DNA from: Octopus vulgaris
Lineage: Eukaryota
DNA length: 64,000 nt
Direction of reading: 5' to 3'
Assembly: GCA_951406725.2 (NCBI GenBank)
Contig: OX597814.1
Coordinates: 64,976,001-65,040,000, forward strand
This document shows, in pieces, positions 1 through 64,000 of this stretch (position 1 is its first letter; the number at the start of each line of letters is the position of its first letter). The notes below the pieces were generated by a model. It saw only the letters and a list, made by a program, of their open reading frames with translations, was not told the origin of the DNA and made no database searches. The position numbers and the translations under genes are program-made.

Positions 1-278
1 TGAACAATAATAAAGAAAAAGTAAATAACTATGATGATCTGAAGTGAGAAATAGAAGAAACAATAAACATCTATGACGATTTGAAGTGGGAAATATGAAG
101 GTTGTGGGCCATGAAAAGAGTGGACATGATACCACTAGTAACTGGCATACTTGGAGGTAGCAACACTCAGTTACCAACATGGCTTAAAAAGATTTGCACA
201 AATGTAATGATAAGACACCTATAAAAATCATCATTGCGTGGAACTGGAAGAGGTTTCAGCAAGTCTCTTGAAACATGA
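1..278 (+). mobile_element. R4/Dong-clade LINE, degenerate 3' end (restriction-like endonuclease tail)
   Basis: Reads YDDLKWEI*RLWAMKRVDMIPLVTGILG..., matching KYKDLEIEVTRMWNLKTETIPIIVGALG of the copy at 53782-54021. Has stops and a short internal duplication. Confidence 0.7.
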
Positions 279-454
279 TCAGTAAACACCCACAGGATTT
301 CTGCATGATGTCTGTTATTACATATATTTGATATTTAGATTAAATTCATTCCTGCTCCATTCTGATTTAGATTTTCTAAGTATTTCTAATCATATTGGTT
401 TCAAGAATTTGTAGTGAGACACGGAAGCCATAATGTGTTGTCGCGGATTGGCAC

Positions 455-610
455 AGTTGTGCTTTGGCAACTGTAGCGGTTTGGTAAAAGGTATTGACAG
501 AAAAAAGTATGGGGCCTTAAAAATAAGTCCTGGGATTGATTTGTTCGACTAAAGCCCTTCAAGGCGGTGCCCCAACATGGCCGCATTCAAATGACTGACA
601 CAAGTAAAAA
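455..610 (+). mobile_element. SINE family B, 3' fragment
   Basis: AAAATAAGTCCTGGGATTGATTTGTTCGACTAAAG..GGCGGTGCCCCAACATGGCCGCA..TGACTGACACAAGTAAAA. Homologous to 18077-18372, 36040-36455 and 42200-42572. Confidence 0.75.
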
Positions 611-1153
611 TGTTAAAAAAAAGTCGAAATGATCTTAATATCACCAACCTTCATCTCCCTGTCTCTCCTTCAGAAGCACATGTATCTACACACTCACAGA
701 CACCCACCCCACCTACAGTCATACACACACGTATATATCATAAATATCTGAGTGTGCGTATTCCTGAGTATACGTGTGTCTCTGTGTGTGTGTGTGTGTG
801 CGTGCGCGCACGTGTGGTTGTGTTGGAGTAATCGAACATCCCTAATTCGAAATAATATTTGACTCCATACATCTGTAGGGATGTTCTGTTGCTAAGTTGA
901 AATTTAATATTCTACGTTGGCCAGAAGATGACACCGCTGGTCACTGCGAGATATTGAACGCTTATATTACAACAACACACGCGCGTGCACATGCGCATTC
1001 CTACGTACATCTATATATCCTTCATAATTATTGAGATCTATGTTGATATCAATATCTTTATAAAGTATAGATATTGAAATACACTCCTAATTCTGTATTG
1101 TCATTGAAGGTATCCATTTTGATATCAGTAACTGTACGCTATATAAATATTAC

Positions 1154-1495
1154 ATCGACCCCAGAACTCTACTGCTACTTATTTTATCAACTGCGAATGG
1201 ATGAAAAGCGAAGTCGACCATCGTGAAATTTGAACTCAGAACATAGAGACAGACGAAATGTCGCTAAGCATTTCGTTCGGCGCCTTAACGATTCTGACAG
1301 CACGCAGCTTTCCTCTAATACAAATATCGGTTTCAAATTTTGACACAAGGCAAAACAATTCCACTGGTACTTATTTTATCGATTCCAAATGAATGAAACA
1401 CAAGGTCGGCCTTGGTGTAATTTGAACTAACAGCGTTATGACAGACGAAATGCCACTAGGCATTTTGCCCGGAGTGCTAAAGTTTATGCTAGCTC
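1154..1495 (-). mobile_element. Two decayed copies of tRNA-derived SINE family A
   Basis: Reverse complement of the head at 34107-34323. The B-box-like GAGTTCAAAT appears as ATTTGAACTC; TACTTATTTTATC recurs in both copies. Confidence 0.75.
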
Positions 1496-2739
1496 TATAC
1501 AAATATTCAAATATATTGTATACTGTTTATAGATATAGTAGCCATTGTATATCAGTCCATAGAAAGTGTGTTGATGAATGATGTACTAACATCGTTCATC
1601 AACACACTGCCTTGCAATGTTATTTTACAAATGTATTGCAGCGTAATATTGAAAGAAACCAGTAATTTATTAATACATCACTAATTCTTTTTAATCGAGT
1701 TTAAACGCGTCATTCATACAAATTGTTGCATCCTGTTTACTTAGTCACTTGGTATCTGTGGGGTTTAAAGCACAATCGACGTAAACAGCTGAACATCTTT
1801 GTCGGTGTTGAAATCTCAATACAAGTTTGAAACTATTGTGGCTCCAATCACTATTGTTCCTGTCTCTATGAAGATATTGTACATATGTGTGTGTATGTGT
1901 GTGTGTGCATGTACACACATGCACCGCACATGCATGCACAATGAAGTATGCGTGTGCGCTTGCGCTTATGCTTCAAAAGGTCTAAAACAACGACATCACA
2001 ATGTATCATATTATTTCGTATATTTTAGTGTCGGTGATGATCAAATCTATGAAGGTGATCTTCTGTGTGCCTGTAGTCCAACAAGAGAAACAAATAATAA
2101 ATACATCTGACCTGATTCCGTAGAATTTCCATTTACCAAATTTTATTCATAGAGCTATTGAAAGCAATGGTAGAAAAAAAGATCTGATGTGTCTTGTGAA
2201 GTGAATTGTTCTTGTGTCCTTTTAGGACTGAATTTCAATAAAGGCGACATGAATGAATATGTGAATCAAGGAATGAATATATAAATAAGTAAATAGATGA
2301 TAAATATATATAAAAAAAAGTAAATAAACAAAAGCAAAATTTTCAAAAATGCATGGGAACTGCCATTTAAGACAATCTGCAAATCTACGCAGGAGGGTTA
2401 CGTTCAGAGAAACTGAAAGTTGAGAGAAACAAGTTTCGGTAAAATCTGACTAAAACAACAATTGTAACCTAGAGAACAACAACAAGCACAAGAACAAGTT
2501 CAACAACAACAATTTTTTTTTTAAAAAAGCAAGTAAGTTAGTAAAATAAAATGAAGCAATAACAAAGAAGAAAAGAATGGTTGTGGGTGGAGGCAGAAAT
2601 AATGAAATGGTGTCATACTTCCTGATTATTTGACCAGATGTGTGATTCGAGAGATTTAAACAAGTAGAAAAGTAAATGAACGATTGAATGAACGAAGGAG
2701 TAGGCGATGTGAGTAAACGTGTGTCTGCGAGTTTGTATG

Positions 2740-2873
2740 TTTGTATGAGTTTATGTGTGTATGTATATGTGTATATATATATGTATGTATATCTGCATAT
2801 ATGTATGTGTATATAAACGCACACATGTACTTATGCATATATGCATGTACGTATGTCTCTATATATTTATGTA

Positions 2874-2927
<54 letters not shown>

Positions 2928-3240
2928 TGTGAGTATGTATATATGTACATGTGTTTATATCTTTCTATGTACGTACATATATATTTGTACGTATGTATGT
3001 ATATATGTATGTATGTACCTATGTATATCCATGTATGCAGTGTATGTATGCATATATATATATATATATGTTCGTATGTGTGTACGTATGTATTTATGCA
3101 TATGTATATGTATGTGTATGTATGTATGTACGAACGTACGTGTGCATGTATGTACGTACATATATGTGTGAATGTATATATGTAGGCATGTACCTATGTA
3201 TGTCCATGTATACAATATTTATATGAGTATGTGAGTTTGT
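2740..3240. repeat. Compound (TA)n/(TATG)n/(TG)n microsatellite field
   Basis: Directly visible; it generates the spurious YI/MYVC ORFs. Confidence 0.95.
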
Positions 3241-3533
3241 AAGAAAGATATCAGAAAGGGGTCTGTGTAGTTGCGTGTTGCGCGCGCGCGCGTGCGTGAG
3301 GGAGAGCGAACGTGTACTTGTGTGAAAGAGACTAGAGTATATGTTTATGTATGGATGCATGTGTACGTGCGCCTGTGAGAGAATATGGACTGACGTATGA
3401 TATATGTGCGTGTGTGTTTGTGTTCGTGTGTCTGTGCGTATGTCTGCGTGTGTGTGTGTCTACGAGTGTATGTCTATAAGATAAAAGATTATGTACATGC
3501 GTAAAATAAACTGGAGTTTGCGCATACGAGAAA

Positions 3534-3573
<40 letters not shown>

Positions 3574-3847
3574 AATAAGAAATATGTGCTTGTATTAATA
3601 TGAGAATATAGCATGTGTAAGTATTTATGTATGTTTGTGCGTGTGGCTGTGCGTGAATGAATGAATGAATGAATGAATGATGAATGGGTAGATAGGTAAA
3701 TAAATAAATAAAACCTGTTTAAATAGGGATGATTTGGTGTGAAAAATGAACTTCGACAGCCGTGACACTAACTTCCTCGCCCCGCCAAATACTCTCTTTA
3801 CCTCGTTCACTCGCTCACTCCTTTACACGCTATTTACCCATCTCTTC

Positions 3848-3892
<45 letters not shown>

Positions 3893-4063
3893 TGTGTTTG
3901 TGTACGGGTGTTTGTGTATATACATATAAACTTACTTGGAAATGGATGCGTGGCGTTCAGTCATATAATAATATAAGTTATAGTGACGCACTCATATATA
4001 TACATATATATATATATATGTATATGGAAACACATACACACATGCACACACAAACACACATAC

Positions 4064-4108
<45 letters not shown>

Positions 4109-4599
4109 AAGTGCTAAGTAAGGGAAAGAATGAAAGTATGTGACAGGAAAAGAGAAAGAAAAGAGGGTGAGAAAGAAATAGAGAAAGAGAGAGAGAGTGT
4201 GTGTGTGTAGAAAAGGGGAGGGTGAAGAGGAATGACCTGCTGTGTTGAAGATGACTTTTGAGTAAACTTTTTTCCGCCGAATGAAATTACACACGAAAGT
4301 TTTTGGGATAGGTGTGAGGTATGTAGAAACAGCATTCAAAGAAAAACTAAAAAATAATCAAATGTAAGAAAAGAAAAAAGAGCAGCCAATGATGATAACA
4401 ATGATGATGATAATGATGGTGCGAGTAATGATGATACTGAAGAAAAGAAAGTGGAGAAGTAAATAAATAGAAGAGAAAGGAATGAAGAAGTATGAAACTA
4501 TCAAATAATAAACATACAAAACTACAACACATACACACGCTCACACACACGTACATCACATAAACATACATACATAAATATACACACACATTTACATAC

Positions 4600-4642
<43 letters not shown>

Positions 4643-5203
4643 CGTATATATATATATACATATATATAAATACACGTACATATGTGTGCGTTTTTGTGTA
4701 CATGTGTGTATACATACACACTCACCCCCTACATATATATGCATATGCGTGGTTGTATGTATGTGCGTATGTATGTATGTGTGTGTATGTATTTATTCGT
4801 GCATGTATCCCTACCAGCAGTAACTCTACCAGCTATGCAATCTTTACTATTGCCATCATCATCTTACTCTTGATTTATGACAACATATCAAGCAGTATTG
4901 AGTGCAGTCGATCCCTGTATAGAGTACCGCGTTTTATCCTTGAGCAACGTACTTCATTTCCTTTTGCTCTTGTTCACTTCCCTGAAAACGTGCACTTGCC
5001 GCTGGAGATTAATATTGAGATGGAATGATCAGGCTGCCTACTGGCGTCCCGAGACACACTTAAACGTTTAAACGCTAAAATTTGAAGAGAACTGACTGTA
5101 ACTTCAGCGGGTCAAGCAACCAAATAAGAGTTCCTTATGGTCAGTATGTTACTATATATAAGTTCTAGATCAGTTCTAATAGAGCACATTTATGATCGGG
5201 TGC

Positions 5204-5272
<69 letters not shown>

Positions 5273-5441
5273 CATTTTTTGTTAACAAATCCGAAGACTT
5301 TGTAAGTCATGGAGAAAGATTGATTATGAAAGTCTGTTTTCTTCGTAACTTACAAAGCCTTCGGGTTTGTTTACAAATATTATATGTAGCATTAGACAGT
5401 TATGTATCTATACATATAATTTGGCTTAATTTGATGAGTGA

Positions 5442-5512
5442 GCGTGTTAGCCCAATCGGATGCACGACGAGCCGTTTAAGTGTTGATTTGTGGGTTCGAT
5501 TCTGGTCTGCGT
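5442..5512 (+). pseudogene. tRNA-derived remnant (tRNA pseudogene or SINE head)
   Basis: A-box-like TAGCCCAATCGG and B-box-like GGTTCGATTCT at tRNA spacing; stems do not pair cleanly. Confidence 0.45.
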
Positions 5513-5704
5513 TAGCTCATTATTTTTCAGTCAATCGGAGTAAATATATATATAGTAAATTATATAGTTATTATTGTGTGTACGTACGTACGTACGTACG
5601 TATGTATGTATGTATGTACGTACGTATGTACGTATGTATGTATGTATGTATGTAAACATTCATATATCTATAATATACATACACACACACATCATCATCA
5701 TGGA

Positions 5705-6350
5705 ATGATGCAACAGGTGTATAGCTGATTGGATTCTGAAATCATTCAAAACTAGAAAAAAGGATAACATGCTACTCCTATAGAGAACTTTCGTTCCCAT
5801 TCATCTAGATTACTGCTCCGGGCTGTGATCACCGCAGAGAGTCAAACTGGTGGCGGAACTTGAAACAATCCGGCGGAAGCAATCCGGCACCACTAGACGA
5901 AGAAGTGTGACCTGCTGAAACAGATTAGCTACTGGTGGAGGCTAAAGGAACTGAAAATGTACTCCGTAGAGTGAATGCGTGAGAGATATGCAGTGATATA
6001 TATATGGAAGATTTTATAACCTCCCGGTTCTGGAATTGAAAACTACACCAGTTACCGAACTCGACGGCACAACATAGTGCCAAAGACCCCATCTTCTACA
6101 TCTCGAATAACAACCCATGACTGTAACAGATTGGGTTTCATAGATACACAACTATTCAACATTCTGCCAAACAACCAGATGTAGATGTAATGGTCTTCAT
6201 AGAGTATTTGAACAAATTTTTATGATATACCAGATGAACCTGTATCGTGGGAAAAGGCATAAAACCAAACACTGTGCAGAAAAGAAACCCAAACGCACTG
6301 AAAGACGGTGCTTCAGCATGGCTCCAGCCTGCGGCTGAAGCAAGTAAAGG
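5705..6350 (+). mobile_element. CR1/L2-group LINE, degenerate ORF2 C-terminus and 3' UTR
   Basis: Across frameshifts: WILKSFKTR, HLDYCS, SYWWRLKELKMYS, RERYAVIYIWKIL, QLFNILP, IPDEP. Confidence 0.75.
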
Positions 6351-6509
6351 TTTTAAAAGTAAAAATAAAAGAAAAAAAACTACAGCTGTGTTAGAGATAC
6401 GTTTGATCATAATTCACCAAGAGCTATACTACAACAACCAAAGGTAAAATGCAATTTACGATGTAATTCCAATAGTATCTCTGCAGTTAGAGCATCTAAT
6501 TTTATTTAT

Positions 6510-6950
6510 TTACCAATCACTGTTCTCTCCTCTTGGTCCTGGGCATTCTTTATACATCCTGGTCCTTTCACCCAGTCAGTAAGCGAAGAAATTTCATTAG
6601 GCCGCCCTCCTCATATACTACCTTTCACATTTTCCAAGCATAATTATATTTCAACCACTTTATCGTTTTACTTATGAATCTGAACCAAAGTATTTTTCTC
6701 TGCTGCCTTGCTGCTTTTATGAGTTATACTCTGTTTTTTCTAAGGCGCAATTGGAAGAATATTTGTCTAAAAAGCCGACTGACTATAAAGAGGCTCTCTC
6801 CTGGCCACAGTCTGCTTTTATGATCCGTTTCCTCTATCCAGTGGCTACCATTAAAAATGTGGGTAAAATAAACACCAATGGCTTTGTTGAACTGTCTGTA
6901 AAATCTGAAGAATTTTACGTGAACCATTCCGTTATGGTATAGTGAACAGC
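6510..6950 (-). mobile_element. Highly decayed RTE-like LINE 3' region
   Basis: Minus frame ENVKGSI*GGRP..LTDWVK..AQDQEERTVI resembles the RTE C-terminal GxRxRGRP..AQDRxxW pattern. Confidence 0.4.
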
Positions 6951-7247
6951 TGAACAGACCATACTATAACAATGCATCACTGAGAAATACTACTGAGAAA
7001 TACAACAGCTTCACTTACGTATTTCGTATGCCATATGCAAAAAATATGTTCAAATGTCAAAACAAAAATAAATTTTATCGGAGAAATTTCAGCAGCAATG
7101 TGGGATACTAACAACTGAATATATACAAACGTGCACTCATCCGTAAAAAGACCTCAAAATATACGTGCTCTTATGATAATGAATGATAATTGCTAAAATA
7201 GTAATTTCATAAATTATCTAAATAGTAATTTTAGTAATTGTCTAAAC

Positions 7248-7476
7248 CAATTCTACTCAAAGTGGTGGCCCGCGGGCCGGTGCTATTCCGCAAGCCATCA
7301 GCTGCCGGTACGCGGCAAGTTTCCAGAAAAGAAACAGTAGCATAATTTCAGTAAAAAATTGTCAACTTTTATTATCTTCATTATATATTCGCTCTCGCGT
7401 CCCATGTTTGATCTTTGACCGGTCTGGCCATTGGAAATCAGCCGGTATGTCACATCTGATAGTTTGAGAAGCATTG
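7248..7476. mobile_element. hAT (Charlie-like) MITE
   Basis: TIRs CAATTCTACTCAAA / TTTGAGAAGCATTG; perfect 8-bp TSD GTCTAAAC at 7240-7247 and 7477-7484. Confidence 0.85.
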
Positions 7477-7951
7477 GTCTAAACAGCAGTTTAGTTATCT
7501 CCGATAAATGAAAAATTTCAAACGGGGATCAAAACAAAATTGGTCCCCGGCAAACTGATATATACTATCTATAGTAATACATATTTCTGACGCAGATACA
7601 AAACATAAGATTTCTAGAAAAAGGTTGAAAGTATATTCATGAGGTTTTTAAAATATGCCGCGTCGTGCCCATAGTTATTATCGTATTCTACACCATTTTA
7701 ACAACAAAATAAGTCTTAAACAGTTACAAGGCAGTAGTAGCAGATCGAACTGGGTTCTTCAGCATAATTTGTATTGATTTCTGTGAGAGGAAAATAACAA
7801 TTCCACTTTACAAGGCAATGTTTCAACACGAAATTGTAAAACACTTTTAGTTCATTGTCCGACCGTTTCTGCCACTTTATTTTAAAAGATTATTATTATC
7901 ATCTTTTTTTTGTTACTAATTATCTTAACTTTAGGTTTGAATTTTATTGTT

Positions 7952-8015
<64 letters not shown>

Positions 8016-8018
8016 GTG

Positions 8019-8069
<51 letters not shown>

Positions 8070-9440
8070 ACATACATACATATCTATACTCATAACTGTT
8101 CATCACTAAAGATCAGGTTCTTAGACTGAATATTTTTTAGTATTGAATTTGTATAAAAAGAATAGATCCGTGGCCTGCAGCTGCGAGGATACATGTTGAG
8201 AGCTGATCAACCCCACCCCTGTGTCAACAAGAATATGCATGAGATTTATCTCGGAAATAAACGGAGCAGTTTATCTCAATTGGCAATTTTACTAGAATTT
8301 TCATGGGCGAATGGTTTACATTTACTATTATTGAATTTGCAATCAATGTGACAATGACAACTATGATGGCAACGAAGACAATACCAATGATAACGTTATC
8401 ATTATCAAAATCGGCAGTGATAATGCTGTTGATGTTCATGGTGAAGACGATGAAATCAACAGCGGTGACGACGACGACGACGACGAGAATGATGGTAATA
8501 GTGATGAGGATTTCGAGTGGGGACTAGACGAACGATAATGAAGCAAAATTAAGCACTGCTGATGACGACGAGCACTGTGATAGCTGTTGGCATTGGCGGA
8601 GGTTGCAAGAAAACAACGCTGAGAAGACAACTTTAAATCCTATGCATTAATCTTGTAAATATGAATTTAAGGGATTACATCGATTAAAAAAATAGAGAAA
8701 GGTGAGGAAGAAGAAAAAATCTCAGGATATCGGTATCACTTCTATCTTCCGTACAACTTGCTGTGCGTGTAGTAGAGAACGGTGACAGAGGTAATGGTTG
8801 TTGTTGCTGTTGTTAGTGGTGGTGGATGCAGTGGCGGTTGTGCTGGAGATGGTGGTGGATGGTGTTGGATGGCTGTAGGTGAAATGGAGTGAACGAAACG
8901 CGTTTTAACTTTGTTTCTATTCTAGATGTTTAATTCCTACCCCCACGAACCTCGACCGCCACCAACACCAACACCATTAATACCACACCAGCTTACATAC
9001 ATCTTCGTCTTTCCCCGATACCAGATATAGGCGTTTGTTTATTTGTATAGATTTATCCATCGTACTCTTGTTTATTATATAGCCGTTCGCTTACTAATAA
9101 CTTTCCTTCTTCCTCTCTCCCTCTCTCTATTTTAAGATGTTTTTTACCCACTATTTTTCAATCTTTCTTTCACAATTTACACCAAGTTTCCGACTTTTCT
9201 CACTATTTTTTTTTCGGTTTCTTTCATTCATGTTTTCAATCCGTTCATTCATTTCTTTGTTTTTCATTCATTGACTGGCAATTTAACTAATTATATCATT
9301 CCTTATCTCAAACATATTCGTTGTCCTTCCTAACCTTCATATTTATTTCATCACTGAACGAACCTGTTAATATTTTATACTAAACATGTCAACCTCTTAT
9401 TCACTCGCTTAAATATTTGTGTGATTGTGTTTATGTGTGT

Positions 9441-9479
<39 letters not shown>

Positions 9480-9565
9480 TGCATATGTATATTTATGCAT
9501 TCGTAGTGCATATATGTAGGTATATGCAAATGTATGCATGCACTCTTACATACACACTCTCACAC

Positions 9566-9607
<42 letters not shown>

Positions 9608-9851
9608 ACACACACATGATAGATGTATAAGAATGAAGTTGACATTGAAATTACACAACGAGCACTTCCATGAGAATAGATATTTGCTATTTATTAATAG
9701 ATTACGTAAAGGAACAAAATAACCAAGCCATTTCTTCAGACGTGACTTGAATTATCAAAACACAAAATGGTCTGCAACATGCGATAGTGATGGAAATTTA
9801 CAGACAGTAATATGTAATAGAATTCAATAGTATTTACTATTAGGACACCAT

Positions 9852-9880
9852 CATACACCCAACGGTATTCCCAGGCGATC
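9852..9880 (-). pseudogene. Possible short 5S rRNA 3' fragment
   Basis: CGGTATTCCCAGGCGATC nearly matches the reverse complement of 5S GACCGCCTGGGAATACCG; very short. Confidence 0.3.
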
Positions 9881-12249
9881 GGCAGCAGTTTACAGGAAAT
9901 GATGTTAACTGATTAGAGTTATTATCTAAAAGCATGACAAAATTCCGGCATATCATTTGAAGTGAAAAATTTTGAGCAATTAGTATAATGCGATAGCCAC
10001 TCTGCCGGTTCGCTTCTACAATTTTTGTATTAGATTTGTGTGAATCGTCTTAAAAGAGGCAAATACTTTATGTCTAGGGACACCAGAAACATCATTATTA
10101 TATTTCTTATATCAGGTCAGGTGTTTTCAAACACTAAATCTTTTGTGATATTTCTGTGTTCGAGTATTTTGGTAAAATTCTTCGAGACTAATGAAATAAA
10201 TACAGATATGCGTTTTATTCATTTGCACGAGAATATGCTTACAAATATGTTAAGTCGTATGACTGTTTTAAGCCAATGAAGGTCAGTTGAACAGCTGAAA
10301 TGTCAAAACACGTGTCCCTGTATTTTTGATAACATGCATTTCATTCGGCTAAGGTCAATACATTTGCTACACAAGTGAGATTAACAAATCAGCTATGCTC
10401 TATCTCATGAACATGTAAAGGTGAACGTAACAAATCATTTATGTTAAGGACTGTGAGTGTTGTCCAAATCCATCAAACATATTATGGCCGTTTTCTAACG
10501 TTCCAGTTCCGTGTTCTGATGATTCTCTTGTGCTGTTTTATTTACTTCGTTTTGTATCAACAAATACAACTTGTATATTAATTAAGTCCAAGTATTTTTT
10601 TCCTCTAAAGAAAAAATAATGAAGGTCGTTGGTAGTGCGTTTAGTAGTTCAGAATGACAGAGGGTTGAAGCTAAATATGCCATCATTTTTATAATATCTT
10701 TAATTGTAACTTCAATTTGTTTCTAATATTTCATTGGCTGAAGGAATAGATATGGATTTCATTCACAGAAATCTAAAGTAAATAGAATACAATATATGTG
10801 AAAGTGTCTGGGCAAAGCAAATTACAATGTATAACTTTGACTTCTGATTTCATGTTCAAATCAAGACGTGGTCAAATTAGTATTTCACATCGCAAACTAC
10901 GATAAGTGCAGGTGTATCTCAACAACAGCAGTAGCTATAACGGTTGGAAGATTGTTAATTATTATCCTGTCATTGGCAGTTTTCTTTATTCCGTAACCAA
11001 CACACCTAACTCCGAAATATCAAAGTAACGCTCAATGTGGACAACTACATCCCTCTTAGTAGTAACGGCATTAATAATGATAAGTGTTTTGTTAGATGGC
11101 AATACTAACAACTTCCAATGCGATTTTCTGTATAACATATATATCGCTCGTCACACTCACTGTCTGTTATTCTATATTTCTTTTACCATTTAATGTTTTC
11201 TATAATTCTTCATTTTTATCTCAATAGTAGCAGTCATATTTTATTCATTCTACATCATACTCTGTTGTTACAGTAGATGTATTGGTACACCTAAACACTT
11301 TAAAATTCTATTTGCTATCTTCTCTATAATTCTTACTTCTTATAATCTGCCTTAATCCTCCAGATTTCATTATATTTCCATGTATGCTTGTTCACTCTTC
11401 TGTCTAAATTTCATTTGACTATTCACTTCTCTTTCTTCACATTCGTCTCGTGATACTTCTCCTCTCCATCACACGCGCATGCACGTACACACACACTCAC
11501 ACTATTCTTTCGCTTCCACCAATTCTTTTTTTGTTTCCATTCGGTTTCTGTTTTCTTTCCTAAGATTATTTTTTAAAAAGGACATGTAAAACAGACGACA
11601 GAAACAATTTTTGCTAAACTCTAGAATGGTTACTTTATCCGTTATTTCAAAATTATCTACTACTCCAAGCTCACTTCCTTTTTACCTCCTCATTTTCACC
11701 GAACTCTTTTTTGTTGATTTTATTGTTGTTCTTAATTTTATATTATTGCTATTATAGTTATTGTTCCCTTATTTCCCAAGTCTTCTTTTATATATTTTCT
11801 TATTTAATTGTTGTTTGCGCTTTTGGCTTTTGTTTTCTGTATTACCTTATACCCTCATTTGTTTATCCTTGTGGTAAAGTAAACACAGAGTCGAACAAAT
11901 AAAGTTACATCTACGTGAATTTTAAACCTAGTAGAAAAATAGCCAAATCTTCAAATAACGCTGTATCGTCTCGAAAGAGGATAAACGAAATGTTTGTGCT
12001 ATCGTTACAGCTCGAATAATTATAATAACAGGTATATTAGCCTGACCAGGAGCTAAACAACATGGTCGCAGACTATATAACTTCTCATACTTACTTTCAC
12101 CTTTTTACTTACTACATTCAAACCCTGGTAAAATCAATATTGTCAGACCAATATTGTAAAATCAATATTGTCCATAGTTTCCAAGTCAAAAGTCCCCCAT
12201 CATATACCACCAGCCAGTTAACTCTCGTTGATGCCTAGATTTTTGTAAC

Positions 12250-13350
12250 TCTTCCACCTCACTTATAGAACACTGACGTGAAAGTTCAGTCGAATGCATT
12301 GCTCGACTTGTTCAAAGCTGTGAAAACCTGTAAGAACCTGCAATATTCTAGATATTAGGTGTCCAGGACTTAATTTCATTTGACTCAGAACTGCAGCTCA
12401 TTTAAAGATATGAGTCGTAGAAAGCCGGACCTGACAAAGGGCAGCTGCACCTGCTTACCGCTTAGATGCTACAGCCTCAGAAAAAATGTCTACACATTAA
12501 TAGCTACGGTATACCAAGTCCTTTGTCCAGAAAATCTTAATAGCTGATGGACCGCCTGGCTAGTAGAACGGGTTTCTTCCATAAAAACGAAATTGCAAGC
12601 TCTCCAAACTGGTCAGTCACGAAACAGAGTAAGGCACATCGGTCAGGCAGCACTTTAGATTATATATGCATTCGCTACATTTTCCTGATTTCCTCTCAGA
12701 CTATTTGTGAGACAAGCTATTCTACTTGTCACCTCGTTCTGGTTCCTATTCATTTGGAAGTCCGGATGCAAGTTGACCCCAAGAAACCTAACTCCCGGAC
12801 CGCAATAACACTGTTTCATAGCATGGTCACGATGCTGCAGTTGTTGAGCCGGGAGATTTTTGCGACTGCCAAATACTTGGTATTTCTTTAGAATGTACTA
12901 ATTATATGGTCCGACCACCTCGATATCTGTGATGTCCGATACAACAACTGTGACATCTCCACATACACCGACAAGGCTCTTTCGTGTCCCAGTTTTAATG
13001 AATTACCCTTCAACAAGACCAGTTTCTGTAGTAGCGGGCTGAGAGTCATTTTGATTAGAGGAGATGAGAGAAAGAACATCTTTGATGGACCAAGAACATG
13101 AACTTAAGTTATTCCAGTAGGTGGACAGTGTTTCTGATAACCTAGCAGATGCCGCTGTGTAATGAAGTGATCCAGAGCCAGAACGCCAAGAAGCGATGGT
13201 TGACCTGTCAAAAGCCTGCCATTAATCCAAGTTAAGTAGAATCCCATGAAAGCTAGGTTTAATAACTATCCTCTCTGCAATGAGATGGAGGTCGTCACAC
13301 TCACTCTCTGTTATTCTATATTTGTAAACGAGTGCGATTTAAAGCAGCAT
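12250..13350 (+). mobile_element. Very degenerate L1/Tx1-like LINE
   Basis: Fragments LGVQ, DKGQLHLL, SGSTLDYI (endonuclease), VDLSKA (RT) and PLCNEME (zinc knuckle) in the expected order. Confidence 0.45.
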
Positions 13351-13759
13351 GTCACGCTTAGTATTTTTCTTATTGTAATTGCTGTTACAATTTTTGCATC
13401 CATGCTTTCTCAATAATTTCTTTTAGTATTTTCCAATCGTTTGCTTTTTCTACCTATTCTTTCTTTTTGTCTCTCTATCTGATACACGAACTTCCTTCAG
13501 TTGTCTCCCTTTATAATCGATTACATATTAAACTCAGTCCAGATTCTCTCTTTACCACACCCCTTGTATAATCACATCCCACATCACTCTCTCTCCCTGT
13601 CTCTCTCTTTATTGTATGTATGATTGTATATATGTATTTGTATTTACTTAAGATTGTATGTGCGCAAGTATGAATGTACGTATTTCCGTAATTAGATTCT
13701 TTATTCTTTTCGTCAACTTTTACGCAACATATACTTCAAATTTTAAGAGAAGGCCTTGC

Positions 13760-14900
13760 AGATTTGTTTTGCCGAAACTATTCTGGTCGTGCATAGGGTA
13801 TGAATTCGGGGATTGCGTTATTTTTATTCAAAGAATCCAAATTCACTTGTATCCAGGTGGGTTAGCACATATTCACTACAATAATAATGGGTATGAAGTT
13901 GGAAGAGCGCTTTATTTATAGACTCTACATACCAATGATCCATAGTTGCCTGTTTGCTGTTCTATCTTTCCTACCATCTTAACGTCAAAAAGGCTTTCAC
14001 AACCGAAAAATGTTTCTATTTTGAGATCCCAAAGAACATTATTAGATTAGCTGCAAGTAAGTGACAGTGTTTATTTTTAAGTTCACCCAATATTCATTTG
14101 ATCAATCGGTCTTAGTGTATTCATCTTCGTTTGTTTTGTTTTGTCTTGCTCTATTCGATGTTCAGGTCATGTTCAGTGAGAACTAGTATCTGGAGAACAT
14201 CCACTTAGAGTTAGCAACAAGACTCAAAAACTTAGTATCTGAAACTTTGAGTATTGCTTATATTATATATCAGCACGTTTTCTACTTTCTCAATAAATGG
14301 TACAAATGGAAGGGGTTGCTCCCTGATTGCATGTAGATAACTTCAAAGCGAGATGTTATATAATTGCTGATATTCCAAGCTTAGCATTTTATATGGTTCC
14401 TCTTCATTTTGTGCTTTTCGTTTCAAGCAACCTTATAAACCTTCGCAGACAACAGGTCAAATTTTATATTGCATTGTAAGAGCTAAAGTATTATTTTCCA
14501 ACGTTCTTGGGGATAGATAACTGACAGATTTTATTTCATGTCTCTCTCCAAGTTCATTATTTTCCATTAATAGCCCTGTACAGGAAATTTACTGAGTTTC
14601 TTTGCTCGAAGATTTCAATCCACATTTCATATAATGTAGTACAGATTTAACATAACGGCCACCCACATTGTGTGGAACATATAAATTGTATACAACCTCA
14701 GTTGTATTGATACTACCAGTATCTCTGAGAAGTTTCCATGTTCATACATCTACCTCACTTCTTCATTGGAGTAACCTATTCAGAAAAACAAAAGCAGGTA
14801 CTGGAAGAGACGGCTGTTGTAAGCAATAAAGTTGTTATAAACCGAGAATTTTGAAACTAGGCAAAACTTTCGTCCTTTGTGATGTCTTTCCTTATTGATA
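13760..14900 (-). mobile_element. Very degenerate R4/Dong-clade LINE
   Basis: Minus-strand NLYVPHNVGGR (cf. RLYIQRIEGGRG), YLHAIREQ (cf. FLIAAQDQ) and FIPIII (cf. TIPIIVG), colinear with the 53685-56135 copy. Confidence 0.5.
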
Positions 14901-15368
14901 TCATGTTAATAATTCTTTAATATTTAAATTCTGAATTTGTCCATCAAACTTGCAATCCTTATAAGTTTCCATACATACATATATACATACATACATACAT
15001 ACATACATACATACATACATACATACATACATACATGCATACATGCATACATACATACAAACATACATACATGCATGCATGCATATATAAATAGTACATG
15101 CATACATACATACAAACATGTCTATCTATCTGTCTATCGATCGATCGCTCGATCTCTATTTCTTTCTGTATCACACATTCACTCTCTTTCTCTCTCTTCC
15201 CCTCACTTCCTCCCTCTCTCTCTCTCTTTCTCTTACCCTCTCTAATATATGTATGTAGATGTATATATATATATATAGTGTAATAAATAAAATATATGCA
15301 TACATGCAAACATATATGTACGTACCTACATCTACATGTATATATACATGCATATATAAATATATATA

Positions 15369-15795
15369 CGTGAGTACAGGACACCACAACTAGACGTAGA
15401 ACTCAACGAGAAACGAAAACGGAAAAGCCATTTTTTTACAACAGAAAAACAAAGTACAGGACATACTACACAAGGAAAAATCCCCAATCATCAGCTGTCG
15501 CTAGTTTGACTCAAGCGTGTTTCGAAGACAAGACAGGACACGACTCGTCAAAACTAGGCCTTCTTGCGAGAGAATTAAAATAAAATTACCTCACAGAGGG
15601 GTAAAAACAAGCAAGAAAAAATGTAACACAAACAGGACGTAACAATAAAACTGCACAATAAAATACAAGATAAAAATACATGTACAGGAAAATACAAAAC
15701 GAGAAATAAAAAGAAAATACAATACGAGAAATCAAAATAAACAAGAAAACGAACGAGAAAAACAAACGAAAAGGCCTTTTTTCTGGCTTTTCTGG
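15369..15795 (-). mobile_element. Penelope-type pLTR-like non-coding fragment next to (TA)n
   Basis: Strongly A-skewed, abuts a TA-rich tract, and contains a hammerhead-like fold at 15501-15557. Confidence 0.5.
15501..15557 (-). ncRNA. Degenerate type I hammerhead ribozyme
   Basis: CTAGTTT-TGACGA-g..c-GAAA-C..G-TC-AAACTAG: perfect 7-bp stem I, core lacks C3, weak stem II. Confidence 0.45.
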
Positions 15796-15799
15796 CTTC

Positions 15800-17079
15800 G
15801 TTCGGTGCTCGTATGGCAGGTGCTGGCGTAACGAAAACAGTTGAAATGTTTGGTGCATCAAGAAGTACTGTTTCGAAAGCCTTTAGGAAAGAGGGAAAAA
15901 CCTCCTCGTTGAAACAAACAGCAACAACCATTATCCCCTGTCACCGTTCTCTACCACACACACACACAGCAGGTTGTACGGAAGATAGAAGTGATACCGA
16001 TATTCTGAGATTTTTTCTTCCTCCTCAACCTTCTCTATTTTTTTAATCGATGTAATCCCTTAAATTCATATTTACAAGATTAAAGCATAGGATTTAATGT
16101 TATCTTCTCAGCGTTGCTTTCTTGCAACCTCCACCAATGCCAAGAGTACTCATCGTCCGGAAGAAAACCAAAACTTCAGATAGTGACCATCGGACTCATA
16201 CGCTAATTGTTAGAAAGGATCACAAAAGTACAGATCCCAAAATTACTGCACAGTTTAATGAGCACCTCCTGAAGTCAGTTTCAACAAAAACCGTTCACCG
16301 GGAGCTGGTCAAAGCTAGATTTCACAGGAGGGCTGCAATCAGAAAACCACTACTTTCAAAAACAAACGTTGCAAAGCGTGTAGACTAAATTAAAACCTAC
16401 AGAATTGGTCTCTAGAGCAGTGGAATAATGTTATTATTACGGACGAGTCATCCTTCACCTTATTTCCAACCACCGACCGAGTATACGTCTGGAGACAGCC
16501 AAAAGAAGCATTTAACCAAGACTGCCTTCTTCCAACTGTTAACTGGAGGGGGATCTGTGATGATCTGGAGTGGGGTGGGATATATCGTGGAAATCTGCGG
16601 CACAATAGTTTCCCTTCATCTCAGAATTAATAGTCAAGACTATTTAAGCATTTTATCTGATCAAATTCATCCTATGGTTGTGGAAGTGTTTCCGGAGGGA
16701 AAGGGAATCTTTCAGGATGATAATGCATCAATTCACACAGCTAAATTTACTACTGAATGGCACGAGGAACATTCTAATGAAGTTGAACATCTTATCTGGC
16801 CACCATAGTCCCCAGATCTCAATATTATTGAAAATTTATGGTACATTTTAGAAAAACAAGTAAAGATTCGATATCCTCCACCATCATCACTACAAGAACT
16901 GGAGACTGTTTTAGCTGAAGAATGGACAAAAATTCCTTTGGAAACAATTCAAACTTTGAACGAGTCCATATCTCGAAGAATTCAGGCTGGAATTAGTGGC
17001 AAAGGCGGTCCTACCCCGTATTAAAATTAATATTGTTTGAAATTTTAAGGTGTTTCCATTATTTTGTCCAAACCCTATA
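15800..17079 (+). mobile_element. Tc1-like transposon (DD34E), 5'-truncated pseudogene with an insertion at 15917-16157
   Basis: GARMAGAGVTKTVEMFGASRSTVSK, VSTKTVHREL, KPLLSK, VIITDES, GGSVMIW, FQDDNASIH, SPDLNIIENLW; 3' TIR-like TTTTGTCCAAACCC then TA. Confidence 0.9.
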
Positions 17080-17099
17080 CACCCCCCGCACACATATAT

Positions 17100-17149
<50 letters not shown>

Positions 17150-17152
<3 letters not shown>

Positions 17153-18056
17153 CTGTATTGCCCGGCTTTGTGTGACTATTAATCGCACTGAGGAAAATCG
17201 ATTAATCTGCGAGTGCAAAATCCATACATTCTTACACAATGTACGTACATGCGCTCGTGCGTTCTAGGCACGCGCGAATTAAGCTAAACTTGGATGAAGT
17301 TCAATCAAAATTTAATTATTTGGGTTTTAAAATCAAGCATTTAATACCCTCTATTTTTGTGCTTATGTGTTCCATTTCCTCAAAAGGATGTACGTAGAAG
17401 CGTTTCATAAATTTTTGTTGATCAAATAATTGCATTTTTGAATTATTCTTTTAGATCAGTATTTCTCAACGGGGATTTCAGGGGAGAGTTCAGGGAGTCG
17501 CTGGCGATGTATCGTGATGATCAAAAATCCGGCCTGCTAAAATTTGGTTAAAGTGATTCAAACTGCAGACTCAACGCAAAATGGTCACATTTAATTCAAA
17601 GCGTTAAAAATGTTATGAAAACAATTGGTATGTGTTCACAAAGTCCAAACGATTAATACGAAAAAAACCCTCCAGGCTACATCCCAAAAATTCATTTCTT
17701 TGCCGAATTTCTACAATGTTTACGGCGATTCGTTTTTATAACTTGATCTTTTATTTTTCATGCAATTTACGCATGCTTGCACGCGTGGTGAACGCAGTTC
17801 ACGTCAAACAGCTGACTGAGTAAATAAAGTTCACTATTCAATGCATGGGATAAAGCCTAAACAAAAACATTATCGATTTTTGCACTTGCGAGATGAATTT
17901 CGGAACAGAAATAGCGCAGTTCAATTTTCATTTGCCTAAACTTTAAGTGACCCATTTTTGGTGGTTCTACGATTTGTTGGGTAGGAGGAGATGTGCCGGG
18001 AAGTTAAACACACAGACACACATACAGATACACACACAGACACACAAGTTGAGTTA
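17150..18056 (+). mobile_element. Possible non-autonomous Helitron/Helentron-like element in (TA)n
   Basis: Begins TAGCTGTATTGCCCGGC and ends with a (CAGA/CACA) tract plus CAAGTTGAGTT between TA runs. A hAT-like end CAGTATTTCTCAAC lies at 17457. Confidence 0.4.
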
Positions 18057-18076
18057 TATATATATATATATATATA

Positions 18077-18372
18077 AGCCTCGGACCGACTAAAGCCTTG
18101 TGAGTGGATTTGGTTGACGGAAACTGAAAAAAGCCCGATGTATATGCATGTGTGCGTGGTGTGTCTGCGCCTGTTTGTTCTCCATCACTGCTTCAGAATC
18201 GACATGATTGTGTTTACGTCCCTGTTAATTTAGCGCTTCGGCAAATGACTCCTATAGAATAAGTACTAGGCTTAAAATATTCAATTCTGAAGTCGATTTG
18301 TTCAATTAAAACCATTCAAGGCCGTACCCCACGATGGGCGCAATGAATGAAATGACCGAAAGAAGTAAAAGA
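18077..18372 (+). mobile_element. SINE family B, 5'-truncated
   Basis: CCGACTAAAGCCTTGTGAGTGGATTTGGT..GGAAACTG..AGAATAAGTACTAGGCTT..; homologous to 42200-42572. Confidence 0.75.
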
Positions 18373-20104
18373 TATATATATGCATGCATAATACATATTT
18401 ACAAACTTACGTACGTATATATTAAAGAGAAAGAGGGATAGATAGATAATTATATATATATATATACGTATGTATATATGTATGTATATATGTATGGGTG
18501 CTCCAGCATGGCCACAGTTCGTGAGCTGAAACTAGATAAAATGAAAAAAGGAAAAATGAAAAAATGTATGTATTTGTGTGTGTGAATGTGTGTAGCAAGT
18601 TCTATCTATTTTTCCTCTTTGTTTTCCCTTTCACATTATATTTTCTCACATTATGCTCCTATGTATATAATTCCCCATAACTCACCACCCCTCTTCCTTT
18701 TATCATTCGTTAGCTAATTCACTCAAGCTCTTTTCCCCCTCTCTCTTTCTCCCGCCTCCTCCTAAACCTCCTCCTTCTGCTCCTCGTTCTCCTCCACTCT
18801 ATTTATTACTTTGCCTCTCGTCTTCCCGCCTCTCTTCACTTCCTCATAGACTGTAACCCTCATTAAGCATATTGACGCGCTCCACCCTTTTCATTCAAAC
18901 CGACGCTCATGACCTGTGTCACGACCCTGTTACTCCTTGACCCTATTTAAAAACATGACAATCGAGTGGCGACCAGGTATCCTCACTCTACATGACATGT
19001 TTCACTGTCTCTTCGTTTGTATGCATGTATGTTTGTGACAGCGTGAGTACGTGGCGGCGCATGCCACTCTCCCTCCCTTTCTCTCTCTCTCCTTCTCTCT
19101 CTCTCTATCTCTTTCTTTCCCTTTATTGATAATACTCTACAGATAATTGTGTGTACATGTATTTCTTAGAACCATAAGTTTGAGTGTTTGCTTCAAAAAG
19201 TGTATAAGTTTATGCGCGCGCGTGTGTGTGTGATTGTGTGTAAATGTACGTGGGCGCGTGCACATATGTAGCTCTCTGTGTGCGTAATTGCGCGCGTGTG
19301 TGTAATTGCGTGTGTGTGCGTAATTACGTGTGTGTGTGTAATTGCATGTCTGAGTGTGTGTGTCTGTGTGTGCGTATATGTGTAAACAATGAGTGTGTGT
19401 ACGCGTATGAGAGTAGTTCTGCATGTGTGCGTGTGTACATCGTCGTGTATATGTGAACGTGAGCAGATTTGTGATAACGTGCATGTATACGTACTTGTGA
19501 ATGGGGGTGTACACTTTTTTTGTGTGAGTGTAGTTGTATATATAGTAAAGCGTGTATCTTCGAGTATTCATACCTTCCTATGTATATGGGATTTTGTGTG
19601 CAATATGTCATATATAATGATATGTTCCTTCTCATACGAACTTACAGCCTCCTTCACATCACCTTGCTCTTACCAATAATAATGATTTGAGTCATTGTAG
19701 AAAATAACGATAATAACAATACTACGACGACGATAATGTAGACAGTAAAGATGACACTGGTGTTGTTGTTGTTGTCGTTAGTGGTGGTGGAGGCGTTGTT
19801 GTTCATGATTATTCTAAAGAGCATTAAGATGGTAGTGATGACGATGGCGATGTTGATGATAGTGATGATGATGGTGGTGGTGATGAGGATGATGATAATG
19901 ATGACGACGACGACGTCGTCGGCGGTGGCGGCGATGATGGTTGTGGCGCAGTTCGTTGAAGTGCTGATGATGATGATGGTAAACTGGAGATGTCAATATG
20001 TCGGAGAAACGTTCTCTCTAAAGCTGTACTGCACAAAAATGGCGAATATTTTGTTGATTCTCAATGATTTGTGGAAACGATTATTATAATCAGGTTTGAA
20101 CCCA

Positions 20105-20345
20105 GGTCAATGCTCTTAAGTCAGGGATTTTTGCATTCATGATCGTAAGATTGTGATTTCGATTTTTATACCAGACAAGACGTCGTGTTCCTGGCAAAAC
20201 ACTTCATTTCACGTTGTCCCAGCCCATTCAGCTGGCAAAAACGAGAAATTCTGCTACAGAATAGCTTCCCATCCGGTGTAGGAATATATACGTCACAGAA
20301 TCCGAGAAAGCAGACTTATGAGTTTACGGCTCAGAATGGTCTTTT
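20105..20345 (+). mobile_element. SINE family C (tRNA head plus CORE-like region), decayed
   Basis: CATGATCGTAAGATTGTG..AAAACACTTCATTTCACGTTG..CAGCTGGCAAAAA, same as the minus copy at 36134-36367. Confidence 0.7.
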
Positions 20346-21132
20346 GATTTTCTTTCTTTTCTTTTTTTTTTTTTTTTTTTGAAGTGCAATATATTTTACT
20401 GAAAGCTGTACCTGAATGTCTAACAGTAGTTACCACTTAGCTAGTTGAGGTGTTTGTATTGATACTTGTCGTAGGACTGGTGGTGGTGCTAAGGAAATAG
20501 AATGATGGTATTAACAACGATTGCGATAGGAATGGTTTTAAAGGATAATCGTTGTTATTATTCCTGGTAGTGTTGAGGCTTGTGATGGCAACTGAAATAT
20601 TGCTGCAGAAGGTTGTAATTTGGTGGAGGTGGTGGCAGTGCTTATAATATCGGTATCGTTTTGAGCGGAGGCGTTGGATGTTGTTATGTTTTGTTGGTGT
20701 TGTTATTGTTGTTGATGTTGGTGATGTTAGTATTGGTAGGGATACTGTTGATAATGCTCATGTTAATGTTGTTGCTCTAATGGTGCTGATGGTGACGCTA
20801 GTTGTAGTGAGATGTTTTAATCTCTTTTGCTGTTGATAGAGGTGGATTTGGCAGTGTAAGATTAGTGGTGTTGTTATTGATGCCATTGTCCTTTAGCCAT
20901 TAGTCAGCTTTGACTAAACATACATAGAATCGAAAGCTTTCAGCCGTGACTGTCTTTTTCTTTTGTATGTTGAGTCTTACATTTGTCTCTGCTTAATGTG
21001 TCTAGTGCTGCTTCGTACTACATTAATGATCACGATATCGGAAAGTATACCGATATGTAAAACTTTTTTAAATTAAAAAGAGAAAGAAAAGAACATACAT
21101 ACATATATATACATACACTAATGTGTGCATGT

Positions 21133-21201
<69 letters not shown>

Positions 21202-21239
21202 TGTATATATGTATGTATGTATGTATGTTTAAAAGCCCC

Positions 21240-21790
21240 AAAAAAAGAGTGAAAAAACTACAGACGACTTGTGTTATATGGTTCAAGAATATATTTAAAT
21301 CGTTATGTTAGAAAAATGTTATAAAATTTTGCGTATAGTAACATAGTTTTTGGAGAATAACCGGTTTCATATTTTCTTTTCAAATTTCTCAAATTTCTTT
21401 ACCTATATTGTGTCATGTCTTCGCTATGCTGTGAAATATGGAGTTCCAGGCAGGGGAAGGTAATCAGGGATTTTTTCCGGTATAAGGGAGATAATCAAAC
21501 ATGTTGGGAATGACTAATTTAACATGATTTGGTTTAGAAGGAATAGAATGTTACAAGTGGTTAGGTTTTGCTTTATATTATTTTCAATGAGGTGAGTTTC
21601 CTAACATTTTTAGATAAGGAAACTCACCTCATTGAAAATAATATAAATTGAGAAATTTGAAAAGAAAATACCAAACCAGTTATTTCTCCAAAAACTATGT
21701 TACTATACGCAAATTTTTCTAACATAACGATTTAAATATATTCTTTAACCATATAACACAAGCCTTATGTAGTTTTTTCACTCTTTTTTT
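21240..21790. repeat. Nested inverted-repeat element (Penelope pLTR-like fold-back)
   Basis: Outer arms 21240-21392 and 21648-21790 (imperfect); inner perfect 31-bp hairpin 21572-21602 / 21617-21647. Confidence 0.9.
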
Positions 21791-21989
21791 GTCTTTTATA
21801 CATCCAACCACGTGCTTTCACATACCAACTCTCTCGCCTATATATATAATATATATATATATATATTCTTTTCTCTCTACTCATCCTCTTTTTCTCTTCT
21901 CTTTCCTCTGATTCTCTCTCTTTGTTGCGTTTGTCCCTCCTCTCTCTCTCTCTCTTCCTTTGCTTCTCTTTCTTTTCTTTTCCCTCTTC

Positions 21990-22474
21990 TCTGTCACGTG
22001 ACTGTTGGCCGAAATCTGCCTTTCAGCTTCTGACCCTCGTCGTGTTAACATCGCTGTTTTCGTCCGCCACTATAAAGGCTTTTTCCATTGCGCCAGAGAA
22101 AAAATTTGTTTGCTTGTTATCAGTCGTAAGACACTGTTGTTTTCACCGTTAATGCTTCTGTATTTCATGTTTCTGTATTCCATTATTGTTTTTTGTTTTT
22201 TTATATCTGTCCCTTTTGCTGTCCTGGTGTTCGTATGCATTCGATCCTTCTTCCAGGAAATCTACGCTTCCAGCTTAGTTTTTCTAATGCTCGTTGCTTG
22301 GTTTTTCTTGGAGGGCTGGCCGTGATCTAGTAATCTCAAGATTAATCAGCCGAAATTACTACGATGATCCGGTTCTTGACTGAAGACTGAGGGTTTCGAA
22401 TGTCCTGTCCGTGTTTATTGTGTCGTCTTCTAAGAGTTATACGTTCTTGTCCATGTTGTATTTTTCTACATACC

Positions 22475-22480
<6 letters not shown>
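21990..22480 (+). mobile_element. T-rich pLTR-like repeat ending at (TA)n
   Basis: Composition and (TA)n junction resemble the other Penelope-type fragments; no coding motif. Confidence 0.35.
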
Positions 22481-22534
<54 letters not shown>

Positions 22535-22539
22535 CACGT

Positions 22540-24770
22540 AAATGTCGAACGAGGAAATGAGTGCTCAACATCGCATTGGTGGATATATAGTTTCTTAATT
22601 TGTGAATTAAGGTTACCATTGGTTTCATGTTAAGAAAAGTAGGAAAACATCCTAGTATCTTAGCACATGGAGAAAGGTGTTCGCTTCCATTTTGAAAAAC
22701 AGTCTCACTTCGTTTACAGCATTTCTCGTAAATTCTCGTAAATAAAAAAAATGAATCAATTAAAATTTTAGATGTTTGTCTCCCTTGGATTTGTGTTTTG
22801 GGTAGATTTTTTTGTGATTAATTTGTTTGCGTCATTTGCTTTTGTTCTGCATATGGTCTTTTGGCACTTGTAGTTTGAAGTAATTTATCATTGGGGCATA
22901 TTTCTTCTTTGTGTGAAGTTTGTACGCTATGTGTATTTTCGTTTAGGAAAGGGGCTATCCCGGTAGGTTTAACCTCGTTTATAGGAGCTCTTCTTTTAAA
23001 TATTCGAGTGTAAAATATTGCTTGTGTATGCATTCCTAATGTTGATTATATATTGATTGTATGTTATCTGTTGATGTTATGATGAAAGATGTTATCTGCT
23101 GATTATATAATGTTTAAGTTTTCAGTAATACAGTGTTCACATTTGGTACACCATCCTCTGTATGTTTTAGCTTTAGCAACATTTTTCCATTCTATCTGGG
23201 TGTTGCTTATTCCACCTTCTTTTTATTTGATAGAGAAGTCGAATCGTTTTTTTGTTTTTGTCTCTGAATGATGCAAGAAGTTGTGTATACTTTCCCTTGA
23301 ACGAGTTGCACGTCATTCCGTTATACGTCTTTGCTCTTCAGTTGGGGTCCGTGATCTTAGCCTTGTATACAAGTTCTTTCTCGAAACAGTTGGGTATTTA
23401 GAGGGCAGCGGTTTGGGGATCTGAAGTTGCATTGTCTTTCTGGGGTGTTTCTTGTGTGTTTATATTTACTTTGATTGAATATTATTGACCCTATATTGGG
23501 GAGCCAGCTATAGCTAACTTTAAGAGTATTTCTGTTGTGATATTTTTGTGAAAGTGGAAAGTGGTTGTCCATTATTTCCTAGCTACATTCATGTTATAAA
23601 GTGGGTTGAACCATACGATTATGCTATGTCTGCGTCTTCTTGGTCTATTTATATTTGGTTCAATATAGTGTATGCTATTCCTGAAGTTGGATCTTTCTAA
23701 TGGAGCATTATAATATGAGGCGGCTTTTTCGAAAGTGCCTTTGCCGACGGATAAATTGGAGACACACCTGCTAATGTTGTTAATTATATGTTTAATTACA
23801 GCTGCTGGGTGGTTGGAACCTATGTATATATACGAGGTTTCCTAGTTTTGTTTGTGGTAAGGTTTAAATTTTCCTGTGTGAAGATTCATGTTAATGTCTA
23901 CGAAGTTAACTTCTTTAAGGTTTGTATTAACTGTGGTTCTTAGGCCAAATTGGCTAAATATTTTGCATATTTTTTTCCTTATTCTATCCATATCATGTCG
24001 GTTTTTATTGTGTACTACCCCCAGGTCATCGTTCCTATGTAAACTTTCTTTTAATTCTTTTTTAAGGGCATCTAGGATTTAAAGGCCTACAATGTCAGCT
24101 ATCTCTGCTCCCCATAGCTCCTCATTGCCATGTCAAATAACTCGTCTCCATTCTTTATTACCCATTAGAAATCATCATGAAACAGTAATGACTTCCTTGC
24201 GCTCATAATTATGTTTAAATCGGTATTTGTCATAGTGACATATGTTTTACTAAATTCAAGTGCCCTCTGAAGCAAGCTTTTGGAGATCGACGGGTAGAAC
24301 TTTACGATATCGAATTGTATAAATTTGCATTTGGGTTTATCTTGTATTTTCCTAAACCATTCTATAGTTGCACTACTGCATAGCCATTGGGTAAGGTTTG
24401 AGTGCGCACTGATATGTCGTATAACATTATCTAATGTAGATTTACTAATAATTCCTATTTCACGTTTTGTGGGATTTATTAATCTACAGCACGGAATTTG
24501 CGTGAAATTGATATTATGGTATTTCAGTGTTATAAAAGGATTTCGTGGGATAAGATTTTCTACTTTGTCTTCTATTTTAAATGTTGTGGCTAGATTTTTT
24601 CATCTACATTAATTGAATTATAAGCGGTGCGATTTGTTTTCTTGTATGTTTTAGTTATGTTGTCGGTTAGTAGCTTGTTGTGTATTTGGTTGTTTACTTC
24701 GTAAATGTTTTTTGTTGAAGTTCGTAGTGTGTTTGTGTACTTCGTAAATGTTTTTTGTTTCATAACCAAC
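22540..24770 (-). mobile_element. Penelope-like element (RT plus GIY-YIG region), pseudogenised
   Basis: Minus-strand CRLINPTKREIGIISK, FIQFDIVKFYPSIS, EIADIVGL, VNFVDINMNL, SNHPAAVIK, IVWFNPLY, NRNTLKVSYS, NRCPLN. Bounded by (TA)n and (TACA)n. Confidence 0.9.
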
Positions 24771-24778
24771 CATAATAA

Positions 24779-24812
<34 letters not shown>

Positions 24813-25075
24813 CATACATACATACATACATACATACATACATACATACATACATACATACATACATACATACATACACAAATCCCCATAACTTAGCAGT
24901 GCGGCACAAAAGACATGTGGAATAATTTCCAAGCGTATAAGATATGTACCAGGGTCAATTCAGTCTACTAAAATATTTCAGTACAGTGCCCCAGTATGAC
25001 CTCTGTCCAATGACTGAAACAAATAAAAGATATAAGATTTATGTATGTATGTATGTATGTATGTATGTATGTATG

Positions 25076-25107
<32 letters not shown>

Positions 25108-26176
25108 ATTGTTGGTTATGAATTGGTGACATTCATTACGACGACAGCAGTGAGAATAAAAACACCAAAAACAATTCTGGTCTTGGACTTTCAACGTGGC
25201 GTTACTTTTTCTATATCCGTCAAATTGGGAAAATAATAGTATATATTTTTTCTCAACAATATTGCTGACATTGATACTAATAGCATAAACAAAATCAAAT
25301 TATTCCGAAATCATAATCACCATCATCGTCGTCGTCGATGTATTCATCATCATCACCACCACCACTACCACCACCACCAACATCATCATCATCATCATCA
25401 TCATCGACACTACTACCACCATCATCATCTTCATTAGGATGTTATCACTCGCATTATAATTGCGAATATCAGAATCCTTCTCCTTTCAGTAGCCGCCACA
25501 CTGACTTCAGGAAGAACAACCCAAGACAACACAAATATGGTCATAGATATGTTGCGTGGAGGAAATCATAATAGTAAGTCTTAGAATCATTATTGTTGAT
25601 AATAGTGAAGTGGGGTGTGCAGTTGCCCCAATATTGGAACTTAATTGGTATCTCTTAACAAGCTGTTCTTACTGCCGTCAATGGTCTTGTTATTTCAATG
25701 AATGCTTATATTCCATCGTTTTGATGACGATTAACCAAGTGGCGGAGACGTCTGTAATAGACATAGTTGATGCTGGCGATGACGATGAAGATGAGGATGA
25801 TGATGTATTGATGGTAGGCATGACCATTATCATCATTATCACCATCGTTGTTATAATGGTTCTTGCGACACCGCCTTCATTTCTTCAAAATCATCGTCAT
25901 CATAGTTAAAATCACCATCATCATCACACTCATCATCGTCGTCATCGTCATCATCGTCATCGCCATCATCATAGATGTGAATAGAATTGTAACATATCAC
26001 TATAATCAGAGACATCATCATTATCAGTACGAAAATCTTGAAAATGTTCACCAATTATTATAACAACAGATGAATATGATGATGACAACGATACCTTGCT
26101 GCTAATCCTGCTGTTGCTGTTGTTACTGGTGGTGGCGGTATGGTGGTGATGCTGGTGGTAGTGCTTGTGGTGATGA

Positions 26177-26208
<32 letters not shown>

Positions 26209-26580
26209 TTAATGACGACGAAGGCAACGACGACGATGATGATAGGCAAGAGGAGGAAGACAGTGATGACGGTAAGACGACGAAGATAGAATACAACGAC
26301 GACGACGAAGACCTTGGGACGGAAATAATGGTATTATTCATTTGACGACGAGATAATGTCAGGATATTATTTAAGCAAGCCAATCAACCAATCTGAACCC
26401 CATTAGCCGACTGTGTGTTAGACAATAATAGACGGGTTTCTGTTCTACATATAGCTTCTCTGTTGCAAGATGAGGAGGTGAGGGGAAAACATGCGTATAT
26501 ATATTAGGTAAAGTTAATTGGAATAATGCAGATATGTGTAGCAGGGGATAACTATGCAGTAGTTTTAACATAATCAACTC

Positions 26581-26716
26581 AAGAAGAAGAAGAAGAAGAA
26601 GAAGAAGAAGAAGAAGAAGAAGAAGAAGAAGAAGAAGAAGAAGAAGAAGAAGAAGAAGAAGAAGAAGAAGAAGAAGAAGAAGAAGAAGAACAACAACAAC
26701 AACAACAACAACAACG
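26581..26716. repeat. (AAG)n followed by (AAC)n microsatellite
   Basis: Directly visible. Confidence 0.97.
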
Positions 26717-26882
26717 ATAATAATGATAATAATACACATAATTTTAATAATAATAACAAACACCATTGTCATCATCATAATCATCGACATTATCGTATTC
26801 GCCATTTGTCTGGCTCCGAATTTCTTATAACTTTTCAAATGAGAATTTTCTTCCCTTCGACGCATGCTTCCATAAATGTTTC

Positions 26883-26988
26883 CATACATACATGCAAGCA
26901 TACATACATACATACATACATACATACATACATACATACATACATACATACATACATACATACATACATGCATGCATACATACATACA

Positions 26989-27022
<34 letters not shown>

Positions 27023-27095
27023 CATACATACATACATACATGCATACATACATACATACATACATACATACATACATACATGCATACATACATAC
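26883..27095. repeat. (CATA)n microsatellite
   Basis: Directly visible. Confidence 0.97.
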
Positions 27096-27318
27096 AAGCT
27101 TGTATGTTTGTGTGTGTGCGTGTGTGTGGAGATAGATACATAGATACAATGATAGACGATTGAATGAAGAGTGCTAGTGAGCGAGAGAGAGAAAGAGAGT
27201 GAGAGAGAGTGAGAGAGAATGAGAATGAGAAAGAAAGATACACATACGTACATATGCAGATGGATGTATATGTAAGTATGTATGTATGTATGTATGTATG
27301 TATGTATGTATGTATTTG

Positions 27319-28470
27319 AATGCATTCTCTGATGCTTGCACTGCCTTAGGATTGACAGTCAATCTCAAGAAAACTGTTGTCATGCATCTACCTGCCCCTG
27401 GTAAGCAGTATAGTGTACCAAATATCTATGTGTATGGTAAATGACTTGATGTAGTTGATCAGTTTCTCTACCTGGGAAACACTGTTAATAGATATAGCAA
27501 TTTGGATGATGAAATTTCAATAGAATTAGAAAAGCAAGTGTTGCTTTCGGAAGGCTAGAAAAGTGCCTCTGGAGTCGGCGAGACATATGCATAAAGACAA
27601 AGATAAAGGTGTACAAGGCATGTGTGCTCCTTTCTCTTCTCTATGCCTGCGAGACGTGGGTCAAATATCGATACCACCTTAAACAACTGGAACGTTTCCA
27701 TCAGATGTGCCTCAGACGGATCTATGGCATTAAGTGGAAGGACCGCATCAGTGATCTTGAAATAGTGGAAGGCTCTCAGTGTGAAAGTATAGAAGCTCTT
27801 GTGTTAAAGCAAAGGCTCAGATGGAGTGGTCATCTGGTCAGGATGAAGGATTCAAGGATGTCAAAACAACTCTTTTATGGAGAGTTAGCTAAAGGAGAAC
27901 GACCTCCATATAAACCAAAAAAGAGGTATAAGGACTTACTGAAGGCATCCTTAAGAAATGCTTGCATCTCTCCTGACACATGGAAAGGCATAGCTATTGA
28001 TCGTAGCAGGTGGAGAAGGATTGTGCACGAGGGGACAGCCACTTTTGAGAAATCTCGAGTTGCACATGAGAAAGTAAGGAAGGATGTCAGGAAGGGCATC
28101 GCTGTTACACTTCCAGATGGGAAGGGTTTTCCTTTGATGCTGACATGCAATGTCTGTGCAAGACACTGCCTCAGTAAAGCTGGACTCAAAAGTCATCTTC
28201 GTAGTTATAAAGCGAGACAGATGAGTGACAACCTGGCCACCGGTGGTGGTGTAACGCACCATACTAATCATATCTGTCGGGCATGTGGAAGAGAGTGTAA
28301 TTCGGCAGGAGGACTTAAACGACATGCAATGGTACATGAAGCCCAGTTACAACTACAGCCGGTTATTACCGGTAAAGTTATTAGTTGCCAATTCTGTACA
28401 AAACATTGTAGATTTTTAGCTGGGCTAAAAAGTCACATTCGATCACAGCACCAGTAACAATTAAGCTTCG
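27319..28470 (+). mobile_element. RTE (BovB-like) LINE, 5'-truncated, with three C-terminal C2H2 fingers
   Basis: GLTVNLKKTVVM, FLYLG, KASVAFGRL, VYKACVLLSLLYACETW, RLRWSGHLVRM, KQLFYGEL, KKRYKDLLK; ORF 27609-28457. Confidence 0.92.
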
Positions 28471-28475
28471 TGCAA

Positions 28476-28905
28476 TGTGGACACCCTTATTCTAGAAATA
28501 GATCCGCTATGGTCTTACCTCTAAGAAATGTTCTCAAGAAAAAATTAGCAAAACAACCAAAACTTAATCGAGCAAGACAAAAGAAAAAGCAATAAAAATA
28601 TGGATTATTCGCATACATGTTTCCCTATTAACATATTACGTGATTTTACTTACATAAATATCCGTAGATCATCGGTGCGACCGTCCAGATGAATATAATT
28701 TGTAGGACTGCATACCAGGACATTTATGTAAGTAAAATTACGTAATATGTTAATAGTGAAACATGTATGTGAATAATCCATATTTTTATTGCTTTTTCTT
28801 TTGTCTTGCTCGATTACGTTTTGGCTGTTTTGCTAATTTTTTCTTGAGAACATTTCTTAGTGGTAAGACCATAGCGGATCTATTTCTAGAATAAGGGTGT
28901 CCACA
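28476..28905. repeat. Long palindrome: 188-bp arms, 54-bp spacer
   Basis: 28476-28663 is the reverse complement of 28718-28905, with about 7 mismatches counted by eye. Confidence 0.95.
28609..28680 (-). ncRNA. Type I hammerhead ribozyme candidate (core CCGAUGA)
   Basis: TCGCA-CCGATGA-tcta..tagg-GAAA-CATG-TA-TGCGA: 5-bp stem I, long stem II, palindromic stem III. Confidence 0.7.
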
Positions 28906-29282
28906 GTTTGTGCCCAAACTACTTTCAGCTGACCAAAACGACACTCGGGTTTCAGTTGCACAAGATCTCCTTGATTGTGTCTAGAACGTGAAAATTTTCT
29001 GAAAACTTTGCTCGGGACTCTGAGAAGCTACCGCTAAGCCTTTTGAAAAATGTGATGCAGATTCTCTACCCAGCTTTCTCTGTCATGGACAATGCGACGA
29101 TCACACGCTGCACACGTTACTTCCAAGCATTGCTGTAAGTACTTGGATGTGAGTTAGAACGTTAAAACTTAGTGCGCATGCACAGCAGAGTTGAAGATCA
29201 AGCTGTGCTGAGCGGCTTCACCATGCGTGCTTTAGCTTCGTTACTATGGCAACAGTCCGGATACATATTGATCAGACCACAT
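28906..29282 (+). mobile_element. mariner remnant, internally deleted
   Basis: FVPKLLSADQNDTRVSVAQDLLDCV; TIR-like end GTCCGGATACATATTGATCAGACC. Confidence 0.65.
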
Positions 29283-29629
29283 GTTCTCTGAAACAGAATG
29301 CCTCGCGAAAAGAGAAAATAAATATATAATATTGTTTAGACACCTGTTGAGCTCTCAACACTCCTAAACTCTAAGCACATTTCAAAATCCAACCGCTGCG
29401 ATGTTTTTCGCTTAAAAACGATTTTATATTGTTACAAACTTAAAGGTAATTATGATTAAGTAGTATCAGTTACACTGAGCCATTTGATACAACGACCCGA
29501 TACTTTTCAACTTGTATTTTTTACCAATACTGGATGCAGTAAAAAAGGTATTTGCCCTGGTCACAAATTTGAGGGTATTCCACTGAATGTGTTAAGGATG
29601 AGTGTATGGTATGTTCTATTTAGTTAAAA

Positions 29630-29800
29630 ATGTTGGCACAAGGCTAGCAATTTCGGGAAAGAGAGTAGGTAACTCCATTACATCTACCTCAGACTCAACT
29701 GGTACTTATTTTATCGACTCCGAAGTATAAAAGACGAAGTCGACTTCGGCGGAATTTGAACTCAGAACGTAAAGTGGAACGAATTCTCGCTAAGCAACGG
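29630..29800 (-). mobile_element. SINE family A
   Basis: CTGGTACTTATTTTATCGAC..GTCGACTTCGGCGGAATTTGAACTCAGAACGTAAAG. Confidence 0.8.
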
Positions 29801-30465
29801 TAATGGCATGTTCAGAATTTTCAGTTTCACTCCGCTCTCTGTCTCACGACTCTCTCTCTCTCCCTCTCTTGTCCTTCCACACGCGTACACTAGCACACAA
29901 ACACACACACACATACATGCAAAATTGAAATTAAGATTCAAACTTTGAGAATTACTTTCAATCTTCCCCTGTTCTCTCTATGTCTATCTATCTTGGCCTT
30001 TTACTCCCTCATTGTTGTTTTATCGTCGCTAATCTCTCAACTTTTCTTTTAACCATTGTCACTCAATCTCGCTTTGTTAAACGCTTATTAACTTATTATC
30101 TCTCTCTCCCTCTCTCTCTCTCTCTCCTCTCTCCCTCCCTCTCTCCCTCTCTCTCTGTCTTCCTCTCTACATATTCTAAAATGGTATCGGTGCCTGCTCA
30201 TAGCTTCATTACGGAAGTGGGAGACAACAAAACTACAGCCGCCAATAATACAAAAATGTGATAAAAAAAGTCTAATAACAATATGGCTTCTTCTCTGTTT
30301 TACATTTTTCTACTTAACTTTGTATTATTTACTTTGATTTAGTATGTAAAATCCTTTGTGAAATGTTAATGCATTTGACATCTGGCAAAGTATAAAATGC
30401 TTTAGAATTCTTGTATGACTGTATAACTGTGTGCTATGCAAGTGTTGAGTTTTTCATTTCTTCTT

Positions 30466-30470
<5 letters not shown>

Positions 30471-30551
<81 letters not shown>

Positions 30552-30573
30552 GCGTGTGTGTGAGTGTGTGTGT
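30471..30573. repeat. (TG)n microsatellite
   Basis: Directly visible. Confidence 0.97.
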
Positions 30574-31282
30574 GAAGAACTATTAAATATTTGCTTTGAA
30601 AAGTTACGTTTTTTGTTGTGACATGTTATGTTTGATTGATTAGACAACGACAGAAAGGAAAAAATTACCTATTCTTATATTTTTATTTTGTTGTTATTTA
30701 TATTTTATGCATGAACATAAATGTTCTCGTTGAATCTGTTGATAGAGTCAAAATACTGTCTGTGTATCAGTAATACAAACGTATATTTTGCAGAATGTCT
30801 TACAGATATAAGAGTCAAGGAAGCCCGACCCAAGCCCTCCTTCCATTTACCCTAACTTCACTTCACATATCCTATATGTCCTAATACTTCCTCAATATAA
30901 GAAATTAGTGACTATCTAACCATAATAGGATATATAAATTAGTAACAAACGCATTCATGCAGTTTATGTACAAATTTCAGTTACCAACAGGCTAGATCGA
31001 CAGTCCAACAGACAGTAAATGCCCCTGCTTTGTCACTTCTTCGGCATCGGAGTCACGTCTGAAATAGTTATTGTTTGATCCAAGTGTTGTATAGCTTCGC
31101 AGTACATTTGGCTGACGACATATATTGTGAGGATTTTCGACTAAATACGAGGGTTTCTATAATTTGAATTCACATCTATAATTTAATGGCTGATGAAGAT
31201 GGTGATGGTATTGATGATGATGATATAATCGGCTAGCAAATCCCCATTAATTTGCTGGCCTTGTGCTTAAATTTGAAACCGT

Positions 31283-31283
<1 letters not shown>

Positions 31284-31378
<95 letters not shown>
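31284..31378. repeat. (TAA)n directly joined to (TTA)n
   Basis: Self-complementary junction between a SINE A tail fragment (31230-31282) and a Dong 3' end. Confidence 0.95.
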
Positions 31379-32782
31379 TGAGACGTCGCACAGTATCCAA
31401 TATTGTGATGTTGCTGATTGAAGATTTTGTGTCTATCGGGGATTTGTACTGTCTGTCAAGTCACAACAAGGATCTCAGACAAACAGTTCTTCACGCAATA
31501 TGCGTGCAGTTCCAAGTAATGCTGATTTTTGCAATACACCTAGATATTAGAGTATTTCTAAAGTTTCCAGATGTTTCTTCAGGTTGGGTGGTATTGAACC
31601 CAATGCTCCGATGACAATAGGGACAACCTTTATGTTTGACTCTCTTAGCGCCTCAACTTGGTGATCTCGATTCTCAGGTCCCCATATTTATAATTTTTTT
31701 CTTTTTCTTTCATGTTGATATCCTGGTACTGCCACATCGATTATTAAGCACTCTTGTTTGTCCCTCCTAAAAGTTACTATGTCTGGCTTCCGGTTACTAT
31801 GTCTGTCTAGAAGTCAAAGTCCAAGAAGATTTTTGCCCCCTTTCTCGTCCATTACCTTTTCTGGTGTATGTTGGTACCAAGAACCCATTACCATGTGTCC
31901 ATACTTCCGGCATAGTGGCCAGTGAAGATTTTGCGCTAGCATGTCGTATCTGCGCATGTATTCTTTCTGCGCGAGTCTTTCACAAACAGTGTAACTCACG
32001 CTTTCGACTCTCTTCCCACACATTCTGCAGAGGTTCGTAGCACTTGTGTGCTATACATCCCTTTTCACTGAGTTGGTATTCAATGCCTGATCATGGGCAG
32101 AGATGATTAGGTTTTCAGTTTTCTTTTTTAGGTCACCCTTACTGAGCCACCTCCATGATGCTACCTGGTCTCTTAAGTTGTTAGTTTCACGGTGGAACTA
32201 ACCATGTAATTCCGTGCAGAATAGAGTTTCTTCTCTCTCGTTGGCTATTCGTGATCGGAATTGATTAGCACTCTCAAGGCCATTTTTGGTAAATCCTTCT
32301 GCTTTAGAAACATAATGTAGCAGGTGTTGTATGCTGTTTACCAAATATTCTGCCATGTTCCTTCTTTCAACGTTGATGCACTCTCGTACGCTAGCAGACC
32401 ACGTCCAACTTTACACCTCTTCATGTAGAGACTGTTTACGTTCACCTTAGGCAGAGGGCAACATATATTGTCATCGTCTTTCGGGCAGTGTGATCGAGCT
32501 GGTTATTCTCCGTTCGTGGCCATTTCAGGATGGGTGCACTATAGTGAACTATCGCAACAGCCCATATGCTGATGGCAGTCATAAGGTTCCTTAAGATGAG
32601 TTTTGACTTCAAGAGAAGTTTGAGGTGCTTCAAATACGCAGTGATGACCTTGTCTTTCATTACTATGTGCAAGAAAATTTTCAGCTCAAGGATCCCAAGG
32701 TACTTGTACCCATTATCATCAGTGGCTTCCATTCTCCCTCTTTTAACAATTCCATGCCCTTACAATCTGCATTTCCCCCGTT
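31379..32782 (-). mobile_element. R4/Dong-clade LINE, 5'-truncated pseudogene
   Basis: GYKYLGILE, IWAVAIVHYSA, ISAHDQALNT, CRMCG..LAQKEYMRRYD, RKPDIV, IIDVAVP, VVPIVIGALG; flanked by (TTA)n. Confidence 0.9.
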
Positions 32783-32816
32783 TATTATTATTGTTGTTGT
32801 TGTTATTGTTATAATT

Positions 32817-33030
32817 AAGGCGGCAGGTTGACAGAATTTTTAACACGCCGGGCAAAATGTTTAGCGGCAATTCGTCCGTCTTTACGTTCTGAGTTCAAAT
32901 TCTGCCGAGGTCTACTTTGCTTTCCTCATTTCGGGGTCAGTAAAATAAGTACCAGCTGAACACTGGAGTCGATATAATCGACTCATTCCCTCTCCCAAAA
33001 TTGCTGCCCTTGTGGCAAAATTTGAAACCA
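32817..33030 (+). mobile_element. SINE family A, full length
   Basis: Head AAGGCGGCAGGTTGACAGAAT, B-box GAGTTCAAAT, tail GCCCTTGTGGCAAAATTTGAAACC plus (ATC/ATT)n. Confidence 0.88.
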
Positions 33031-33054
33031 TCATCATTATTATTATTATTTTAA

Positions 33055-33665
33055 AATAAAATGTTGTCCGTTGTCTTCTACTGAACCGGAGTCATCCTTT
33101 GACCCTAGAGTCACAGCAGGTCCTCATCTGGTGGAGAATACACGGCGTAAAATGTGTGTGGAACCTAGCAACACTATTTTCTGAAGTTCTCTCACGTTAA
33201 CACTGCAAGGGAAAGTACTGTTACATCATCTCTTCCAGTCACAGTTTCAGACTTATGCTGGTACAATCGTTTTGAAGTTGGAAGCTGGTAGTGTTTACAT
33301 ATCTTCTAATGGATTTAATGCGCTACTCTATCGTGTCTATGAATATATTCGGTTTTTGCAAGCAATGTGCATCCAGTTAAGAAGTGGTCCACTGTCTCAT
33401 CCTGTTCATGACATATTCTGCATTTCGGGTCAGTGCCATCGTTCATTATTTTGTTGTGGTAAGCCCTGGTTGCCAAGCTTTGATCTTGTGCTGCTATGAC
33501 AGAACCTTCGGTTTCAGCCTTGGGTCCTGAGCTCTTCATCCATACATGAGTGTCTCGTTTTTCTACGTCTGGTTTGTTCACTCTACATGGGTATCGATCA
33601 TGCATCGGTTTTTCTAGCCATTCTTCTTTGCTCTTCTTCTGGGCTTGTTTTTCATCTCTTCCTTA
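33055..33665 (-). mobile_element. R4/Dong-clade LINE 3' fragment
   Basis: SSGPKAETEGSVIAAQDQSLATR..CRICHEQDETVDHFLTGC..EYIHRHDRV. Confidence 0.9.
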
Positions 33666-34040
33666 ACAGAGAAAATTGTAGATATGAAGTTTTAAAAATT
33701 TATTGGAAATGATCTTTTGTCTGTCCGAACAGAGAAAACTGTAGTGCTCTTGGAATAAAGAGGATGTTTACATTTTCGAATATTCAGGGTAAAAGGAATT
33801 CATAGGTATTCACAGAAGGTGTAGATATAAAGACTTTAACTTGGTTGTTTATGTGTTCGAAAGCTGTAGATATGTAAGTTCCTTACCTAATTTGAGGGAA
33901 ATTCAAAATACTCACAGGAAACTGTAGATATTCCAGTCTTTTAGAGTTATTTTTCAGTTGTCCTGTTGGGTTGTATTAGTACTTGTGTGTCTTCAGCTGC
34001 TGACTGGTCAGAACAGCGAAGTAAAAGTCCAGCCGCTGTC

Positions 34041-34323
34041 AAGGCGGCGAGCTGGCAGAATGGTTTTATTATTATTATTATTATTGTTGTTGTTGTTGTT
34101 GTTGTCAAGGCGGCAAGCTGGCAGAATCGTTAGCACGCTGGGCAAAATGCTTAGCGGCATTTCGTCCGTCGTTACGTTCTGAGTTCAAATTTCGCCGAGG
34201 GCGACTTTGCCTTTCTCCCCTTCGGGGTCGATAAAATAAGTACCAGTTGAACACTGGGGTCAGTGCAATAGACTTACCTCTTCTCCACAATCTTCAGTCT
34301 TTGTGCCTATAGTAGAAAGGATT
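34041..34323 (+). mobile_element. SINE family A: short head duplicate (34041-34061) and full copy (34107-34323)
   Basis: AAGGCGGC(G/A)AGCTGGCAGAAT occurs twice, separated by (TTA)(TTG); B-box GAGTTCAAAT; tail TGTGCCTATAGTAGAAAGGATT. Confidence 0.88.
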
Positions 34324-35370
34324 GCGCAGACACGCGCTTAAATTACGCCATGTGCAACGATTTCTGGACGGTGAGCGTGTGTGAGGCTCGTCTTTCCGCA
34401 GATCGTCTCCTAGATGGAATTGCAGTCCTGGGTTAAGAAAAGACCGAGACTGGGCGGCTGGTACCTAGAATGTCGTCAGGCGCTCACAATCCTCTACCAG
34501 TCGGGCAATGGAATCGGTGGTTGTTCCGCTTAAGAAATTTGAAGAGAATTATCGGCGGGACGTTCTCGAAGAGACTCTAGGCTCCGGCGAGAACGAACTG
34601 GCTAATCTGTTCCGGAGGACTTTCCAGTTGGGAACTATCATGGATAATTTCGAGATGTCCTTGGTCTGGTAGTGTTACCGGGGGGCGTTACCGGTTCGAG
34701 ACAAGCTCTGCGAGCAGAATGAAAAACCGTTCTGCACGCCCTCGTTCAGTGTCCAGGCAATGCTGACTTGTGGGATTATGTTGAACAGTTGTTGTCACGT
34801 GTGGGACAGATCCGTCTGTACTGATGATTGCACCGCCGCCCTCCTTCAATTGGGCAGGCAGTGGTTTTCCTTTGTCCGATGGCTGTGGCAAAAGTTGTTG
34901 TGCGGTGGACAAAGCTGACAGGCAAGTGGACAGATACATTCCTCTCTGGTTGAGCTCACATTGAAAGGGAAATTGAGATTGGAGGGGGAAATGCTGTCCT
35001 CGAGTGAATTGATCGAAAGGTGGATGAGAATTACCTCTCGAAGTGCAGACCTGTGAGTCAGAGAGAAAGAATTGCAGAGGTCAATTGCTCGTAGGGTTTC
35101 AGGGAAACCTCGTACAGTGGGGTTCCTCGATTATACCTAGAGGTGTTCCTGTATCAGTAGGGCATCACCTTTATCATCCTACCGCCCCACTTCTTTTTTT
35201 TTTTCATCTTTGTATGCTATGCAGATGTCTCTTCTTTTCCAATGTATACTGTGTATACTTTCTATTTGTTTTTTTATCTTTTCATTATTATATGTAAACA
35301 CCCATGCTTTATGTCTGTCTCTGTATTGCACCCTACCATCCTTCGCCCTTGTTGCAAATAAATGAAATCC
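34324..35370 (+). mobile_element. L1/Tx1-like LINE, 3' fragment
   Basis: LKLRHVQRFLDGE, WYLECRQAL, CYRGALPVRDKL, TVLHALVQCP, LKGKLRLE..ERW (cf. 52950-53320); T-rich 3' UTR, AATAAA, (TTA)n tail. Confidence 0.8.
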
Positions 35371-35590
<220 letters not shown>

Positions 35591-35591
35591 C

Positions 35592-35820
35592 AAGACGGCG
35601 AGCTGGCAGAATCGTTAGCACAATCGTTAGCACGCCGGGTGAAATGCTAAGCATTTTACCCGGCGTGATCTCACGTTCTGAGATCAAATTCCACGGAGGT
35701 CGAATTTGTTCTTCATCCTTCCGGGGTCGATAAAATTGGTACCACATGAGCACTGTGGTTGATGTAATCGATTCACCTCCTCCACCAATTTTGATGGCTT
35801 TGTGCTACAGGTTGAAATTA
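35592..35820 (+). mobile_element. SINE family A
   Basis: AAGACGGCGAGCTGGCAGAATCGTTAGCAC (with a 12-bp tandem duplication); ends in (TTA)n. Confidence 0.85.
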
Positions 35821-35938
35821 TTATTATTATTAATGAGTGAGAGAGCACTGCATGCTATCAAAGTAACAATGGGGTACAAATATACGAAGCCCAATATATC
35901 CATTAGTTGTTTTGTTGAACCCCAAATAAAGTACGCAC

Positions 35939-35980
<42 letters not shown>

Positions 35981-36039
35981 GCACTTGTTCGTATGTGCGT
36001 ATGTATGTATGCAAGTATATATGTATGTATCTCAGTGTG

Positions 36040-36455
36040 TTTCGCACCTCCGCTTGTTGTTTGATTACGTCCCCATAACTCAGTGATCCGTCATATAGAG
36101 TAAGTACTGCTTAAAAAATAAAAAAAAATAAAAGCACCCTTTTAAAGCCTAGCCAGATTTTCCGGTTTCTATGGCGTATGTGTTCCCCAGCTGGACGGGA
36201 CGCCAGTCCATCGCAGCGTTACTCATTTTTACCAGCTGAGTGGACTGGAGCAACGTGAAATGAAGTGTTTTGCTCAAGAACACAACGATTCGCCCGGTCC
36301 AGGAATCGAAACCACAATCTTACGATCATGATGCTGACGCCCTAACCACTAAGCCACGCGCCTCCACAGTTAAAAAAAATAAGTACTTGGCTAAATCCAC
36401 TAAGGCCGTGCCCCAGCATGGCTGGAGTCCAACGACACAAACAGTTGAAACCTAA
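36040..36455 (+). mobile_element. SINE family B, interrupted by a family C copy
   Basis: TTACGTCCCCATAAC..TAAGTACTGCTTAAAAA [insert] AAAATAAGTAC..AAGGCCGTGCCCCAGCATGG. Confidence 0.65.
36134..36367 (-). mobile_element. SINE family C, well preserved (tRNA head, CORE-like and V-like central segments)
   Basis: Minus: GTGGAGGCGCGTGGCTTAGTGGTTAGGG (A box), GGTTTCGATTCC (B box), GTGTTCTTGAGCAAAACACTT, GCGATGGACTGGCGTCCCGTCCAG. Confidence 0.88.
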
Positions 36456-37586
36456 AAAAATACAAACACACACAGAGACACACTTACACACACGCATACA
36501 CACAGTCACGCGCGCACACACACACACGCATATATATAGAGAGAAATATGTGTGTATGTGCGTCTGTAACATTCTTTTAACCAGTGTGTTAGCACATTAC
36601 AATGTGGTTGCTTGTAGATGGTAGCAAACACTTGACATATATTAGGAAGAAATCACAGCAGGAACAATAATTCCCGAACAGTCTCTACGTTTGACTTTGC
36701 TTTCTATAACTGGGTGTGTTAAAATTTTGCGAATAAATATACCATTCTTTGTAATTATGTACCTCATAGTCCGGTGGGAAACAGCAGCAATGGCAAGGCT
36801 CCCGAGAGTGGGGAAAAGTAAGGAAGAAGATAACCCCAAACTTGAAATCTACATCCAACGTTTGCAAAAGGGCGGTTTCCTTAAAGGCAGCCTCTATGTT
36901 GAAGGGGTTGAAGTGATTATCAGTCAATGTTGCGTATGAGTGTGTGTGCGTGTGCCTACATATGTGTGTGTGAGTGATTGTGTGTATATGTGTGTGTGTG
37001 TGTATGTGAATAAATGACACAAATACAAGTTAATGCTTTGAGGCATAGTCCATCAAAGGGCTCAATAAAATATTTTAAAAAACTAAATTTCATTAAATTC
37101 AGAACAAAATATAAAAATATATTGAATATTAAGGAAATCATGTCAAAAAATAAATGAGTAACTACAAATACTTAAACTCATATATATGCGCGTGCGCGTA
37201 CGCATCTGTGTGTGTATGCTTGTTTGTGTATGCGTGAACATTTGTACGCGTGCATGTGCTTATGAAATGGCATGTGAAAACCTATTTCTTTGTGTACCTG
37301 TATCTGTACACTTGTTTGTAAAATCCACCATTTCGTTACTATTGATTTCCACGGAATTGGTCATTAAAATCAAAGTAAACGCCCCCGATATTTATTCGTC
37401 TATTTCTTCGATCAACAAACAATACGTATACAAATAATTCGCACCAATATACACACACAAACACGCGCACGCACACGCTCATGCTCACACACATACAAAC
37501 ATGTATGTATGGGGTGCGTTGGATGTGTACATATATGTATGATTGTGGATGTGTATATATATATACACACATACATATACATGTAA

Positions 37587-37635
<49 letters not shown>

Positions 37636-38091
37636 CATGCATATACATGTATGTATGTTTGTATTTATGTATTTATCGACTGCTGATGAGCATATATACA
37701 AAAGCAAGCACAAAGCCTGTTTAACGACGAAATAAATACATGAAATACATGATATTGATAGTCTAAAATCAAAAGTAATCGATACTCTACGTTTTCTTTT
37801 TTCTTCCTTTCTCACAACACTGACCGTTGTGCTTTTTATTTTCATTTGCCTCTTGTTTCTAAAATCTTTCCTTTTTCATTCTTTGTTTATTGTGTTCTTC
37901 GTTCTTCTTCTTCAGTTAACGCGTTCGCTTTTTCTTTTTTCTTTTCCATGCGCCCAAAACGACATTGATCTTAATCTCAGTGTGCGCATTTGTGTGTGTG
38001 TAGATTTACAGGCACACGGAAGCACACAGACTCATATATAACTTGTGTAATATGTGCGTGTGTGTGTGCGTGTGTATGTATATGTATATAC

Positions 38092-38176
<85 letters not shown>

Positions 38177-38355
38177 AACGTGTACATATGCATACATGTA
38201 TGTACATTTATATATATTTTAATATGTACACTTCTATATTTGTACATATGTGTATGTAAATATGTGTGTGTTTGGATGGGTGTGTTCATATATATGTACA
38301 CTTATATACTTTTGTATATGAGTGTGTGTATAAATGTAAATGAATGTGTTTATGC

Positions 38356-38411
<56 letters not shown>

Positions 38412-39819
38412 TTATATATATATATACATACATACATACATACATGATACATACATACATACATACATACATACATACATACATACATACATACATACAT
38501 ACATACATACATACATACATACATACATACATACATGCTTTACATACGCAAGTACGTACGTATACATCTGAAACTGTTTGGAATTTTTTCTTATTCCTAT
38601 ATCCTGTTTGATTTATTTTCTTTCCAATCTTTTCTTTCTGTTTTCGTTATGCTAATTCTCTATCTTTTGTCTCTCCTATCTGTTTCTAGATAAATCTATT
38701 TGTACATTTGTTGTCCTGTTTTGCTTTTTTTTTTATTCAGTCTTCATTTATTTGTTGACGTTTTCTGTTAAGCCATATTGATTGACTCAGTACACCGAAT
38801 GTCTCCCGTCTTATGGCGATTTCAATACACATTTGCTTCTTTCATTTGTTTTATTCGCCGTTCTTCTACCAGCGCTAATTGGTAGAAAGGCTAGTTATTT
38901 TGTGTATGGTTGCTTGCCCATTATATACATGCATCTAGATACTGAAAATGTGTATGTAAAGATACATATTACAGACATAGTCAAATACGCGTAGAAGAAT
39001 ACACAGTAAATACACATACAAAGACTCATATACATAGATACATATGTGTATATATATGCATATATACACACACGAGGCCCACACAAACACACATACGCAC
39101 ACATATACACACACTTATGTATATGACTGTAAGTGTGTGTATACATACGCAAACACGCGCGCACACACTCACGTACACATGTACCCAAATAAAGAAGTAA
39201 TGATGGAAAAAGGGACACAATGAATTAAAGAATTGGAGATAGATATGTGAATATGTTCCGATGAGTTTGTGAGTGCTTGCATCATATAGAAACGAAGTCT
39301 ACGAATGATTAATTCTTCTATTTATTTATGTCCTTTTCTTTGTATGCTTAAGTTGTATGTCTATTTTTATGTGTACCGACGCATTTTACATATGTAAATA
39401 AGCGAAGTAAAAGTAAGTCTTGTGTATTTCTTAAACTTTCAAATTAAAATTAGTTTTATACAGCTCAGTAGAACTCTATCACCAATCATGTAACGCGGTG
39501 CTATGTTGGGAAGTTCAATCTTCGTATAGGTTAATAAAATATTTCTTGAAATACTATTTCGTGCATTTGATGTTTAGTGAAAGGTGATTTTATCGCCGTT
39601 GATATTGCAGTGTGTAAACATGTATTGTTTGTAATGCTATCCTTATTGGTAATTTTATTTACAGTTAGAGTAAGATTATTTATTGTGCTTCAGAGAGTAA
39701 TACGTAAATTACATGAAACGCCTATTTTGGAAATTATGAGCTAGGGTTTTGCACCTAGCTCTTAATTTCGTCGCTTCATTGCTCATAGTTGGAAAAAATA
39801 GTGGCGGGAAAAAATATTT

Positions 39820-40917
39820 GAGGTCCGTTCAAAAAGTATCCGACCTTTGTGCATAAAAACTAAAACAAAAATACTTTTCTACATTTCACGAATTTATTTA
39901 ATCACATACTTCCCTTGAGAGTTCATGCATTCTTCCAGTGGTTCTTGAATGACATGAAGCTCTGCCTCCGCTTTTCTCACAGTTTCCTCTCTCGACTCAA
40001 AGCGCGTCTCTTTCATGGTGGTTTTCAGTTTGGGGAACAACCAAAAGTCGGGAGAATAGGGAGTTTGTCGAACATTGTGGAATGAGCGGGCGTATTGTCG
40101 TGGTGAAGTTTAAAATTCTTCGCCGCCCACATGTCCGGCCGCTTTCGACGCACATATCACGAAGGCAACTTACAATCTCCAGGTAGTATTCCTCATTGAT
40201 TGTTAGGCTTTGAGATGCATATTCATGATCCACAATACCACGGGAGTCAAGTCAACATTACCTTCATATTTCTGGGACCTGTTGTACTTTTTTTTGGCCT
40301 TTGTGACGACGGATGCTTCTAATTGGAGGACTGGAACTTGGTTTCTGGGTTGTAACCATAAATCCATCTCTCATCACCAGTGATGATAGTCTTCTTTACT
40401 TCTTTCTCTGTGTACATGTGTACGTGAATGTGTGTGCGTCTTTGCGCATCATGCGTACGTGAGTTTGTGCGCGCGTGTTTGCGTATCATGAAACCTTGGT
40501 GGTGCTTTGCACAATCCAGCATGTCCTGAGCGATTTCCAAGCAGAGTTGCTTTTGCTTCTGTGCCAGCACCTTCGGTATCAATTTCGCCGGCAATTTCCG
40601 CATGCATAAATCCTTCGTTAAAATGGAATACACTGATTCTGTGCTTATTCTCACATCGTGAGCAATTTTCTGGTTTGTTACACGACGGTCTCCCATGACT
40701 ATTCGCCGAACTTTCTATGTCTACTCCTCGTTTCGACTTGCAGATGTCCTGCCTGAGCGTGCATTGCTCTCCACTGAGGTGCGTCTATGTTTAAAGTGGC
40801 TATACCACCGCCTGATCTGAGTTTCGCCCATTCCATCACCGTCAAAAGTCTGCTGTATTTATTGGGTTGTTTGAGCTTGAGTATGATCAAGATTTTGGCA
40901 AATCTTGATGCATCGAT
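39820..40917 (-). mobile_element. mariner transposon pseudogene with an insertion at 40396-40486
   Basis: RCIKIC, QIRRWYSHFK, DRRVT, AKLIPKVL, TIITGDERWIYGYNPETK, TINEEYYLE; TIR GAGGTCCGTTCAAAAAGTATCCGAC. Confidence 0.88.
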
Positions 40918-40949
40918 TATTATTATTATTGTTGTTGTTGTTGTTGTTA

Positions 40950-41170
40950 GGAAGACACCGTACTGGGAAAGTCGTTAGAACGCCGGGTAAAATGTTTAGC
41001 GCTATTTCGTCCGTCTCTACGTTCTGAGTTCAAATTCCGCTGAAGTCAATTTTGCATTTCGTCCTTTCGAGGTCGATAGAATAAGCATCAGTTGAACACT
41101 GGGGTCGATATAATCAACTTACTCCTTCTTTGAAATTGCTGTTCTTGTGCCAACATTTAAAACCAATATT
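40950..41170 (+). mobile_element. SINE family A
   Basis: GTCGTTAGAACGCCGGG..GTTCTGAGTTCAAATTCCGC..CAGTTGAACACTGGGGTCGAT; preceded by (TTA)(TTG). Confidence 0.85.
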
Positions 41171-42199
41171 AACTTCATAACTCCTGTCAGCGTTTGATCA
41201 TTCTTTATGAGTACGCAGACCACACGAGATTTGTTTGACATCTCGGTTCAGTGAAAGAACCATGCTGGAATTATTCTATTTGAGTGACTTTTTTAACGAT
41301 TCAGTTGTCTTATCTTGCTTGTTAATTGCACATTTAAAACTCTTTGTTCGTTTTCTGTTTGAAGATAATTTCTATCGTTTTGTCTGATGTTGTTGACTGT
41401 AATTTCATTCATTGTATTGTTTTTAATGTGTATTAAAGGGATTTGCATGTTATTTCACGTCTATGCGCACAAAATCATACAAGAAGTTTGATATTGACAA
41501 CATCGAAGTTGGTATTGCTTAAGTTCTGTATCTTTTGATCACCCTGGGCAAGTAGAAATGTTATTGAAGGTATTCCCTTCTTGTGGTAACCATCACCGTT
41601 ATAGTGGTAGGTAGTATTACAGTATCAAAGGAATCTTCTCTTTACTCATGTCAGTATTACGAATTTCAGAGAGATTTATCTGCTATTTCTTGCAGGTCGG
41701 CCTATCATTAAGATGCTCCCTCGTTTTTCTTGTCTGAGTCAGTTGATTTACAGTCTGATGAATTCATATAACAGTTTTGTTTATATATCAATTCCTTGTC
41801 AAAATACACGATAATAGATCCAGTTGTTCTAATGTTCTAATTTGAGAATTCCTTCCCTAATATCGAATAACTTATGATTGTTTAACTTTGTTATTTTCGC
41901 TGTTCTTTTCGTCGTCATAGTTGTTGTTGATACTGTCGCTCTTAAGTCTGTGATCGGTTTCAAACGAAAATATTCAAGACCAGTGGCGCTCCATATTTGC
42001 AATCTATTCCTTTTCTCTAAGTCGAAAGTATATCATTCTCATTAATAATACAGTATATGGTAGGATTTCCTTTTTTGACCGCATAATGTTTGATTTCAAC
42101 GAGATTTCGCTCTATTTCTAACGAGTCGACCGTGAATACACTCCGTGATTTCTTCGTTACTATCACATTTATTCTAACATAGTAAGTTATGCAACTTTA

Positions 42200-42572
42200 T
42201 CTTTCACTTGTTTCAGCCATAAGACAACGGCCATGCTGGGGCACCGTCTTTAAGAAATTTTAGTCGAATGAATCGACCCCCACTACTTATTCCTTTAATT
42301 CTATTAGTCTCTCTTGCCGAACTGGTAAGTTACGGAGACATGGATACACCAACAATGGTTGTCAAACGGTGATGGGTAGGAGGACGAAAACAAACATACA
42401 CGCACGCGCGCGCACACACATACACATATTCAACGGGCTTTATTCAATTTCCGTCTGCTAAATCCATTTACAAGGCATGGTCGGCCCGAGGATATAGTAG
42501 AAAACAATCGCCGAAGTTACCATGAAGTGGGACTGAACAATGAACGGTTCGGACGAGAACGAAACTTCTTTA
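42200..42572 (-). mobile_element. SINE family B, near full length
   Basis: Minus B-box-like GTTCAGTCCCAC, internal (CA)n, tail GACGGTGCCCCAGCATGGCC..CTGAAACAAGT. Confidence 0.8.
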
Positions 42573-43067
42573 CTAGTAGAATAAGTTATAGTATTTTTTA
42601 ATCTCAATTTTTACTATGAATTCAAAGTAGGTAATTTCTAATCATTGTGAAAACGAATATTGAAAAAAGACTGATTTTCCGAAACGTCTAACAAACCGAA
42701 GCATTCGAAAGAAATGAAACACGGTAAATCACACAATATATCATATACTCCACAAACAACTTCTGAAAAATACCAATATTTATATTTTGAAATGTTTTGA
42801 AAACTGAATAACTGACTTGATATTCATTTTCTTATATACATTTTTTAAACATACACCCCCTCCACACACACATGTATATATATATATATGTATGTAAGTA
42901 TGTATGTATGTATATATGTATGTATAAATCTTCAATGGTTTTGTACATGTATATTATATATGTATTGGTGTCAGTAGGCCCATGAATAGAAACATGTGTT
43001 CAGTCATAAAAAAAATATGCATAATAGATACATGTAGACATACATAAACGCACACAGACAGATATAA

Positions 43068-43150
<83 letters not shown>

Positions 43151-43999
43151 TAAACATAGGGACACATTTACGTGAAGTTATACTTATTACATAAATACAT
43201 GAATACACGGCAACTCAAACAGAAACACAAATATGGATATATAGACAACAATCGCTTGGAGAGTTATACATACATATGCGTATATAATTAAACACTCAGC
43301 AGGTATGATTGTTTGTGAAACATTCGGAGCTTGTTCTATTTAAGTAAGAAAGAAAAATATTTATCTGATAAGAATAGAGAACACTTTCTGTTCATAGTTG
43401 TGTCATTTTACTATAAAAATATTTTCTCAGTAGTTATTACGAATAAGTTCCGTAAAAGTCTTTCATATTCGTATTAGTTTCTAGGGCAAAAAGAATAAAA
43501 TAAGGACTACAATATCTTTCTTTGTTTAGTTGTTTATTTAAATTGTTAGCTGCATTTTTGCAAGCGGAAGTTTATATATTATTTTTTTCTCCACATTGCG
43601 TTGCATCTTATACGAAGAAAAACGTTTAGCTTCCGGATACATGTATTGAAGCCGGGTGATAGCGTTAGGTTTAGGTTTGTGAAAATGGATTTCTTGCGAA
43701 TGGATTTTTCAGGGTTTAACCTCATGTGAGCTTTGGGCAAGCAGAATCAATGACCACAATCGTTCGATCCATAAGGACCTAGCCTGTTATTTCTTCTCAC
43801 TATTAGCCAAGATTTTTTTTTTTTTGTAAGATCTCATTTCAGGGAGATGCAGTTACTATTTTTAAGTTCCTTCGCTTCCTGAGGACAGAAACGGGGAATA
43901 AAGCATTTTCCCGGAGTAAAGTACAATCACAATTATGCTGTCCATGATTCTATTCGATATTTGCAAATAGTTTCATTTCGTCATGTGCAACATCTCATA

Positions 44000-44835
44000 C
44001 ATCATCATCATCATCGTCGTTCTTTAACGTCCGCTTTCCATCCTGACATGGGTTGGACGGTATGACTGAGAACTGGCAAGCTGGGAGGCTACACCAGGCT
44101 CCAATCTGATTTGGTAAGGTTTCTACTGCTGGATGCTCTTCTTAACGCCAACCACTCCGAGAAAGTAGTAGGTGCCTTTTACGTCCCACCATCACGGGTG
44201 ACATTTAGGCGGCACTGGCTTCAGCCACGCTTGAATGGTGCTTTGACAGGTCTTCACAAGCATGGTATATTGCCCAACGACTAAAGGGCGCTTTTAAATG
44301 GGCCTGCTATGCGACACTGACATCCACCACGGCTACGATCTAACTCGGCTTGTCGGGTCTTCTCAAGCACAGCATATCTGCAAAGGTCTCGGTCGCTTCA
44401 CTTGTCATTATCTCTGTGAGATTCAACGTTCGAAGGTCATTCTTCACCACCTTATCCATGTCATCTTGAGTCTATTCTTCCATAGGTTCCCTCCACTGTT
44501 AGGGTGTGACACTTCTTCACACAAGTGTTCTCATCCATACGCAACACATGACCATAACAGCGCAGTCGTCTCTCTTGCACAGCACATCTGATGCTTCTTC
44601 TGTCCAACTTTTCTCTTAGGGTGCTCACACTCTGTCGTATAAGCACACTGACATTATGCATCCAGCTGAGCATACTAGCTTCATTTCTTTCATGCCTACG
44701 CATGTTCTCAGCAGTTACAGCCCATGTTTCACTGCCGTGTAGCATGGCTATTCGCACACAGATATCATAGAGTCTACCTTTCACTCTGAACAATAGGCAC
44801 TTTGTTACCAGCAGAGGTAGAAGCTCTCTGAACTA
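44000..44835 (-). mobile_element. RTE-group LINE 3' fragment with (GAT)n tail
   Basis: FRELL, RVKGRLYDICVRIAMLHGSETWAV, NEASML, ERRLRCYGHVLRM. Confidence 0.9.
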
Positions 44836-44891
44836 AAATATTCAGAGTCAGACATATAAAGAGGCACTTGCACACAAAATATATAGAAATA

Positions 44892-46146
44892 TTTGGTCAT
44901 CAAGTATGAAATTTGTAGTAAGGTATGTGGTAAAATTTGACAGCTGCTCATTTTGCGCCATTATTATATTTTGACAATCTTTCTTTCTTTTTTTTTTGTT
45001 AGAAAGCTGACACAACTATTTCTTCATTCTAACTAATTTTGAGCTTTATAAAGTTTTTATAAATCGATTTTTGCAATTTGTGTTTAGAGATAAGACGGAA
45101 ATTCGTACAGTTTTGAAATATGAGTTCTTTCTTGGAAATACAGCATCACAGACAGCTCGGAGTATTAATGAAGTATTTCACTCTAATGTTAAAACACACC
45201 AGATAGTATCAAATTGGTTTTCAGAATTTCGTACCGGTAACTTTGACTTCACAAATGAGCAACGCGGTCGACCAGAAACAAATGTGGATAATGACGAACT
45301 GAAAGCCACCGTCAAGTCAGATCCATCTGAAAGTGCCCAGGAATTATGGTTGTTGTTTGGTGTTAGCAAGTAAACAATATTGACTCACCTAGTTCAAATC
45401 GGTAAAGTGAAAAAGTTGGATGAATGGGTTTCACATGAACTCACTGAAAATCAGAAACAGCAACGTTTGCAAGCCTGCATCATGCTACTTCCTCGTCACA
45501 AAAATGAATAATTTTTGAATCGAATTGTAACATGTGATGAGAAATGGATCGAATACAACAGCAGTAAACGTTCAGCATAATGGTTGGACAAAGACAAGCC
45601 ACCAAAACACAGTACAAAAAGCAAAATTCATCAAAGGAATATGATGGTGTGTGTTTGGTAGTCTCGTGCAGGTGTGATCCATCAGGATTTCATTAAACTT
45701 GGCTCATCAATCGCGGCCGAAGTATACTGCAGTCAACTGGACCAAATGATGCAGAAACTTACAAAAAAAAAAAAAAAACCAGCCTAGATTAACCAACAGA
45801 TCCACAAGACAACGCTAGACAACACATCACAAAAATAGCATTAGCAAAACTACAGGAGTACTCACCTGATCTTTCCCCACAGACTACTACTTCTTCCAGA
45901 ATTTGGATAACATTTCGATAGGAAGAAAATTTTATTCCGACGATGCTGTAAAACAGGCCTTCCAAGATTTTATTCTCTCTAGATTGCCAGGTTTATACAT
46001 TTCTGAGGTGGACAAGCTACCACTGAAATGGCAAAAGTGTATTTACAATATGCGTGCATTCTTTGATGAATAAAACTATTCGTTGTATTTATAAAACATT
46101 AGCAAACTTTTTTCCTTTTCTACAAATTTCATATTTGAGGACCTAC
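44892..46146 (+). mobile_element. Full-length mariner (cecropia/Hsmar1-like) pseudogene
   Basis: TIRs GGTCATCAAGTATGAAATTTGTAG / CTACAAATTTCATATTTGAGGACC with TA flanks; WFSEFRTG, RGRP, WVSHEL, IVTCDEKW, QDNAR, YSPDLSP; several stops. Confidence 0.92.
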
Positions 46147-46828
46147 TATTTGTTTCCTAGAAAATTATATTGTTACAGTTTTTATATTTCTGTTTTAGTT
46201 CATTATTACTATCTTCAAGTGTATCTCTGAGAACAAATAACGATTCGGAACAAATAACGAAATGAAGGCCCATTGATACAGCAACAACGTATACAAAGTT
46301 TAAAAAAATATATCGCATAAATATGCAAGGGGCGGAACATAGGTTCTATGCAGAACGTATATAGAGGAAACATGTCTAACACTGATAAGAAATAAAGAAT
46401 AATTAGGCAGAAAGATTTGGTTCACCTAGGTTGCGTCAGATTACCCTGCAAATCGACGTATCTGTAACTTCATTTACTGAGTTCTGGTGTCTTAGAAATC
46501 GTTTTATTCTTTTCTTTTATTTATTTATAAATTTTTTCTATTTTCTTTCACTTGAATATGGTAAGACAGCGCCAGCGTGCTTGACGTAAGTTTCTTTTAA
46601 AAGGTAGAAATTTAAGGGAAGGTTTTTGTCGATTCGACACATGCCCTAATCTTGGCTCTGCTCTCACTTCTGACATGCTAATGGTCAAACAGTTTTTTGT
46701 GGCCACAGTGTTCCCCAATCCCTGTCTTTGATTTAGCCATGTAGTGGTCTATCTGTATGTATGCATATGCGCATGTATAAATGAATATATGTGCATGTAA
46801 ATGCAACTGATGTATATGTATGTGTATG

Positions 46829-46862
<34 letters not shown>

Positions 46863-47455
46863 CAAAGACACAATGAAGCAGGCTCAACACTGAAGGCAGT
46901 AGACAAACCATCCCTCTTCTCACACATTTGCTCTCCTCCCCACTTTACTGGGCCCTGTAACTAGTTAAATACATCAATGGGTATGTCATCAATGGGTATG
47001 TCATATATACGTATATAAATGCCATTTACCATGAGATTTTATTAATTTTAGTTACTTTTTTTCGTCTTTTTTCCCAGAAAAATGTGGGAACACTTATAAT
47101 TACTGCTACTGTCTATCGGGTTGTGTGTGCATATATGTATATATGTGTATATATATGTACAAATACATACACACGTTTATATATGTATGTATATGTACAC
47201 ACACAAACATGTTTCCTCTTGTATGCATATACTAATATATATGTGTAATATATACACATGTATATGTATATATACGTATATACATATTTTTCCTCGCTTT
47301 ATTTTTCTCCTTCATTCCTGTGCTTCTTTCTTGTTTTCTCTCCTTCCTTTGTCCTCTCTCCCCCTCTCTCTCTGTTGGCCAGGCTGAAGCAAAGTGTCTG
47401 GAGGAAAATAAAAAAAATATGAAAGATCTTTTAAAGTTACTTTCTCTTAGATAGC

Positions 47456-47498
<43 letters not shown>

Positions 47499-47499
47499 C

Positions 47500-47719
47500 T
47501 TAAAAGCAGCAGAAATATAACCAAAAGCTGTTACTCGGAGTTTCACGTTCCCGTTCGTCGGACAGTTTTGTTTAAAAAGACTGTCCTACGACGGGAACGT
47601 GCAACTCCGAGTAACAGCTTTTGTTATATTTCTGCTGCTTTTAAATAAAGCATATTACTCTACCTCTGGTATTTGAGTACTCTTTTTTCCGCCTTGTTTC
47701 ACATTTATATGCTTACTCC

Positions 47720-47721
<2 letters not shown>
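47500..47721. mobile_element. Short Penelope-type fold-back element between (TA)n tracts
   Basis: Inverted arms 47500-47566 / 47580-47644 plus a ~75-bp tail; the arms carry a hammerhead fold. Confidence 0.8.
47528..47565 (-). ncRNA. Minimal type I hammerhead ribozyme candidate (core CCGACGA)
   Basis: CTGT-CCGACGA-ACG[GGAA]CGT-GAAA-CTCCGAG-TA-ACAG. Confidence 0.72.
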
Positions 47722-47790
<69 letters not shown>

Positions 47791-48291
47791 ATACGTGCAT
47801 ATATTGCTGTATGTGGTATAGTAGCTTTGTGACGATTTTTTTTATCAAAGGAAGTTTATCCAGCTCTCCGGCTAAGATATATATAAAATCATCTCCATAC
47901 ATGCATACACGCACAGACTCTTATTTTTCAGACCTTGAGTTTGGAGTTTGGTGCGTGTTGTATTTCAGTTTGAGTGAAAAGTATTACAGAGTATATGTAT
48001 ACACACACATACAGGCATGGCTTGGGTATATAATATCAGTACTCCTGTGTATACATCAGTGTTTGTATCTCATGGTGCATATCACCACTCAATAATGATA
48101 TTGTAGGATATTATGTATTACTGCAATTTGTACATTAATTTCTCAAGTCAGAATGATAAAAACAAGTGATGTCGCTGGCATCAGAACTCCGAACATAAAC
48201 ATCAAGAGCAAATGCTGCAAAGCCACACAGCCACACACTGACCAGAAGAGAACAGTCGATTAAATTAACTTCAGTTCCTGACAAATGTGAA

Positions 48292-48672
48292 TGCGTTTAG
48301 CAAAGTAGTTATGGTGTTGCACTCACTATAATCAGGTCGTAGTTTCGATTCCCGGACGAGTTAGCGTGCTCTGTTCTTGAGCAAAACACATTCACGTTGT
48401 TCTAGTGCTGTGTGGGCACCAAGTTGTGAAAGAATAGACCCAACGTCTCCTCCACGTGTCGTAAAAAGCAACTAATAAGCGGACGAAATAGGATTTGCAC
48501 TCCGATATTTAAAAACCCTCACCAGTAACGACTACCCAAACAAACCTATCAGTTGGAAGGTTGATGCTTGATTGATTCAAGGATATCATCCACCAAAAGT
48601 AGTAGGGAATCGCCAAAAAATGGTGAATGCAGCGACGCTCTGTAACAGCGCATACCGCTATACTACTACTAC
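48292..48672 (+). mobile_element. SINE with a family C-like head and a different central domain
   Basis: GTTTCGATTCCCGG B box, GTTCTTGAGCAAAACAC, then CCACGTGTCGTAAAAAGCAACTAA, which resembles a conserved metazoan SINE central motif (TGTCGTAAGAGGCGACTAA); (TAC)n tail. Confidence 0.6.
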
Positions 48673-49239
48673 TTGACAAATAATTACTTCATTTTACCGA
48701 AACACAAATGACAAATTTAATCTCGACCGGATTTGAAAGCCCAAAGGCACAGGAAGACTTCTGCAAAATCTCAGACTTTAGCAGATTCTTAGATACGTAC
48801 AAGGCTCCCAAAATTAAAGAGGGTCAAAAATTTGTTTACAATTACTGTACTCATTTTATCTACTTCGGAACTAAATGAGCGTAGCTGAATATTTTAAGTC
48901 AGTTTATACGATGTTCCATCGGTTTCACAAAAGCTGTAATAATATTACTAATAATTTCAATGATAGGCAGACGGTGCAAATGTTGGTTTCCATCAGCTGT
49001 TTTAATGACCTGGGCTAGATGGTTACTCGAGTAGGTGATTAAACAATGCCTTTCGTCATTTCTCTTACCATGTCTCGTTCGTTTTATATATCTCTGTTTC
49101 ACTCTTTTCCCGCTCTCTATCTCTCTCTATTGTGCACATACATTCGCTAAGACGTAGATAACCAGTCTTCTTACACTAGACCTACCGGATATTTCGAGGA
49201 TGTAACATCTGAAGGAAAAGAGAATAGCACCTGAAATCG

Positions 49240-49385
49240 ACAATCAACTTTCAGCTAAGTAGAATGGAGGAACATGATATGAAGAAAAACACATTCTTCA
49301 AAGGAACATAACCATTCTTGGTCCAGAAATCGAACTAACAAGATTTTGATCATGAGCCAAACACCCTAGCCACTACACCACGGAC
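49240..49385 (-). mobile_element. SINE family C remnant
   Basis: GTCCAGAAATCGAAC..GATCATGAG..CCCTAGCCACTA matches 36297-36352. Confidence 0.6.
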
Positions 49386-49387
49386 TC

Positions 49388-49447
<60 letters not shown>

Positions 49448-49702
49448 CACCCTCCCCATCTCTTTCTTTTTCTATGTCATTCTCTGTATACATACATACA
49501 CACACAAATGTATGTATGTATGTACATACGTATTGGTTCCTCGCTAGTCTGAGTCTCACTTGTAAGAGCACAATATCTTCGGGTTATTTAGAGTCCAACT
49601 GATGGGATTAGCATGACATCTGTACATACATTACTTGTCAAAGGGTTTAGCGATGGAGATGGTATTGAGTACTCTTTTATTTCTGAATGTCAACAGTATA
49701 CA

Positions 49703-49739
<37 letters not shown>

Positions 49740-50068
49740 ATGTGTACACGCGTGTGTGTGTGCGTGTGTGTGTATGTGCACGCGTGTGTGTGTGTGTGTG
49801 TGCATGTGCGCGTGTGTATAACAAATGAGAGAAACAGATGAAATACAACAGATATATTATTAATCACAACGATCGTTTCAACCTATCTTGCGTCAGTTTC
49901 CCGCGGGTGAGTTACTGTACAAATGGTTATGGTGCATCCTTCGGTGCAGATGTGTCTCGTCAGGTGAGTGATTTTTAAAAGGAGCCTCGCTCAATAAACT
50001 CAGGTGGCTGCCTACGTGGTTTGGGGAGTGTCTATGAGAATGGATTGACATAGGAGAGTTAGTTTGAG

Positions 50069-50131
<63 letters not shown>

Positions 50132-53100
50132 GAACTCTGTTTTCAGAACTCTGTTTTCGTGGATTTCAAAGAGGAAAGACGTGTGTTCGTGAGCTGTAAG
50201 TTTTTGTACAATTTTTCAGATAATATTGTTGTATCTGAAACTTTTAATGACATTTCTGTGGCCAGGCCGACTGGGCTCTTGCTGAGCTGAGTCGTTAGGC
50301 GGGACGTTATCCTGTTTTATCATTTTTCAGTTTTAAAATTTGCAAAACGTCCTTGGTGAAGAGTGTCAGGCCTTCCATTCCTTTTGATTTCCCCCTCTGC
50401 TGTCGGAAAATAACCAAAGAAGTTTTAAAGTTAATTATCTCCGCCCTCTCCGCGCCTTAAAAGGCAGAGAGAGGATCGACCAAAGTCTTGCTAGCACGTG
50501 CAAAGCTGAGCAACAGAAGGAAAAAGAAGAAAATAAACTCACGAAAGAAGAGGAAAAACACGCAAATTCAGTTAATGGACGCTGCTAGCGTCGCAACATC
50601 TGTGAATCGAAGCCCCCCCCCCCTACTACCACCACTAACACATCGAACACTCGAACAACAACTACAACCCAATGCATTAAACAGCCATGTTTTACTTTAA
50701 TGGTAAAGCCTAGAAATGAATTCATTGATGTTTCTGTAGAATTTCTCAAAGACTAAAGAAACATGTTAAGAAAAAGCGAAAGATGTGTTTCGATAAACGC
50801 ACCTCCAGATATTATAGACAATACAAACAAACGTACCATAGTGTACAAAACTATATCTTTAAAAAATAGACGCTTAGAAACTGCCACAAAGCAAGCAGTT
50901 GAAAAATGCTTGCAAGCCATTTGTAAAGACGTAACATATCTGTCGAGGTATAAGAAATATGGCACAATTGAAGTCAGATTTGCTACAGAACACGGAGCTA
51001 AACAGCATTCAGCAGTCCAGCTGAGAAACTTGTTCTAGTACTAACATACTTGGGGCGGCTCGTCACCAAGATAAAAATACTGGAGATATCACCAGAAATA
51101 AATGCTGGATTGTCGCAGCCGTCCTCCTCGACTTGGAAGATAAAATCAGAACCATCCAAGTCGAGAAACAAGGTAACAACAACTGAATTGGTCAGGAATG
51201 ATCCAAATAATGGTCCAAATAAGCCAAGATGTTTTGGAACAAATTCCTGAACAACTCAGCCTTCCAGCTGACAATATGCTGAACGTCACAGTTGAGGGCA
51301 GAATGCCAAGATGTTATCAATGCGGACAGAATAACCACCTGAAAGTCTTCTGCCCACAACTAGAACAGAGGGAGGGCACTACCCATTTGATACAAGCACT
51401 ACCCACACCACAAAACTGAAGCTACCTTAATTACAGAAGCAACCCCACCAAGTGAAAAAAAAAACAAACGAAAAGAAAGCAGAGGGGGCTCCAGCAAACG
51501 CATCACCACCAACAACAACTATACCAGTGACAACGCCAACAACAAAAGAAGCGCTGATCACAACCATCACACAGCGCCTACAAAAACGCCATCGCATCTC
51601 TTGCTAAAAAAAACATTCAGCAAATTTCGACCCACTGGAACCATCTCTTCCCGAATCTGACCACCCAGACGTGTCGTGCGGAGAGGCCGATAGAAGTGAG
51701 TGGACAGAAATTACACGCACAACAGTATACCAACAAATAAACAAGCTGTACCCCACAAAAGCATTCAAAATCACCCGAAAACAACATCACATAAACATCC
51801 ACGCTTCCAACACCTTCACCAACACCACCACTAAAAACTCCACAGATACAGTCAATAGTACAAGGCACAACAGGGTCAACACAGAAAGTAAACGAAAATA
51901 ACAAAAACACCACAAAACTCACCGCCATAAACACAGACAACACAAACTTACTATTATACATAAAGAAAAATACAGACGTCAAAATGGCAGACTTTGTTTC
52001 CCCCACGCATAATGCACCGCTACCATACATACAGATACTTTGAACATCGCAACATACATACAGCAATATAAAATCCAAATTTCCACAGGTAGTTGGAGGC
52101 TTCAACACGGAAGTGTTCTGGAGCCTCTACAAATCTTTGATCATGGAGATTACTACACCCCACTTCTCCTTTTTCTTTTTACCAGTCATTCAAATGCTCA
52201 TACGTAAAATAGGTTGTATAAATGTACGTGGCTTGGGGTCATCTTGGAAACAAGGCCACCTATCAACGACCTCAGGTCACGAGGAATAGACGTAATAACC
52301 GTTACTGAACCCAGGCTAACCGAACTGCGAGCTTTCTTGCGCATTTTCCATGACTACGAGATCTATTCATCTCCGTCTCGGTGGGGAATGAGTGGTGGGG
52401 GTACTGCGGTATTGTTTCGGAATGGTCTGAATTTCAAAAAAGATCCGTCTTCTTGGACACAGAAGGTAAGTTGGTGGTTCTGGACGTGAATGGTAGTGAC
52501 AGTGAGGCCTTCAGACTGGTGGCTGATTACGCGCCGACAGGTGCAGGACATCCAGAATATTACAGGTGTCTGGAGGTATTCCTGGGTATGTCCCCACCTT
52601 TAGTGTTAGAGGGTGATTTCAACGCCATCATAGCTGCACAAGTGGACTCTGGGGCTAGCCGATAGGAAACGGGGTTGCAAAAGCCTCGCAAACCTGCTAA
52701 GACATTTTCAGCTGTCTGACAGATACCGACTGGATTTCTCAAATGTGCCAATGTGGTCATGGGCAAACTGTGTCGGAACATTCAGACCGTTTCTAGAGTA
52801 TTTTGAAGGTCTTTAGATAGGGATAGTATTAGTTGTCCACAAGTTCAAATAGTCAGCTACACAGATCACAAATTGGTGACCTGTAAGATCGACTTAGTAT
52901 CATACGTAGACAGGGCCCCTCTATAGGCACGGAAGTGCCGTCAGTCGTACCTGTCTGAGATGTATGCAGAGTGATGAAATTGTTCTGCACACTCTCATCC
53001 AGTGCTCGAGCATATCTGATATATGGGTTTATGTCAAAATCCTGCTGTCACGTGAAGGACGAGTCCGCTTGTCGGCTGATTACATCATGAAAATTACCCC

Positions 53101-53618
53101 GCCGCCTTCATTTGGCCGGTAAGGGAAGGCAATTTTCATCTGTCTCGTGGCTGTAAATATGTTGTGTGGTGGTCTAGACTGAAAGGGTTGAAGACAAATA
53201 ATTTTCTCTTTGGCCTACCCGTCATCAACTTTTTCAGATACCATCTGAAAAGGAAAGTGAGGGTTGGGAGAGAAGTGCTGACTTCCAGCAATTTTGTTTA
53301 AAGGTGGGTGAATGTGACGAAGATGATCCGTGTCAATAGGCCTACTTTGACATGCGCTTTTGAGTTTCCAAAGCTGATAGAGAGAGAGAGAGAAAGTTGA
53401 GTAGAGGGCTCTTGCCCTAGTGGTCGTGGCGCTTGTGGATTTTTCGTAGGGTCTCCATGAGTAGCCCAGTGTTACTTGTTTCTTTTAGGCACTTTCTTTG
53501 TTATATTTTTCATTGTTATTGACTTTTTACCCGACGCTTTATGTAACCCCACTTTGTCGTTCATATTTTGTAATGTCAAATCTTATTTTTGTCGGTCCAT
53601 GTGGCTAATAAAGAAAGG

Positions 53619-53620
<2 letters not shown>
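50132..53620 (+). mobile_element. L1/Tx1-like LINE with 5' UTR, ORF1 and endonuclease; RT deleted; bounded by (TTA)n on both sides
   Basis: ORF1 KYGTIEVRF and VTVEGRMPRCYQCGQNNHLKVFCP (CCHC knuckle). ORF2 KIGCINVRGL, DVITVTE, GGGTAVLF, EGKLVVLDV, YAP, LEGDFN, TDHKLV, then a jump to CLRC..VLHTLIQC. AATAAA at the end; (TTA)n at 50069-50131 and 53619-53684. Confidence 0.88.
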
Positions 53621-53684
<64 letters not shown>

Positions 53685-53687
<3 letters not shown>

Positions 53688-56135
53688 TAGTTTTATTTTT
53701 ATAGCGTGCTTTCACTTCACTACCGAGCGCAGCTCTGTGTGCCTTGGGTATGTGCTATGATTTGTTGTGATGCTCTGATGGTTATTGTATGGAAAGTGTT
53801 CTGCGTAGGATGTGTGCAGTGCCTAGTAGTGCAATTTTCTGTATGTTATATGTGTTTGTAAGTCCTGGTGTTTTTGTTATGTATTTGTCTGAATATTTTT
53901 TTATCATGCCTAATGCACCTACTATGATAGGAATTGTTTCTGTTTTCAGGTTCCACATTCTAGTTACCTCTATTTCCAGGTCTTTGTATTTTGAGAGTTT
54001 CTCCATTTCTTTTAGAGACACGTTGTCATCTGCCGGTATTGATACATCAATTAGAAAGCATTTTTTTCTTCATGATCTCTGACAACTATATCTGGTCTGT
54101 TGGCCTTAATTTCTCTATCTGTGTGTATCGGCATATCCCAGAGTATGGTTGCTTTCTCGTTTTCTGTGACCTTTTCTGGTGTGTGCCTATACCATCTTTT
54201 TTCTGTTGTTATTCCATAATGTTGGCATAGCTTCCAATGTATGTAGGTTCCAACTCTGTCATGTCTGTGAATATATTCCTTCTTAGCCAGGACTGGGCAG
54301 CTAGAGATAATATGATTTATTGTTTCTTGTCCATCTCCACATATTCTGCAGTTACTTGTAATATTTCTTTTCATTACATGTTTTTGGTAATTTCTGGTGG
54401 GGAGGCTTTGGTCTTGTGCTGCAATTAAAAATCCCTCTGTTTCTGCTTTGAGTCCTGAGCTTCTCAACCATTGCTGGGATTTTTCTTTGTCTATTTCTTT
54501 TGCGTTTAGTTTAGTGCAGTATTTACCATGAAGGGCTTTTCTTGCCATCGTTTTATCATGGCTCGTTGCTGTTCTATTTTTAGTTTGGATTTCATTTGTT
54601 TTATAGCTTTTGTTGTTTCTTCATCATCTTCTTCTTCTTCTTCTTTGTGTTTATTAGGTGGTATGATTTCTTGTTTGTATTTGTCAGCTTCCTTAAATAC
54701 TGAGAACAGTTTTTTGTTTTGCTCGCGTTTTGCTGCTATCTGGATCAGTTTTCCTTCCTTCTGAATTAGGTATTTTTGCAGTCCTATGGTGGTTATTTTA
54801 TAGTAGTTTTCCAGCTGTATAAGGCCTCTACCACCTTCTATACGTTGTATATATAGTCTTTCTATGTCAGATTTTGGGTGATGCATCCTAGATCCTGTCA
54901 GTATTTTTCTTGTTTTCCTATCTATTTTGGACAGTTCATTTCGTGTCCAGTTAAGGATATTGTAGCTGTAACTTATAACTGGGACAGCTAAAGTGTTGAT
55001 ACCTATTATCTTGTTTTTAGCATTGAGCTCTGTTTTTAGTATTGATCTAACTCGTCTATAATATTCTTTTTTTATTTTCTCTTTCATTTGTGTGTGTTGT
55101 GTCTTATCTAGTTCATGGATTCCTAAGTATTTGTAAGTTTGGCTTTGGTCTAATTCTTTTATTTCATTGGTTTTATCTAGTGTGATGTTGTTACTCTTAA
55201 CTAGTTTTCCTCTTTTCATGGTTACTTTGGCGCATTTTTCTAATCCAAATTTCATATCTATTTCTTTGGTAAATCCATGAACTGTCTTTAATAGTGTTTC
55301 CAGCTGTTTGTCATTTGCAGCGTATAGTTTTAGGTCATCCATATATAAAAGGTGGCTGATCGTTTTGCCGTAACATTTATATCCGCATCCAGTTCTATTT
55401 AGCATATCAGATAGAGGTGACAGTGCCAAGCAGAAAAGGATTGGAGAGAGCGTGTCTCCCTGGAATATTCCTCTTCTAATGGGGATGTCTTTGGTTTTCA
55501 TGAGTCCCTCTTTTGTTTGGAGGTGTAGGACTGTTTGCCATTTATTCATAGAGTGCTCTATGAATTTTATGATTGTTGGTGCTACTTTGTTAATGGCTAG
55601 TGTTTCGAGGATCCATGTGTGGGGGATGCTATCAAACGCCTTTTTGTAGTCAATCCAGGCCATACTGAGGCCTTTCTTCTTTCTGTGGCTGTCTTCAGTT
55701 ACGGCTTTATTAATCATTAGTTGATCTTTACAGCCATATGAGCCCTTGCGGCATCCTTTCTGCTCTTCTGGGAACAGTTTGTTTTCGTCCAGGTGCTTGT
55801 TCAGCCTTTGCGATATCACTGCAGTAAATGCCTTGAACATAGTAGGGAGGCAGGTTATTGGTCTGTAGTTTTCTGGTTTTGTTGTTTCATTTGATTTGGG
55901 AATTAAGATGGTTTTCCCCTTCGTGAGCCATTCAGGCATTGTCTCTGGCTCTGCTAGTATGCTGTTAAAGTTTTCAGCCAGCTTTTTGTGCATTCCTGTT
56001 AGATATTTCAAACAGAAGTTGGGGATCTTGTCATGCCCAGGTGCCTTCCAGTTGCTTAGTTTTTGCAGTGCCTGGGTGACCTCTTCAGTTGTTATGGGGG
56101 TCCAAAGTTGTTCAGATGCCGAGTTTGTTATTTTC
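53685..56135 (-). mobile_element. R4/Dong-clade non-LTR retrotransposon, 5'-truncated, well preserved (RT, CCHC knuckle, restriction-like endonuclease)
   Basis: WKAPGHD, NYRPITCL, EQKGCRKG, WIDYKKAFDSIPH, RGIFQGDTLSP, HLLYMDDLKLY, YKYLG, then CRICG..ETINHIISSC, HRHDRV, NRPDIV, KLSKYKDL across three frames; (TTA)n on both sides. Confidence 0.96.
54506..56135 (-). pseudogene. Reverse transcriptase ORF remnant of the Dong element (frameshifted into 54051-54548 and 53782-54021)
   Basis: About 540 open codons with a YMDD motif. The predicted start lies in the flanking microsatellite and is not native. Confidence 0.9.
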
Positions 56136-56392
56136 ATTATTATTATTATTATCATTATTATTATTATTATTCAATTTTCTCTGCATGTGCATTTATTATA
56201 TTTATTTGTAAATATGGCAGAAACATAACGAACACTGAAAGTGACCGTGCTTCATCAGTAAGCTGCCAATTATAAACCATTCGTTCTATTGTCTAATATA
56301 TATATATATATATATATACATATATATATACACACACATACATACATACATTTATTGTGAGATACACACATATACACATACATATTTTCATA

Positions 56393-57205
56393 TAGTGTTA
56401 TTCAAAGAGCTTCAACCTATATATATCATGCAATATTTTAATAAGCAATAGAAAACTCCAGCGAAGTCGCAAGTTTTTACTCACAATGAACTGTTATTTC
56501 CTGTCTTGCAAGTGCTCAATGTGGCCACTACCTGCAGCACGGGCAACATCAATGCAATAAGAGAATTCCTGCCAGACGCATATCAGCATATCATGATCCA
56601 CTGTGTTGATCGCTGTTGTTATTTGATATTTATGGTCATCGTGGTTAGCGATGGAACATAAACCCGACCTTTTAGATATCCCCACAAGAAAAATTCACAC
56701 ATGGTGAGGTCTGGGGATCTCAAGCACAAAGAGCAAGGTGATGGGGCCCCTTTTCAACCATGTATTACTGGGACACTTTTTTATTTAAAAAATCTCGAAC
56801 CATCGGGTGCCAATAGGACGGTTTGGGAGGATATCGAGTACCAGTTTTGGAGCATATCGAGATAGGCTTGTCCTGTAACAGTGTTTCTTTCAAAGAAAAA
56901 GGGATCATAAACCGTGTCCTGAGACGTTCACCTTAGGGGGATCTTTTTCATGCTCAACTGTTTCATGTGCTTGCTCTGTTCCCCAAATACGCACATTGCG
57001 ACGATTGATACGCATCTGGGAGAAAACCCCTTATCGCACTGATATTGCCCGTGCTGTAGGTGGTGGCCACATTGAACACTTGTAAGACAGGAAATAAAAG
57101 TTGATTGTGAGTAAATAGTTGTGACTCAGCTGCAGTTTTCTATTGGTTTTCTTTGATAAAATATTGTGTAATGAAATCGGTTCATTGTTTTTGAATAACC
57201 CTCTA
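56393..57205 (-). mobile_element. Tc1/mariner-superfamily (DDxD, rosa/maT-like) deletion derivative with ~195-bp inverted ends
   Basis: NVRIWGTE..DSPKVNV, PFFFE..TVTGQAYLDML, RSPDLTMCEFFLWGYLK, WQEFSYCIDVARAAGSGHIEHL; arms 56393-56585 / 57006-57205; TA flanks. Confidence 0.85.
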
Positions 57206-57659
57206 TATGTACACGAGTCTCATTTCTTTAATGGATACACAGTTGCATCAATAATTCTACATTCTAAAACACTCCATTTCACACATATTGTCTCATTGTT
57301 TCTTCTACAAAAATTAAAATTATAGTAATTCTCATTCGATGTAAGGTCCGTCTGACCGTTAAAAGGTCACACTGGAAAGTGTTGTCCCACATAAATAAAG
57401 TTTGAAAGGACAAGAAGGTCACGGCTGGAATGCCAACAATCACATGTCATATGGTAGATCAAAGCTGATCTGCGGATAACGACCACTACTCTCATTTGAA
57501 CATCGGACATTAGTTTAAAAAAAAAAGCAAAACAGCAAAAGACTTAAATAATCCAGGAGGAAATAATGAAGAACATGAACAAAGCAGTGAATATGAATGT
57601 ATTAATTGTAAGGAAAGTGGAAGGGAGAAAAAAGAGAGGAGAGGAAGAAGGAGGGTTAA

Positions 57660-58041
57660 TAAGAAGGAGAAGAAGGAGAAGAAGAAGAAGAAGAAGAAGA
57701 AGAAGAAGAAGAAGAAGAAGACGAAGAAGAAGGAGGAGGAGAAGAAGAAGAAGACGACGAAGAAGAAGGAGGAGGAGAAGAAGAAGAAGAAGAAGAAGAA
57801 GAAGAAGAAGAAGAAGAAGAAGAAGACGAAGAAGAAGACGAAGAAGAAGGAGGAGGAGAAGAAGAAGAAGACGAAGAAGAAGGAGGAGGAGAAGAAGAAG
57901 AAGAAGAAGAAGAAGAAGAAGAAGAAGAAGAAGAAGAAGAAGAAGAAGAAGAAGAAGAAGAAGAAGCAGAAGAAGGAGAAGAAGAAGAAGAAGAAGAAGA
58001 AGAAAGAAGAAGAAGAAGAAGAAGAAGAAGAAGAAGAAGAA
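57660..58041. repeat. (GAA)n tract with recurring GAC/GGA interruptions
   Basis: Block GACGAAGAAGAAGGAGGAGGAGAA repeated four times inside (GAA)n. Confidence 0.95.
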
Positions 58042-59090
58042 GGGAGAGTAAGTGGAAAGAGTTGGAAAAGGCAAATTATTAACGCTTGACTACAGACAGT
58101 TGACATTTGTAGCATGAAATTACATAGACATATTAGTCCCTTATTTCATCGCAAAAGGGGCATTGTGGGTGGGGAAACGGTTGGTGGTGTAGTGGTAATG
58201 GCGGTGCTGGTGGTATCGGTACAGAGGAAGATGGGGATGATGGAGTAAGATGGCTGAGGACCTGAGATGGGGTAATTTGTTCACACCCATGCCAGAACGG
58301 GCGGTGACGGCAATCACTGAGCGACCGTGCCATAGACAGAGAGCGGAGCGGTCGACCGAACGACAACCGAGCGACTGATCTGTAAGCTTTATAAGTACCG
58401 TTTGTAACATCGTGTGTAACGCATGGTTGAAAGAGTAAAGGAGGTTGTTGATGGGAGTGTTTGAGGTCAAATAGGTAGAGTATGTGTGGGGTAGCGGTGC
58501 GTGTGCATGAGTGTGTGTGTATGTGTGTGTGTAAAACAGTGTGTGTCTGTTGGTCTGGAAACATTTGAAAGAGTGATGGAGTATTGTAGGAGGGCTGGGA
58601 TGATGCTCGGTTCAGTGTAAAGAAAATCAATACGTGTGCACATTTTATGCTTGTCTGGGTGGGTCCGAGTATGTATATGCATGTATGTGTATCTTTCTAT
58701 GTGTGTATGTATGAATATATGCATATATGTCTGTATGTTCGTACACACGCATATATATATATGTGTGTGTGTGTGTGTATGTGTGTGTACACACATTTTC
58801 ACATGGAAATTACGTGTAGACACACATGTGCACATACGTGAAGTAAAATATCTTTGTTCGTGTGTGTGTTTGTGTGTACACATTCATATATATATATATA
58901 TAAAATACACACACACACATATGAACATGCACATACAGGCATATATGAACATAGACACTTTACACCCATACATATATACAAAAACAAGCAATAACATACA
59001 CATAATTGCTGTGTGTATGTTCGTAAGGTTAAATCGTGGTGCTTTTAGTAATGACGGTTGGTGCAATATGAGACGTGAAATATAATGATC

Positions 59091-59149
59091 ATGTATGTAT
59101 GTATGTATGTATGTATGTATGTATGTATGTATGTATGTATGTATGTATG

Positions 59150-59222
<73 letters not shown>

Positions 59223-59277
59223 CTCTCTCTATATATATATATCTTTCTATCTATCTATTTATCTATCATCTATCTAT
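59091..59277. repeat. (ATGT)n(ATCT)n compound microsatellite
   Basis: Directly visible. Confidence 0.95.
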
Positions 59278-60087
59278 GAGCGCTGTGATGTTCCTGACTT
59301 GTATGAGAGTATATGCGGATGTGCTTGTAAAAGGCAAGGGTCGTGTAGCTCATGCAATACTGTTATTAGCCTATGTTGCTCGACGGTTGTTAAAGGAAGG
59401 CTGCACCTTTAGAGCCTCCTCCGATCACAACATTTGTTACCAATATAAATCTACTTCGGTTGACATAAATAAAAAGGATCTTGTTCATCGTAGATCGCTA
59501 GTATTTTATTGCGAGTTTCACTCCCCTTTTTGTCAGGTGACATCAAAAGGTCGTTGTTCACAGTAGAATGACATTTACTATTTTCATTCAACTCCTCCTA
59601 CTCTTCATATTATCACTATAATCACAATCATCATCATTGTAGGTGTTCTCGTCAACATCTGTATAATCATTGTCATCATATTTGCATTTTTTTTAATGAC
59701 ATTTTCGTTTCTTGTCATTGACGTTGTCGTCCTTATCCTTATTATCACTCTACTCACCCTCATCATCATTGCCATCATCATCGTCGTAATCATCGTCATC
59801 GTGATCATCATATCATCGTCGTCACAGGCTCCGTCGCCGCCGCCACTGTCGTCATCTTAGTCGTGTGTGTCGACTTGCTCGTCGATGTAGCTGTTGTCAT
59901 GACCATCATCGTCTACACTGTTTCCATCTGCGATATATAGTTGCAGTCATTCACCGGTGGAGCAATTTTATTATAGGAAGGATGTGTGTGCGTTTGTGTG
60001 TATGTGTGTGTGTGTATGTGTGTGCGTGTGTGTGTGTGTTTTTGTGTGTTTGTGTGTGTCTGTGTGTGTCTGTGTGTTATCAATAAC

Positions 60088-61260
60088 ACCCACTCACAAT
60101 CCTGACATAGGTTGGATGGTTTGACCGGAGCTGGGCGGCAAGAGACTTGCCTGGGCTGCATTTGTCTGTTTTGGCCTTGTTTTTACGGCTGGATGCTCTT
60201 TCTAATCTCAACCACGTTACAGTACGAGATGTTTTTAACGTAGCACCAGCATATACGAGCCCATAAGCCTAAGATCTCTCCGCTGAGAGAGAGACGTAGA
60301 GAACGTATCTGTATGTATGGATGACCGCAGATTTTCTTAGCTAGACGTATCTACTCAAAAACATCACACTGCCAGAAGTTTCGGTCCCTTGTAATCTCCT
60401 CCGTGAGCCCCAGTGTCAGAAGATCCTTTCTTACCACACTGTGCACATCTTCATGGGTCTAACCCTTATCTCACCCAATTAGAAATCGACATTTCTTGAT
60501 GCAACTGTCGTTATTCATATGCAGGACGTGACCATACCAGTGCGGTTTTCCCTCTTGCAAACTGCAACGGATGCTTCGTATACACAATTTTTACCTCAAG
60601 TCACTTACACTCTGTCGTATATGCACACTGACATTACCCACCCAGCGGAGCATACTGACTTCATTTCTTTTAAGCCTTCGCACATCCTCAACAGTCACAG
60701 CCCGTGTCTTACTGTCATGTAGCATAGCTGTTTGTACACAGGCATCATACAATCTGCCTTTCATTCTGAGGGGGTGGCCCTTTTTACAAAAAAAATCTAG
60801 CAGCTCTCTGAACTTTGCCCAGCCCGTTCTTTTTCTAACAATTACGCTTTTTGATTTACCTCCTCCACTGCTAAATTTGTCGCCTAAGTAACGGAAACTA
60901 TCTGTTACTTCTAAGGAGCCTACCGGACATTTAAGGGAGTCTGTTTTCTGCACATTCCTGGTGTTTAATGTACCGGCACATTTTCCACATATAACGACTA
61001 CTTTCTCTGTTAACCATTCTGTGATACTGTTGCACCTCTTATGTGTCCATAGCTTGCGCTGGGTACACCGTATAGAGTTTCTGTTAACACCTTTTCTACA
61101 TATCAGCAGGACTACCACCCTGAAGGGATCAGTGTTTTGAATGTTTTTCTACTTACTAGAACTTTGATTCCCGACCTAGCTTCCACATGAAATTTCTACT
61201 CTAGGTCAGGTAATGATTGAGCAATAACAATAAGGTCCTTTCAAGAGCAGCCAGTCCTAA
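60088..61260 (-). mobile_element. RTE-group LINE 3' fragment with a PHD-like Cys-rich segment
   Basis: ICRKGVNRNSIRCTQRKLWTHKRC..ICGKC, FRYLGD, GWAKFRELL, KGRLYDACV; 3' UTR matches 44040-44150. Confidence 0.88.
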
Positions 61261-61268
61261 ATTTCTGT

Positions 61269-61586
61269 TATAATCGTTTCGTTTTTGGTTTGCAAGATTA
61301 TTTATGTGAGTTCGTGTGTTGAAGCATATTCTGTTGCGTCAGGGGAGAGTTATTCTCTTTTAGTGCCTTATAATTTAACACACTCACCTGTAAAATTTCC
61401 ACTTATTTCTTTTGTATTTATTTTTTTTATATAAGAAGAAATAAGTGGCAATTTTACCGGTGAGTGTGTAAAATTATAAGGCACTAAAAGAGAATAACTC
61501 TCCCCAGACACAACAGAATATGCTTCAACACACGAACTCACATAAATAATCTTGCAAACCAAATCCCAAAACGAAACGATTCTATA
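61269..61586. repeat. Long inverted repeat (~140-bp arms, ~24-bp AT spacer)
   Basis: 61272-61411 is the reverse complement of 61436-61581 with few mismatches and one small indel. Confidence 0.93.
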
Positions 61587-61845
61587 GTGCGTGTGTATAT
61601 TAGACAAAAAATGACTTACCACCTCGAAATATAACAACATCTGTTTCAACTTTCAACATACGGTTTCACCAGGAATCTTGCAAAACAAATTCATGAGTGT
61701 GTGTGTATACAGACAAACAAATGAAGATAACCCGGAGTTGCAGCATTCCTAATGCAAACAATGAAGTAAAAAAGCATATCCGTAGATACAAGAACGCATA
61801 CGTATCTACAAAGATGTAGATATATGTATACACACAGACACATAT

Positions 61846-62177
61846 GAAGTGGTATCAAAAAGTTCCCAGGCTACTCTTGTAGCGCGCCAACAAATAGTAG
61901 AACACAATTGCGTGCACAAGGGGAGCTCGGTGTGACGTTCATGAGATAATATGCCGAGTTACATGGCTGTGTTTATTTCGCAAGTTGTGAAATTTGTGTT
62001 TGTGTGATCATGTGTATGCTGTAATGTGCGATTTTGTCATAAGCAGGAACAAAGAGCCGACGTTATGTTTTGCGTTAAACTTGGAAGTCTGCTATAGAGA
62101 TATTGAGCAAGCTTCGGCAAGATTACGGCGACGAGGCAATGGTTCGTACACAATGTTTCGAGGGCACAGGTGCTTCC
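61846..62177 (+). mobile_element. mariner 5' fragment
   Basis: TIR-like GAAGTGGTATCAAAAAGTTCCC; EQRADVMFCVKLG, LRQDYGDEAMVRTQCFEGHRCF. Confidence 0.8.
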
Positions 62178-62441
62178 ACACACATACACACACGCATACA
62201 TACACATATACACATATACACACACCCACATATACCCACGCGTACACAAACATATGCGCGTACACACATATGCGCGTAGACACACACACGTACACAAACG
62301 TACACACACACATAGGAATGCACAGAAACCTATCCCACCCACACACAGACACACATACCTTTAGACACACACACATATAAACGTACACACAACCACATAC
62401 ACGCACATACTCAAGCACACGCGCGTACACACAACAAAATG

Positions 62442-62634
62442 CACACAACCTGACACACGTTCACACACACACATCTCCACGTTCACACACACACAACCTG
62501 ACACACATCTCCACGTTCACACACACACAACCTGACACACATCTCCACGTTCACACACACACACACCTGACACACATCTCCACGTTCACACACACACACA
62601 CAACCTGACACACATCTCCACGTTCACACACACA
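62442..62634. repeat. Minisatellite, ~31-35-bp unit, about 5 copies
   Basis: Unit CAACCTGACACACATCTCCACGTTCA(CA)n within a (CA)-rich field 62178-63410. Confidence 0.9.
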
Positions 62635-63679
62635 TATACACACGCACGCACATACACACATATACACACGCACATACATACGTACATAATACACACACAC
62701 ACACATGTACACACGTACATACACACACACCAGCACAGGTTCCCACATATACCTCCAACAAACAATACTCATACAGATACGCACACAATTATACACACAT
62801 GGGCACAAACATACACGCACATACACGCACACACGCACGTAAGCACACATGCACACAAGCACGCACACAAGCACACGCACGCACATTACGCCTACACAGC
62901 TCAACCCTCCCCCCCAGACATACACACGCATACACAAATTCACATACACACCTACACATATACATACACACAATATATGCATACACGCGCACACACACAT
63001 ATAGACACAGACACACACACGCACACACAAACATGCGCATACACACGCACGCACACACGAACACGAATGCACACACCTAACACTCACAACCCCACGGATA
63101 CACGTATATACACCCACATACGCATACACACGCACATACACACGCACACACAACTACACGCATATACGACACGCACGCACATACACACACAAATGAACTC
63201 ACAAATACATCCTATACACACAGCACACACTCATACTTATACGCTCACAATTATACATACATGTATACACACACGCACACATACACAAATTAATGCCCAG
63301 TTATTCGCCACACACACAAACTCTACGCATACACACACGAACACACACATACACACACACACACTACAAACAAAACATACACACAATACATATACATACA
63401 CGCACACACATACTTCAAACTACCAGTACCTTTCACTGACCATTCTTCTACGCACATGGGTAGATAGACACAAGAGCCACTCCTAATTCATTCTTCCTTG
63501 ACCTTAAACAATACTAAGCCCTACCACACACATAGATTAACAACCACAACCACACACACACAAGTGTTATCATTGCACACATACACACATACACACCACG
63601 CACACGCAGACATGTGCGCACGCACATAGCCACACTAACACACACATACCTCCTCTTGCACTCTACTGCCTTTGAAAAC

Positions 63680-63890
63680 ACTTTTTCTTCACCCATTCCC
63701 TTCCGGTCATTCAAAATATGACCGCGTGTGTACCGTTGCGATTTTTTTTCCTCCGTCTTCCCTTCTTTGGATCTTTCCTTTTCCTATATTTCTAACGAAG
63801 AGCTCCGCTCGAAACGTTAAACCCTCCTTCTTTCCTGAGCGTCCAATAATACTATACTTGTTTCACGTCTTCGCGTTGTTGTGTTTTCTC

Positions 63891-63893
<3 letters not shown>
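63680..63893 (+). mobile_element. Penelope-derived 3' fragment ending at (TA)n
   Basis: HPFPSGHSKYDRV resembles the Penelope endonuclease HFxLPxHSxxDxxV motif; followed by a hammerhead-like fold. Confidence 0.6.
63789..63821 (+). ncRNA. Degenerate minimal hammerhead ribozyme
   Basis: TTT-CTAACGA-a-GAGC[TCC]GCTC-GAAA-CG-TT-AAA; G5 is changed to A, so probably inactive. Confidence 0.5.
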
Positions 63894-63961
<68 letters not shown>

Positions 63962-64000
63962 ATATATACATACATAGATATAGATATATATATACATACA

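What the first reader, a model, noticed from the sequence alone, without database searches (positions are those of the whole stretch)
28476..28905. 430-bp palindrome hiding a complete hammerhead ribozyme across its arm-spacer junction
Seen (minus 28680-28609): stem I TCGCA/TGCGA, core CCGATGA, long stem II, GAAA, palindromic stem III ACATGT, cleavage triplet GUA (predicted cut between 28614 and 28613). The core lies in the spacer, so only one complete ribozyme exists and the other 188-bp arm is antisense to its 3' half. Established: Penelope-like elements carry minimal hammerheads with palindromic stem III and often leave inverted pLTRs. Inference: a non-coding Penelope-mobilised ribozyme element whose read-through RNA would either self-cleave or be locked in dsRNA.
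Basis: partly seen in the sequence, partly recalled or inferred. Interest (0 to 1): 0.75.

Follow-up and report, generated by a model that had tools for sequence, protein, structure and literature searches.

The report
Penelope-type repeat stump, trapped hammerhead
This 430-base mirror repeat is a trimmed, head-to-head pair of pieces of an abundant non-coding repeat that carries a conserved hammerhead (self-cutting RNA) fold and was likely spread by Penelope-type jumping genes; in this copy the fold is predicted to be locked inside the hairpin, so it is an ordinary relic of a known pattern.

Summary
The palindrome and the hammerhead-like motif are real, at the stated coordinates. The palindrome is not the element. 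It is two head-to-head pieces of a ~540-nt tandem repeat unit (family A; about 2,200 candidate places, 40 scored per search). Other copies show the Penelope-like (PLE) footprint: variable 5' truncation, partial tandems, inverted pairs, (TA)n targets and two fixed 3' ends about 110 nt apart. Two protein-coding families in this genome follow the same two-end rule, with 40- and 70-nt tails. Neither is homologous to family A, so the helper is unidentified. Four diverged sister families keep the fold: all 5 stem I pairs covary and helix III stays palindromic or nearly so. Family A departs from the textbook core (U4C, U10.1·U11.1, 45-nt helix II); the first two departures have published precedents. 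The window copy is a ~3%-diverged relic that has lost both normal ends and flanking DNA. Its core lies in the spacer only because of where the inversion joined. Read-through RNA is predicted to be locked as dsRNA by 60 kcal/mol. Cleavage and expression are not shown. This scan has found the same kind of element before, here and in other genomes.

The parts
28476..28905 (.). Whole palindrome: head-to-head pair of family A pieces, both outer ends trimmed to unit position 271/272; no target-site duplication flush with the ends
28475..28721 (-). Family A piece, unit positions 26-272 in ribozyme sense, 9 differences from the family majority in 247 nt; holds the only complete hammerhead
28718..28905 (+). 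Inverted family A piece, unit positions 84-271, 4 differences in 188 nt; holds only the 3' half of the hammerhead
28718..28721 (+). 4-nt overlap (GGAC) shared by the two pieces at the inversion junction
   Evidence: sequence
28664..28717 (.). 54-nt spacer = unit positions 30-83, with stem I 5' strand and core
28609..28680 (-). Type I hammerhead fold: stem I 5 bp, core CCGAUGA (U4C), long interrupted helix II, GAAA, palindromic helix III ACAUGU, GUA triplet, predicted cut 28614/28613
28601..28687 (-). Hammerhead with distal stem I (28687-28684 with 28604-28601) beyond an internal loop, kept in sister families
28624..28624 (-). Position 11.1: G in this copy only, U in 58 of 62 family copies
28491..28491 (.). 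Substitution at unit 256 shared with the other arm (28890) and seen in no other copy (2 of 76 rows, both from this locus); a second shared change at unit 203 (28544/28837) is in 6 of 67 rows
27513..28477 (+). Left flank: 3' part of a LINE (314-aa open frame with C2H2-like fingers; 'RTE-like' is my recalled label), lacking its last ~32 nt, which follow in 14 of 14 other copies
28906..29280 (+). Right flank: middle of an older repeat read as a mariner-like transposase (label recalled, not scanned); its upstream part, present in 14 of 14 other copies, is missing here

Best explanation
The palindrome is a trimmed head-to-head pair of pieces of an abundant non-coding ~540-nt repeat that carries a conserved type I hammerhead fold and was likely copied into the genome by a Penelope-like reverse transcriptase acting in trans, and in this copy the ribozyme is predicted to be locked in the hairpin. 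Steps: (1) Shown: family A units lie as 5'-truncated monomers, partial tandems and inverted pairs, mostly at (TA)n, ending at one of two fixed positions. (2) Inferred from Frangieh et al. 2024: those two positions are the two reverse-transcription start sites. Both target strands prime, one at each site, on RNA from one source locus, and the two cDNAs join at their truncated ends through a few matching bases, giving a head-to-head palindrome with a one-sided tail. Fold-back self-priming of one cDNA is the alternative for the junction. (3) Inferred from the literature and fold energies: in tandem transcripts two hammerheads pair through the palindromic helix III and cut after GUA, probably slowly given U4C and U·U. 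(4) Shown for this copy: both normal ends and flanking DNA on both sides are missing. Inferred: it was cut or resected as a hairpin and rejoined, at or after insertion. (5) Computed: read-through RNA forms 188 bp of dsRNA that buries the cleavage site, so this copy is a dead relic.
For: Family of ~540 nt, about 2,200 candidate places, scored copies mostly 90-98% identical. 58 of 87 pieces in 53 loci end at unit 295-298 (30) or 400-418 (28), most followed by (TA)n-type repeats. 12 of 22 other inverted pairs have one end of each type, and none has both ends at the same fixed site; 14 of 23 junctions overlap by 2-7 nt. The same two-end rule at (TA)n holds in two protein-coding families: a 727-aa family with 70-nt tail and a hammerhead, and a 781-aa GIY-YIG family with a U3-A8 hammerhead, 25 ends at one site and 9 ends 40 nt further, of 37. 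Across 10 sequences of families A-E, stem I is 100% paired with 5 of 5 pairs changed on both sides; covariation score 0.659 against 0.235 in shuffles (0 of 500) and at most 0.124 when slid. Helix III is a different perfect palindrome in each of A-D. Core positions change about half as often as non-CpG neighbours or less in A, B and D (p = 0.010, 0.017, 0.0002). Sister family C has the canonical CUGAAGA, G10.1-C11.1 and GUC and is 71% identical to A over 282 nt. In a 134-nt array of A units the double-hammerhead fold is 13 kcal/mol better than two monomers. The locked fold is favoured by 59.9 kcal/mol. The pattern is described in PMC3846280, PMC8557442 and PMC11167929.
Against: No helper identified: family A shows no significant similarity to the ends of the two coding families examined (99-357 of 500 shuffles score as high), and only those two were examined in detail. 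The window copy itself lacks the tail, the (TA)n target and a TSD, so its assignment rests on the family. Family A fails two consensus features (U4, G10.1-C11.1), only 34 of 62 copies keep core, palindrome and stem I together, and Rfam scores no hammerhead in A, B, C or D loci. In family C the core is not better conserved than its neighbours (p = 1.0). The substitution tests count related copies, including one tandem array, as independent. The double-hammerhead fold is still 11 kcal/mol above the minimum-energy fold. 10 of 22 other inverted pairs do not fit the strict end rule. Small junction overlaps are inflated by BLAST extension. Loci were the best hits to my queries, not a random sample. 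In PMC-listed work only 1 of 9 predicted retrozyme dimers cleaved in vitro.
Confidence: 0.8

Rival explanations
1. Family A is PLE-mobilised, but its hammerhead is a catalytically dead descendant of the canonical one in family C; the fold is kept only as a structure recognised by the helper protein, or by descent.
For: Two lesions together (U4C, U10.1·U11.1). U4C 'considerably decreases activity in vitro' (PMC3088659). Hammerhead cleavage was not needed for insertion by an Anolis PLE in vitro (PMC11167929).
Against: U·U is shared by A, B and D while their stems and palindromes covary. Natural active U10.1·U11.1 and viable U4C variants are reported. Core positions are under-substituted in A.
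Confidence: 0.3
2. The palindrome is a MITE or foldback DNA transposon with 188-bp terminal inverted repeats, and the hammerhead-like motif in its spacer is incidental.
For: Both outer ends stop at the same unit position and read TGT...ACA; a few other full palindromes exist.
Against: Most scored copies are not palindromes; junctions and outer ends differ in the inverted pairs; the unit runs on past both ends in other copies; no TSD; the flanks are two different truncated repeats, not one empty site.
Confidence: 0.02
3. Family A is a non-autonomous rolling-circle (Helitron/HINE-type) element; such elements also form tandems and favour microsatellites (my recall).
For: Tandem units, AT-rich targets, no TSD, no PLE homolog found.
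Against: One fixed polarity of truncation with two alternative 3' ends in ribozyme sense, and a one-sided tail in inverted pairs, match the coding PLE families of the same genome. A covarying self-cleaving RNA fold points to an RNA intermediate. Helitron termini were not tested directly.
Confidence: 0.05
4. This copy is a working regulatory element: a host transcript through it makes either a cleavable ribozyme or a long dsRNA (an editing or silencing substrate), and the layout is selected.
For: 188-bp stem with 7 mismatches; without the antisense arm the hammerhead fold is only 4.3 kcal/mol above the minimum.
Against: As few as about 12-18 nt of the antisense arm already penalise the fold by 9-18 kcal/mol. 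The arms have drifted apart like those of other copies. No second hammerhead for dimer formation within the window or 10 kb either side by family A similarity. No host gene was identified.
Confidence: 0.04

Closest known systems
Head-to-head inverted pLTR insertions of endonuclease-bearing Penelope-like elements with a one-sided tail (Arkhipova et al. 2013, PMC3846280, passages read; Craig et al. 2021, PMC8557442, passages read; Frangieh et al. 2024, PMC11167929, passages read)
   Same: Head-to-head inversion with a short overlap, variable 5' truncation, partial tandems, (TA)n targets, two alternative 3' ends, hammerhead near the end.
   Different: Family A tail is about 110 nt (30-40 nt in those papers; 40 and 70 nt in this genome's coding families). 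No ORF and no homologous helper found. The window copy has lost both normal ends symmetrically.
Animal non-LTR retrozymes (Cervera and de la Pena 2020, PMC7229834, passages read; Li, Clavereau and Pollet 2026, bioRxiv 10.64898/2026.07.22.740005, parts 1-3 of 5 read)
   Same: Non-coding tandem units, each with one type I hammerhead, present as monomers, dimers and one 134-nt array; unit length inside the reported 51-972 bp range; U·U at the base of helix II as in axolotl HHR_Amex2.
   Different: Mostly 1-1.7 units rather than long arrays in my sample; circular RNA and expression not shown; no pLTR homology to a coding PLE shown; helix II about 45 nt.
Minimal hammerheads (min-HHR) of metazoan PLEs (Cervera and de la Pena 2014, PMC4209133, parts 1-2 of 4 read)
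   Same: Type I order, 5-bp proximal helix I, very short palindromic helix III that implies dimer folding.
   Different: No G10.1-C11.1 pair in family A (present in sister family C); U4C; much longer interrupted helix II; a covarying distal stem I with an internal loop.
Natural core variants U4C and U10.1·U11.1 (Perreault et al. 2011, PMC3088659, passages read)
   Same: Each departure is on record, with reduced or retained activity.
   Different: I saw no report of both together in one ribozyme in the passages read (searches).

Membership tests
Type I hammerhead ribozyme | Core C3-U4-G5-A6-N7-G8-A9 | tested here: not met
   C at position 4 in the window copy and in 58 of 62 family A copies; U4 in sister families B, C, D. 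U4C is a published natural variant.
Type I hammerhead ribozyme | G12-A13-A14-A15.1 and U16.1-H17 | tested here: met
   GAAA and GUA at 28623-28614; invariant or kept across A-E
Type I hammerhead ribozyme | Helix I flanking core and cleavage site, with covariation | tested here: met
   5 of 5 pairs change on both sides, 100% of cells paired
Type I hammerhead ribozyme | Helix II starting with a 10.1-11.1 base pair | tested here: not met
   U·U in families A, B, D; U-G only in the window copy; G-C in family C; 30% of cells paired. Helix II itself folds in all five families.
Type I hammerhead ribozyme | Match to an Rfam hammerhead model | tested here: not met
   No hammerhead family among hits for the window or for loci of B, C, D
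Type I hammerhead ribozyme | Site-specific self-cleavage | not testable with these tools
   All runs laid were contigs, which cannot show RNA ends
Metazoan PLE min-HHR | Palindromic 15.2-16.2/loop 3 | tested here: met
   Perfect palindromes of different sequence in A-D, near-palindrome in the single E copy
Metazoan PLE min-HHR | Conserved G10.1-C11.1 with an extra nucleotide after A9 | tested here: not met
   Absent in A; G-C present in C without the extra nucleotide
PLE-type insertion | Head-to-head inverted copy next to a 5'-truncated copy | tested here: met
   Window copy and 22 other pairs
PLE-type insertion | One-sided tail between two fixed 3' ends | tested here: met
   Met for the family (12 of 22 other pairs strictly; 58 of 87 ends at the two sites); not met in the window copy, which ends at 271/272 on both sides
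PLE-type insertion | Microsatellite target bias | tested here: met
   Most family 3' ends run into (TA)n-type repeats; the window copy does not
Non-LTR retrozyme / non-autonomous PLE | Non-coding tandem units each with a type I hammerhead | tested here: met
   540-nt period in L024, L029, L036; 134-nt array in L017; longest stop-free frame inside an L036 tandem is 85 aa
Non-LTR retrozyme / non-autonomous PLE | Homology to the pLTR of a coding PLE | tested here: inconclusive
   None to the 727-aa or 781-aa families; other PLE families in the genome were not covered
Non-LTR retrozyme / non-autonomous PLE | Accumulation of circular monomer RNA | not testable with these tools
   No run on record as RNA; contigs only
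MITE / foldback DNA transposon | Fixed termini and target-site duplication | tested here: not met
Helitron/HINE | Helitron-type terminal motifs and insertion site | not tested
   Judged only indirectly from the end pattern

The most novel reading that the evidence does not exclude
Families A-E define a lineage of long-armed type I hammerheads that standard descriptors and Rfam miss. They carry a ~45-nt helix II and matching C-R-G/UAA internal loops in helices I and II, and the core itself is controlled by the helix II loop: where family A changed U4 to C, the loop changed CAG to CGG, keeping a 3-bp pairing with C3-N4-G5. That would be a conserved off-switch released on dimer formation. Family A's helix III (ACAUGU) is the same as in the 781-aa coding family, so parasite and helper RNAs could pair as a mixed double hammerhead.
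Probability: 0.1. Interest if true: 0.6.

Novelty: new member of a known kind. Interest (0 to 1): 0.27.

Why it matters
As a single locus it matters little: it is a dead, trimmed copy of a described pattern, and 237 of 453 notes in this genome already mention hammerheads. The family set is a modest resource. Five related hammerheads differ at U4 and 10.1-11.1 while keeping their stems, a natural series for asking whether PLE-associated hammerheads are kept for cutting or for recognition, which is open in the papers read. It also shows that long-helix-II variants escape Rfam and short-spacer descriptors.

Tried and rejected
Rfam: no hammerhead hit. Helper search: a PLE-like fragment of the window led to a 727-aa family and Pfam GIY-YIG to a 781-aa family; neither end region is homologous to family A. 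A shared 9-mer in the tails of A and the 727-aa family was not taken as evidence. A Pfam family I asked for is not in the library. Expression: no RNA holder listed. Four runs guessed to be RNA hold short contigs of the unit, with patchy cover and no piece spanning it; this shows nothing about expression, ends or circles. Empty site: four DNA-type runs from four organism labels show the family and the normal continuations of both flanks, but no listed joint from 28477 to 28906 and no listed piece across the junctions; the tables were cut, so this is inconclusive. The missing LINE end and missing upstream mariner-like part were not found within 10 kb of the window. The core-to-helix-II-loop pairing proposed by RNAalifold has probability below 0.08 in every family as a monomer and rests on one evolutionary event, so it is kept only as the novel case. 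The dimer energy script failed for the 540-nt tandems, so only the 134-nt array was computed. MITE reading rejected. Host gene and transcription direction were not determined. Supplements were not read; those of PMC4209133 and PMC8557442, and repeat libraries not held here, may already list these families.

Full report
1. Observation. The inverted repeat is the longest in the window: arms 28476-28663 and 28718-28905, 96% complementary, 54-nt spacer, 7 mismatches. A strict descriptor matched 2 of 5000 shuffles of the palindrome and 0 of 5000 of the family unit; a relaxed one matched 82 and 58 of 5000. Rfam reports no hammerhead.

2. The element is larger than the palindrome. The window lies at G000:C1:64976001-65040000 in a 2.8-Gb genome ('octopus' is my guess from repeat content and from earlier AI notes, not a tool label). 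Searches gave 2205 and 2232 first-look candidates, of which 40 were scored each time; these are not copy numbers. From 60 loci, 7 dropped as duplicates, the unit is 540 nt and occurs as 5'-truncated monomers and partial tandems. The window holds unit 26-272 on the minus strand and unit 84-271 on the plus strand, head to head, overlapping by 4 nt. The longest stop-free frame inside a tandem copy is 85 aa. The family is also present in runs from four organism labels.

3. Insertion footprint. Of 87 pieces in 53 loci, 30 end at unit 295-298 and 28 at 400-418, most running into (TA)n-type repeats. Of 22 other inverted pairs, 12 have exactly one end of each kind and none has both ends at the same fixed site; the other 10 have shortened or internal ends. 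14 of 23 junctions overlap by 2-7 nt, although BLAST inflates small overlaps. The loci are best hits, not a random sample. Two coding families in the same genome behave alike. A 727-aa family (no Pfam hit; PLE identity and 'Nematis-like' label from my recall of motifs plus its architecture) forms 3.4-kb tandems, carries a hammerhead, and ends at two sites 70 nt apart, one at each end of inverted pairs. A 781-aa GIY-YIG family ('Neptune-like' recalled) has a U3-A8 hammerhead and ends at two sites 40 nt apart, 25 and 9 of 37 ends. This is the pLTR-and-tail pattern of PMC3846280 and PMC8557442 (passages). PMC11167929 shows in vitro that the tail lies between two reverse-transcription start sites and that both target strands are cut and extended (passages). 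Family A is not detectably homologous to either coding family, so the helper is inferred, not identified.

4. The hammerhead fold is conserved. Flanks of fetched loci yielded sister families B, C, D and a single copy E; C is 71% identical to A over 282 nt, and B, C and D each gave about 1,900-2,900 candidates. On a 10-sequence alignment (the window copy plus 9 copies selected for intact motifs), all 5 stem I pairs change on both sides and stay paired, a distal stem I is 90% paired, and the covariation score is 0.659 against 0.235 in shuffles and at most 0.124 when slid. Related sequences can beat shuffles without structure, so the slid control and the five distinct stem I sequences carry the weight. 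Helix II was left out of that count because the aligner misplaces it by one column; it folds with a 3-4-bp base, an internal loop and a long distal stem in each family. Helix III is a different palindrome in each of A-D. Core positions are substituted less than non-CpG neighbours in A (15/619 against 179/3874, p = 0.010), B (p = 0.017) and D (p = 0.0002) but not C (p = 1.0); copies are not independent. Family A departs from the consensus twice: C4 in 58 of 62 copies and U10.1·U11.1 in 58 of 62. The G at 11.1 that closes helix II in the window is private. Family C is canonical at both. U4C and U·U each have precedents (PMC3088659 and PMC7229834, passages). 34 of 62 A copies keep core, palindrome and stem I together.

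5. This copy. It differs from the family majority at 9 of 247 and 4 of 188 positions. Both arms share two changes, one of them found in no other copy, so they derive from one source or were homogenised later; 8 of 13 inverted pairs checked share non-majority changes. Both ends stop at unit 271/272, short of either normal end. The left flank is a LINE lacking its last ~32 nt (14 of 14 other copies continue) and the right flank starts in the middle of a mariner-like repeat (14 of 14 others continue upstream), so the flanks are not one empty site, there is no flush TSD, and the lost parts are not within 10 kb. I infer that the hairpin was cut or resected across its base and rejoined, at or after insertion; this is not shown.

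6. How it would work. In a tandem transcript, two units can pair through ACAUGU. For the 134-nt array in L017 the double hammerhead is computed at -43.3 kcal/mol against -30.0 for two monomers and -54.6 for the minimum fold. Dimer dependence and weak activity are what PMC4209133 reports for PLE hammerheads (parts 1-2 of 4), and only 1 of 9 predicted retrozyme dimers cleaved in the 2026 preprint (parts 1-3 of 5). In the window, a minus-strand read-through makes the antisense arm first and folds into the hairpin (-297.2 against -237.3 kcal/mol; stem I probability 0). A transcript starting in the spacer would be within 4.3 kcal/mol of the hammerhead fold but needs a partner in trans. A plus-strand transcript has no core in sense. 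Cleavage, expression and circles are untested.

7. Comparison and verdict. It works like a non-LTR retrozyme, that is a non-autonomous PLE passenger, and this copy is a head-to-head stump. Family A is not a strict member of the consensus hammerhead or min-HHR class (U4 and 10.1-11.1 not met) but is a covarying variant whose sister family is canonical. I found no paper on these families in five searches; supplements and repeat libraries were not seen. Earlier notes of this scan describe the same kind of element in this genome and others; they are unchecked AI notes and agree with, but do not support, this reading. New member of a known kind; interest 0.27.

Noticed in passing
window 61277-61570: A second palindrome (135-nt arms, 94%, 24-nt spacer), 76-78% similar to a palindromic stretch in L047:890-1169; no hammerhead by my descriptor. 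Probably another head-to-head stump.
   Followed up: partly
window 8584-8770 and 15960-16146: Inverted pair of 187 nt, 94% identical, 7.2 kb apart; no match in the loci fetched.
   Followed up: partly
window ~23575-24599 (minus): Broken reverse-transcriptase fragment related (52%) to the young 727-aa family; used as the query.
   Followed up: partly
L017:489-1498 (G000:C6:127091554-127092563): Head-to-tail array of seven 134-nt pieces of family A (unit 23-157), each spanning the hammerhead, 98% identical: the best natural dimer substrate.
   Followed up: partly
Alignment A1 columns 16-18 with 28-30: Core position 4 covaries with the helix II internal loop (CUG with CAG in B-D, CCG with CGG in A; E has CUG with CGG); pairing probability below 0.08 in monomers.
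   Followed up: partly
L151:5175-5205; L161:359-450: The hammerhead of the 727-aa coding family has A·A and family E has A·C at 10.1·11.1, so a mismatch at the base of helix II recurs in this genome.
   Followed up: no
L008, L030, L032, L060, L068, L114, L219, L223, L224, L237: Further, sequence-distinct type I hammerheads with long helix II and palindromic helix III turned up by chance in 3-kb flanks; some lie in tandems (L060, L114, L224).
   Followed up: no
L222-L257: The 781-aa coding family has a U3-A8 core and the same helix III palindrome (ACAUGU) as family A, and appears to have a second frame upstream of the main ORF.
   Followed up: partly
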